Source: a virus. From it: a stretch of DNA of 34,255 nucleotides. Position 1 is the first letter of the stretch. Each line of letters begins with the position of its first letter. The stretch spans positions 1 to 34,255 of the IMG/VR virus record IMGVR_UViG_3300045988_071774; one strand, 5' to 3'. Below, piece after piece: positions 1 through 34,255 of the stretch. The translations under genes were made by a program, and so were the position numbers. The notes beneath the pieces were generated by a model. The model worked only from the letters and a program-made list of their open reading frames with translations, had not been told where the DNA came from and did not search any database.

Positions 1-55
1 GTCTGCGACGCCGGCGTAGCGGCCGATCATGACCACTCCTCGCGGGCGTCGTTGA
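1..55. repeat. 55-bp terminal overlap identical to 34201..34255 (circular-assembly join)
   Basis: Bases 1-55 (gtctgcgacgccggcgtagcggccgatcatgaccactcctcgcgggcgtcgttga) recur exactly as the last 55 bases. The repeat spans a gene junction: the stop of 27..287 and the start of 33931..34230. Confidence 0.95.
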
Positions 56-287
56 TGGCGTCCTGGCTGGCATTGGGGTCGCAGGAGTACCTGCTGCCGG
101 CGGCGTCGATGGCGTACAGGCCGTCATCGTCGACCGACGCGATCACATTGCCTCTCTCGGTGCGAGCGTTGATGTAGGGGGATCCGTGGGTGGTGCGGCA
201 GAAAGCGGCGTATTCCGCGACGCCGAGGTGGTTGCGGATGACCTCGAGGAGCGGCAGGAGCAGACGGCTCTGGCACAGAGGTGACAT
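27..287 (-). CDS. hypothetical early protein (86 aa)
   Basis: ORF track. ATG at 287 is preceded by AAAGGAA (tgaaaggaaccaccaATG). The stop forms an ATGA overlap with the next gene across the join. No family recognised. Confidence 0.75.
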   Translation of the reverse strand: MSPLCQSRLLLPLLEVIRNHLGVAEYAAFCRTTHGSPYINARTERGNVIASVDDDGLYAIDAAGSRYSCDPNASQDAINDAREEWS

Positions 288-299
288 TGGTGGTTCCTT

Positions 300-470
300 T
301 CAGCTGTGGCGGACGTTGATTGTCTGGGTGCGGCCGGTGGCCGGGTCGGTGTGAGTGGGGTGCTTCCAGTCGGCCATCTCGGCCCGCTCGACACGCCGCC
401 TGTACCTGGCGGCTGCCGCTTTCGCGGCCTCGGACCGGTTCCTTATTGCAGTGTTCTGGGGGATATTCAT
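300..470 (-). CDS. small basic hypothetical protein (56 aa), absent from the ORF track
   Basis: Hand translation gives MNIPQNTAIRNRSEAAKAAAARYRRRVERAEMADWKHPTHTDPATGRTQTINVRHS*. ATG 470 forms an ATGA overlap with the stop of 467..757. G+C at the third codon position is very high. The stop lies directly before the SD of the next gene. Confidence 0.7.
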   Translation of the reverse strand: MNIPQNTAIRNRSEAAKAAAARYRRRVERAEMADWKHPTHTDPATGRTQTINVRHS

Positions 471-757
471 GGTAGTGGCAGGTTTCTCAAAACGTTTTCC
501 GCGGCAGCTTCGGCATTCTTGTATTTGAACGCGGGAGCCTGCGGGGTGGGCTTATTGGACGAGGCGACGGCGATATTCAAGTCGTTGTTGACGAGCGCTA
601 CGCCGCGCCCCGGAATAACGACTGCGAACTTCTGAACATCCCTCATTGCGGACCTTATGATGACGGGCTTAGCTTCAGCCAGGAAGCCGCGGCGGCTGAT
701 TTCCTTGGCGATATCCTGGGACATTGCCCACGGATTGTTCCCATGGCGACGGAGCAT
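467..757 (-). CDS. hypothetical early protein (96 aa), locally lower G+C
   Basis: ORF track. The start at 757 overlaps the stop of the upstream gene by 1 nt. An alternative ATG lies at 724. No family recognised. Confidence 0.65.
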   Translation of the reverse strand: MLRRHGNNPWAMSQDIAKEISRRGFLAEAKPVIIRSAMRDVQKFAVVIPGRGVALVNNDLNIAVASSNKPTPQAPAFKYKNAEAAAENVLRNLPLP

Positions 758-1050
758 CAGTCCTCCTCAAGGGAGAGGAAGCCTCCGATGATCCGGCCGG
801 AGTCCCCGGGGGCGGTCGGGTAGGAGACGAGGGCGCTGGACTTCGACACGTACACGACCCGGTTGTGGTGGACGGCGACCTTCGCAGTGCAGACGGCGTC
901 CCCGCTCTTGGCGATGGCTACGACCGCGGCGTCGGGGCAGCCGGCCTGGCCGACCTTGGTGGCGACAGCGCCGTAGCCGATCGTGTTCTCGCGGACCCAC
1001 TTTGCGATGAGGGTCGCGGTGTCGTTCTGGGCGACGGTTGACAGGTACAT
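757..1050 (-). CDS. hypothetical early protein (97 aa)
   Basis: ORF track. SD AGGAAGGA lies upstream of ATG 1050. The gene is tightly packed in the leftward operon. Confidence 0.7.
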   Translation of the reverse strand: MYLSTVAQNDTATLIAKWVRENTIGYGAVATKVGQAGCPDAAVVAIAKSGDAVCTAKVAVHHNRVVYVSKSSALVSYPTAPGDSGRIIGGFLSLEED

Positions 1051-1074
1051 GAGATGTTCCTTCCTGAGGCCCGT

Positions 1075-1335
1075 TCAGCGCACGGACGGGGCCTGGTATC
1101 GGGGTGAGGCCGTTCGGGCCGCTGCGGCCCGGAGGGCGGCCTTCCTGCGGTTGCTGGACCCGGTGGCCTTGATGGCGACCGGCAGGCCGACGATGAAGCC
1201 GAGGACGGCGACCATCGTGACGTGACCGGCGACCAGGGCGGCGGTGGAGGCCAGGACCCAGACGATGTTGAGGGTGGCGACCCAGGCGATCAGAGCGGCG
1301 CTCGTCCGGCTGGGGAGCGGGGCGGTGGTGTTCAT
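1075..1335 (-). CDS. small membrane protein (86 aa, two predicted TM helices), first gene of the leftward operon
   Basis: Hydrophobic stretches ALIAWVATLNIVWVLASTAALVAG and VAVLGFIVGLPVAI. SD GAGGAGGAA precedes ATG 1335. Confidence 0.75.
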   Translation of the reverse strand: MNTTAPLPSRTSAALIAWVATLNIVWVLASTAALVAGHVTMVAVLGFIVGLPVAIKATGSSNRRKAALRAAAARTASPRYQAPSVR

Positions 1336-1376
1336 TTGCTTCCTCCTCGGTGGGGGTCGGTTGACTTGTTGGAGCC

Positions 1377-1405
1377 AATCTACGGCGTGTCGACACGCCG
1401 GTCAA
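1377..1405 (-). promoter_or_regulatory. leftward early promoter: TTGACC, 17 bp, TAGATT
   Basis: The minus strand reads TTGACC (1405..1400), a 17-nt spacer, then TAGATT (1382..1377). This places the start about 35-45 nt upstream of ATG 1335 and fits the sigma-70/HrdB-type TTGACN-17-TANNNT pattern. Confidence 0.6.
1383..1400. promoter_or_regulatory. perfect 18-bp palindrome CGGCGTGTCGACACGCCG filling the promoter spacer (candidate operator)
   Basis: The sequence is self-complementary and sits exactly between the -35 and -10 hexamers of the leftward promoter. Confidence 0.55.
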
Positions 1406-1416
1406 CCCCCGCCGCG

Positions 1417-1430
1417 GTGACGCTGGTCAC
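1417..1430. promoter_or_regulatory. GTGAC-N4-GTCAC dyad, copy 1 (GTGACGCTGGTCAC)
   Basis: Inverted repeat with 5-bp arms in the divergent control region. The same dyad occurs at 4995..5008, and a 9/10 copy at 29398..29411. Confidence 0.5.
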
Positions 1431-1451
1431 GATCTAGGGGGGGGTGAGGGA

Positions 1452-1466
1452 GGCTCAAAATGAGCC
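1452..1466. promoter_or_regulatory. 15-bp dyad GGCTCAAAATGAGCC, copy 1 (candidate operator or iteron)
   Basis: GGCTCA / AAA / TGAGCC inverted repeat. An identical copy lies 24 bp downstream. Confidence 0.6.
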
Positions 1467-1475
1467 GACGGGGGC

Positions 1476-1490
1476 GGCTCAAAATGAGCC
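1476..1490. promoter_or_regulatory. 15-bp dyad GGCTCAAAATGAGCC, copy 2
   Basis: Exact repeat of 1452..1466, with centre-to-centre spacing of 24 bp. Confidence 0.6.
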
Positions 1491-1676
1491 CCAAACCTTA
1501 TCCAAGAGAATAAACACCCCCCTACCCCCCGCCGGCGGTCGGCCCACGGGGTGCGCCAGCCGCCGACACCGCCAGCGCCAGGGGCGGCAACCAACCGGAC
1601 AGCACCTGATACAGTCAGCACGTTGGTTGAGCAGCTGTCCTCATGGTTTTGTGTCGTGTTCCCCAGAGGTCAGCGC

Positions 1677-1712
1677 GGGGCCCGGGTCGAGCCACGAAGC
1701 TCCCCGGGCCCC
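1677..1712 (+). other. GC-rich hairpin in the leader of the replication operon
   Basis: GGGGCCCGGG (1677-1686) pairs with CCCGGGCCCC (1703-1712), and GAGC/GCTC pairs inside the loop. It lies about 50 nt upstream of ATG 1762. Confidence 0.45.
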
Positions 1713-1761
1713 AACCAACAACCCAACAAGACACAGAGAACGACATAGTACGGAGGCAGGC

Positions 1762-2565
1762 ATGGAGTGCTACAACACTCAGATCATCGGCGCCATCAAC
1801 ATCCGCCCCTACTGGAAACGACACGACCTCACCAGCGGAGACATCGCCACCCTCACCGCACTCTGCACATGGTGGAACTGCGAGCACATCTACCCCTCGA
1901 AAGCCGCCATCGAACAACGCTCAGGACAGTCGCGCGCCACGATCACCCGGTCGCTCAACCACCTCACTGAACTCGGCATCATCGAGCCCCGCCGCACCCC
2001 AGGCGACACCAGCGAATACGCCATCCACCTCGACGCCCTCCTCAACCACGACGGCCTCGTAGCAGCGGGCGCCGTCAGCCACGACCGGACAGCCGGGCAG
2101 CCGCGCACCTACAAGCCGCTCACCCCCGTCGCCGACCGGGTCACCGAAGACGACATCGCCCGCGCACGAGCCAAGCATGACAAGGCCGCAGCCAAGAAAC
2201 AGGCGCAGAAGGCGCAGGAGAGCCAAGAACGAGCCGAATTCAACAAGGCCTACCCGGGCACCAAAGCCACCCCCAGAGACTGGCAGAAAGCCCGACAGCA
2301 CGCCACAGCCCAGGAGATCACCGCCGGCGCACGCGCCTACGCAGACCAATGCCGCCGCCGAGAAACGCCAGCCCGATACATCCGCACCGCACGCCGCTGG
2401 CTCGAAGACCACGACTGGGAGAACTACCAGCCCCAGAACCCCACCGACACCGACGACCTCCTCGGCGCCCCCCGCATCAACAACCCTGAACTCATCAACG
2501 CGGAAACCACAGCCGAACTAATGGCCAACATCGCCGCCATGTGGGACAACGCAACCAACAATTGA
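1762..2565 (+). CDS. winged-HTH DNA-binding protein, probable replication initiator, organiser or helicase-loader (267 aa)
   Basis: ATG 1762 has SD GGAGG six nt upstream. The HTH-like segment is SKAAIEQRSGQSRATITRSLNHLTELGIIE. The gene sits immediately upstream of the DnaB-like helicase. The function is inferred mainly from position. Confidence 0.6.
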   Translation: MECYNTQIIGAINIRPYWKRHDLTSGDIATLTALCTWWNCEHIYPSKAAIEQRSGQSRATITRSLNHLTELGIIEPRRTPGDTSEYAIHLDALLNHDGLVAAGAVSHDRTAGQPRTYKPLTPVADRVTEDDIARARAKHDKAAAKKQAQKAQESQERAEFNKAYPGTKATPRDWQKARQHATAQEITAGARAYADQCRRRETPARYIRTARRWLEDHDWENYQPQNPTDTDDLLGAPRINNPELINAETTAELMANIAAMWDNATNN

Positions 2566-2589
2566 ACCCACCAGAAAAGGAACACTCAA

Positions 2590-3843
2590 ATGGAAACCGC
2601 CACCATCGAACAATGCCTCATCGGCTCCGCCCTCGCAGGCGAGGAAGCGCAAACCGACACCACCTGGTCCACCACCCCGAACATGATCGTCAACACCCGG
2701 TACGCCACCCTCTGGGGAATCATCCGCGACCACTGGGCAATGGGCAGAATCCCCACCCCCGCTTCCGTCCTCGCTGAAGTCCGGAATCCGGCCAGCGGCG
2801 AGGACATCCTCGACTGCGTGCACGCGTCCGTGAACCCAGCCGACGCCGACCACTACGCCCGCCTCATCCAAGAAGCCGCCGCCAAGCGGGACGTCCTCGA
2901 CGTACTCGCCCGCGCCGAGCAGCTCCTACAAGGAGACTCCACCGCCGCCGAGGTAGCCTCCTGGGCGCGGTCCCGCATCGGCAGCACCGCACCCGACAGC
3001 AACACCGTCTCCATGCCATCCCTCGTCGACCAGTGGTACACGGCCAAGAAAGCGACCGGCGTCCATACCCCATGGTCCTGCGTCAACGAGATCGTGGGCA
3101 TGCACCGCGACGGCGGACTCCACGTCATCGGCGCCCGCCCGGCAGTCGGCAAGACCCTCTACGGCCTGTACCTCGCGGCCTGCGCCGCACGCAACGACCG
3201 GCACGTCCTCTACGTGTCCATGGAAATGCCGGCCCGCGAGCTGCTCCCCAGGCTCCTGTCACAGGCCACAGGCGCCGCGCTGAAGTACACGACCAGGGAA
3301 GAAGCCGCACCCCCCGAGCTCGCTGACACCCTCAATCGCGCCGCAGCCCAGATCGCGGCCCTACCCATCCACATCAGCGACAAAGCCGGCATGTCCGTCG
3401 AGCGGGTCGCCGCCCTCGCACGCACCCTCCACCACAAGAAGAAGCTCGGCGCCATCGTCATCGACCACATGCAGCTCCTCGCCCCGTCCCGCGGCGCGCC
3501 CGGCTCCTCACTCAGGGAGATGGTCACCTACCAGTCGAGAGCCCTGAAAGAGCTGGCCCTCGAACTCGACGTCCCCGTCTTCGCCCTGTCGCAGCTGTCC
3601 CGCGCCTCCGAGATGAGAGACGACCTCACCCCGAAGCTCGCCGACCTCCGCGAGTCGGGCAGCATCGAACAGGACGCGGATACCGTCACCCTTCTGTTCC
3701 TGCCCGTCCGCAACGGCGTCCCCGATCGGACGCGACTCGCCGTGTCAGTCGCCAAGAACCGGCACGGCGCAACAGGAGACACCGAGCTCATCCGCCGACC
3801 CGCCATGGCCGTCCTCGCAGAACCCACCCCGCAAGGGCTCTGA
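2590..3843 (+). CDS. dnaB: DnaB-family replicative helicase (417 aa)
   Basis: Walker A GARPAVGKT, Walker B IVIDHMQLL, and the motifs SQLSRASE and DLRESGSIEQDADTV. SD AAAGGAA precedes ATG 2590. Confidence 0.9.
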   Translation: METATIEQCLIGSALAGEEAQTDTTWSTTPNMIVNTRYATLWGIIRDHWAMGRIPTPASVLAEVRNPASGEDILDCVHASVNPADADHYARLIQEAAAKRDVLDVLARAEQLLQGDSTAAEVASWARSRIGSTAPDSNTVSMPSLVDQWYTAKKATGVHTPWSCVNEIVGMHRDGGLHVIGARPAVGKTLYGLYLAACAARNDRHVLYVSMEMPARELLPRLLSQATGAALKYTTREEAAPPELADTLNRAAAQIAALPIHISDKAGMSVERVAALARTLHHKKKLGAIVIDHMQLLAPSRGAPGSSLREMVTYQSRALKELALELDVPVFALSQLSRASEMRDDLTPKLADLRESGSIEQDADTVTLLFLPVRNGVPDRTRLAVSVAKNRHGATGDTELIRRPAMAVLAEPTPQGL

Positions 3844-3858
3844 CAGCCACGCAGACGG

Positions 3859-3899
3859 ACTCCTCCCCCTCACCTGATACTCGGTGCAGGGGGAGGAGT
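3859..3899 (+). terminator. stem-loop downstream of dnaB (12-bp perfect stem)
   Basis: ACTCCTCCCCCT (3859-3870) pairs with AGGGGGAGGAGT (3888-3899), with further CACC/GGTG pairing in the loop. It starts 16 nt after the dnaB stop. There is no clear U-tract. Confidence 0.55.
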
Positions 3900-3984
3900 G
3901 TTAGGCCCGTAGCGTCGCTTACGCGGCCTCCGTGCACCCGGAGGAACCGGCCGGCCTCCCACGCGCGCGCGCCCCGTACGGGGC

Positions 3985-4250
3985 TATGACACCAAACAAG
4001 AGATATCTAGGTAGTAGATAGTAGATACCTGTGGATATGTGGATAACCCGACCTTTCGTCGATATGACGCGGCAAGCCCGTCCACAGGGGGATGTGGATA
4101 AGGTTGTATGCACATGTGAATCACTTGTAGGTACAAGTACTTTTCCACAGGTTATCCACAGGTTATCCACAGGGTTATCCACAGGGTTGTCCACAGGGGC
4201 GACAGGAACAGGCTGGGACCAAAGCCCCAACCGGAGGAGAGTTATCCACA
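3985..4250. other. candidate origin of replication: AT-rich island, TAGTAGA x2 and about nine DnaA boxes
   Basis: Reverse-orientation boxes: TGTGGATAT 4030-4038, TGTGGATAA 4038-4046 and 4093-4101. Forward boxes: TTTTCCACA 4141-4149; TTATCCACA 4152-4160, 4163-4171, 4175-4183 and 4242-4250; TTGTCCACA 4187-4195. A degenerate CCGTCCACA lies at 4078-4086. The AT-rich stretch 3985-4047 contains TAGTAGA at 4012-4018 and 4019-4025. No credible ORF covers the region. Confidence 0.7.
4141..4195 (+). repeat. five head-to-tail DnaA-box repeats at 11-12 bp periodicity
   Basis: The sequence reads ttttccacaGGttatccacaGGttatccacaGGGttatccacaGGGttgtccaca. Confidence 0.85.
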
Positions 4251-4254
4251 AGAC

Positions 4255-4415
4255 GCAATCCACCACCCCGAAACCGGGACCCACCAGACGAACACCCCCA
4301 CCCACCAGACACCCCAACCCCAGAACCCAACCCCAACCAGAAGCCCGACACCGAAGCCAGAGCCCCCACCGCCCTCCAACCACCCCACCACCCACACCCC
4401 ACCAGGTACACTGCA
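4255..4415. repeat. C/A-rich low-complexity tract, with G-runs on the bottom strand (G-quadruplex/i-motif prone)
   Basis: There are many C3-C5 runs, for example 4363-4400 cccccaccgccctccaaccaccccaccacccacacccc. The top strand is almost free of T and G. Confidence 0.7.
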
Positions 4416-4418
4416 CAC

Positions 4419-4874
4419 ATGCCATGGACCACGTCCGACCGGCGTCAACGCCTGCCAACGAACTGGAACAAACTCAGGAAGCAAGTTCTCGCAAAAGCAA
4501 ACTACAAATGCGCCGGCCTTGACCCAGCCATCACCCCACCACCTACCAGTAGGGAGGTACAGAGGGGTGCCCGCCGGTGGCACCACCCAACCTGCACCAT
4601 GCGCGCAACCGACGTCGACCACATCAACGCCGGCGACAACCATGAACTGAGTAACCTCCAAGCCCTGTCGCACGCCTGCCACACAGCCAAGACCACACAC
4701 GAGAACGCCGCAGCCAAGGCACGCATACGCGCCACAGCCACACGCGAACAGCCGCCACACCCATGCGCGCGCGCAACACAAACAAACAAAAAAGAAAAAC
4801 AAAACAAAGCGAAAACGAAAACAAACGAAAGCAAGACCCGAACCGAAATGACGCGACGCGAAACTTGGAATTGA
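4419..4874 (+). CDS. HNH endonuclease (151 aa as an ORF; the last ~45 aa are low-complexity read-through)
   Basis: The N-terminus RRQRLPTNWNKLRKQVL and the core DVDHINAGDNHELSNLQALSHACHTAKT match the H-N-H pattern typical of phage terminase-associated HNH proteins. No obvious SD is present. Confidence 0.8.
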   Translation: MPWTTSDRRQRLPTNWNKLRKQVLAKANYKCAGLDPAITPPPTSREVQRGARRWHHPTCTMRATDVDHINAGDNHELSNLQALSHACHTAKTTHENAAAKARIRATATREQPPHPCARATQTNKKEKQNKAKTKTNESKTRTEMTRRETWN

Positions 4875-4909
4875 AAGAAACGGAAGCCGAAAAAAGCGAA
4901 ACCCCCCCC
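4775..4909. repeat. A-rich low-complexity tract ending in a C8 run
   Basis: The sequence reads acaaacaaacaaaaaagaaaaacaaaacaaagcgaaaacgaaaacaaacgaaagc...gccgaaaaaagcgaaacccccccc. This is very unusual for a high-GC genome. It overlaps the 3' end of the HNH ORF. Confidence 0.8.
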
Positions 4910-4994
4910 GGCACCGACTCCCCTCCCCCCGCACACGAAAGACCGGGGGAGATAGCAATCAGGGAGTGGCATGCTCGGGATGACAGCGTTTGGG

Positions 4995-5008
4995 GTGACG
5001 GCGGTCAC
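4995..5008. promoter_or_regulatory. GTGAC-N4-GTCAC dyad, copy 2 (GTGACGGCGGTCAC)
   Basis: Same half-sites as 1417..1430. It lies about 80 nt upstream of the lysin start codon. Confidence 0.45.
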
Positions 5009-5088
5009 TTCGGTCGCGTGCGTGGCGGCACTCGGCCAACCCCGTAACCTTGTCGTAGGCGGCCGACCGGCCGCCAGGAAGGAGAGGC

Positions 5089-6510
5089 ATGGGCGTGAAT
5101 TCCATTGCTGCGTCCCAGATGCAGTACTGGTGCCAGGCCGGGCCGGGGAAGCCGCAGGGCGGGGCCTACTCGGTCGGCTACTCGCAGCCCGACCGCCTGC
5201 TCTCGTACCGCGACAGCGACGAGGACGGCTGGCTGCAGCGCGACTCGAACATGGACTGTTCGTCCGCGGTGCGGGGGGCGATCAACTACGGCCTCCACAA
5301 GGCGTGGGGGTACGACTGGGGTGACAGCCGGCTGCTGCCCGAGTCGACATGGACGGGGTCGATCCGTTCCGAGCTGACATCCCGCGGCTGGTACGAGGTC
5401 CCATGGTCGGATGCGTCCCTGTACCCGGATGGCGGCTTCCAGGACGGTGACGTGGTCCTGTCGGAAGGTGCTTCCGGTGGTGTCGGCCACGTTGCGATGG
5501 TTGTCCCGGATGGGCTGGCTGAGGCGTGGATCGCCGAGGACGGCACGATCGACGGGTACGTGGGCGATCAGACCGGCTATGAGACCAGAGTCGGCGACTA
5601 CGCGACCCACGCATACACGCGCGGCGGCAGGTGGACGCACTGCCTGCGCCTGCCTGAGGGCGGTGACAGCCCTTCTGGCGGCCGTTCTTCGTCGTCCGGG
5701 TACTCAGGTAGGACGATCGCGAATATGGGCGCCCTTGTGGCTGCTGCGGACGCTGTGGGGCTGCCCCGGTGGGTCGCATTGGGTCTTGCGGAGCAGGAGT
5801 CGAACGGCGAGAACGTGTTCGGTCACGACGCCGGCGGCGCCTACCAGGGCGCCGGCGAGGTCACAGAGGCGAAGTTCCGTGACTTCTACGCTCAGATCAG
5901 CGCCGGGGCCACGTCGAACGGCGTCGGCCCGACTCAGGTGACATACCCCGGCTACTTTTTCAACGACCCGGATCGCGCATGGTGGGACCCGCAGGCCTCG
6001 TCAGAGGTCGGCTTCGGGATCCTGGCCGGCTACCTGAGTGGCGACTACTCGTGGGACTCCCTGTGCCGGGCTGGATCCACGTACAACTGCGGTAACCCGA
6101 ACGACCGCTACGAAACGTACGGGCAATCTTTCGCGTCCCTGGCCTGGGCGTGGAAAGATCAGCCGCTCGGCGACTATGCCGGCGGTGGTGCATCATCTAC
6201 CGATGAGGAGCTGGAAATGTCCGCTGCTATTGACCTTCTCACTGAGATCCGCGATTCGCTGCGCGCCGGCAAGGAGGGTGACCACTACGCCGGCGACATG
6301 GCCTGGTACTCCGGGGCGATCCGCGACGAGCTGCGCTCCTTGAACTCGAAGGTGCAGGTCATCTCCGACGCTGTCACCCCCGGTATCGCGGGCGTCAAGT
6401 TCGACGGGGACCTGTACAACGCGGTCAAGGAGACTCGGAAGTCCCTCGCCGCCATCGAGCAGCACCTGAACGCCCAGCGGGACGGCCGGAACGCCGTCGC
6501 CGACTCGTGA
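5089..6510 (+). CDS. two-domain peptidoglycan hydrolase (probable endolysin): N-terminal Cys/His peptidase (NlpC/P60- or CHAP-like) plus lytic-transglycosylase-like domain (473 aa)
   Basis: SD GGAAGGAGAGG precedes ATG 5089, and the frame is closed by TAG at 5056. The Cys motif is NMDCSSAVRGA and the His motif is GGVGHVAMVV. The SLT-like motifs are LGLAEQESNGENVFGHD and GVGPTQVTYPGYF. Membrane-protein genes follow it. Confidence 0.75.
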   Translation: MGVNSIAASQMQYWCQAGPGKPQGGAYSVGYSQPDRLLSYRDSDEDGWLQRDSNMDCSSAVRGAINYGLHKAWGYDWGDSRLLPESTWTGSIRSELTSRGWYEVPWSDASLYPDGGFQDGDVVLSEGASGGVGHVAMVVPDGLAEAWIAEDGTIDGYVGDQTGYETRVGDYATHAYTRGGRWTHCLRLPEGGDSPSGGRSSSSGYSGRTIANMGALVAAADAVGLPRWVALGLAEQESNGENVFGHDAGGAYQGAGEVTEAKFRDFYAQISAGATSNGVGPTQVTYPGYFFNDPDRAWWDPQASSEVGFGILAGYLSGDYSWDSLCRAGSTYNCGNPNDRYETYGQSFASLAWAWKDQPLGDYAGGGASSTDEELEMSAAIDLLTEIRDSLRAGKEGDHYAGDMAWYSGAIRDELRSLNSKVQVISDAVTPGIAGVKFDGDLYNAVKETRKSLAAIEQHLNAQRDGRNAVADS

Positions 6511-6635
6511 TCGTTCTTATCGCCGTCGCCGCTGCCATCCTGGGCGCCTACTGGGTTGGCCTGTGCGAGGGTGTTGAGAACGGGTGCCCTTGGGAACGAA
6601 CGAACAAGGAGAAGAAGAATGAGTCTGACGACTGA
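6507..6635 (+). CDS. small single-TM protein (42 aa) between lysin and holin, absent from the ORF track
   Basis: GTG 6507 forms a GTGA overlap with the lysin stop. Hand translation gives VIVLIAVAAAILGAYWVGLCEGVENGCPWERTNKEKKNESDD*. The product has a hydrophobic N-terminus and a charged tail. By hand count about three quarters of its codons end in G or C. It overlaps the holin start by 17 nt. Confidence 0.5.
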   Translation: MIVLIAVAAAILGAYWVGLCEGVENGCPWERTNKEKKNESDD

Positions 6636-6969
6636 ACAGTCCGCGACCCTGACGGCGGTCGCTGCGATCGTGTGGCCCCTGGCCCAGGCGGCCCTGGACA
6701 AGCCGTACTGGACGGCCTCCCGCCGGCGGGCGATCACCCTCGCTGCGATTGTCGTGATCGCGGCCGGTACTTGGCTTGCGGGCGCCTACCCGGCGACCGC
6801 TGAGGCGGCCACCACTCAGGTCCTGTCCGTCGCTGGTCTTGTCCTCGGTGCTTTCAACATCCTGAAGTCCGTGAAGGTCAACGGGATCAGCGTCCTGGAT
6901 TGGGCTGGTATCGTCACCCCCGGTGGTGTCGACCTGCGGAAGTCGAAGGGTGGGGCCCACAAGGCCTGA
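6619..6969 (+). CDS. holin-like membrane protein (116 aa, 2-3 TM helices, basic C-terminus)
   Basis: ATG 6619 has SD AAGGAG. TM segments include AITLAAIVVIAAGTWLAGAY and VLSVAGLVLGAFNIL. The tail is RKSKGGAHKA. It lies next to the lysin. Confidence 0.7.
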   Translation: MSLTTEQSATLTAVAAIVWPLAQAALDKPYWTASRRRAITLAAIVVIAAGTWLAGAYPATAEAATTQVLSVAGLVLGAFNILKSVKVNGISVLDWAGIVTPGGVDLRKSKGGAHKA

Positions 6970-6987
6970 CCCGCCCTGACCTGCGGT

Positions 6988-7026
6988 CCGGCGGCCGTCT
7001 CGCGTATCCTGCGGGGCGGCCGCCGG
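6988..7026 (+). terminator. GC-rich stem-loop between holin and terS
   Basis: CCGGCGGCCG (6988-6997) pairs with CGGCCGCCGG (7017-7026) around a 19-nt loop. There is no U-tract. Confidence 0.4.
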
Positions 7027-7075
7027 TGGTTCCTGGCGGTATGATTGGAGCACGCTACGACCGAGAGGGGCTGAG

Positions 7076-7447
7076 ATGCCGCAGAAGCCGCCGCCGCGGC
7101 TGAGTAAGTCGGCCCGCCGTATGTGGGACGACATCACGACCGGGTGGGAACTCCGCCCTGACGAGATCCGTTTACTGGAGGACGCCTGCCGGGAAGCGAC
7201 GATCCTCGACAAGATCGAGAGGGAGCTCGCGGGCGCCGACTATGTGATGCCCGGGTCGCAGAAGCAACTGCGGGCTCATCCGCTCCTGTCGGAGGTGCGC
7301 CAGCATCGCGTGGCGATGGCGCAGCTACTGTCGAAGCTGAACCTCCCGGACGAGGAGGCAGACGCTAGGGCGCAGGCCGCCAGGTCTGAGCATGCGTCTA
7401 TCGCAGCGACCGGCAGGTGGGGTCTGACTCGTGGCCAGGCCTCGTGA
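7076..7447 (+). CDS. terS: terminase small subunit (P27-like, 123 aa)
   Basis: MPQKPPPRLSKSARRMWDDITTGWELRPDEIRLLEDACREATILD resembles P27-family small terminases. It lies immediately upstream of the large subunit and overlaps it. Confidence 0.75.
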   Translation: MPQKPPPRLSKSARRMWDDITTGWELRPDEIRLLEDACREATILDKIERELAGADYVMPGSQKQLRAHPLLSEVRQHRVAMAQLLSKLNLPDEEADARAQAARSEHASIAATGRWGLTRGQAS

Positions 7448-9182
7448 ACGAAAGGCGGTCACCGGTGACGATCCGCGTCTGCTCGCTGAGATCCGCGCCT
7501 ATTACGAGGAGCGTCTGAAGTCCCGGCCGGCCGCCCTGCCGGGGAGCGACGGCATGTTCCCGGCGGTTGCGCACGGCCCCGTGTGGGCCCTGAAGGACGG
7601 CAACTGGCTGCTGCCCGAGCGCACCATCGGCTGGGACGTGTCCTGCTGGGCGTCCGCCCACCTCGCCGGCCCCGGCGGCGGCCCGTTCCTGTTCACAGAC
7701 GAACAGTTCCGGTTCATGCTCTGGTATTACGCGACGGACTCGGCCGGGAGGTTCCTGTCACCCACGGTGGTTCTGCAGCGATGCAAAGGGTGGGGTAAGG
7801 ACCCTCTGGCCGGTGTTGTCGCCCTCGCGGCGCTCTGCGGCCCATCCGTCCCATTCGTGGGGGAGGACGGTGTGGTGCGGGGGCGTCGCGAGGAGTCGCC
7901 CTGGATTCGCCTGCTGGCGGTTTCCCAGCAGCAGACAGAGAACACGATGGGAGCGATCCGCGCCCTAGCGCCGCCGGACGTCCGCGAGGACCTCGCCATC
8001 CGAGTGGTAACGACCCTGGTTCGCCCGAAAGACGGGAGCGCAGGCTTCATCACCGCGATCACGTCAAACCCCGACGCAGCCGAAGGGGCGCGCGCCACCC
8101 TGACCGTGTGCAATGAGACACAGAACTGGACACGGTCGAACTCAGGCATGGCAATGATGGGCGTCGTCCGCGGTGACGCGGCGAAGTCCCCGCCGGAACG
8201 GCAGGCCCGAGTCCTGCATATCTGCAACGCACCTCGCGTTGGTGTCGAATCGGTGGGGTTGTCCGTCCGTGAAGGCTGGGAAGAGCACGGCGGCAAGGAT
8301 GCCGGCCTCATGTACGACTCGCTGGAGGCGCCCCCGGATGCGCCGCTGACAGCGGAAGCTGCCCCTGTAGTGATTGAGTCCGTCCGCGGTGACGCGTCCT
8401 GGCTGACTCCAGACCGGATCGTTCAGGACATCATGGACCCGTCCACGCCGCCGTCGGAGTCGCGCAGGAAGTGGTACAACCAAGTGGTCGCATCCGAGGA
8501 CGCGTGGCTGACCCGCGAGGATTGGGATTCCTGCCTCGATAAGGAACTGCCCGCCCTGGAGCCCGGCGATGAAGTGGCGGTGTTCTTCGACGGCGGCAAG
8601 TCCGATGACTCGACCGCCTGCGTGGCCGTCCGCATCAGCGACGGCGCCCCGTTCGTGGTCGGCGTGTGGCAGCGGCCACCTGACGCCCGCGCCCATAACT
8701 GGATCGTTGACCGGGACGCGGTCGATAAGCGCGTCCGCGACTTCTACGACCACCATAACGTGGTCGCCCTATGGGCAGACCCATCTCACGCCGTCGAGGA
8801 CGAGAGCATGGAGCAGTTCTGGGACTCGGTCGTGGACGGCTGGCATCGCGACTACGGGCGCCAGCTCCGCCTGAAAGCCAGCCCGGGACACTCTGTGAAG
8901 TGGGACATGTCCTCGCCCACGAACCAAAAGGCGTTCGTCCATGCCGTGCAGGTCACTACCACCGACGTGCTCGAGCACGCATTCGTCCATGACGGCGATG
9001 CCAGGCTGCGCGCCCACGTCCTCCACGCTGTCCGCTACCCGACTCGGTTCGGCATGTCGATCTCGAAGGACGGCCGGGAGTCGCGCAAGAAGATCGATCT
9101 GGCCGTGTGCATGATCGGCGGTAGGATGATCCGTAACATATGGCTGAATAGCCGCCGCCGGAGCAGAGGATCGATATGGTGA
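7431..9182 (+). CDS. terL: terminase large subunit (583 aa from GTG 7431)
   Basis: The call rests on size, position and a Walker-A-like KGWGKD motif. The start is uncertain: GTG 7431 overlaps terS by 17 nt, and the next ATG is at 7554. Confidence 0.85.
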   Translation: MARPRERKAVTGDDPRLLAEIRAYYEERLKSRPAALPGSDGMFPAVAHGPVWALKDGNWLLPERTIGWDVSCWASAHLAGPGGGPFLFTDEQFRFMLWYYATDSAGRFLSPTVVLQRCKGWGKDPLAGVVALAALCGPSVPFVGEDGVVRGRREESPWIRLLAVSQQQTENTMGAIRALAPPDVREDLAIRVVTTLVRPKDGSAGFITAITSNPDAAEGARATLTVCNETQNWTRSNSGMAMMGVVRGDAAKSPPERQARVLHICNAPRVGVESVGLSVREGWEEHGGKDAGLMYDSLEAPPDAPLTAEAAPVVIESVRGDASWLTPDRIVQDIMDPSTPPSESRRKWYNQVVASEDAWLTREDWDSCLDKELPALEPGDEVAVFFDGGKSDDSTACVAVRISDGAPFVVGVWQRPPDARAHNWIVDRDAVDKRVRDFYDHHNVVALWADPSHAVEDESMEQFWDSVVDGWHRDYGRQLRLKASPGHSVKWDMSSPTNQKAFVHAVQVTTTDVLEHAFVHDGDARLRAHVLHAVRYPTRFGMSISKDGRESRKKIDLAVCMIGGRMIRNIWLNSRRRSRGSIW

Positions 9183-10510
9183 ACGGACCATGGGATGACA
9201 TCGCGGCTCGCCGCGACGAGGCAAGGGCGCTCGCCGCCCAGCGCCGCGAAGAGATCGCCCCGGGGGCGTCCACGCAGACCGCAGCCAGCGGCCCCCTGTA
9301 CGGCATCGACTCAGATCGAGCCGACGCCACGAAGCGACGCCTGAGGGCGCTCTCGCTCGGCCCTACCCTGGGGCTGCTGCTGGACACGCTGGCCCGGCAG
9401 ATAGTCGCCGACGGGGTCTCCTCCGACCGGGACGATCAGGGGTCCGCCAGGCTGTGGCAACCGTGGGAGGCGTCGGGCATGCCATCCCGGCAGACGGCCC
9501 TGTGGCGGGAAGCTCTCATCGACGGGGCCGCCTACGCCACCGTCCTGCCGTCGAACGGCCCCACCGTCCTGCCGTTGCCGGCCTCCAGGATCGCCTGCGA
9601 TTGGGGAGGCGCGGAGGCGAACGAATGGCCCACTGCGGCCGTCGTGCTGCGCGGCGATGGCGCCCCATGGCGCTACCTGACCGCCACTGAGGAAGTCGAC
9701 TGCAAGACCGGCGCCGTCCTCTGGTCCGGGGGTCTGCGGCATTGCCCTGTCGTGCGCGTCGCCCCCTACCAGGCGCTGGACGGTGAATGCGAGTCCCTGG
9801 TGGACAGGCTGCGCCTCCCCGCCCGCCGCTACATCAAGACCGTGCACGACCGTCTCCTCGTCCAGCATCACAATTCGTGGCGTGTCCGTACTGCGACCGG
9901 CCTTGCCGACCCTGGCTCCCCCGAGGAAGCGGAACGGCAGAAAGCCCTCCTGGAGCACGGCGACGTGCTGACCGGAGGTGAAGGCGTGCAGTTCGGGTCG
10001 CTGCCCGAAACGAACCTGCAGTCCCTGCTCGATGCCGAGAAAGCCGACCTAGGGACGCTGGCGGCGCTCGCGTCGGTGCCGTCCTGGGCCCTGTCAGGGT
10101 CGCAGCTGGTCAACCTGAGCGCGGACGCTCTCGCTGAAGCCAAGGCCGCCGAGCGCGCTCACCTGCAAGCGCTCACGCGCGCTTTCGGGCGTCCTGTGTG
10201 CAACCTCGTCCGCCTGTGCGCCGCCGTGGACGGGCGCCGCGACGACTCCGAGGACACCACGCTCTCCGTCGACTGGCGGGACACTGAGGCCCGATCCCTG
10301 TCACAAGCCGCCGATGCTCTCGGGAAGCTGTCGCAGACGCTAGGGGTGCCTGCGGCCCTGCTGTGGGACCGCATTCCCGGCGTGTCACCGTCCGAGGCGG
10401 CCGGCTGGCGCGAGTACGCGGACGCTCATCCTGACGCGCTCACCTCATACACGCAGGCACTCGCCGGCACCGACGACCCCGGCAAGGTCGCCGCTTTGGA
10501 GGAGGAGTGA
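9176..10510 (+). CDS. portal protein (444 aa)
   Basis: The gene follows terL with a 7-nt overlap and has SD AGAGGA. Its size and position are typical of a siphovirus portal. Confidence 0.8.
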   Translation: MVNGPWDDIAARRDEARALAAQRREEIAPGASTQTAASGPLYGIDSDRADATKRRLRALSLGPTLGLLLDTLARQIVADGVSSDRDDQGSARLWQPWEASGMPSRQTALWREALIDGAAYATVLPSNGPTVLPLPASRIACDWGGAEANEWPTAAVVLRGDGAPWRYLTATEEVDCKTGAVLWSGGLRHCPVVRVAPYQALDGECESLVDRLRLPARRYIKTVHDRLLVQHHNSWRVRTATGLADPGSPEEAERQKALLEHGDVLTGGEGVQFGSLPETNLQSLLDAEKADLGTLAALASVPSWALSGSQLVNLSADALAEAKAAERAHLQALTRAFGRPVCNLVRLCAAVDGRRDDSEDTTLSVDWRDTEARSLSQAADALGKLSQTLGVPAALLWDRIPGVSPSEAAGWREYADAHPDALTSYTQALAGTDDPGKVAALEEE

Positions 10511-11253
10511 CCCTTATCGGCGACCACCGTGTCGCCGTTGGCGCGCTCGCCACCAAAGCCCGCAACTCCGCAGTCGACCTGTTCGACGTAGTGCTCGACC
10601 CGGACAACCTGGACGCGTCGTCCGCGACGTTCGCGTCCCAGACGGCGTCCGCCCTGCGGGGCGTTTCGTCGGGCGTGGACCGGGAAGCCTCCAGGTATTT
10701 GAGCGCCTGGGGCCGCGAGCACGGGCGCAGCATGGGGTTCGCCAGGCCGGCCCTCATGGACTCCTCTCTCGACAGGCAGCTGATGCTGTCCGGGCCGATT
10801 CGCGTAAAGACTCTCGTGGGGAACGGCATGGACCGCTCTGCGGCGGTCGCGGACGCTCGCCGTCGCGTGGGCGCGACAGCGATGAAGTCTGTGCGGGACC
10901 GCGACCGCCTGGACGTTATCTACTCTTGCCGAAAGCAACGCGTCCGCTGCCGCCGCGTGACTGTTGGGAGAACATGTGCTTTCTGTTGCATGCTCGCGGC
11001 TCGCGGCCCTGTGTACACGAAAGACACGGCCGCTTTCCAGGCGCACGTCTACTGTGACTGCACGTACGAGCCTGTCGACGTGCCGAACGCGAAATGGAAA
11101 GCGACGGAGGCGTCCGACCGCGACCTGGAACTCGTGGACCTGTACGATGAAGCCGTGGCCTCGCAGAAAGCTGCCGGCGCCAGCGGCCTCAGCGACCTCC
11201 TGGCCCGCATGCGCCGGTCCGGCAATGGTCTACTGTCGGACCGGGTGAGCTAA
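10507..11253 (+). CDS. MuF/SPP1-gp7-like minor head protein (248 aa)
   Basis: GTGA overlap with the portal stop. The Cys-rich motif CAFCCMLAARGPVYTKDTAAFQAHVYCDCTYEPV is typical of actinophage MuF-like proteins. Confidence 0.65.
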   Translation: MTLIGDHRVAVGALATKARNSAVDLFDVVLDPDNLDASSATFASQTASALRGVSSGVDREASRYLSAWGREHGRSMGFARPALMDSSLDRQLMLSGPIRVKTLVGNGMDRSAAVADARRRVGATAMKSVRDRDRLDVIYSCRKQRVRCRRVTVGRTCAFCCMLAARGPVYTKDTAAFQAHVYCDCTYEPVDVPNAKWKATEASDRDLELVDLYDEAVASQKAAGASGLSDLLARMRRSGNGLLSDRVS

Positions 11254-11283
11254 ACTATCCGCAACACTACGTCAGGAGACGAA

Positions 11284-11850
11284 ATGGCAGACCAGCCCCG
11301 AAACGTTCGTGACGCCGACGAGGACGCGAAGCCTCAGCCGGGCGCCACGGCAACCAAGCAGGACACCCCTGCCGCTCAGACCGAGCCGGACGCGAAGCCT
11401 CAGCCGGGCGCCAAGCCCGCGGATGGCACGCCGACGAAGCCGGCCGAGGACACAGCCGAGTCGAAGCCGACCGAGGAGGCCGCCCAGGCTGAGTCGAAGC
11501 CGACCGAGGAGGCCGCCCAGGCTGACGAGGCGCCCGCACCTGAAGGCCGGCCGGCCGAAGCCCCCGAGCCGGAGGACCCGCGCATCGCCGACCTGCAGGC
11601 CAAGCTCGCCGCCGCAACCGCGCAGGCTTCCGCTGTCGTTGCGCTCGCTAACGCCGGCCTGCCCGTCACCCTTGCCGAGGTCGTCGCCGCCGGCAGCCCT
11701 GACGACATTGAATCCAACGTGGATGCGCTCGCCCAGGCCATCGCCCTTGTTGCCACCCAGAAGACCCCCCCCGCCCAGCCGTCTCTTCCGCCCGACGCGG
11801 ATGAGCCAGAAGAGGACATGCAGGCTCGCGCCCGCAGGATCTTCGCCTGA
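11284..11850 (+). CDS. scaffolding protein (188 aa, acidic, Pro/Ala/Glu-rich, internally repeated)
   Basis: It sits directly upstream of the capsid gene and has SD AGGAGA. The N-terminal half is low-complexity and the C-terminal half looks helical. Confidence 0.7.
   Translation: MADQPRNVRDADEDAKPQPGATATKQDTPAAQTEPDAKPQPGAKPADGTPTKPAEDTAESKPTEEAAQAESKPTEEAAQADEAPAPEGRPAEAPEPEDPRIADLQAKLAAATAQASAVVALANAGLPVTLAEVVAAGSPDDIESNVDALAQAIALVATQKTPPAQPSLPPDADEPEEDMQARARRIFA
11458..11523 (+). repeat. exact 33-bp tandem duplication inside the scaffold gene
   Basis: gagtcgaagccgaccgaggaggccgcccaggct occurs twice, encoding ESKPTEEAAQA x2. A 26-bp repeat also occurs at 11322-11347 and 11388-11413. Confidence 0.9.
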
Positions 11851-11877
11851 CCGAACGAGCACTGAAGGAGAAACCAA

Positions 11878-12807
11878 ATGGCGAACTTCGCAACGACCGG
11901 CAGGAAGGTCGTCCTCTCGGACATCGCCTCCCTCCACTACCTGTCCAGCATCGCCCTGACCGTCAACCGTGACGCCGAGGCCGGCTACGAGCGCGGCTAC
12001 GGCTCGACCGTTGACGTCGCTATGCCCGTTGAGGCCGCCTCTGGCACGCGCAGCAGCGCCCAGCGTGAGGCCCGCACCGCGATCACGTTCGGCGACCTGA
12101 CCCGCCGGTACGTCCCCGTCAAGCTTGAGGACGAGCTTTACTCCGCGGTCCGGCTGCCTTCCGAGTGGCTGACCTGGACGCTCGCCGACTTCGAGCGCGA
12201 GGTCGTCAAGCCTCAGGCCGAGGCCGTCGCCTCCCTCATCCCCGCGAAGCTCGGCGCTGTCATGGCGACCGTTCAGGCTTCGCAGGCCACCGACCCGAAC
12301 GCCGCCGGCATCGCCTACACCGACGCGAAGGCGCTGAAGTTCAAGGCTGACGGCAGCAACCTCCTCGAGGTTGTTGCCCGCGCCAACCGGATCCTCAACA
12401 AGAACAAGGTCCCGTTCATCAACCGGACCCTTGCCGTCGGCCCCGGCGTCGCCGAAGTGTTCCGCAAGAACAAGGACCTCCTGAACGTGTCCTTCTCCGC
12501 TGACAACGGCGGTCTGCTGCGCGACGCCACCATCGCGAAGGTTGGCGGCTTCGCTGTCGTTGAAGAGCCCGCACTCCCCGAGGCGTTCTCCGTGTTCTAC
12601 GAGAAGAACGCTTTCGCTCTGGCTGTTCGCGCCGCCGACGTCCCCGCCGGTGCTACGTTCGGCGACAGCGTCGCCCAGGACGGTTTCGCTCTGCGTCACA
12701 TCTGCGACTACGATCCGACGTACGCCGAGGACCGCTCCGTCGTGGACGCTTACTTCGGTGCCGCTGTCCTTGACGCCCGTCGCGCTACCGCGGCCGGACT
12801 GGCCTGA
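11878..12807 (+). CDS. major capsid protein (309 aa)
   Basis: SD GAAGGAGAA. The call rests on position after the scaffold and on size. The capsid fold family cannot be assigned without a search. Confidence 0.8.
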   Translation: MANFATTGRKVVLSDIASLHYLSSIALTVNRDAEAGYERGYGSTVDVAMPVEAASGTRSSAQREARTAITFGDLTRRYVPVKLEDELYSAVRLPSEWLTWTLADFEREVVKPQAEAVASLIPAKLGAVMATVQASQATDPNAAGIAYTDAKALKFKADGSNLLEVVARANRILNKNKVPFINRTLAVGPGVAEVFRKNKDLLNVSFSADNGGLLRDATIAKVGGFAVVEEPALPEAFSVFYEKNAFALAVRAADVPAGATFGDSVAQDGFALRHICDYDPTYAEDRSVVDAYFGAAVLDARRATAAGLA

Positions 12808-12816
12808 TCGGACCGC

Positions 12817-13263
12817 ATGATGGCTGCTACCCCGCTCGCTTCTGTTGAGGACCTCGCCGGCTGGCTCGGTGAGCCTATAGCTGACGATGCCGACAAGAAG
12901 CGGGCGGGGTGGCTGCTCCGCCGCGCCTCCTCCCTTGTTAACGAGGAGGCAGACCGCATCCGCAATCCGTGGACGGCTGAGACCGTTCCGCCCGGTGTTC
13001 AGGAGATAGTGCTGTCGTGCGCTGCTCGCGCGTACGACAACCCTGAAGGCTGGACGGGTGAACGTCTTGACGATTGGATGGGGACCGGCAAGAAAGTCGA
13101 CGAGGCCGGCCTGTTCCTGACGGCGACGGAGCGTCGCGCTCTGCTCGCGTACGCCCCCTCGGGACCGTCCGGGGTCGGCATTCTCCGCACCACGCGCGAA
13201 GTATGGCCGCCCGCGTCCCTGAACGCGGCGCCGTACACGTTCGACGAGTGGGTGCAGCCGTGA
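12817..13263 (+). CDS. head-tail connector/adaptor (gp6-like, 148 aa)
   Basis: It is the first gene after the capsid gene. The N-terminal pattern ASVEDLAGWLGEPIADDADKKRAGWLLRRASSLV is typical of head-tail adaptors. Confidence 0.6.
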   Translation: MMAATPLASVEDLAGWLGEPIADDADKKRAGWLLRRASSLVNEEADRIRNPWTAETVPPGVQEIVLSCAARAYDNPEGWTGERLDDWMGTGKKVDEAGLFLTATERRALLAYAPSGPSGVGILRTTREVWPPASLNAAPYTFDEWVQP

Positions 13264-13628
13264 GCGCCCTCCGGACCCGTCGTCGGCGGGCGGACTGGCT
13301 CATGACCGACACGTGCGTCATTGACCGGCCTACCGGCTCCATGAACTGGAACCCCGACACGAAACGCGACGAGCCGACGCTTGAGCGCGTCTACGAGGGG
13401 AAGTGCCGGCTGAAGCAGGCCACCATGTACGGGGCGTCACAGACCGTGGGGGGCCACACGTACACGGTGCAGCAGACCGAGCTGCACATCCCGTACGGCT
13501 CCTACGACGCCCGCATAGACGACGTCGCCACAGTGACAGGCTACCGGTGCGGCTTCCGCGTGCGCGGCCTGATCAACCTGACGCACGCGACCGCGCAGCG
13601 GCTCCTCGTGGACGCGGTGACAGCATGA
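13260..13628 (+). CDS. head closure / head-tail joining protein (122 aa)
   Basis: GTG 13260 forms a GTGA overlap with the upstream stop; an alternative ATG lies at 13302. The pattern CVIDRPTG...YEGKCRLKQ...ELHIPYG is typical of this family. Confidence 0.6.
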   Translation: MSALRTRRRRADWLMTDTCVIDRPTGSMNWNPDTKRDEPTLERVYEGKCRLKQATMYGASQTVGGHTYTVQQTELHIPYGSYDARIDDVATVTGYRCGFRVRGLINLTHATAQRLLVDAVTA

Positions 13629-14011
13629 GCGGCAGCCAAGTCGACGCGTCGCAGCTGACAGCGCTGGCGGCCGACTTCCTGTCCGCCGGCGAAGCTACCG
13701 AAGCAGTCAAAGTGTCCGTCCGGAACGCGTTGGACACCGCGAAGGAACGTGCCCGCAAAGACTACGCGGCATTCCCTGACAAGGGGATCGCGAAGGTCGG
13801 CCAGGAGTTCTCCTACGACACGAAGGGGAGCGGCGCTGTAGTGGAGGCTCAGTTCGGGCCGTCGAAGCCGCGTGGCGCCCTCGCTAACATCGCAATCTGG
13901 GGAACCTCCCGCGGCGGCGGCGGCCTGCCACACCCGGCCGACTACATGGACGACAGTGTCGTCAACGAGATCGGGGACACCATGAACGAGATCGTAAGGA
14001 AGCTATCGTGA
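13625..14011 (+). CDS. neck/tail-completion protein (HK97 gp10-like, 128 aa)
   Basis: ATGA overlap with the upstream stop. The call rests on position and size. Confidence 0.55.
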   Translation: MSGSQVDASQLTALAADFLSAGEATEAVKVSVRNALDTAKERARKDYAAFPDKGIAKVGQEFSYDTKGSGAVVEAQFGPSKPRGALANIAIWGTSRGGGGLPHPADYMDDSVVNEIGDTMNEIVRKLS

Positions 14012-14430
14012 TCAAACTGTCTCCGTTCGTGAAAGCTGTAGAGCGGGCCCTGCGGGAGCGCTGCAAGTACTCCGTGTATCTCGGCGAGGTCACGATCGAC
14101 AATCCGCCGATGCCGTACGCCCTGGTCGGCTTCCCGAAAGCGAACCTAGGGGACGCACCCACCCTGGACAATGCCGTGTCTGAGATCAGTTTCCTGCAGC
14201 CCATTACGACGGTCGCCTCCACAGCGGACCGGCTTCTCGTGGTCCTGGACGACGTGCGCGCCGCCCTGGAGGGCTACGAGCTGCAGGTAGGCCGGCAGCA
14301 CTGCGAGCCTCTCGTCTTGGAGTACTGCTCCGCCATGCTCCGCGACAACCAAGTGAACCTTCCGGAGAAGAAGCACCCCATGTACGCGGTGGACATGTGG
14401 CGGATCCGGGCGGTCAACCGGTTCCACTGA
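14008..14430 (+). CDS. tail terminator / tail completion protein (140 aa)
   Basis: GTGA overlap with the upstream stop. It is the last gene before the major tail protein. Confidence 0.55.
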   Translation: MIKLSPFVKAVERALRERCKYSVYLGEVTIDNPPMPYALVGFPKANLGDAPTLDNAVSEISFLQPITTVASTADRLLVVLDDVRAALEGYELQVGRQHCEPLVLEYCSAMLRDNQVNLPEKKHPMYAVDMWRIRAVNRFH

Positions 14431-14492
14431 GATACACTGACATCATCTACTGGTACGCCGTCACCGCGGCGGCGGCATGGATAGGAGAGCAA

Positions 14493-15284
14493 ATGGCTAC
14501 CAGCATCCGTACGCTCGGTGACGGGCGCATCACCCTCGTGGCGCTGGCCGACGACAAGCGGGCCGCTGACCCGAAGAACCCGACCGCCGCCGAGCTGAAC
14601 GCCGGCCTGCACCTGGAGATGCAGGTCATGAAGTCGGACTACAAGCTCGGCTCAAAGGGAAGCACCAGTGTTGAGGAGCCTGTCCTTGGCGCTGCCGGTA
14701 AGGGAACCGTCCCGGGCCCCGCCGAGTATGAGGGCAACGTTTCCGTCTACCAGTTCTTCGACGATGACGGCAACTACGTCACCTCTGACGACTCGCAGGC
14801 CTGGGACCTGCTGAAGCGTACCGGCCTTGAGTATGACCTGTACGAGCGTGAGGGCAAGAAGCCTGAGGTTCCGTTCTCTGACGGCGACCACGTCGACTGG
14901 TACCGTGTCGCTAACGGCCAGCCGCAGAAGCCTGACGACAGGACGTCGTACACGAAGCGCACCGTGACGCTGTTCATCAGTGATGCCCGGGAGAACGAGA
15001 TCGTTCTGGGTGGCGGTGTCGCCGCGGCGGCTCCGACGATCACTTCGATCGACCCTGCCGGCAAGAAGGCCGGCGACACGGTCGCTATCTCTGGTACGAA
15101 CTTCGTTGGTGTTACTGGCGTGACCTGCACGGTCGCTGGTAAGACCGCTCCGGTCGCTTCGTACCGGGTTGTGTCGTCCACGATGATCACCGCGGTGCTG
15201 CCTGCTGGCGTCCAGACCGGTAACTTCATCGTCACCAACAGCAAGGGCGCCTCCTCCGGGAAGTCCTACACCGTGGGAGCCTGA
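14493..15284 (+). CDS. major tail protein with C-terminal Ig-like (IPT/TIG- or Big-like) domain (263 aa)
   Basis: ATG 14493 has SD AGGAGA. The C-terminus PTITSIDPAGKKAGDTVAISGTNFVGVTGVTCTVAGKTAPVASYRVVSSTMITAVLP is Ig-like. It lies upstream of the chaperone pair. Confidence 0.8.
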   Translation: MATSIRTLGDGRITLVALADDKRAADPKNPTAAELNAGLHLEMQVMKSDYKLGSKGSTSVEEPVLGAAGKGTVPGPAEYEGNVSVYQFFDDDGNYVTSDDSQAWDLLKRTGLEYDLYEREGKKPEVPFSDGDHVDWYRVANGQPQKPDDRTSYTKRTVTLFISDARENEIVLGGGVAAAAPTITSIDPAGKKAGDTVAISGTNFVGVTGVTCTVAGKTAPVASYRVVSSTMITAVLPAGVQTGNFIVTNSKGASSGKSYTVGA

Positions 15285-15389
15285 TAGGCTTTCCCTTACG
15301 GGGGCTCGGCCTGGAGTGTTGGCGGTCTCTCCTGGTCGGGCCCCTTCCATTTCCGCCACACCGCTTGACCGCCGCCGGAAGGGACAGTC

Positions 15390-15923
15390 ATGACTGACAC
15401 GTCGCAGATCACCGAGGTGACCGCTGAGGATCGCACTGGCGACGCGGCTGAGCCTGAGAAGTTCGACCTCGCCCAGTGGATGGCCGGGTTCCAGCCGACC
15501 CGGAAAGCCTGCGTGCTGTACGGACGCACGGACCTGCTCGCTGTGATCGACCGTCTCGACGAGGAGGCCCGCCTGCCCGGGCTGACGGACGAGCAGAAGA
15601 GGAAGCTTCTCGCTGAGGCGCAGAAGACGCTCGAGGTTCTGAAAGAGTCGGGCGTCGAGTTCGTCGTGCAGACCATGTCCGTGTACGCGCAGAAGGAGCT
15701 CATGGAGCGCCTGGGGCACAAGACGAAGGACGACCCGGTCACCCATGAGATGGAGTGCGCTTTCCTTGCCGCCCATATCGTGGAGCCGACCGGTGTGACA
15801 GGCGAGGACATCGCCGGCCTGTACAAAGCATCCCCGCAGCAGGTGGAGAAGCTGTCTCGCGTCGTGCGGATGGTCGACACGGAGAGCCCGACTATCACGG
15901 CCCCTTTCTCGTTGAAGTCCTGA
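15390..15923 (+). CDS. tail assembly chaperone, G-like (177 aa)
   Basis: An acidic protein between the major tail and tape measure genes. A slippery heptamer lies near its 3' end. Confidence 0.8.
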   Translation: MTDTSQITEVTAEDRTGDAAEPEKFDLAQWMAGFQPTRKACVLYGRTDLLAVIDRLDEEARLPGLTDEQKRKLLAEAQKTLEVLKESGVEFVVQTMSVYAQKELMERLGHKTKDDPVTHEMECAFLAAHIVEPTGVTGEDIAGLYKASPQQVEKLSRVVRMVDTESPTITAPFSLKS

Positions 15924-16282
15924 GCGCCCCGACAGGACAGTGGTTGCGGGCGCGCGTGAAGCACGCCCTGCGATGGGGGCGGCCGCCCACAGGTATCCTG
16001 CGTGAGTCGTCGGATTGGGTGCCACAGGACTATGTCCTCGCTGAGGCGTACTCCATGTTCGAGGATTCACTGTGTCCGTGCGGGTGCGGCTACCCGCGCG
16101 GCGTTGCGTGGGACGAAATGATGGACGGATGGTTCGAGGTCCGCCAGGAAGTGTGCTACGCGAAAGCAGCCCGAGAGCAGTGGGAGGCTGAGCATGCGGA
16201 ACGGAATCGCGATGGTGAGCTGATCGACCCGCCGAAGAAAGGTGCGCTCGTCTATGTCGCGGACACGCGCGATGAGGTCTAG
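15390..16282 (+). CDS. tail assembly chaperone G-T fusion made by -1 frameshift at 15902..15908 (~297 aa)
   Basis: ORF 15755..16282 is in the -1 frame relative to 15390..15923 and has no independent SD. The junction reads ...TAPF then LVEVLSAPTGQW... Confidence 0.7.
15902..15908 (+). promoter_or_regulatory. -1 programmed frameshift slippery heptamer C_CCT_TTC
   Basis: The sequence fits X_XXY_YYZ in the zero frame (GCC CCT TTC) and lies 13 nt before the G stop codon. Confidence 0.7.
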
Positions 16283-16316
16283 GTAGACTGGAGGCCGGTT
16301 AACGTCGGAAGGGGCC

Positions 16317-19300
16317 GTGGTGGCAGATCGTACAGTCGTAGTGAAGCTGACGGCGGATGCGTCCGGCGTGAAGGCTGGCATGTCCGAGGCGTCCGCGGCA
16401 ACGAAGAGCGCCGCGGACGCGATGCAGGGCGCCGGCCAGGCCGCGCAGGGCGCCGGCGACCAGATGGGGAACGCCTCCGACAAAGGCAAGACCGGCCTTG
16501 CCGGGCTGGCTGACTCGGCCCGTCAGAACGGTGCCGCGTGGACAACGCTCGGCACGACCGTGGCCGGCGCGGGTGCGGGCTTGCTCGGCTTGGCGGGGAT
16601 GGCAGGCACGATGGCTGCGAACTTCGACGCGTCCATGTCGTCCGTGCAGGCGGCCACCCACTCCTCCTCCGAGGAGATGTCTCAGTTGCGAGAGGCCGCC
16701 ATTCAGGCCGGCGCCGACACGGCGTTCTCTGCGACTGAGGCTGCTTCTGGTATCGAGGAGCTAGCCAAGGCGGGCGTTTCCACGAAGGACATCCTCGCGG
16801 GAGGCCTGAGCGGGGCGCTGGACCTGGCTGCCGCCGGTGAGATCAGCGTGTCCGAGGCCGCGGAAACCGCGGCTACGGCTATGGTCCAGTTCAACCTGTC
16901 CGGCGACAAAGTCACGCACGTCGCCGACTTGTTGGCTGCAGGTGCCGGTAAGGCGCAGGGGGGCGTGCATGATATGGCGTACGCCCTGAAACAGTCCGGC
17001 CTTGTAGCTTCTCAGGCCGGCCTGAGTATCGAGGAGACGACGGGTTCAATCGCTGCGTTCGCGTCTGCCGGTCTGATCGGTCAGGACGCAGGCACGTCGT
17101 TCAAGACGATGCTCCAGCGCTTGGAGAATCCGTCTAAGGGCGCGAAGAACGCCATGGATGACCTAGGCATCCACATTTACGATGCGCAGGGGCACTTCAT
17201 CGGGATCACTGCCGTCGCCGAGCAGCTGCGCAACGGCATGAAGGACCTCGGCGAAGAGGAACGCAACACGGCGATGAGCACCATCTTCGGCTCGGATGCT
17301 ATCCGCGCCGCGAACGTGCTGTATAACGAGGGCGGCGAGGGCATCCAGGCCTGGATCGACAAGGTTGACGATGCCGGCTACGCCGCTGAGACTGCCCGTT
17401 TGAAGCAAGATAACCTGAAGGGCGACATCGAGAAGCTGGGCGGATCCTGGGAGACCGCCATGATCAAGATCGGCTCCTCTTCTCAGGCCCCAGTGCGTTC
17501 TGTCGTCCAGCACATCACCTCCCTAGTAGACAAGCTCGGCGAGCTTGGCAGCGGGACGCAATCGATGATCTTCAATTTCGCCGCGTTCGGAGGGGCTGCG
17601 CTGACGGCGGTTGGCGGACTCATGGTGATGGCCCCGAAGATCGTTGAGATCAAGGACGCGATGAACACGCTGAACTGGACCGCGGCGGGCTTGAAGGGCA
17701 AGTTGAGTGAGGTCGCCACTGGCATGACTGGCTTCGGTAGGGCTGGGCGCATGATGATCACCGCTGCCCTGATCGAAGGCGTGAAGCACTACGGTGACGA
17801 GGTGCGCCGCACCGGCGTGTCCGTAGACGAGATGGCATCGGCGCTCGCGCACGGCGGATCCGTCATGAACAACTTGGATTTCGACAAGGGGAAGTACTCC
17901 CTGCAGGAGTACTCGCAGGCTCTGGCGGACATTAGCCGCCCGTCCGTGTGGTCCTCCGTGCAGCAGCACCTGGCGTCATTCGCCGACGGGATCGCGGGGG
18001 CTTTCGGGGCGGACACCCGCTCTGACCTGCAGCGCACGAAAGACGCCCTCGAGACGACAGGCAAGGCGCTGTCGGGAATGTCGACCGATGAGGCTGTGTC
18101 ACAGTTCAAGAAGCTGTCATCCGAGATGACGAACGGCACGAACAAGTCGATGATCGACCTGATCAACTCGATGCCGGACTTCAAGGCCCACCTCAATGAG
18201 GTCGCCAAGCAGATGGGACTGACCGCGGACGACAACACTCGTCTCGCTATTGCTCTCGGCCAGATCGACCCGAACGCCCAGCAAGCCGCCGGCGGTACTA
18301 GCCAGCTGGACGCTGCAATCCGCAAGGCCAAGGAGGGGACCGACCAGATCGTCCCATCCATTGAGGAAGTCATCAAGGGGATCAAGACCTACGGTGATAC
18401 GGTGATCGCAAACTCCAACGCGGACATCAAGTTCCAGGAGGCGCTGAAGAACGTGAATGACGCCGTCAAAGAGAACGGCGCCACGCTGGACATCACGACA
18501 GAGAAGGGGCGTAAGAACCAGAGCGCCTTGAACGACCTGGCGTCTGCGACGTTCGCGCAGGTGCAGGCAGCGCAGGCGGCCGGCGCAGGGCAGGATGAAC
18601 TGCAGTCCAAAATGGAGACCGGGCGCGAGGCGTTCATCTCAGCTGCGGAATCCATGGGGCTTACTGAGGATGAGGCGGTTGAGCTCGCCGACAAGTACGG
18701 GCTGATCCCTGACAAGATCAACACTGAGGTCACGGCCGACACGACGCAGGCGACTGAGGCCGCTGACGGGGCGACTGCGGAGATCAACGGAATGACGGGG
18801 ACGATCAGCATTTCCGGCGATGCCGCGCAGGCGGACTACACTCTGACGGTCACCGCCGACTCTGTGAATGGGACGACGGGTGTCATTGACATCGACGCAG
18901 ATAATGACAAGGGGTTGGCGGGCCTGCAGAATACCGTCCAGACCATTGACAACAGCGACGGCACCGTCTCCATTCTCGGTGACGCCACTGGGGCACGATG
19001 GGAGAAGGACTCCATTCACACGGAGATCGACGAGACCACGGGCACCGTGACGATCTCCGGCAATGACCAGGCGTCCGGGAAGGTGCGCACGGTCAAGTAC
19101 AACATCGACCAGCTGCACGACAAGGAGATCAGCATTACCACCAGGATCAAGCAGATCTTCACGTCCGTCGGCCACTGGATTGGTGACCACGTGCCGAAAG
19201 GTTCCTGGTTGCGCGCTGAGGGCGGACCGATCACCCCGATCAAGGGGTATGCGAACGCAGGCGCCGTCCACGGTCCTGGCGGCCCGAAAGACGATTGGAT

Positions 19301-19634
19301 CCCGGCGTGGCTGTCCAATGGGGAGCACGTCTTGACGGCAGCCGAGGTGGCGGCTGCCGGCGGCCAGGATGCCGTGTACCGGCTGCGGAAGCTGATACGT
19401 GACGGTGACATCAAGCGCTACATGGAGGCGACTCGCTTCGCCGACGGGGGCGCCGCTGGCGCTGTCTCGCCGTCTACAGGTGGGGTCGGCGGGGTTTCCG
19501 TGAAGACACTCCGCCGCGCGATGGACGGCATGAACCTGGAGCTGACTATCGACGGGCAGACCACACTGACGTCTAGAATGAGGACTGTCGCCGACCAGCG
19601 AGTGGTGACCGCCTACCGCATGAGCAGGAGATGA
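16317..19634 (+). CDS. tape measure protein (1105 aa)
   Basis: The largest gene in the tail module. It has hydrophobic Gly/Ala-rich segments and a conserved-looking C-terminal motif DDWIPAWLSNGEHVLTAAEV. GTG start with SD GGAAGGGG. Confidence 0.9.
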   Translation: MVADRTVVVKLTADASGVKAGMSEASAATKSAADAMQGAGQAAQGAGDQMGNASDKGKTGLAGLADSARQNGAAWTTLGTTVAGAGAGLLGLAGMAGTMAANFDASMSSVQAATHSSSEEMSQLREAAIQAGADTAFSATEAASGIEELAKAGVSTKDILAGGLSGALDLAAAGEISVSEAAETAATAMVQFNLSGDKVTHVADLLAAGAGKAQGGVHDMAYALKQSGLVASQAGLSIEETTGSIAAFASAGLIGQDAGTSFKTMLQRLENPSKGAKNAMDDLGIHIYDAQGHFIGITAVAEQLRNGMKDLGEEERNTAMSTIFGSDAIRAANVLYNEGGEGIQAWIDKVDDAGYAAETARLKQDNLKGDIEKLGGSWETAMIKIGSSSQAPVRSVVQHITSLVDKLGELGSGTQSMIFNFAAFGGAALTAVGGLMVMAPKIVEIKDAMNTLNWTAAGLKGKLSEVATGMTGFGRAGRMMITAALIEGVKHYGDEVRRTGVSVDEMASALAHGGSVMNNLDFDKGKYSLQEYSQALADISRPSVWSSVQQHLASFADGIAGAFGADTRSDLQRTKDALETTGKALSGMSTDEAVSQFKKLSSEMTNGTNKSMIDLINSMPDFKAHLNEVAKQMGLTADDNTRLAIALGQIDPNAQQAAGGTSQLDAAIRKAKEGTDQIVPSIEEVIKGIKTYGDTVIANSNADIKFQEALKNVNDAVKENGATLDITTEKGRKNQSALNDLASATFAQVQAAQAAGAGQDELQSKMETGREAFISAAESMGLTEDEAVELADKYGLIPDKINTEVTADTTQATEAADGATAEINGMTGTISISGDAAQADYTLTVTADSVNGTTGVIDIDADNDKGLAGLQNTVQTIDNSDGTVSILGDATGARWEKDSIHTEIDETTGTVTISGNDQASGKVRTVKYNIDQLHDKEISITTRIKQIFTSVGHWIGDHVPKGSWLRAEGGPITPIKGYANAGAVHGPGGPKDDWIPAWLSNGEHVLTAAEVAAAGGQDAVYRLRKLIRDGDIKRYMEATRFADGGAAGAVSPSTGGVGGVSVKTLRRAMDGMNLELTIDGQTTLTSRMRTVADQRVVTAYRMSRR

Positions 19635-19635
19635 C

Positions 19636-20961
19636 ATGGCAGACCAGTGGATGGCCGGGTTCACGGCGACGCATACGGGGCTCTTGAGTGTCGTCCCGGA
19701 GCCGTCGCCGGAAGGGTACGCCTCCTACCCGGTGTACGTCACGTCCGACAATGACCGGGTGTTGATCTGGCATCCGCAGGACCGGTCCGCGGTGTCTGAC
19801 CCGCTCGCCCCGATCGGCATTCCAACCACGTACACGCAGGCCGGCCTGCCCCCGGTGACGTTCACCCGCCGTTCCACGGGGTCGGACATCATCTCTGACT
19901 GGTCGGGGCACGTGCGCGCCCGCGTCGACTTGATGCCGTCCACGTCGTACACGTACGAGGGCGGCCTGTCCACGGTCACCGCTTCGACCGGTGTTGTAGA
20001 CCGTTGGAGTGCGACCCCTTCGCCGCGGGCGACAACGATCGAGTGCCGCACGAAGACCTTGGATGACTTCCGGACGCTTCGTGACCTCGTGGAGATGGCC
20101 GGATACCTGATTGTCGCCCACGACACGGAGAGGTGCCGTATCCCCGGGTGCACGATCGAGCCGATCCGTGTAGTCGCCGTATCGAAGGCTACCGGCGAGC
20201 AGACTGAGGCGCGGGCTCGTGGGACTGTGGAGTGGCAGCTGTCCGTGACGGAACGGTCGAAACGGAAGATCTACACGGACGCAGAGCATGCCGGATGGAC
20301 GTATGGCGCCACCTACGCGAAGGCGGGCGTCAGTTTGGGGACGTTCTCCCCGTGCGTGACGTGGGGGGAATGGCTGCAATTCGAGAAGGATGTCCACGAC
20401 GGCAAGGTTCAGCAGCACCTCACGTACCTGTGGGGTGGCCCTGACCGTCCGGAGGACGACAAGGCGATCGGTGGGGAACGGTCTGATAACTGGTCGCCGC
20501 ATGGGAGGCCGACCCGTGGCGGTGGCGTGCGCAATGTGACGCCGACCGCCGGTACGCGGAGCTTCCGGCAGTCGCAGCCGGGGCACCGCATTCACTTGTC
20601 CGTGTACGCCCGGCGGATCACCCAGGACAAGTATGGACTGTCGAACGTCAGTGTGGGCTTGTGGTGTTCGGACGGGTTCGGTGATGCTTCGATGAACAGA
20701 GCCTTCGTGTACGACGCCGCCAGTGTCACAAAGTCCCTCCCGGACGACAACGGGTGGGTACTGATCCAGGACGACGTAACCGTCCCGGACGGGAAGCCGT
20801 GGATCACCCCGTACATCCTGCTCGACGGCGCGAATGTGCCGTTGGTGGAGTTCGGGGAGCTGACGATGGCGGACATGGACGCGCAGCAGAGCTCCACCCT
20901 GCAGACCCGCACATACCATGACGTGTGCGTGCTGCTCGCGGGACAGGAGGACCGGAAGTGA
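19636..20961 (+). CDS. minor tail protein, probable distal tail protein (Dit-like, 441 aa)
   Basis: First gene after the tape measure; ATG lies 2 nt after the tape measure stop. The call is by position. Confidence 0.6.
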   Translation: MADQWMAGFTATHTGLLSVVPEPSPEGYASYPVYVTSDNDRVLIWHPQDRSAVSDPLAPIGIPTTYTQAGLPPVTFTRRSTGSDIISDWSGHVRARVDLMPSTSYTYEGGLSTVTASTGVVDRWSATPSPRATTIECRTKTLDDFRTLRDLVEMAGYLIVAHDTERCRIPGCTIEPIRVVAVSKATGEQTEARARGTVEWQLSVTERSKRKIYTDAEHAGWTYGATYAKAGVSLGTFSPCVTWGEWLQFEKDVHDGKVQQHLTYLWGGPDRPEDDKAIGGERSDNWSPHGRPTRGGGVRNVTPTAGTRSFRQSQPGHRIHLSVYARRITQDKYGLSNVSVGLWCSDGFGDASMNRAFVYDAASVTKSLPDDNGWVLIQDDVTVPDGKPWITPYILLDGANVPLVEFGELTMADMDAQQSSTLQTRTYHDVCVLLAGQEDRK

Positions 20962-22271
20962 GGCCCGGCCCGAGCATCCCCGAGATGAATGATGCGGGCC
21001 GCTGGTCCGCACGGATGGACATCCGCTACGGTCCCAGGCTGTTCAAGAACATCCCGATGACGTCCTGCTCTCTGGATTGGGGGGAGCTGAAAGTGGATGG
21101 CACGTCCGCCTCTGCGCCGGCGTCCCTGCGTGTGGGTGCCCCTGACGACTACGCCCCGCAGCATGAGGGGGACTTCTACTCCAACTATGGGCAGATGATG
21201 TGCCCGTCCGTGATCTGCGAGTTCGAGCACGGCGGCAAGTATGAGATCCCCTTCGGGCGGTTCCGCATCACGGAGACGTCGCAGTCGCCGGAGTCGACCC
21301 CCGTGCAAGGGAAGGATCTGCTGCTCGACTTGGAGGAGAACCCTCTGTCATGGCCGCACTCTCCGCACCCCGGGGGCACGCTGATCACGGAGATGAACCG
21401 CCTGAACCCGAACCAAGGCATGACGGCGGTCCGTGTCCCGGACTCGCGCCGCGACTACCAGATCAGCCCCTACCTGCAGCTGCCCACGGATCTGCTCGTG
21501 TCGATGTCGATGATCGCGAAGGAGGCGGGGTGTGGGCTGCGGATGTCATACCGCGGCGAGATCGAGGCGTATCCGCTGCCGACGCCGTCCTCGGCGCCCG
21601 CGGAGACGTACTCGCAGGAGTCGCACATGGTGATCGGGGCGGCCCCTGTCCAGTCGCCGTCGGGGCGCATCCCGAACTGGTACTCCGTCGTGGCGAAGGG
21701 GGACGGGTCCCGCCAGTACACCGTCCACAAGGGGGACTCGTATGAGTCTGCTGTGAAGGACGACGAGAAGAACAAGACTGAGGTTGAGATGGCGATCGAC
21801 AACCTCTACCTGAACAAGGAACGTGTGTGGGCGGAGAACGCGACCCCCACCTACCAGAAGGATGCGGCGCGCTGGTCGTGGTCCAGGCAGCTGAACCCGC
21901 ACTGGACGCGCACGGAGAACGGCTGGAAGTCTGACTACGACTTCAACTTCTACGTGAAGATGAATCAAGCGTACGGCTACTACCATCCGTCCTGGTATGG
22001 GTGGGTGTCGAAGACCACTGACCTGTCATCGCAGAAGTCTTGGGACAAGGTTGTCGAGGAGGCCAACAGGTGGGCGAAGTTCGGTATGGACCGGGCGAAG
22101 TCGTGGCGCGTCCAGCTGGTCGCCGACCCGCGCATCGAGGTCGGTGACGTGATCGCCGTGGAGTACAAGCGGGGGAAGTGGTGCGTCGTGTCTGTGACGT
22201 CTTTCTCTTTGGACCTGATGGATCCGTCGCAGCCGATGACGCTGACTGGCGCGGAGCTGCGCAGCTGGTGA
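20958..22271 (+). CDS. minor tail protein, probable baseplate hub/Tal-like (437 aa)
   Basis: GTG 20958 forms a GTGA overlap with the upstream stop; an alternative ATG lies at 20985. It is the second gene after the tape measure. Confidence 0.55.
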   Translation: MRPGPSIPEMNDAGRWSARMDIRYGPRLFKNIPMTSCSLDWGELKVDGTSASAPASLRVGAPDDYAPQHEGDFYSNYGQMMCPSVICEFEHGGKYEIPFGRFRITETSQSPESTPVQGKDLLLDLEENPLSWPHSPHPGGTLITEMNRLNPNQGMTAVRVPDSRRDYQISPYLQLPTDLLVSMSMIAKEAGCGLRMSYRGEIEAYPLPTPSSAPAETYSQESHMVIGAAPVQSPSGRIPNWYSVVAKGDGSRQYTVHKGDSYESAVKDDEKNKTEVEMAIDNLYLNKERVWAENATPTYQKDAARWSWSRQLNPHWTRTENGWKSDYDFNFYVKMNQAYGYYHPSWYGWVSKTTDLSSQKSWDKVVEEANRWAKFGMDRAKSWRVQLVADPRIEVGDVIAVEYKRGKWCVVSVTSFSLDLMDPSQPMTLTGAELRSW

Positions 22272-22289
22272 GACGGTACACTGTGGTGC

Positions 22290-25200
22290 ATGACCGCATC
22301 TGACTTCAGCTCGGCCGGGTCCTTGTTCTTGGATATGCAGGACGCTCGGAAGAGTCACGCCGCCTCCGACTCCATCACCCGCTGGGTGAAGGGACAGGTG
22401 GTTGATACGCCCGACACGGACCCCACACTGCCTGCGGGGTGGGTTCGTGTCGGGATGCCGTACAACGAGCCTGACACGTACGTGACCGGGGAGACGCCCG
22501 GCCTGTACACGTGGAAGGGGGCGATGGTCACCGTCAGGATGCACTCGGATGGGACGCTCCTGTCGATCAGTGACGGCCAGGATGAGCCTGGCGACGAGCG
22601 AACCCAAGTAGAACGTCTCGGGCCGGCCGGCCGGGAGATCGCCGGCGCCATGTCTGACGCTGTGAAGGCGCAGAAGGCCGCAGAGGAGATCAAGGGGCGC
22701 GCGGACGTGGCTGCGAAGGACGCCGCCGCCGCCCAGAAAGCCGCCCTGGATGCGAAAGCCAGTGCGGATGCCGCCATGCAGAAAGCGACAACGGTGGAGG
22801 GGCAGGCGTCCGGCCTGGACGGCAAGATCACTGCCGCCCAGAAGGCCGCCGATGAGGCGAGGGCTGCGGTCGCTGGCGCTGACGCCAAGGCGACGGACGC
22901 GCAGAACAAGGCGCAGGCGGCCCTGGACGCGGTGAAGAAGTCCGGCGATAACGCTGCCGCCCTGGCGGCGGCGACTGAGGCGAAGCAGGCCGCGGACGCT
23001 GCTGGAACGCTCGCCCGGCAGGCGCAGACGGCCGCCCACCAGGCCCAGGCGTCTGTTGCGGATGCCGCCCAGAAGGCGGCGAAGGCGCAGACCTTGGCTG
23101 AGAAAGCTGACGCGAACGCCGCGGCCGTGAAGTCGACGGCGGAGTCCGCTGACGCTGCAGCGAAGAAGGCGGCGTCGGATGCGGCTGCAGCACAGGCGTC
23201 CTACAAGTCGCTGCAGGCGACCGTGTCCGCGAACTCCGCGGACCTGGTGGCGGCGAAGTTGAAGGCGGATCAGGCTACGAAGGACGCGGTAGCTGCGAAG
23301 GATGCTGCCTCGAAAGCCACCGCTGATGCGCTTGGGGCTCGTCAGGCCGCCGACGCTGCCTCGAGCAAGGCGTCCACACTGGCCGGCCAGGTGACGGTGT
23401 CGCCGTCCGTGCCGGTCTCGGCTGACGGGCAAGGGAAGCCGAAAGGCGCCGTGTGGTTCGTGCAGGACGGCCAGGGCGTCCTTACGTCCCAGTACACATG
23501 GGATGGCGTGAAGTGGTCGCTCATGCCGGTTGACGGTTCCGTCATCAAGGACGCGACGATCACGTCCGCGAAGATCGGGAACGCGGCGATCGGGTCCGCT
23601 CAGATCGCTGACGCGGCGATCACGGACGCGAAGATCGGGGGCCTGTCCGTCAGTAAGCTCCTGGTGACCGGGGGGGCGAAGATCCCCCGGGCTGTGATCG
23701 ACCAGCTCGCATCGGATGAGGCGTTCATCGGGAAGCTGTCCGCGAACTCCGTGACGGTCGACCCGGAGAACATGCTGCGCGACCCGGGGTTCACTGGATC
23801 CCCGTCGGGGGTGTGGGCTCCGTCCGTTCCGGCTGGCGGCAGTGTCGCGTTCGTGTCGGACGTTAAGGACGCGCCTGGCGGGAGGTCGTCGGGGGCTCGC
23901 CTGGTAGGCGGCAGCACGTCGGAGGCGCAGCTGAATCAGCAGTTCAAGGTCCCTGCCGGGAAGGTGTGGGTCTTGCGGCTTACGTACCGCTACTTGCAGG
24001 GGTCTGCTGGTGGCTTGCAGTTGAAGGTCGGTGGGACGTCACTCCCCGCGTTTCCGTACAAGGATACTGGGTGGCACACGGAGGACGTGGATTGGTCTCC
24101 TGCCAGCTCGGTGGCGGGCGGCGTCTGCCAGGTGTGCGCGGGCAAGGGCACCAAGGCTGAGGTTGCCGCGATCGTCTTGTGTCAGAAGGTGGGTGCGACC
24201 ATGCTCGCCCCGGGCAGTGTGACGTCTGACGCGATCTACGCCAGCAAGGAGCTGTGGGCGAAGGTCAGTGCGTTCGGGTCGGTGACCACGGAGATGCTGA
24301 CCGCGGGGAAGGCGACCATCACCGGCGATGCGGTGATCGGCAATCTGAAGGGCAACAACATCTTCGGGTCCAAGATCGTCGGGTCGTCCATGTACGCGTA
24401 CTCCGAGTCTGCTGAGTCACTCAACAAGAAAGGGTTGCCGTATAAGGCGGTCGACGCGGATGAAGGCGACTGGAACTCCCAGGCGATCCCTATGACGCGC
24501 GTGTGGGCGAACCGGTACGGCGGCTCTGACGCCGATGGGGTGTGCACGATTACGTCTGCGTCGGATACGGAGATGACCGGCAAGTACACGTCGCGCCTGG
24601 ACTTCACGTACAACGCCTGCTGGGAGACGTACGTGGACCTCCCTGACGGTGATGTGTTTGATGCGACCCTGGATTTCTGGTGCGCTGACACGGCGGGGAC
24701 GTCTGAGATGGAGATCGTCCTGCTGCGCGATGGCATCGAGTTGTCCCGCAACCGCACCTTGGACGGATGGCAGACGATCAGTATCGCGAACTGGAAGAAA
24801 GGCGACGCGGGAACGCGACGCTACTACCTGCGCGTTTTCCCGCTGTACTCGCCAACGAACGTGTCCTTCAAGAACCTGAAGCTTTGGTATCGGACGGCGT
24901 ATGACACGTCGTCGATCCGCCTGAAAGGCAACTCCCTGCTGTTCCGCCAGTCGCAGCCGGACGACAAAGGGACGAACTCGTGGTTCCGTTTCACTAACGG
25001 ACAGATGTATGCGGCCGGCACCAACCAGCTGGAGTATCAGCGCCCGCTTAAGTCGTTGGTCATGCCGCCGCACTTCATTGGGACAACGAACCAGCAGCGC
25101 ATCCTGCAGCGGAACTACTGGGAGTGGTGGCCAGGGAAGCTGCAGAACGACACCGAATGGTTCGAGTACGACGCCCAAGACTTCCGTATCGGGAAGAACA

Positions 25201-25517
25201 ACATCCCGCAGGCGGTGTACAGCGGCCTGTACTGGGTCACTATCCAGGTGACCGCGTCGAGTCACTACTCGTCGCTCTGGACGACGCTGCTCGTGGAGCT
25301 GAACCCTGCGGGTAACTGGGATCTGGCTGTCGGGAACTCCGTCCCCTTGGAGCCGGGCGTGAGGGGCGTGAAAGTGTCGGCTGCCGGGCTTATGCAGTTG
25401 CGCACGAACGTCCGCCTGTACTGGCATTTCGCGATCCGCACACCCGACATGGGGTCTGAGAACGGCTGGCTCGAACTCAACAACATGCGCCTGTCGGCGA
25501 TGTACATTTCGAACTGA
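22290..25517 (+). CDS. tail fibre / receptor-binding minor tail protein (1075 aa) with a ~250-aa Ala-rich coiled coil
   Basis: A coiled-coil repeat region (AAKDAAAAQKAALDAKASADAAMQKA...) spans about nt 22650-23420. The fibre-type motif ITSAKIGNAAIGSAQIADAAITDAKIGGLSVSKL follows. The C-terminal half is large and beta-rich. Confidence 0.75.
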   Translation: MTASDFSSAGSLFLDMQDARKSHAASDSITRWVKGQVVDTPDTDPTLPAGWVRVGMPYNEPDTYVTGETPGLYTWKGAMVTVRMHSDGTLLSISDGQDEPGDERTQVERLGPAGREIAGAMSDAVKAQKAAEEIKGRADVAAKDAAAAQKAALDAKASADAAMQKATTVEGQASGLDGKITAAQKAADEARAAVAGADAKATDAQNKAQAALDAVKKSGDNAAALAAATEAKQAADAAGTLARQAQTAAHQAQASVADAAQKAAKAQTLAEKADANAAAVKSTAESADAAAKKAASDAAAAQASYKSLQATVSANSADLVAAKLKADQATKDAVAAKDAASKATADALGARQAADAASSKASTLAGQVTVSPSVPVSADGQGKPKGAVWFVQDGQGVLTSQYTWDGVKWSLMPVDGSVIKDATITSAKIGNAAIGSAQIADAAITDAKIGGLSVSKLLVTGGAKIPRAVIDQLASDEAFIGKLSANSVTVDPENMLRDPGFTGSPSGVWAPSVPAGGSVAFVSDVKDAPGGRSSGARLVGGSTSEAQLNQQFKVPAGKVWVLRLTYRYLQGSAGGLQLKVGGTSLPAFPYKDTGWHTEDVDWSPASSVAGGVCQVCAGKGTKAEVAAIVLCQKVGATMLAPGSVTSDAIYASKELWAKVSAFGSVTTEMLTAGKATITGDAVIGNLKGNNIFGSKIVGSSMYAYSESAESLNKKGLPYKAVDADEGDWNSQAIPMTRVWANRYGGSDADGVCTITSASDTEMTGKYTSRLDFTYNACWETYVDLPDGDVFDATLDFWCADTAGTSEMEIVLLRDGIELSRNRTLDGWQTISIANWKKGDAGTRRYYLRVFPLYSPTNVSFKNLKLWYRTAYDTSSIRLKGNSLLFRQSQPDDKGTNSWFRFTNGQMYAAGTNQLEYQRPLKSLVMPPHFIGTTNQQRILQRNYWEWWPGKLQNDTEWFEYDAQDFRIGKNNIPQAVYSGLYWVTIQVTASSHYSSLWTTLLVELNPAGNWDLAVGNSVPLEPGVRGVKVSAAGLMQLRTNVRLYWHFAIRTPDMGSENGWLELNNMRLSAMYISN

Positions 25518-25529
25518 AAGGACCGAAGG

Positions 25530-26219
25530 ATGGCTGACACTAGATGGGATGGGGCGGTCGTTCCGACCGCGTACTCGGATCTGCTCGGTGCGTGGGGCCG
25601 GTTCAGTGACTCCGTTGGCACGTTCATCCGTGTCGCGTCGATGCAGGAGGCGCGGGCTCGTCTTGCGCAGGCGCCGGCCGGCGTGGTGACGTCCGCGTCG
25701 CCGGCGATGTTCCTGATCGGCGGCGTCCTGTACTCGGCGAACGGTTCCAAGACCGGCGCGGACTACAACATCGTTCCCGTGTCCGGCTACTCGGGTGTGC
25801 TCGTCGACCATTGGGACAAGTCAGACGGCCGGGGGCGCCCCACGTCGGACCACACGACGCGCCGGTGGGGGCAGTCCACGTTCCAGCTGCCCGTCCGTAG
25901 TCTCCTCGAGTTCAGCCTGGACGTGTGTGTGTCGATCGTGCACTCCGACTTCAACTCAGAGGAGGAGAAGAACAAGGCTAGCGGGTCCTACTACTTCGGC
26001 TTCCTGCTGGACAACGTCAACCAGTGGCAGACCGAGCTGCAGTACAACAGGACCTTCATGACGCACCATCTCTCCTGGAAGATGGAGGCCGACGCGGGCA
26101 CACACACGGCCGCGTACACGACGACCGGCTCGTACGGCACGGACCCGTACTGGCATTTCGACGGCGGCGTCTACCCTGGCACGCGCTTCCGCGTGTTCTC
26201 GCTCGGCGCCACAGACTGA
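25530..26219 (+). CDS. hypothetical / minor tail-associated protein (229 aa)
   Basis: ORF track. It starts 13 nt after the fibre gene with SD AAAGGA. No family recognised. Confidence 0.6.
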   Translation: MADTRWDGAVVPTAYSDLLGAWGRFSDSVGTFIRVASMQEARARLAQAPAGVVTSASPAMFLIGGVLYSANGSKTGADYNIVPVSGYSGVLVDHWDKSDGRGRPTSDHTTRRWGQSTFQLPVRSLLEFSLDVCVSIVHSDFNSEEEKNKASGSYYFGFLLDNVNQWQTELQYNRTFMTHHLSWKMEADAGTHTAAYTTTGSYGTDPYWHFDGGVYPGTRFRVFSLGATD

Positions 26220-26232
26220 CAGACGGGCTGTT

Positions 26233-26267
26233 ACCTGCCCCTCCTGTGAAACAATCGAGGGGCAGGT
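26233..26267 (+). terminator. 11-bp stem-loop separating the tail genes from the glycosidase gene
   Basis: ACCTGCCCCTC (26233-26243) pairs with GAGGGGCAGGT (26257-26267) around a 13-nt loop. Confidence 0.45.
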
Positions 26268-26289
26268 CTCGTCACTACTAGGAGGGGTC

Positions 26290-27621
26290 ATGGCTACGTT
26301 GGAGCCATCAGAGAGTCGTCGCGTGCGCACCGAGGCACTGTGCGGCAGTGTGCAGGTTTCCGCATACGGGGCGCCGGACGGCGCCAGGTGGGCCCGGCAG
26401 GCTGCCGCGCTCGGCGGGACGCACATGCGGCTGACGAACATCTTCGAGGAGTCGACCGCCCAGGCGGCCGCTAACGGCGGGGACAAGCTCGGCGAAATGG
26501 ACAACAAGGTGCGCGCCGCCGTAGACGCCGGGTTCCGTATCGTCGTTGACTTCTCCTACTACCGGAACCTCCTCATTAAGGAGAAGACGAACCCGTACTT
26601 CCTGGAGTGGCCGGCTTGGCTGTCGCCTATGGCGCAGATCCTTGGGCGTCAGTTCCCGGGCGCCGGCTACGACTACGCGCACGCCCCTGAGGTGGCCGCT
26701 GTGGCTTTGTCGGGCGAGCCGGACATCCTGTGGGGTGACAACAATCCGATCCAGCAAGCGAAGTCGGCCGACCAGTACCTGTGGGCGCTCCGGCAGCAAG
26801 CGATCGCGGTCCGGAAGTTGGACTACGACGGCCCTATCACTGCCGGCGGGTTCAATCACTTGAACTCTGATGGGCCTGACCGGGGTGCGTACGGCGATGC
26901 GGTGGACCGACTCGCTGGCGTGCCGTGGGTGGACGCCCTGACGTTCCACGGGTATGACGGGCCGGCGAAGCTGAAGTCTGGCATCTCCAAGTTCGTGGAC
27001 GTCGCCCAGTCCGGGGGGAAGATCGCGCTCATGGAGGAGTGCGGCTTCAACTCTGACAACACGACGGATGCTGTCAGAGCGGAGAAGTTCCGGGCGTTGG
27101 TGCCGTGTGTTGCCGCGTCCGGCCTGGCGGGCCTGGGGCTGTGGAACGTCGGGGACTACAACGGGTATGACGTGCGTGCCACCCATCCTGAGGCGATGAA
27201 GGCGTGGAACGAGGTTGTTGCCGCGCTGCCCGTGTTGGGGCGTGCTGGCGCGGCTGCGCCGTCTGGTGGTGGTTCCGCTCCGCTGCCGACGCCGCCCCAG
27301 TGGGTGGTGTTCTCGGGTGATGCCACCCCCGGTGACACGTTCATTGCTGCTCTGGAAGGGAACGCTCTTTGTGTGGGCCCTCGTTCGGAGTGGGGGACGG
27401 TGACGGTCCCTGCAGTCGGGCAGAAGCGACTGGCTACGATCCCGGCGCAGGTGCTCGGCGACCGGAAACCTCAGCGCGTCTGCTATCCGCTGCTGAAGAC
27501 CGACGGCACGTCGGACGGGTCGACAGTTGAGGTGTGGCCGAACAAGACCGTGGTCACGAACGTCGTGCCGAATGGTGGCGGGAAGCGTATCTGCCCGATG
27601 TTGTATTCGCCTCTTGCGTGA
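26290..27621 (+). CDS. glycoside hydrolase, clan GH-A/GH5-like TIM barrel, with a ~110-aa C-terminal beta-rich domain (443 aa)
   Basis: SD AGGAGG. The ordered motifs fit GH-A: RIVVDFSYY, ALSGEPDI (acid/base Glu), TFHGYD, IALMEECGF (nucleophile Glu) and GLGLWNV. The family assignment is unverified. Confidence 0.55.
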   Translation: MATLEPSESRRVRTEALCGSVQVSAYGAPDGARWARQAAALGGTHMRLTNIFEESTAQAAANGGDKLGEMDNKVRAAVDAGFRIVVDFSYYRNLLIKEKTNPYFLEWPAWLSPMAQILGRQFPGAGYDYAHAPEVAAVALSGEPDILWGDNNPIQQAKSADQYLWALRQQAIAVRKLDYDGPITAGGFNHLNSDGPDRGAYGDAVDRLAGVPWVDALTFHGYDGPAKLKSGISKFVDVAQSGGKIALMEECGFNSDNTTDAVRAEKFRALVPCVAASGLAGLGLWNVGDYNGYDVRATHPEAMKAWNEVVAALPVLGRAGAAAPSGGGSAPLPTPPQWVVFSGDATPGDTFIAALEGNALCVGPRSEWGTVTVPAVGQKRLATIPAQVLGDRKPQRVCYPLLKTDGTSDGSTVEVWPNKTVVTNVVPNGGGKRICPMLYSPLA

Positions 27622-27656
27622 CTGTCGCCACAGGCGCCCGGTGGGACACTGAGCCT

Positions 27657-28130
27657 ATGCATGAGATTTCGTTCCCTCCGCTCCCGGCGGAGCTGATCGG
27701 CGCCGCCTTGGCCGGTGTCGCCTCGTGGGTGGGGTGGTTGTTCGCGAGGGCTGACCGGACCGCAGACCGACGCGTTGAAGCGTTGGAGGCGGTCACGAAG
27801 GCGTTGACTCGTAGGGTGCAGCTCCTGGAGGAAGGACGTGAAAAAGCGGAGACGGCGCGCGACCTCGCTGAGGAGGAGGCGCACCGTCTCCGCGTCCGCA
27901 CGTTCCGACTGGAGGAGTACGCGGCGGCTTTGCTGAGGTGGGGTGTTGGTCTGGTGGAGATGATGGCGCCGTCAGAGCAGCCGCCTAAGCCGCCGTCACC
28001 GCCAGCCGACCTCGATGATGTGGGCTATCTGGGTGGCTGCGGCGTGTCGGCTGGTCCCTTTCCAGCGGACGCCGGCGGCTGCCACGTACCAGGTGACGCC
28101 TCGGCGGGTGAGGGTCACTCGGGTTCCTGA
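27657..28130 (+). CDS. N-terminally membrane-anchored coiled-coil protein (157 aa), possible holin or lysis accessory
   Basis: The TM segment is LIGAALAGVASWVGWLF, followed by a helical charged region. The 3' 135 nt overlap the convergent gene 27996..28253, so the true 3' extent is uncertain. Confidence 0.55.
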   Translation: MHEISFPPLPAELIGAALAGVASWVGWLFARADRTADRRVEALEAVTKALTRRVQLLEEGREKAETARDLAEEEAHRLRVRTFRLEEYAAALLRWGVGLVEMMAPSEQPPKPPSPPADLDDVGYLGGCGVSAGPFPADAGGCHVPGDASAGEGHSGS

Positions 28131-28253
28131 CGGGCGCCGGCCTCTGCGGATGGTCGCTTCGTGGAGGCCGGTCGCTACCTTCAGCTGGGTGCAGTCGAGG
28201 CCGCATGCGTCGAGGATGGTGAGGGCTTCGCTGATAACTCCGGCGGGGGTCAT
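27996..28253 (-). CDS. small HTH DNA-binding protein (85 aa), last gene of the leftward operon
   Basis: The HTH-like segment is CTQLKVATGLHEATIRRG. ATG 28253 directly abuts the stop of the upstream gene (TGAATG). In the overlap with 27657..28130, third-position G+C is higher in this frame. Confidence 0.6.
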   Translation of the reverse strand: MTPAGVISEALTILDACGLDCTQLKVATGLHEATIRRGRRPSGTRVTLTRRGVTWYVAAAGVRWKGTSRHAAATQIAHIIEVGWR

Positions 28254-28418
28254 TCAGTTCACCCCCAGCCACTGCCAGAGGCCCCAGATGGCGAGGGTGG
28301 AGCCGAGGACGGTGAGGCCGGCGGCGAGGCCGGCGACGGTGTAGGCGATGCCGGCGAAGATGAGCTGGCCGGCTCGGTTGAGCTTGCGGTCGGTGGTGGT
28401 GGGGGCTGCGTGACGCAT
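28254..28418 (-). CDS. small membrane protein (54 aa), absent from the ORF track
   Basis: Hand translation gives MRHAAPTTTDRKLNRAGQLIFAGIAYTVAGLAAGLTVLGSTLAIWGLWQWLGVN*. Nearly every codon ends in G or C. SD AAAGGAA lies upstream. Confidence 0.7.
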   Translation of the reverse strand: MRHAAPTTTDRKLNRAGQLIFAGIAYTVAGLAAGLTVLGSTLAIWGLWQWLGVN

Positions 28419-28530
28419 TAGAGGTGTTCCTTTCGGTTGGTGGCGTCCAGTTGTTCAAGTCCGCGGGTGAGCATGAGGGCTGCTTGGCGGGCTACGGCCG
28501 GTAGTGCGGCGTTCAATGCTTCGTCTCCTT

Positions 28531-28755
28531 TCAGGCGGTGCGGACGATGATGATGGATCCGACGGGGGCGGTGGTGTAGGCCCCTTTCTGGGTGCCTGCG
28601 CGGCCGCCTCGGAGGGTGAGTGTGCGGTAGGCGGGCCGGCCGGGGGTCGGGGTGTTGGCTTCGACCCTCCAGGTGGCTCCTTCGCGGATGATGAGGCTGC
28701 CGGCGGAGACGTCCTCGATGGGGGTGGGTTTGGCCGGCTGGTGGGGGTGCATCAT
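28531..28755 (-). CDS. hypothetical protein (74 aa)
   Basis: ORF track. Third-position G+C is high. SD AAAAGGAA lies upstream. Confidence 0.65.
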   Translation of the reverse strand: MMHPHQPAKPTPIEDVSAGSLIIREGATWRVEANTPTPGRPAYRTLTLRGGRAGTQKGAYTTAPVGSIIIVRTA

Positions 28756-28798
28756 TTCGGGGTTCCTTTTCCGGGGTCGTAGGAGGCCTTCTGATGGC

Positions 28799-29020
28799 CT
28801 AGCGGTCGCTGCCCTTGGTGGTTGCCTGGGCGGCCTCCTTGAGGGTGTTGTAGAGGCTGTCGAGCGTGTCTGAGGGGCCGTAGGGGACGTGGGCGGCCTG
28901 GCGGGCTCGGGCTTGGATGGTGACCCATCCGTCTTCGATGACGACCTTGGTGCTGGCGGGCAGTTCCTGGTCGGCGATGACGTTCCAGGCGGCGATGCGG
29001 GCGATTGTTGCGGCGTTCAT
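28799..29020 (-). CDS. hypothetical protein (73 aa)
   Basis: ORF track. SD AAAGGA precedes ATG 29020. Confidence 0.65.
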   Translation of the reverse strand: MNAATIARIAAWNVIADQELPASTKVVIEDGWVTIQARARQAAHVPYGPSDTLDSLYNTLKEAAQATTKGSDR

Positions 29021-29035
29021 GGGGGGTCCTTTGGC

Positions 29036-29063
29036 GGCTCCGGGGGCAGATGCCCCCGGAGCC
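29036..29063. other. near-perfect palindromic hairpin between two small leftward genes
   Basis: GGCTCCGGGGGCA and TGCCCCCGGAGCC form 13-nt arms separated by GA. TTT follows on the plus strand. On the minus strand the hairpin sits directly before the SD of the next gene. Confidence 0.5.
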
Positions 29064-29072
29064 TTTGGGTGG

Positions 29073-29315
29073 TCAGAGGGTGTTGAGTGCGTCTGTGTCG
29101 AGGCGTCCCATGACGGTCAGCCAGGCGCAGAGGTCGCTGTGCAGGTCGCCGCTGGGGGAGCCGTCGTAGGGGAGGCCCCGCTGGTCGACGTCCTGGAAGA
29201 CCTGCTGGTCGCCGAGGGTGAGGGTCCACCGGGTGAGGGGGTTGCCTGCCGCGTCAGTGCGGGGGGTGGCGTCCAGCTGGGCGGCCTGCAGGGGGGAGGT
29301 GGTGTCGGTGTTCAT
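29073..29315 (-). CDS. hypothetical protein (80 aa from ATG 29315)
   Basis: ORF track lists 29073..29339. The internal ATG 29315 has SD AAAGGAAA, so it is preferred. Confidence 0.65.
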   Translation of the reverse strand: MNTDTTSPLQAAQLDATPRTDAAGNPLTRWTLTLGDQQVFQDVDQRGLPYDGSPSGDLHSDLCAWLTVMGRLDTDALNTL

Positions 29316-29356
29316 GTCCGTTTCCTTTCTGTTGGTCAACGTGTTGGACGTGGGTG

Positions 29357-29385
29357 ATGTTTCTGGTGTGCGGCGTAGACGTCAA
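29357..29385 (-). promoter_or_regulatory. possible internal leftward promoter: TTGACG, 17 bp, AAACAT
   Basis: The minus strand reads TTGACG (29385..29380), a 17-nt spacer, then AAACAT (29362..29357). It lies upstream of the small-gene cluster. The -10 element is imperfect. Confidence 0.3.
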
Positions 29386-29397
29386 GGCCGCCTGGCC

Positions 29398-29411
29398 GTG
29401 AGGTCGGTCAC
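29398..29411. promoter_or_regulatory. GTGAC-N4-GTCAC-like dyad, copy 3 (GTGAGGTCGGTCAC, 9/10)
   Basis: It lies in the 238-bp non-coding gap, just upstream (in minus-strand sense) of the putative promoter. Confidence 0.35.
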
Positions 29412-29429
29412 GCGGCCGCCGAAGTGGGG

Positions 29430-29479
29430 GAACTCCGGCCTTCCCGGGCGCCAGGGCGGGGGCGGGAGGGCCGGAGTTC
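29430..29479 (-). terminator. 16-bp stem-loop downstream of the metallophosphoesterase gene
   Basis: GAACTCCGGCCTTCCC (29430-29445) pairs with GGGAGGGCCGGAGTTC (29464-29479), with one G-U position and an 18-nt loop. Confidence 0.5.
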
Positions 29480-29553
29480 GGAATGCTGTAGGACCACACG
29501 TCGAGAACGTCTCGGCCACGCAGGCGGTTAACGACATGCGGTCGTGACGGAAG

Positions 29554-30708
29554 TCAGGGCCAGAGGCGCCAGCCGGACGAGGTTCCCCCGCTCAGCTCAA
29601 ACGTCAGCAGGGCCGGCCGGGACGAATCCCCGCTGGCGTTCTGAAACCAGGCGCTGCCGGGGTCGATGGTCGGGGCGCAGATGATCTGTCGGCTGTCTCC
29701 GACCGTCTGCACGGAGAATGAGTGCCAGTGGCCGTGCAACAGCACCCTGGCGTTTTGCATGCCCGCCACGCAGCCGAACGCCTGCCCGCGGAACCAGTCC
29801 GCGACATGGTTCTTGCTGCCGGCTGCGTGACCGTGAGTGACCCCCATGACCGTCCCGTCGGCGGCACGCACGGTCAGCGACTCCAGTCGCCGTTCCGGCG
29901 TCTCGAACTGGACGTGCTCGTAGCCGGGACGGCCAGCAACGATCTGCTGGATGTTGTCGGCGATCAGCAGCCCGTAGTCATCCCCGGGGAACGACGCCCG
30001 GTTGCTGCGGCCGATCCCTACGCGGACCTGGCAGTGGTTCGACGGGACCGCCACATAGGTGACCTCCGGCGCGGCCGGCGCCAGAACCCGGAGTGTGTCG
30101 GCGAGCAGCGCCTGCGCCGTCCTGATCTGGTAGGTGAGCGGCAGGTCGTTGGTCTGCGCCTGGCTGGCCGTGTTGCTGAACCCTTCGGTTGAGTCGCCGC
30201 AGTCCACGAGGATGACCTTCCGGTACCGGCCGGCCACATGGTCGGCGATCCGGGCGGTGGCGGCGCGGACCCGGCGGATGGTCTCCTCGGTGCCGCCTCC
30301 CCGGTCGGTCTTCCCGATCTGCAGGTCGGACACCACGACCACGACCGTCGACTGGGACTTCACGTCAGGGGCCGGCGAGACGGGCTCCGCGAAGATCGGA
30401 GCCAGGTCCTCGAACCGCTTCGCCTGCACCTCGCCGCGCTCGATAACGCCCGGCTTGTACGTGATCTTCTCGTACGACCCGTCAGCCAGACGCACTGTCT
30501 TCCCGCGGGCCGAGATGGCCTCGACGGGCACTCCGAAGTACTCGTCTACACCGCCCTTGCTCATCTCACTGCGCCGCTTCAGTGCCTTCCTGTGCCGCCT
30601 GACAGCGGCCTCCGAGGTGCCGTACTCGTCGGCGATGGCCTGGTTGGTGCGCCGCTGATGCTGTGGAAGGGCATCGTTCTCGAGGATCGCCTCGTCCAAA
30701 GGTGTCAC
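29554..30708 (-). CDS. calcineurin-type metallophosphoesterase (Mre11/SbcD-like fold) with N-terminal HTH (384 aa)
   Basis: Motifs VVVVSDLQIGK, LVDCGDSTEG, VPSNHC, THGHAAG and LLHGHWH. The N-terminal segment TNQAIADEYGTSEAAVRRHRKAL is HTH-like. GTG 30708 forms a GTGA overlap with the nrdH stop. Confidence 0.75.
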   Translation of the reverse strand: MTPLDEAILENDALPQHQRRTNQAIADEYGTSEAAVRRHRKALKRRSEMSKGGVDEYFGVPVEAISARGKTVRLADGSYEKITYKPGVIERGEVQAKRFEDLAPIFAEPVSPAPDVKSQSTVVVVVSDLQIGKTDRGGGTEETIRRVRAATARIADHVAGRYRKVILVDCGDSTEGFSNTASQAQTNDLPLTYQIRTAQALLADTLRVLAPAAPEVTYVAVPSNHCQVRVGIGRSNRASFPGDDYGLLIADNIQQIVAGRPGYEHVQFETPERRLESLTVRAADGTVMGVTHGHAAGSKNHVADWFRGQAFGCVAGMQNARVLLHGHWHSFSVQTVGDSRQIICAPTIDPGSAWFQNASGDSSRPALLTFELSGGTSSGWRLWP

Positions 30709-30983
30709 TTGCTGACTTCTTCCTTGTAGTTGCTCACCCACTGGCGGAGCTTGAACATGTTGAACCCGCCCCAGTGGTCGAGCGTGTCACCGGTGCGCTT
30801 GTCGACCACATAGCAGACGGGCGCGGCAGTGTAGCTGTTGGCGGCAGCGATTGCCTGCGCGGTGTTGTCGTTCTTGTACTTCGTCTCCAGGTAAGGAGTG
30901 TTGTTCTTGGTGAGGTACCGCTTGGAGGAGCGACACTGTTGGCAGGACGGCTGGGATGCGATCATGATTTCGAATGAAGTCAT
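30705..30983 (-). CDS. nrdH: NrdH-like glutaredoxin (92 aa), lower G+C than its neighbours
   Basis: The CQQC redox motif follows the first beta strand, and WGGFNMF resembles the NrdH WSGFRP signature. Confidence 0.7.
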   Translation of the reverse strand: MTSFEIMIASQPSCQQCRSSKRYLTKNNTPYLETKYKNDNTAQAIAAANSYTAAPVCYVVDKRTGDTLDHWGGFNMFKLRQWVSNYKEEVSK

Positions 30984-31025
30984 TGGTTTCTACCTTCTGT
31001 TTTATGAGCGTCTGCGTGCAGTGGG

Positions 31026-31067
31026 ACGCGCGGGGGGTACTCCCGGCTGGTTTCCCCCCCCGCGCGT
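31026..31067 (-). terminator. 12-bp GC stem-loop between ssb and nrdH
   Basis: ACGCGCGGGGGG (31026-31037) pairs with CCCCCCGCGCGT (31056-31067) around an 18-nt loop. Confidence 0.45.
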
Positions 31068-31075
31068 ATCGCCTG

Positions 31076-31474
31076 TCAGAACGGCGTGTTGAACGTGTTC
31101 GACATGGTCGGTGCGAGCGCCTGCACGCCGCCGGCCTTGTCGGCCTTCTTGATGTAGCCGAGGAGCTTCGGGAATCGGACCTCGAGGGCGACACCGGACT
31201 TGTTGTCGTGCTGCCAGTCACGGCGGATGAGCGTGCCGGTCACGGACACCCGGTCACCCTTGTGGAGGATGTCGCCGAGGTAGTTCTCCCGGTCGCCGAA
31301 GAATGTGACGTCGATGTACAGCGGGTCCCCGTCGTCTTCCCACTGCTTCGTGTCCCGATTCTGGGTTCGCCTGGTGGCGGCGAGGGCGAGCTTCAGCATG
31401 GGAGTGCCGGACTGTGCGTACCTGACCTCCGGGTCCTTAGTGAGCGTTCCTGTAACGGCGATCTCAGCGGTCAT
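31076..31474 (-). CDS. ssb: single-stranded DNA-binding protein (132 aa)
   Basis: The OB-fold pattern is VTGTLTKDPEVRYAQSGTPMLKLALAATRR...YIDVTFFGDRENYLGDILHKGDRVSVTGTLIRRDW. The C-terminal tip is ...NTPF. ATG 31474 has SD GGAAGGAG. Confidence 0.85.
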   Translation of the reverse strand: MTAEIAVTGTLTKDPEVRYAQSGTPMLKLALAATRRTQNRDTKQWEDDGDPLYIDVTFFGDRENYLGDILHKGDRVSVTGTLIRRDWQHDNKSGVALEVRFPKLLGYIKKADKAGGVQALAPTMSNTFNTPF

Positions 31475-31844
31475 TGATGCTCCTTCCGTTGAGCAAGTTG
31501 ATGATGGTGACAAGGTCGGTGACGGTCATGGTTACCCACTGGTCTTCGGGTTTGCCATTGCCGTGTCTTTTGTGGATGACTATGCCGGCGGCGGCTCCGA
31601 TGTTGCCGGCTTCGGTATGCGCCTCCCGCGTCCACTTCGGCAGGTCCATTCGGGTGACGTTCTTGCATTCGACGGCGACGCGTCTGCCGGCGATGTGGAC
31701 TCCGGCGATGTCTCCGGAGTCGTGGGCCCCGGTCTTGACTTGCCGGTCGACGTGGAGGTCGTACAGCCGGTCGTTGAGGTGGTCTGCGATGAGCCGTTCG
31801 AACCGGCTGCCGGCGGCTTTCGCGGATCTCAGGTTGCGTCCCAC
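31464..31844 (-). CDS. PD-(D/E)XK nuclease, Holliday-junction-resolvase-like (126 aa)
   Basis: GDIAGV...VAVECK gives a D...E-x-K arrangement. The size and context between recombination genes fit a resolvase. GTG start. Confidence 0.55.
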   Translation of the reverse strand: MGRNLRSAKAAGSRFERLIADHLNDRLYDLHVDRQVKTGAHDSGDIAGVHIAGRRVAVECKNVTRMDLPKWTREAHTEAGNIGAAAGIVIHKRHGNGKPEDQWVTMTVTDLVTIINLLNGRSINDR

Positions 31845-32209
31845 GCTTCGAGCAACTCCCTCTCGACCTGGTCATAGACGGCGGCCAGCTGGCCTCGCAG
31901 GTGCTCGCACATCTCGGTGGTGTCTTCCTGTCGGGCAGCGAGGTAGGCCTCCGCGTCAGTGAAGTGCGCCTGCAGGGAGTCGAGGCCGGCCCCGGGTCCG
32001 GGGCCGCAGGCGGCGATGTTGTCGATGTGCCTGCGCGCGTACCAGCGGGCTTTCGCCATGTCCTCCTCGTACGAGATGCTGGCTTTGGCGCCGGCGCGGA
32101 GCGCGTACTTCAGGATGTTGCCGATCGGGAATGACTCCCTTTCGGACAAGGTAATGACCTCGACGGGCCACCGCGTGTAGTGGGCGGGGTGGTTCACATT
32201 GTCGTTCAT
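31829..32209 (-). CDS. DUF3310-family protein (126 aa)
   Basis: The N-terminus NHPAHYTRWPVEVITLSERESFPIGNILKYALRAGAK...DMAKARWY matches the DUF3310 pattern. Confidence 0.7.
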   Translation of the reverse strand: MNDNVNHPAHYTRWPVEVITLSERESFPIGNILKYALRAGAKASISYEEDMAKARWYARRHIDNIAACGPGPGAGLDSLQAHFTDAEAYLAARQEDTTEMCEHLRGQLAAVYDQVERELLEAWDAT

Positions 32210-32880
32210 GAGATCACCGCCATGGGGGTGCCGTTGAGGTCTGCGCGGTACTGGTCCCAGCCGCCGGTGCGACCGGTCTTGACCGTTCTGACAACGAGCA
32301 GACCGTCTCCCTGTTCGTAGCCGATGCCGCCGCCGGCGACCACGGCGACAGGGGTGTCGTTTCCGTACCGGAAAGCGGCGTCCTGCAACTGTCCCATGAG
32401 GCGGCCGATGGTGAGGGTGCCGGCTTCCTGGGTGGCGTAGTCGCGGATTGTGGCACCGGTGCCGGTGGATCCGAAACCGCCCTCGCCGCGGTCGGTGTTG
32501 TCGTCCACGCTGCCGACCTCCACGTCGACGTCCGGCAGCGGCAGGATGATCAGCTGGCAGATCCGCTCCCCGGCGCTAACAGGGACCGGATCGGCGAGGG
32601 CAGCGATCCTGACCTTCAGGTCGCCGCGGTACCCGGAGTCAATGATCCCCGCGCCGTGGGGGATCGTCAGCCCTTTCGTCCCGGCGGAGGACCGAAGGGC
32701 CAGCTGCCCGAAGTAGCCGTCCGGGATAGCGACCCGGACGCCGAGGTTGATCGAGTACACGGCGCCCGGGCGGACGAGGCAGCCCTGCCCTTCGGGGACG
32801 TGCAGGTCCAGGCCGGCGTCCGTGTCGTGCGCCCGGGTCGGGTCTTGCACGTTCATTGTCTTCTGGATGGTGACCTTCAT
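32206..32880 (-). CDS. dut: trimeric-type dUTPase with a ~85-aa C-terminal extension (224 aa)
   Basis: Motifs AGLDL, RSSAG, GIIDSGYRGDL, ERICQLI and RGEGGFGSTG. ATG 32880 has SD GAAGGGA. The ORF continues about 85 aa past motif V. Confidence 0.85.
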   Translation of the reverse strand: MKVTIQKTMNVQDPTRAHDTDAGLDLHVPEGQGCLVRPGAVYSINLGVRVAIPDGYFGQLALRSSAGTKGLTIPHGAGIIDSGYRGDLKVRIAALADPVPVSAGERICQLIILPLPDVDVEVGSVDDNTDRGEGGFGSTGTGATIRDYATQEAGTLTIGRLMGQLQDAAFRYGNDTPVAVVAGGGIGYEQGDGLLVVRTVKTGRTGGWDQYRADLNGTPMAVIS

Positions 32881-33245
32881 GAGTGTTCCCTTCTGTTCCA
32901 TGGGGACCGGTCCCGGCCCCTCGTCAGGTCGTGCGGCTCTGCGTGGTAGCTGTCGATGTCGTCTTCGTCCCATGCTAGTGGAGAGTGCGCGCCGGCGTCA
33001 ACTGCGGCCTTGTGGGCGGCCCGCGACTCGTGGTTCACGGGGGCGGGATTGCATTGGTTGCGAGACCAGGCGCACGCGATGAGGAGTCTGTCCTCTTCGG
33101 GGATGTACTCGCCTGCGCGGCCCTTTTGTGTCGTCTTCAGTTTCACGCCGGCCATGTCGGCGATCCGCTGCTCGGAGTGGCCGATCCACATGAGGGACAG
33201 GACCCGCCGCTGCACTCCGATCGGGGTGACGGTTCGGAGTTTCAC
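32877..33245 (-). CDS. putative HTH DNA-binding protein (122 aa)
   Basis: GTG 33245 forms a GTGA overlap with the recT stop, and the stop forms an ATGA overlap with the dut start. RRVLSLMWIGHSEQRIADMAGVKLKT is HTH-like. Confidence 0.6.
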   Translation of the reverse strand: MKLRTVTPIGVQRRVLSLMWIGHSEQRIADMAGVKLKTTQKGRAGEYIPEEDRLLIACAWSRNQCNPAPVNHESRAAHKAAVDAGAHSPLAWDEDDIDSYHAEPHDLTRGRDRSPWNRREHS

Positions 33246-33931
33246 TGTTCCCCCTGCGGTTCCGGGTCGATTCCGGACTCCCACTTGTCGATGACGGCAG
33301 ACAGAGAGTCCGGGTCGTCCATGTCGGCGCCGGCCATCTGAGCCTGCTGCCACACTTCGTTGACGTCCCGGCCGGTCTCGCGGCAGTAGTCCATGAGGAT
33401 GGTGCGGGTCATGTCCCGCTGCGTGCGGTCCTGCGCGGCCTTCTGCGGGGCGTGCGGTGCGGGCGTGGACTCCAGCTCCTCGGGCGTGTAGACGGTGCCT
33501 GCGAGGGCGTCTGACGCGCCCTGACGGCACACCTCGGTGATGGCGCGGGCGCGGAGCATCTGCCGCGGGTACTGCTGCCACGGGCCGCGGCTGCCCCACA
33601 GGCCGGCAGCCTGCGCCTTGCTCTTGTTCCAGGTGACCGTGAACTCGTAGTCGGGGTCGTCGGCGCGGATCAGGGTCGCGGTCACGGAGTCCCCGTCCTC
33701 GCGTAGGCGCAGCTTGTGGCCGGCCCGCCTGACGACAGCGCCCATCAGGTCCGCAGACATCGTCATCTTGCCGCGGGCCACGACCATCGACTGCATCACC
33801 TGCGTGTACGGGACGCCCAAGGCGTCGCCGATGTCCATCGCCCACACAATGTCGGCGGGCTTACCCCGGTACTCGGCGGGGATCAGCGAGGACTGGGCGA
33901 CGATCTTCGCGTGCTCGATCCGGTCTGTCAT
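33242..33931 (-). CDS. recT: RecT-family single-strand annealing recombinase (229 aa)
   Basis: Segments LIPAEYRGKPADIVWAMDIGDALGVP, WNKSKAQAAGLW and GPWQQYPRQMLRARAITEVCRQGASDAL. ATG 33931 overlaps the upstream stop by 1 nt. Confidence 0.8.
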   Translation of the reverse strand: MTDRIEHAKIVAQSSLIPAEYRGKPADIVWAMDIGDALGVPYTQVMQSMVVARGKMTMSADLMGAVVRRAGHKLRLREDGDSVTATLIRADDPDYEFTVTWNKSKAQAAGLWGSRGPWQQYPRQMLRARAITEVCRQGASDALAGTVYTPEELESTPAPHAPQKAAQDRTQRDMTRTILMDYCRETGRDVNEVWQQAQMAGADMDDPDSLSAVIDKWESGIDPEPQGEQ

Positions 33932-34230
33932 CAGAGTGTTCCTTTCATCATTGTACCAAGGAGTTGGTTGGCTACGTCCGCGGGGTGCGCGTCGCATTGG
34001 TACGGCATGTCCACGATTGACCGGCCGGCGTACATGGTGACTCCGGCGCGACCCACATGGACAGTCATGAGGTCCTGGTCGCCCCAGTAGATGTACAGGA
34101 CTGCGGCTTCGCTGTCAGCTATGGGTTCTTCGATGAGATGCTCGGGTCCTGGATGGTCGCGGAGGCAGACATCGGCGACGGCCTTAGCCATTGCGATCCT
34201 GTCTGCGACGCCGGCGTAGCGGCCGATCAT
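33931..34230 (-). CDS. hypothetical early protein (99 aa; the ORF-track version starts at GTG 34236)
   Basis: ATG 34230 has SD GAGGAG five nt upstream and forms an ATGA overlap with the stop of 27..287 across the circular join. Confidence 0.7.
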   Translation of the reverse strand: MIGRYAGVADRIAMAKAVADVCLRDHPGPEHLIEEPIADSEAAVLYIYWGDQDLMTVHVGRAGVTMYAGRSIVDMPYQCDAHPADVANQLLGTMMKGTL

Positions 34231-34255
34231 GACCACTCCTCGCGGGCGTCGTTGA
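34201..34255. repeat. second copy of the 55-bp terminal overlap
   Basis: Identical to 1..55. Confidence 0.95.

Follow-up and report, generated by a model that had tools for sequence, protein, structure and literature searches.

A GTG-N8-CAC dyad at a fixed distance upstream of conserved promoters in a family of presumed actinophages

Sites that resemble in part the dyad described here are known both from phages and from their hosts. The P2 Ogr/P4 Delta late promoters carry TGT-N12-ACA centred near -55; P2 late promoters have poor -35 boxes and need a phage zinc-finger activator and, like p4 of phi29, P2 Ogr acts from sites upstream of the -35. In UP elements, which are rich in A and T and not palindromic, alpha-CTD reads the minor groove; their distal subsite in E. 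coli lies at about -57 to -47. Rex, which occurs in Gram-positive bacteria including the Actinobacteria, is a repressor whose operators, TTGTGAA-N4-TTCACAA, usually overlap promoters. Finally, E. coli Crp activates from positions -41.5, -61.5 and -71.5, and Crp class I sites are expected to tolerate shifts by whole helical turns.

The actinobacterial Crp/GlxR regulators are those whose sites come closest. The consensus is GTG(N)6GNCAC for S. coelicolor Crp and GTG(N)8CAC for C. glutamicum GlxR (PMC10033298), the latter also being given as TGTGA-N6-TCACA (PMC7999487), while that of M. tuberculosis CRP is NGTGNNANNNNNCACA (PMC2844151). At M. tuberculosis whiB1 two CRP sites stand in tandem 21 bp apart, that at -58.5 activating and that at -37.5 repressing (PMC2844151), and M. 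smegmatis ahpC has an activating Crp site at -81.5 (PMC4218801); the two activating positions agree roughly with the E. coli phase. Residues R180 and R185 of CAP contact both G's of TGTGA via the recognition helix (PMC10187061). The dyad analysed below belongs to this known kind of element, the transcription-factor dyad upstream of a promoter.

The DNA studied, called the window here, is the whole stretch of 34,255 nt of the IMG/VR virus record IMGVR_UViG_3300045988_071774. It has a G+C content of 65.5% and a complete-looking gene set of siphovirus type. Rightward genes encode an HTH_36/MarR-like protein (1762-2565), a DnaB-like helicase (2590-3843), an HNH-type ORF (4419-4874, assigned from a reading of its translation and without a Pfam match) and, as the first rightward late gene, an endolysin-like protein (5089-6510, with its ATG at 5089), after which TerS, TerL and the structural genes follow in the same direction. 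The leftward DNA-metabolism operon includes genes for RecT, dUTPase, DUF3310, a PD-(D/E)XK nuclease and SSB, as well as an NrdH-like glutaredoxin and an SbcD-like exonuclease (29554-30708) followed by small ORFs. Megablast gave no match to any closely related cultured phage; the homologues of TerL, almost all of them from actinophages, are no more than 45.5% identical to it. The same genome of about 34.2 kb has been assembled from human metagenomes, and IMG/VR holds dozens of relatives of 33-36 kb. The phage presumably infects a high-GC actinobacterium of the human microbiota; searches for this host by megablast and with the lysin and terminase proteins did not lead to it, and a scan of genome contigs gave no more than one phage contig of 43 kb, which had been binned with an Atopobium MAG. 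Neither a repressor nor an integrase was found among the scanned window proteins, nor a WhiB protein among the window ORFs.

The preliminary description of this DNA had listed three copies of the dyad, and a search of both strands shows their sequences and coordinates to be exactly right. Copy 1 (1417-1430, forward-strand sequence GTGACGCTGGTCAC) and copy 2 (4995-5008, plus strand, GTGACGGCGGTCAC) are exact matches, and copy 3 (29398-29411, forward-strand sequence GTGAGGTCGGTCAC) matches GTGA-N6-TCAC. Copy 2 lies 81 nt before the ATG at 5089, close to the 80 nt or so that had been claimed as its distance to the lysin start. All three copies sit, again as described, in gaps of the gene map, by which non-coding DNA makes up 7.2% of the window. 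Exact GTGACNNNNGTCAC occurs only at 1417 and 4995 in an exhaustive search of both strands; these two occurrences compare with 0.04 expected, and none of 100 shuffles contained two or more. When one mismatch is allowed the enrichment is lost, with 5 matches against 2.5 expected, which is not significant. The extra matches are at 27618 and 29544, and the former was set aside as a further site, lying as it does within a 35-nt gap which leaves no space for a promoter. GTGA-N6-TCAC has three matches (1417, 4995 and 29398) against 0.81 expected, a number which 6 of 100 shuffles reach.

The rarity attributed to the dyad holds for the exact 5+5 form (0.04 expected), but the claim had ignored multiple testing and concerned a pattern that was chosen after looking. 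In the window, 71 types of palindromic 5-Nk-5 dyad (k = 0-10) recur at least twice; those that recur entirely in non-coding DNA are GTGAC-N4-GTCAC and one tandem hairpin pair, where about 0.37 would be expected. Because the motif was picked post hoc and so many dyad types recur, the within-genome statistics alone are suggestive but not decisive. There is no overall enrichment of the looser GTG-N8-CAC (14 occurrences, four of them non-coding, against 16.5 expected). When the window is scored with a PWM built from the relatives, the three copies occupy ranks 1 to 3 (19.9, 18.8 and 17.1 bits), all of them non-coding, with copy 3 the best match (19.9 bits) and copy 2 the third.

Several other readings of the palindrome were discarded. 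Restriction-site avoidance is ruled out by the frequency of GTSAC half-sites, which at 117 against 114.5 expected are neither avoided nor enriched. The dyads are not intrinsic terminators or hairpins: the stem would be only 5 bp long, a T-run is absent, and at none of the copies is a terminator called by the scanner. Variants found in relatives, GTGAC...CTCAC and GTGAC...GCCAC, disrupt stem pairing. An everted arrangement of the same half-sites (GTCACCGGTGAC), which had been put forward as a related sequence, is present at 7458-7469, but inside the terL reading frame, and it is absent from 8 relatives; being coding and not conserved, it was taken to be noise.

On the transcribed (minus) strand copy 1 reads GTGACCAGCGTCAC and is followed, after 11 G/C-rich nucleotides (cgcggcggggg), by TTGACC. 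The latter opens the leftward early promoter at 1377..1405 on the minus strand (TTGACC, 1405-1400; 17-nt spacer; TAGATT, 1382-1377), which drives the gene at 1075-1335(-) and the DNA-metabolism operon running across the window start. It is the sole call in a promoter scan of positions 1300-1800, with 0.0 expected in shuffles, and no other consensus promoter in the window is both non-coding and sensibly oriented. The layout dyad-11-TTGACN-17-TAGATT is retained in 17 of 20 relatives. In an alignment of 21 sequences GTG and GTCAC are invariant and the 4-nt spacer is variable, the information content being 1.93 bits per column in the half-sites, 1.20 in the spacer and about 1.35 in the flanks.

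Copy 3 reads GTGACCGACCTCAC on the transcribed (minus) strand, with TTGACG beginning after 12 nt. This hexamer would be the -35 of an internal leftward promoter at 29357..29385 on the minus strand (TTGACG, 29385-29380; 17-nt spacer; AAACAT, 29362-29357), which would drive the gene at 29073-29315(-) and the small genes downstream of it. Its -10 is too weak for a scanner call. The TTGAC is kept in most aligned relatives, with a conserved RBS and ATG after it, and this conserved box, 12 nt downstream on the minus strand, fits the promoter-like sequence that had been noticed beside copy 3. Of the two halves of copy 3 the promoter-proximal one is degenerate, whereas the opening G, T and G are conserved in 92%, 95% and 100% of 37 aligned relatives. 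Across 37 sequences the half-sites carry 1.35 bits per column, the spacer 0.66 and the flanks 0.6-0.9. Between the exonuclease gene and copy 3 there is a terminator-like hairpin (29430..29479, minus strand), whose stem-loop is retained in relatives despite sequence changes and is in many of them followed by a T-run; the window's own hairpin lacks a T-run and is not called by the terminator scanner. A distant clade carries GTGACGAGCATCAC at the exonuclease stop codon, with a terminator hairpin directly after it and no TTGAC downstream. This sequence lies 22 nt upstream of TTGTGT-17-ATATAG, one helical turn farther than the other sites, and may be the positional equivalent of copy 3.

Within the phage family the geometry is fixed. 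At the loci of clades A, B and C, with exonucleases that share 51-92% identity with that of the window, the gap between GTG-N8-CAC and the next TTGAC is almost exclusively 11 or 12 nt. The early promoters of clade B read GTGTCGGACGTCAC-11-TTGACT-17-GAGACT, and promoters of clade C read GTGAYGAGGAACAC-12-TTGACC-17-ATATAT-7 nt-ATG; in both, the spacer and -10 sequences are unlike those of clade A and the dyad gap is still 11 or 12 nt. What is common to all clades is only GTG, CAC and the spacing. Among 100 distinct cases of TTGACN-17-NANNNT taken without preselection, 27 have GTG-N8-CAC as the 14-mer that stands 11 nt before the -35. By the geometry of the hexamers the dyad would cover about -60 to -47 and be centred at -53.5 to -55.5. 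Clade C promoters look leaderless, and if transcription starts at the ATG their dyad centre would be at about -55.5.

The three copies differ in the promoter that accompanies them. Copy 1 has the elements of a sigma-70/sigma-A promoter; copy 3 has TTGACG-17-AAACAT, with a weak -10; copy 2 has only GTGGCG-17-TAACCT, which the scanner does not call. At all three the half-sites are peaks of conservation in the alignments and the spacers are variable. For copies 1 and 3 we regard the dyad as a real, conserved control element. The earlier view that every copy lies upstream of a transcription unit holds well for these two, which sit 11 and 12 nt before a conserved -35, but less well for copy 2, which keeps its distance from the probable cos end and not from a promoter. 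A CI/Cro-type operator was also considered and rejected: the dyads lie entirely upstream of the -35 (with the gap of 11-12 nt), they are single at each promoter, and no repressor was found among the scanned proteins.

Copy 2 requires separate treatment. In 41 relatives from four clades its GTG and CAC are conserved at 95-98%, and the information content is 1.70 bits per column in the half-sites, 1.32 in the spacer and about 1.0 in the flanks. Position 11 is C in 83% of the relatives. The second half-site is GCCAC or GACAC in close relatives, and among them only L096 has GTCAC as well; the exact GTCAC half-site is therefore nearly private to the window phage. The distance from copy 2 to a conserved TAGCAA is a constant 42-43 nt in all four clades. 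Many contigs begin around TAGCAA and two show fold-back artefacts there, and because contig starts and fold-back artefacts cluster there a physical (cos) end is likely near 4945-4960. Copy 2 is located 42 nt inside this probable left genome end and 36 nt upstream of TAACCT. TAACCT (5045-5050) would be the -10 of a putative weak rightward promoter at 5022-5050 (plus strand), with GTGGCG (5022-5027) as its -35 region and a 17-nt spacer; the scanner makes no promoter call near copy 2 and no TTGAC box follows it. A second GTG-N8-CAC, GTGCGTGGCGGCAC, at 5018..5031 on the plus strand, has its centre 23 bp downstream of that of copy 2 and overlaps this GTGGCG; it is among the four non-coding occurrences of that pattern, and its conservation is limited to the closely related lysin clade. 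Copy 2 is also spanned by an ORF (4971-5324) in a frame that differs from the lysin frame. A coding explanation of its conservation was rejected, since it is nucleotides and not amino acids that are conserved between clades.

Because the distance of copy 2 to TAGCAA is fixed but that to the nearest -10-like hexamer depends on the clade (36 nt vs 13 nt), its role is ambiguous: it may lie in late-operon control, in packaging, or in both. A purely packaging role, which would concern copy 2 only, would make it a cosB-like site for end recognition, bound by TerS or by a bending protein, with a likeness to the other copies that is partly coincidental. The constancy of the 42-43 nt in four clades while the -10-like hexamer moves, the missing TTGAC and promoter call, and the GCCAC that replaces GTCAC in most relatives all fit such a role. 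So does the HNH endonuclease gene immediately upstream, as an HNH gene beside cos is typical of HNH-assisted cos packaging modules. We nevertheless think it rather unlikely. The 95-98% conservation of GTG and CAC comes with an 8-nt spacing identical to that of the promoter dyads, copy 2 is the third-best PWM match in the window, it precedes the first late gene, which needs a late promoter, and it is accompanied by the second GTG-N8-CAC 23 bp on, centre to centre.

The module extends well beyond this family. IMG/VR was scanned with the pattern GTGACNNNNGTCAC-N11/12-TTGAC-N17/19-TANNNT and, for comparison, with three variant patterns. The real dyad at a gap of 11-12 nt from the -35 was found in at least 119 stretches and the everted control GTCAC-N4-GTGAC at the same gap in 6, an enrichment of the composite of at least 20-fold. 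Moving the real dyad to a gap of 16-17 nt gave 21 stretches and to 21-22 nt gave 26, so that at these distances the composite is at least 5-fold rarer than at 11-12 nt. One position is thus strongly preferred, and helical periodicity is absent. The 119 loci among the matches listed fall into 31 sequence-unrelated groups with G+C contents of 35-70%. The largest group among these matches comprises 60 loci with 98 sites, with up to five promoters within a few kb which lie among small early genes; in the large carrier group the 11-nt gap is A-rich. WhiB, a transcription-factor family known to be restricted to Actinobacteria and their phages, was recognized by a local profile search in ORFs of four carrier groups, the representative from the largest group matching PF02467 with E = 7e-16. 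Another group is Streptomyces phage Lannister, which has the module at the 3' end of its exonuclease gene, upstream of gp34. Counting as actinophage-linked the WhiB-encoding groups, Lannister and the window's own family, such groups hold 87 of the 119 listed loci; 24 of the 31 groups are without a host assignment, which leaves a restriction of the module to Actinobacteria tentative.

These matches also extend the motif. Although the scan fixed only GTGAC...GTCAC, the unconstrained flanks among the matches listed are T in 64% and A in 76%, so the element is TGTGAC-N4-GTCACA; the three copies of the window are without this T and A, which are also those of TGTGA-N6-TCACA. An A at spacer position 3, which is orientation-specific, is found in 80% of the matches listed and in 75% of the window family. 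The carriers share DnaB-like helicase, dUTPase, SSB, metallophosphoesterase, endonuclease VII and WhiB families, but no regulator family common to the carrier groups was found among those sampled, whose loci are partial and may conceal a small phage protein held in common. A limited literature search found no earlier description of the dyad-promoter module, and both its fixed, non-canonical position and its recurrence in many unrelated actinophages appear to be undescribed.

Since the same module is present in many unrelated actinophages without a shared regulator, a host protein conserved across the Actinobacteria is its most likely partner. The invariance of GTG and CAC, together with the number of phages with actinobacterial hosts that carry them, fits a conserved host regulator. 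Where the preliminary description had left the choice between a phage HTH protein and a host regulator, the host regulator is now favoured and a phage protein has become less likely. Our leading but tentative candidate, to which we would give somewhat less than even weight, is a host factor of the CRP/FNR family, with Crp/GlxR as the best choice. Here the dimeric helix-turn-helix factor would dock at one fixed position upstream of sigma-A-type promoters, on a site with the core GTG-N8-CAC and the full form (T)GTGAC-N4-GTCAC(A), matching TGTGA-N6-TCACA. In the window it would occupy copy 1 at the early promoter and copy 3 at the internal promoter behind the exonuclease gene, and copy 2 with its weaker neighbour would provide sites between the cos end and the first late gene. 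The factor would modulate, and probably stimulate, the recruitment of RNA polymerase, and phage early transcription would in this way be coupled to host physiology. What the data show are the sites, how they are conserved, their fixed geometry and wide occurrence, and their agreement with the Crp/GlxR consensus; protein binding, the identity of the binder and the sign of its effect are things that we infer.

The dyad is likely to act like a CRP-type promoter-proximal site, though its identity as a Crp/GlxR site is unproven. In sequence the agreement is good: GTGA-N6-TCAC is present in all three copies, GTG and CAC are the most conserved columns, and all three copies fit GTG(N)6GNCAC. Placement agrees less well, as the centre predicted from the hexamers (-53.5 to -55.5) has no whole-turn alternatives and, near -54, would be helically out of phase with the known Crp activation sites. 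A further point against Crp is that the copy 1 promoter is near consensus, with no obvious need for an activator. A broader proposal, which we hold with considerable reserve but regard as possible, is that actinophages share an undescribed module, TGTGAC-N4-GTCACA 11 nt upstream of a consensus -35, that recruits a conserved actinobacterial factor in a non-canonical geometry limited to one position. This factor would be either Crp/GlxR, acting at about -54 unlike class I or class II, or a new regulator or RNA-polymerase contact.

Another component of the host could fill the same role, either a different regulator (Rex-like, or a CRP/FNR paralogue) or RNA polymerase itself through a UP-like contact with alpha-CTD. 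We judge this unlikely. The single rigid position from -60 to -47, which is that of the distal UP subsite in E. coli, with no helical periodicity is what recommends it, together with the association of the dyad with early promoters that are near consensus and presumably strong, several of which often occur in one phage, the A-rich 11-nt gap of the large carrier group, which resembles a proximal UP subsite, and the GTGA-N6-TCAC core held in common with Rex operators. UP elements, however, are A/T-rich and are not dyads, and HTH dimers that read the major groove typically recognise a GTG...CAC whose centre varies; we know of no actinobacterial UP consensus. A UP element proper was rejected, as its position fits (-60 to -47) but the dyad contains G and C and the gap in the window is G/C-rich. 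Rex is opposed by the fifth position of the half-site, which is A in its operators (GTGAA) and C in the dyad.

It is doubtful that the binder is a protein encoded by the phage which would exert feedback on early and middle transcription through the dyad. The candidates are the N-terminal segment of the exonuclease (29554-30708) and the proteins of 85 aa (27996-28253) and 122 aa (32877-33245). The exonuclease segment is the most interesting of them: it is present in every locus of the dyad-bearing clades A-C, it is better conserved than the catalytic core (95, 81 and 62% against 87, 72 and 50% in clades A, B and C), HTH profiles match it several times below threshold (E = 0.004-0.07), and copy 3 stands directly behind the exonuclease gene, as the Lannister module also follows an exonuclease gene. 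The 122-aa protein is likewise present in clades A to C, but the 85-aa protein has no match in the clade C loci sampled. All HTH assignments of the three candidates are below the Pfam cut-offs, so that the HTH labels they had been given are sub-threshold or unsupported; that of 1762-2565 survives for the N-terminus only, and marginally, with 25.2 bits for HTH_36 against a cut-off of 25. A metallophosphoesterase representative from another carrier group is without an N-terminal HTH extension. More generally, no fewer than 31 unrelated groups carry this dyad at this offset and in this orientation without a regulator-like family in common, and early promoters must fire before phage proteins exist.

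That the recurrence in the window is a functionless product of chance is very improbable in spite of the 71 recurring dyad types (with about 0.37 all-non-coding recurrences expected), the one-mismatch matches at chance level and the nearly private GTCAC of copy 2, given the position-specific conservation in dozens of relatives from three clades, the 11-12 nt offset and the at least 20-fold enrichment in IMG/VR, and for copies 1 and 3 the comparative data rule it out.

Returning to a host factor of the CRP/FNR family, if host Crp/GlxR is wired into the early promoters of many actinophages, phage expression would be tied to the cAMP and metabolic state of the host. Phage-host control would then have a layer that is largely unexplored in the Actinobacteria, which include Mycobacterium, Streptomyces and Corynebacterium as well as human oral and gut members. 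Should the factor be activating, the rigid geometry at -54 would imply a contact between activator and polymerase unlike those of E. coli class I and class II. If the module is shared as proposed above, it would be a general 'early-promoter enhancer' of actinophages and a portable part for strong or regulated promoters in Actinobacteria. It forms a compact signature by which promoters of actinophages might be annotated in metagenomes and low-GC contigs recognized as actinophage DNA, and it is a candidate part for expression systems in Actinobacteria. For the window genome itself, the analysis positions the leftward early and internal promoters and suggests a control region for the late operon next to cos.

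In several ways the dyad resembles the elements with which we began, and none matches it in all respects. Like the E. coli UP element it holds a fixed position directly before the -35 of strong phage or early-type promoters. With the Rex operator it shares the GTGA-N6-TCAC core and the four-base centre, the fifth base being C here and A in Rex. The dyads of the P2 Ogr/P4 Delta promoters are alike in standing before the -35, centred near -55, in a set of phage promoters, but their half-sites and spacing differ; no Ogr-like zinc-finger activator was found among the scanned proteins. The Crp/GlxR sites (M. tuberculosis Rv3676, C. glutamicum GlxR, S. coelicolor Crp) have in common with it the 16-bp TGTGA-N6-TCACA dyad with its GTG...CAC core and the placement upstream of promoters, and the tandem CRP sites of whiB1, 21 bp apart, may be compared with the window's sites at 4995 and 5018, 23 bp apart. 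In contrast to Crp/GlxR sites, the centre lies near -54 and not at -58.5, -61.5, -71.5 or -81.5, the position shows no whole-turn periodicity, conservation is strong at C6 and G11, and the promoters are near consensus rather than weak. Sites of Sinorhizobium meliloti Clr (HGTYHC-N4-GRWACA, PMC10187061) also have a variable spacer of four bases between a conserved C6 and G11. Clr is alphaproteobacterial, whereas the carriers of the present dyad are actinophages, and positions 4, 12 and 13 are G, T and C here as against Y, R and W in Clr sites; since Clr sites show both C6 and G11, the CRP superfamily does admit their conservation around a 4-nt spacer.

A cluster of short repeats immediately downstream of the DnaB-like helicase gene (2590-3843) is likely to be the replication origin of the phage, operating either through host DnaA or through phage iterons. 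It is composed of nine DnaA-box-like 9-mers of the TTATCCACA type, in both orientations, between 4030 and 4250. A motif count gave 10 such 9-mers in the entire window, against 1.8 expected.

Several conserved elements surround the leftward early promoter (TTGACC, 1405-1400; TAGATT, 1382-1377). Alignment of clade A, one of the groups of related ~34-kb phages, identified a perfect 16-bp palindrome, GGCGTGTCGACACGCC, at 1384-1399 within the promoter, where the -35 and -10 boxes are 17 nt apart and the palindrome takes up nearly all of the space separating them. Each of the 21 clade A sequences carries it unchanged, and none was found in clades B, C and D. It looks like a separate repressor operator. 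Directly beside the first copy of the GTGAC-N4-GTCAC dyad (1417-1430) are two tandem copies of a 15-bp palindrome, GGCTCAAAATGAGCC (1452-1466 and 1476-1490). Because both copies covary in relatives while their arms remain complementary (GTGCCA...TGGCAC, GGAAC...GTTCC), their sequences suggest specificity-switching operators or iterons, or alternatively a hairpin. They are followed in the divergent control region by a 40-nt block, CCAAACCTTATCCAAGAGAATAAACACCCCCCTACCCCCC (about 1491-1531), which is near-invariant among the aligned relatives and includes a DnaA-box-like sequence, TTATCCAAG. Further along, the leader of the HTH_36/MarR-like gene (1762-2565) carries a conserved G+C-rich hairpin, GGGGCCCGGG...CCCGGGCCCC (about 1677-1712), with compensatory changes affecting both arms in three related loci (L014, L019 and L021). 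No T-run follows this hairpin.

Dyad-like sites also occur at gene ends. In the window, GTGACTGTCGCCAC (27618-27631), a site of the GTGRC-N4-GYCAC type with one mismatch, shares bases with the 26290-27621 stop codon. It lies in the 35-nt gap preceding a probable gene (27657-28130), a space too small for a promoter. In clade C, a second dyad is found at the end of the exonuclease gene, overlapping its stop codon. In our own reading of the sequences, this dyad is located 22 nt upstream of a TTGTGT -35-like box, one helical turn further than in the dyad-promoter module (11-12 nt), and a terminator hairpin lies between the two. The promoters of clade C loci L064-L077 take the form TTGACC-17-ATATAT and the ATG is 7 nt past ATATAT, a spacing which implies that these mRNAs would be leaderless. 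In a group of contigs of ~38-50 kb (L170, L226, L256, L284 and L286), the module was seen by eye to start right after an apparent tRNA 3′ end (...GGTTCGATTCCTGCCCGGCTCAC).

The SbcD-like exonuclease (29554-30708) includes an HTH-like N-terminal segment of ~70 aa (...TNQAIADEYGTSEAAVRRHRKAL...). Across clades this segment is better conserved than the catalytic core (95, 81 and 62% against 87, 72 and 50%).

The region at about 4945-4960, which includes a conserved TAGCAA (4953-4958), is the start or end point of many related contigs, two of which show fold-back artefacts there. This indicates a probable physical (cos) end of the genome, so that the window would be a circular permutation. The probable end is flanked by an HNH-type ORF (4419-4874), accompanied by a strongly A-rich tract (4740-4900), and by the first late gene.

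By sequence comparison, the window is mosaic relative to its kin. One set of phages (e.g. contig ..._143348) shares 94-96% identity with it in the endolysin but only 72-75% in the exonuclease. The early region of the window matches another clade, with which lysin identity is only 53%.

What the first reader, a model, noticed from the sequence alone, without database searches (positions are those of the whole stretch)
3985..4250. oriC-like element in a phage with no dnaA: about nine DnaA boxes, a TAGTAGA x2 trio-like repeat and an AT-rich island just downstream of the phage DnaB gene
**What the sequence shows.** The 575-bp gap between dnaB and the HNH gene has no credible ORF.
- It contains nine 9-mers that match or nearly match the DnaA-box consensus.
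- TTATCCACA occurs four times and its reverse complement TGTGGATAA twice.
- TTGTCCACA, the form favoured in high-GC actinobacteria, occurs once.
- The remaining two boxes are TTTTCCACA and TGTGGATAT.
- Five boxes are head-to-tail at an 11-12 bp period, about one helical turn (4141-4195).
- Three reverse-oriented boxes lie upstream of that array, on the side of the only strongly AT-rich stretch of the genome (3985-4047).
- That stretch contains TAGTAGA TAGTAGA immediately next to a box.

**What established knowledge adds.** The arrangement resembles the DnaA-trio/box unwinding module described for bacterial oriC, in which 5'-TAG-3'-type trinucleotide repeats sit next to a DnaA box.

**Inference.** The complete genome encodes DnaB and a wHTH protein but no DnaA, so these sites must be read by host DnaA. 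They could form a host-DnaA-dependent phage origin. Alternatively they could act as a datA-like sink that titrates host DnaA during infection.
Basis: partly seen in the sequence, partly recalled or inferred. Interest (0 to 1): 0.85.

Follow-up and report, generated by a model that had tools for sequence, protein, structure and literature searches.

The report
Mini-oriC DnaA-box cluster in a phage
A small phage of mouth-dwelling high-GC bacteria carries, right after its own helicase gene, a conserved stretch of DNA built like a miniature bacterial chromosome origin. It most likely recruits the host's replication initiator DnaA to start (or control) phage DNA replication.

Summary
Nine DnaA-box 9-mers (six perfect TTATCCACA, three with one mismatch) lie in window 4030-4250. 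Only one other such match occurs in the remaining 34 kb.

- **Layout.** The cluster resembles oriC. An AT-rich block with TAGTAGATAGTAG comes first, then three boxes in the orientation of E. coli R1, then a second AT-rich patch. Five opposite-facing boxes follow at an 11/11/12/12-bp period, plus one outlier.
- **Conservation.** The module sits at the same place in about 20 related oral-metagenome phage contigs. Boxes and the TAG repeat are more conserved than the spacers.
- **No phage DnaA.** The phage has no dnaA. It encodes a winged-helix initiator-like protein and a DnaB.
- **Best reading (about 0.45).** It is a host-DnaA-dependent phage origin, resembling P1 oriR or RK2 oriV as much as oriC.
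- **Rivals.** A DnaA sink, DnaA control of late transcription, and a genome-end or entry-associated DnaA site remain open.

- The TAG repeat fails the formal DnaA-trio rule.
- Boxes 1 and 2 overlap by one base.
- 3985-4047 is not the most AT-rich stretch of the genome.

In passing, tandem DnaA-box arrays proved widespread in unrelated phages, often next to terminase genes or genome ends.

The parts
1762..2565 (+). Winged-helix 'replication initiation protein' gene (267 aa)
   Evidence: PHROG 270 'replication initiation protein', E = 1.8e-15. Pfam HTH_36 and MarR_2, both about 2e-5 and below their gathering cut-offs. Called as a 267-aa gene in public assemblies. No PDB or isolate-phage relative found.
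2590..3843 (+). Phage DnaB-family replicative helicase gene
   Evidence: Pfam DnaB_C, E = 8.5e-57; PHROG 19, E = 1.5e-71; NCBIfam DnaB/phage_DnaB, about 1e-60 but below the curated cut-offs.
3859..3899 (+). Strong hairpin just after the dnaB stop; terminator-like but with no U tract
   Evidence: Perfect 12-bp arms at 3859-3870 and 3888-3899. The RNA fold of 3844-3915 gives -40.6 kcal/mol, z = -4.96, and 0 of 200 shuffles fold as well. A hairpin is present at this place in relatives.
3985..4029 (.). AT-rich block: candidate unwinding element, or a protein-binding site. Contains the palindrome AGATATCT (4001-4008).
   Evidence: 35% GC in 3985-4024 against a genome mean of 65.5%; second-lowest 60-bp window in the genome. 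Mean pairwise identity among relatives is 0.88. It lies on the same side of a TGTGGATAA-oriented box as the DUE does in E. coli oriC.
4012..4024 (+). TAGTAGATAGTAG: four TAG triplets (2 + 2 with a one-base phase shift), DnaA-trio-like
   Evidence: Invariant in all 11 DnaB-selected relatives. It is the only place in the window with at least four TAG in 14 nt. The strand and side relative to the box match the B. subtilis BUS (PMC10721633). It fails the rule of at least three in-phase NAN trios.
4030..4046 (-). DnaA boxes 1 and 2 (ATATCCACA and TTATCCACA on the - strand), overlapping by one base
   Evidence: Mean pairwise identity among relatives is 0.95, against 0.68 for the following spacer.
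4093..4101 (-). DnaA box 3 (perfect), 55 bp from box 2
   Evidence: identity 0.91. The 55-bp spacing is kept in nearly all relatives. It equals the R1-R5M spacing in E. coli oriC, which may be coincidence.
4104..4140 (.). Second AT-rich patch with TTGTATGCACA (4104-4114) and the palindrome TTGTAGGTACAA (4125-4136). Candidate site for the phage initiator or a host architectural protein.
   Evidence: 35% GC in 4104-4143. The motif TTGTA(T/G)G(C/T)ACAA is conserved in all relatives, with one or two copies.
4141..4195 (+). Head-to-tail array of five DnaA boxes; unit TTATCCACAGG(G); period 11/11/12/12 bp
   Evidence: CCACA is invariant in about 21 relatives, while positions 1-4 vary (TTAT, TTAC, ATAT, TTGT, CAAT). 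The extended unit GTTATCCACAGGG is identical to E. coli R1 read on its box strand.
4242..4250 (+). Outlying ninth DnaA box (perfect)
   Evidence: Present only in the window's own subgroup of relatives; identity 0.63.
4251..4418 (+). C/A-rich, G-poor and T-poor tract between the boxes and the HNH start
   Evidence: C 54%, A 32%, G 12.5%, T 2.4%. The complement has 14 G3+ runs and one canonical G4 motif. Composition is conserved in relatives but sequence and length are not.
4419..4874 (+). HNH endonuclease gene, first gene downstream and start of the packaging/late block
   Evidence: PHROG 333, E = 1.7e-26. The P27-type small terminase at 7076-7447 matches Pfam Terminase_4 only weakly (E = 1.9e-4, below cut-off); TerL at 7431-9182 and portal at 9176-10510 follow.

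Best explanation
The 3985-4250 element is most likely a host-DnaA-dependent replication origin of the phage, built like a compact oriC.

**Proposed steps.**
1. Host DnaA occupies the near-consensus boxes as soon as the DNA is in the cell.
2. The five-box array (4141-4195) and the oppositely oriented left boxes (4030-4101) nucleate DnaA oligomers.
3. The complex on boxes 1/2 destabilises the adjacent AT-rich block (3985-4029). This possibly involves the TAG repeats on the strand that DnaA-trios occupy in bacterial origins.
4. The phage's own DnaB is then loaded. The phage winged-helix initiator-like protein probably helps, perhaps bound to the conserved TTGTA..ACAA or TAGTAGA motifs. This parallels Rep plus DnaA cooperation at P1 oriR and RK2 oriV.

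**Shown.** The boxes, their statistics, their geometry, their conservation, the absence of a phage dnaA, and the lack of any other iteron-like array.

**Inferred.** That DnaA binds (I put this at about 0.8), that binding leads to unwinding here, and that replication starts here (about 0.45).
For: - Nine boxes lie in 221 bp against about 1.8 expected per genome; 0 of 100 shuffles reach the observed total.
- Six boxes are the universal high-affinity 9-mer. The repeat unit GTTATCCACAGGG equals E. coli R1 with its flanks.
- In the isolated copies (4093, 4242), similarity stops at the edges of the 9-mer. The 9-mer is therefore the recognised unit.
- The architecture matches oriC: an AT-rich block 5' of a TGTGGATAA-oriented box, left and right box sets in opposite orientation, and an 11-12 bp array period (PMC4980987 for the E. 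coli arrays).
- TAG triplets lie on the correct strand and side, 5 bp from the box, close to the roughly 4-bp GC spacer of the BUS (PMC8287927, PMC10721633).
- The module is present at the same position in every related contig that reaches it. Boxes show identity 0.82-0.95 and the TAG repeat 1.00, while spacers show 0.65-0.80.
- It lies immediately downstream of the initiator-DnaB module and a strong hairpin, a usual place for phage origins (my own knowledge).
- No dnaA is encoded.
- It is the only non-coding repeat array in the genome.
- Plasmid and P1 origins that combine a winged-helix Rep, host DnaA boxes and a DUE are established precedent (PMC4980987).
Against: - There is no experimental evidence of any kind, and the host is unknown beyond 'oral Actinomycetota'.
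- The TAG repeat fails the formal trio rule.
- Boxes 1 and 2 overlap by one base, so they may not be co-occupied.
- Nearly all boxes are high-affinity. That is more typical of titration loci and plasmid origins than of the graded-affinity arrays of oriC.
- T-to-C at box position 4 is common in relatives. It lies outside the E. coli consensus TT(A/T)TNCACA.
- Comparable tandem arrays in other phages lack a flanking AT-rich or trio block and sit at genome ends or beside terminase genes. Arrays can therefore serve another purpose.
- This cluster also sits at the early/late boundary, just upstream of the HNH-terminase block.
- GC skew gives no origin signal.
- The phage has its own initiator-like protein, which could use a different, unrecognised origin.
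Confidence: 0.45

Rival explanations
1. DnaA sink or decoy. The cluster mainly titrates host DnaA, as datA or the B. subtilis and Streptomyces DnaA-box clusters do. As phage copies accumulate, host initiation is starved and resources shift to the phage. This could coexist with origin function.
For: Six perfect and three near-perfect boxes are high-affinity, constitutively bound types. Tandem arrays of 3-15 boxes occur in more than 120 unrelated viral contigs with GC from 26% to 67%, including ssDNA microviruses and T7-like phages that do not need DnaA to replicate. That fits a general host-takeover device. Precedent for chromosomal titration loci rests on my own knowledge (datA).
Against: A sink needs no fixed geometry. 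Yet the AT/TAG block, the 55-bp spacing, the opposite orientations and the inter-array motif are all conserved. One copy per genome gives only 9 sites, so an effect would need high copy number.
Confidence: 0.2
2. DnaA-dependent control of late transcription. The boxes sit between the early (initiator-DnaB) operon and the HNH-terminase-structural block. Bound DnaA would act as repressor or roadblock, or as a sensor of host growth state. Late genes would turn on only when DnaA is diluted out by phage copies.
For: The cluster lies at the early/late junction, after a strong hairpin and before a long C-rich, G-poor leader. Arrays in other phages are flanked by small or large terminase genes (about 15 of 190 flanking ORFs) or by RusA (5). 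That is the same junction. There is precedent for phages reading host cell-cycle regulators (CtrA sites, PMC9437464). DnaA/box complexes can block transcription in an orientation-dependent manner (my own knowledge: Schaefer and Messer 1989).
Against: No sigma-70-like promoter was found in 3600-4700, and I could not find a conserved -10/-35 by eye in the alignment. The conserved AT/TAG block and the reverse boxes have no obvious role in a roadblock.
Confidence: 0.15
3. Genome-end or DNA-entry-associated DnaA site, like the proposed T5 injection-stop signal. The cluster would lie near the physical end that enters first and tether or protect incoming DNA through DnaA, or mark the packaging region.
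For: T5-like phages carry 8 DnaA boxes in the first-entering terminal repeat (bioRxiv 10.1101/866236). The 177-bp terminal repeat of Shigella phage A7 is largely a DnaA-box array. Arthrobacter phage Tiff81 has its array 47-95 bp from the right cos end, between HNH and terS. Here too the array is next to the HNH gene of an HNH/P27-terS/TerL packaging module.
Against: The physical ends of this phage are unknown, because the window is a circular assembly with a 55-bp overlap. Contig ends of relatives cluster nearby but scatter over about 30 bp of a poly-C tract, and some run into Nextera adapter. That indicates assembly drop-out, not a cos site. About 2.2 kb and two ORFs separate HNH from terS.
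Confidence: 0.1
4. The repeats are iterons for the phage's own winged-helix initiator and only resemble DnaA boxes.
For: An initiator-like wHTH gene lies 1.3 kb upstream. Phage origins are normally bound by the phage initiator.
Against: The match is to the exact 9-mer, and even the flanks, of the universal DnaA box. The same unit recurs in unrelated phages with unrelated replication genes, from E. coli to Arthrobacter hosts. An 11-bp period is short for winged-helix iterons, which are typically 17-22 bp (my own knowledge).
Confidence: 0.07

Closest known systems
Bacterial oriC (E. coli DUE + DnaA-oligomerisation region; B. subtilis incC basal unwinding system)
   Same: - A cluster of consensus DnaA boxes.
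- An AT-rich block on the 5' side of a TGTGGATAA-oriented box, as with R1.
- Opposite orientation of the left and right box sets.
- Arrays with 2-3 bp between boxes.
- TAG triplets on the trio strand about 5 bp from the box.
- Proximal plus distal box subregions.

Sources; PMC4980987, PMC6669920, PMC8287927.
   Different: - It is on a 34-kb phage with no dnaA or dnaN.
- Almost all boxes are high-affinity.
- The two proximal boxes overlap by one base.
- There are only 2 + 2 TAG triplets with a phase shift, so the trio rule is not met.
- The whole element is about 265 bp.
- The helicase to be loaded would be phage-encoded.
Iteron-type plasmid and phage-plasmid origins that use host DnaA (P1 oriR, RK2 oriV, F, pSC101)
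   Same: A mobile-element origin that combines host DnaA boxes, an AT-rich DUE and an element-encoded winged-helix initiator. Box position and orientation matter, and DnaA first positions the helicase at the boxes (PMC4980987).
   Different: - No 17-22 bp iterons were found.
- The initiator-like protein shows no Rep_3/RepA match.
- The element encodes its own DnaB.
- There are nine boxes rather than 1-5.
- No partition or integrase genes were seen, so it looks lytic (only the top 25 families were shown).
DnaA titration loci (E. coli datA; DnaA-box clusters of B. subtilis and Streptomyces)
   Same: A dense cluster of high-affinity boxes outside oriC that can soak up DnaA (my own knowledge).
   Different: Those are chromosomal and lack a conserved AT/TAG unwinding-type block with oriC-like polarity. 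No IHF-type site can be assessed here.
T5 injection-stop region and other terminal DnaA-box arrays
   Same: Conserved, precisely arranged DnaA boxes in non-coding phage DNA, argued not to be the replication origin (bioRxiv 10.1101/866236). Arrays lie in the Berlinvirus terminal repeat and next to the Arthrobacter-phage cos end.
   Different: In T5 the boxes come in pairs 3 bp apart inside inverted repeats. Here there is a head-to-tail array plus reverse boxes and an AT/TAG block. The location relative to the ends is unknown for this phage.

Membership tests
oriC-type DnaA-dependent origin | Cluster of DnaA boxes matching the consensus, in excess over chance | tested here: met
   Nine boxes with at most one mismatch lie in 221 bp. 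The genome total is 10 against 1.78 +/- 1.28 in shuffles.
oriC-type DnaA-dependent origin | Same-orientation arrays with about 2-3 bp between boxes, and left and right sets in opposite orientation | tested here: met
   Five forward boxes at an 11/11/12/12-bp period and three reverse boxes upstream. The polarity is the same as R1 versus R2/R4 in E. coli oriC.
oriC-type DnaA-dependent origin | AT-rich DNA-unwinding element flanking a box in R1-like orientation | tested here: met
   3985-4029 has 35-37% GC against 65.5% for the genome, ranks second-lowest in the genome, and lies 5' of the TGTGGATA(T/A) boxes. Unwinding itself was not tested.
oriC-type DnaA-dependent origin | DnaA binding, DnaA-dependent opening and initiation at the site | not testable with these tools
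   Needs EMSA or footprinting, KMnO4/P1 probing and origin mapping.
Basal unwinding system (DnaA-box pair + DnaA-trios) | At least three consecutive in-phase NAN trios (consensus 3'-GAT-5') within 0-16 bp of a box on the correct strand and side (PMC8287927) | tested here: not met
   My implementation of the rule finds only runs of two (TAG TAG), then one extra A, then TAG TAG. The strand, the side and the 5-bp spacer are correct.
Basal unwinding system (DnaA-box pair + DnaA-trios) | Tandem pair of boxes, at most 3 bp apart, next to the trios | tested here: inconclusive
   Two same-orientation boxes are present, but they overlap by one base (8-bp offset). The published spacing is 0-3 bp between boxes.
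Iteron plasmid / P1-type origin with host DnaA boxes | Element-encoded winged-helix Rep initiator next to the origin | tested here: inconclusive
   A wHTH protein annotated by PHROG 270 as a replication initiator lies 1.3 kb upstream. There is no Rep_3/RepA family match and no structural relative.
Iteron plasmid / P1-type origin with host DnaA boxes | Directly repeated 17-22 bp iterons for Rep | tested here: not met
   No such repeats occur in 1-5200 or elsewhere in non-coding DNA. Only the short conserved motifs TTGTA..ACAA and TAGTAGA are present.
Iteron plasmid / P1-type origin with host DnaA boxes | Host DnaA boxes plus a DUE within the origin | tested here: met
datA-like DnaA titration locus | Cluster of high-affinity boxes that lowers free or active DnaA | not testable with these tools
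   High-affinity boxes are present. The effect on host DnaA needs experiments.
Terminal / injection-stop DnaA-box arrays (T5-like) | Location within a terminal repeat or close to a physical genome end | tested here: inconclusive
   The window is a circular assembly (55-bp overlap). Contig ends of relatives scatter within a poly-C tract and include adapter sequence. The termini remain unknown.

The most novel reading that the evidence does not exclude
Tandem DnaA-box arrays may be a widespread, largely unrecognised class of phage cis-elements that capture the host initiator. This oral actinophage would carry the most complete version: a self-contained mini-oriC that lets a phage without dnaA fire replication with host DnaA and load its own DnaB. 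The simpler arrays elsewhere would be variants of the same DnaA-hijacking strategy, serving initiation, tethering or titration. Those include the Berlinvirus terminal repeats, the arrays beside Arthrobacter-phage cos ends, those in microviruses and those in more than 120 IMG/VR contigs.
Probability: 0.3. Interest if true: 0.8.

Novelty: new variant of a known kind. Interest (0 to 1): 0.6.

Why it matters
- **A concrete origin candidate.** If host DnaA really assembles here, this is an experimentally tractable origin for a common but uncultured group of human oral actinophages. The initiator search alone returned 297 homologous protein clusters, and the best 120 are all 84-91% identical.
- **A compact test substrate.** It would be a natural DNA for asking which oriC features suffice for DnaA-driven opening: box polarity, 11-bp arrays, and TAG repeats with a phase break.
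- **Growth-state coupling.** It would show a phage coupling its replication, or its late switch, to the host's master initiator and hence to host growth state.
- **The wider pattern.** DnaA-box arrays in many unrelated phages, often at termini or next to terminase genes, suggest a general host-factor capture strategy. I found almost no literature on it beyond T5, P1 and plasmids.

Tried and rejected
- **Identity of the phage.** Megablast of 25 kb against isolate phages gave no match. tblastn of the initiator against phages gave no match.
- **Host identification.** TerL against phages gave at most 45% identity, to Bifidobacterium and Microbacterium phages. DnaB and TerL against 185k bacterial genomes gave no close prophage, best 40-45% in Nocardia, Nesterenkonia and Gordonia. 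Contig look-ups gave only oral-metagenome sources. The host stays 'oral Actinomycetota'.
- **Captured host oriC.** The module pattern TAGTAGATAGTAGN5TGTGGA occurs only in this phage clade, plus one chance hit in a Clostridium MAG. I found no evidence of capture.
- **cos site at the cluster.** Many related contigs end just downstream, but at scattered positions inside a poly-C tract, and three run into adapter or junk sequence. I judged this to be assembly drop-out.
- **GC skew as an origin marker.** The cumulative minimum is near 4500-5500. It reflects a local C/A-rich island at 1500-5000, with the maximum only about 3.5 kb away, not replichores. It is uninformative.
- **Promoter and RNA features.** The promoter scan of 3600-4700 found none. 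Rfam on the whole window found nothing.
- **Putative hairpin after the array.** GGGAC....CCC has no consensus structure or covariation. Dropped.
- **Formal DnaA-trio rule.** Not met.
- **Structure of the initiator.** The homologue search returned only near-identical relatives and PDB gave nothing. I did not run structure prediction because the alignment would lack diversity.
- **Flanking-gene survey.** I hoped the genes flanking arrays in other phages would favour either 'replication' or 'packaging'. The result is mixed.
Full report
**What the window is.** The 34,255-bp window is a circular assembly with a 55-bp terminal overlap. It represents a 65.5% GC tailed phage with no close isolate relative.
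- Plus-strand genes run from 1762 to about 27.6 kb. In order they are a winged-helix 'replication initiation protein' (1762-2565), a DnaB helicase (2590-3843), the 575-bp gap, and an HNH endonuclease (4419-4874).
- Further on are a weak P27-type small terminase match (7076-7447), TerL, portal, and head and tail genes.
- A minus-strand block (28.2 kb through the origin of the record to 1335) encodes an exonuclease, SSB, RecT, dUTPase and a PDDEXK nuclease.
- The exact DnaB protein occurs on about 34-kb contigs from human oral metagenomes. TerL relatives point only to Actinomycetota.

**Checking the observation.**
- Six are perfect TTATCCACA: four forward and two reverse. The others are TTGTCCACA, TTTTCCACA and TGTGGATAT.
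- The five-box array has start-to-start spacings of 11, 11, 12 and 12 bp.
- The window contains 10 matches with at most one mismatch, against 1.78 +/- 1.28 in dinucleotide-preserving shuffles; 0 of 100 shuffles reach 10. Nine of the ten lie within 221 bp.
- E. coli DnaA finds no homologue in six-frame searches.

Three details need correcting.
1. The lowest-GC stretch of the genome is 4775-4834, in the A-rich 3' end of the HNH gene. 3986-4045 and 4097-4156 rank second and third.
2. Boxes 1 and 2 share a base (4038).
3. The TAG repeat is (TAG)2-A-(TAG)2, so it never gives three in-phase NAN triplets.

**Anatomy.** Reading left to right:
- A strong hairpin closes the dnaB transcript (3859-3899; -40.6 kcal/mol, z = -4.96).
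- A GC-rich stretch follows, then an AT-rich block (3985-4029). It contains the palindrome AGATATCT and TAGTAGATAGTAG.
- Five bases on come two overlapping reverse boxes (4030-4046).
- After exactly 55 bp comes a third reverse box (4093-4101).
- A second AT-rich patch carries TTGTATGCACA and the palindrome TTGTAGGTACAA (4104-4136).
- The forward five-box array spans 4141-4195, and an outlying forward box lies at 4242.
- A 168-bp C/A-rich, G- and T-poor tract runs up to the HNH start.

I fetched E. coli oriC for comparison. There the DUE lies on the 5' side of R1 read as TGTGGATAA, R5M lies 55 bp further on in the same orientation, and R2 and R4 face the other way. The polarity of the phage element is the same. 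Its repeat unit GTTATCCACAGGG is identical to R1 with its flanks. The 55-bp coincidence is noted but may be chance.

**Conservation.**
- DnaB-based retrieval gave about 20 IMG/VR contigs with 88-92% identical helicases.
- Every contig that extends far enough has the same module in the same place.
- In a 21-sequence alignment the TAG repeat is invariant. Boxes show mean pairwise identity of 0.82-0.95, while the 2-3 spacer, the array spacers and the downstream DNA show 0.65-0.80.
- That alignment was partly selected with a pattern containing the TAG repeat. However, the DnaB-selected alignment shows the same invariance.
- Within boxes CCACA never varies, while positions 1-4 drift (TTAT, TTAC, ATAT, TTGT, CAAT).
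- The spacer between boxes 2 and 3 differs completely between two subgroups yet keeps its length.
- Relatives often have an extra 70-aa ORF and a second hairpin between dnaB and the module. The module therefore behaves as a unit that is independent of the dnaB 3' end.
- The composite pattern TAGTAGATAGTAGN5TGTGGA is confined to this clade. I see no sign of recent capture from a sequenced bacterial oriC.

**Who binds?**
- The 9-mer is the universal high-affinity DnaA box. In isolated copies the similarity ends at the 9-mer edges.
- The same extended unit at the same 11-bp period appears in phages with unrelated replication genes and hosts. Examples are Arthrobacter phages Tiff81 and Seahorse, E. 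coli and Shigella Berlinviruses, a marmot-gut microvirus, and more than 120 IMG/VR contigs with GC from 26% to 67%.
- A common, highly conserved host protein explains this far better than convergent phage proteins. I put DnaA binding at about 0.8.
- The phage winged-helix protein has no Rep_3 match and no structural relative. It remains a plausible partner, perhaps at the conserved TTGTA..ACAA or TAGTAGA motifs.

**What it does.** The origin reading is favoured for these reasons:
- the oriC-like polarity;
- the conserved AT/TAG block on the side and strand where bacterial origins open (PMC8287927, PMC10721633);
- the proximal-plus-distal box organisation that B. subtilis requires (PMC6669920);
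- the position directly after the replication genes;
- the absence of any other non-coding repeat array.

Mechanistically the nearest precedent is not oriC alone. It is the P1, RK2, F and pSC101 type of origin, where a winged-helix Rep and host DnaA cooperate and DnaA first positions the helicase at its boxes (PMC4980987).

Several points count against certainty:
- the formal trio rule fails;
- the proximal boxes overlap;
- almost all sites are high-affinity;
- GC skew is uninformative;
- arrays elsewhere clearly exist without an unwinding block.

In Tiff81 the array lies 47-95 bp from the right cos end, between HNH and terS. In Shigella phage A7 eight boxes fill the 177-bp terminal repeat. 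In T5 eight boxes mark the proposed injection-stop region (10.1101/866236).

Among 190 ORFs flanking arrays in 120 viral contigs the commonest families were terminase subunits (about 15), ArdC-like proteins (7), RusA (5) and ssDNA-phage Rep (5). None was DnaA.

Hence I keep three substantial rivals: a DnaA sink, DnaA control of the late switch, and a terminus or entry-associated site. I give the origin model 0.45.

**Novelty and score.** Host DnaA boxes on mobile-element origins are a known kind. New here is a compact, oriC-polarised version in what appears to be a lytic, dnaA-less actinophage with its own DnaB. It is conserved across a large natural population. The full-text searches found no paper linking DnaA boxes to actinophages, T7-like phages or Microviridae. 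I rate it a new variant of a known kind, interest 0.6. It is not low, because the element is real, conserved and directly testable, and because the wider phage pattern seen in passing deserves a systematic study.

Noticed in passing
L319 1-177 and L320 1083-1259 (Shigella phage A7, MK685668.1); L002 1429-1554 (E. coli phage P483): In these T7-like Berlinviruses the 177-bp exact direct terminal repeat is largely a same-orientation array of 8 DnaA boxes with at most one mismatch. I found no description of this in the searchable literature.
   Followed up: partly
L001 48-96 (Arthrobacter phage Tiff81, record 50435-50483); also Seahorse: Three to four DnaA boxes at an 11-12 bp period lie 47-95 bp from the right physical end, between the HNH gene and cos/terS. 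There is no adjacent AT-rich block.
   Followed up: partly
Arrays reach 15 boxes, are almost always intergenic, and occur at GC from 26% to 67%. Recurrent neighbours are T7-type TerL, Sf6-type TerS, ArdC-like/YqaJ-like gene pairs, RusA and ssDNA-phage Rep. Many arrays lie within 200 bp of a contig end.
   Followed up: partly
L203 3205-3459 and L196 104-359: A separate high-GC phage lineage has two same-orientation DnaA-box arrays (3-4 and 5 boxes). They flank a roughly 170-bp core with an AT-rich patch, between an Sf6-type small terminase gene and the next gene. This is another origin-like or P1-oriR-like layout.
   Followed up: no
L003 1435-1592 (Microvirus mar31): Twelve copies of TTTTCCACA, eleven of them at an exact 11-bp period, lie in an intergenic region of a 5.2-kb ssDNA phage.
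   Followed up: no
window 4251-4418: This tract is C 54%, A 32%, G 12.5% and T 2.4%. Its composition is conserved in relatives but its sequence and length are not. As a rightward transcript it would be an ideal Rho-utilisation-type leader; the complement has 14 G-runs and one G4 motif. Many public assemblies of relatives break inside its poly-C part, some with Nextera adapter attached.
   Followed up: partly
window 4775-4901: The lowest-GC stretch of the genome (28% GC over 60 bp) is an A-rich low-complexity run at the 3' end of the HNH ORF and just beyond. A C-rich non-coding stretch follows (4875-5088) and could hold cos.
   Followed up: no
window 1448-1490: Two copies of the palindrome GGCTCAAAATGAGCC, 24 bp apart, lie in the 425-bp divergent region between the minus-strand early block and the initiator gene. 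They look like operators for a repressor- or Cro-type regulator.
   Followed up: no
window 1500-5000: This is a compositional island with GC skew of about -0.2 and AT skew up to +0.48 on the coding strand of plus-strand genes. The co-oriented late genes have slightly positive GC skew. The cause is unknown.
   Followed up: no
A1 columns 160-500; L322 5730-5942: Most relatives carry an extra 70-aa hydrophobic ORF plus a second GC-rich hairpin between the dnaB terminator and the DnaA-box module. Both are absent from the window and from L009 and L015. This is an indel hot spot at the left edge of the module.
   Followed up: no
window 28732-28826: ARAGORN calls a 95-nt tRNA-like gene with an undefined anticodon ('tRNA-???'). 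Rfam finds nothing at gathering threshold.
   Followed up: no
window 4038-4101 versus L312 152-215: The 55-bp start-to-start spacing between phage boxes 2 and 3 equals the R1-R5M spacing in E. coli oriC, where IHF binds. It is kept in nearly all relatives even though the spacer sequence is replaced. An invariant CCACA (4084-4088) lies inside the spacer.
   Followed up: partly
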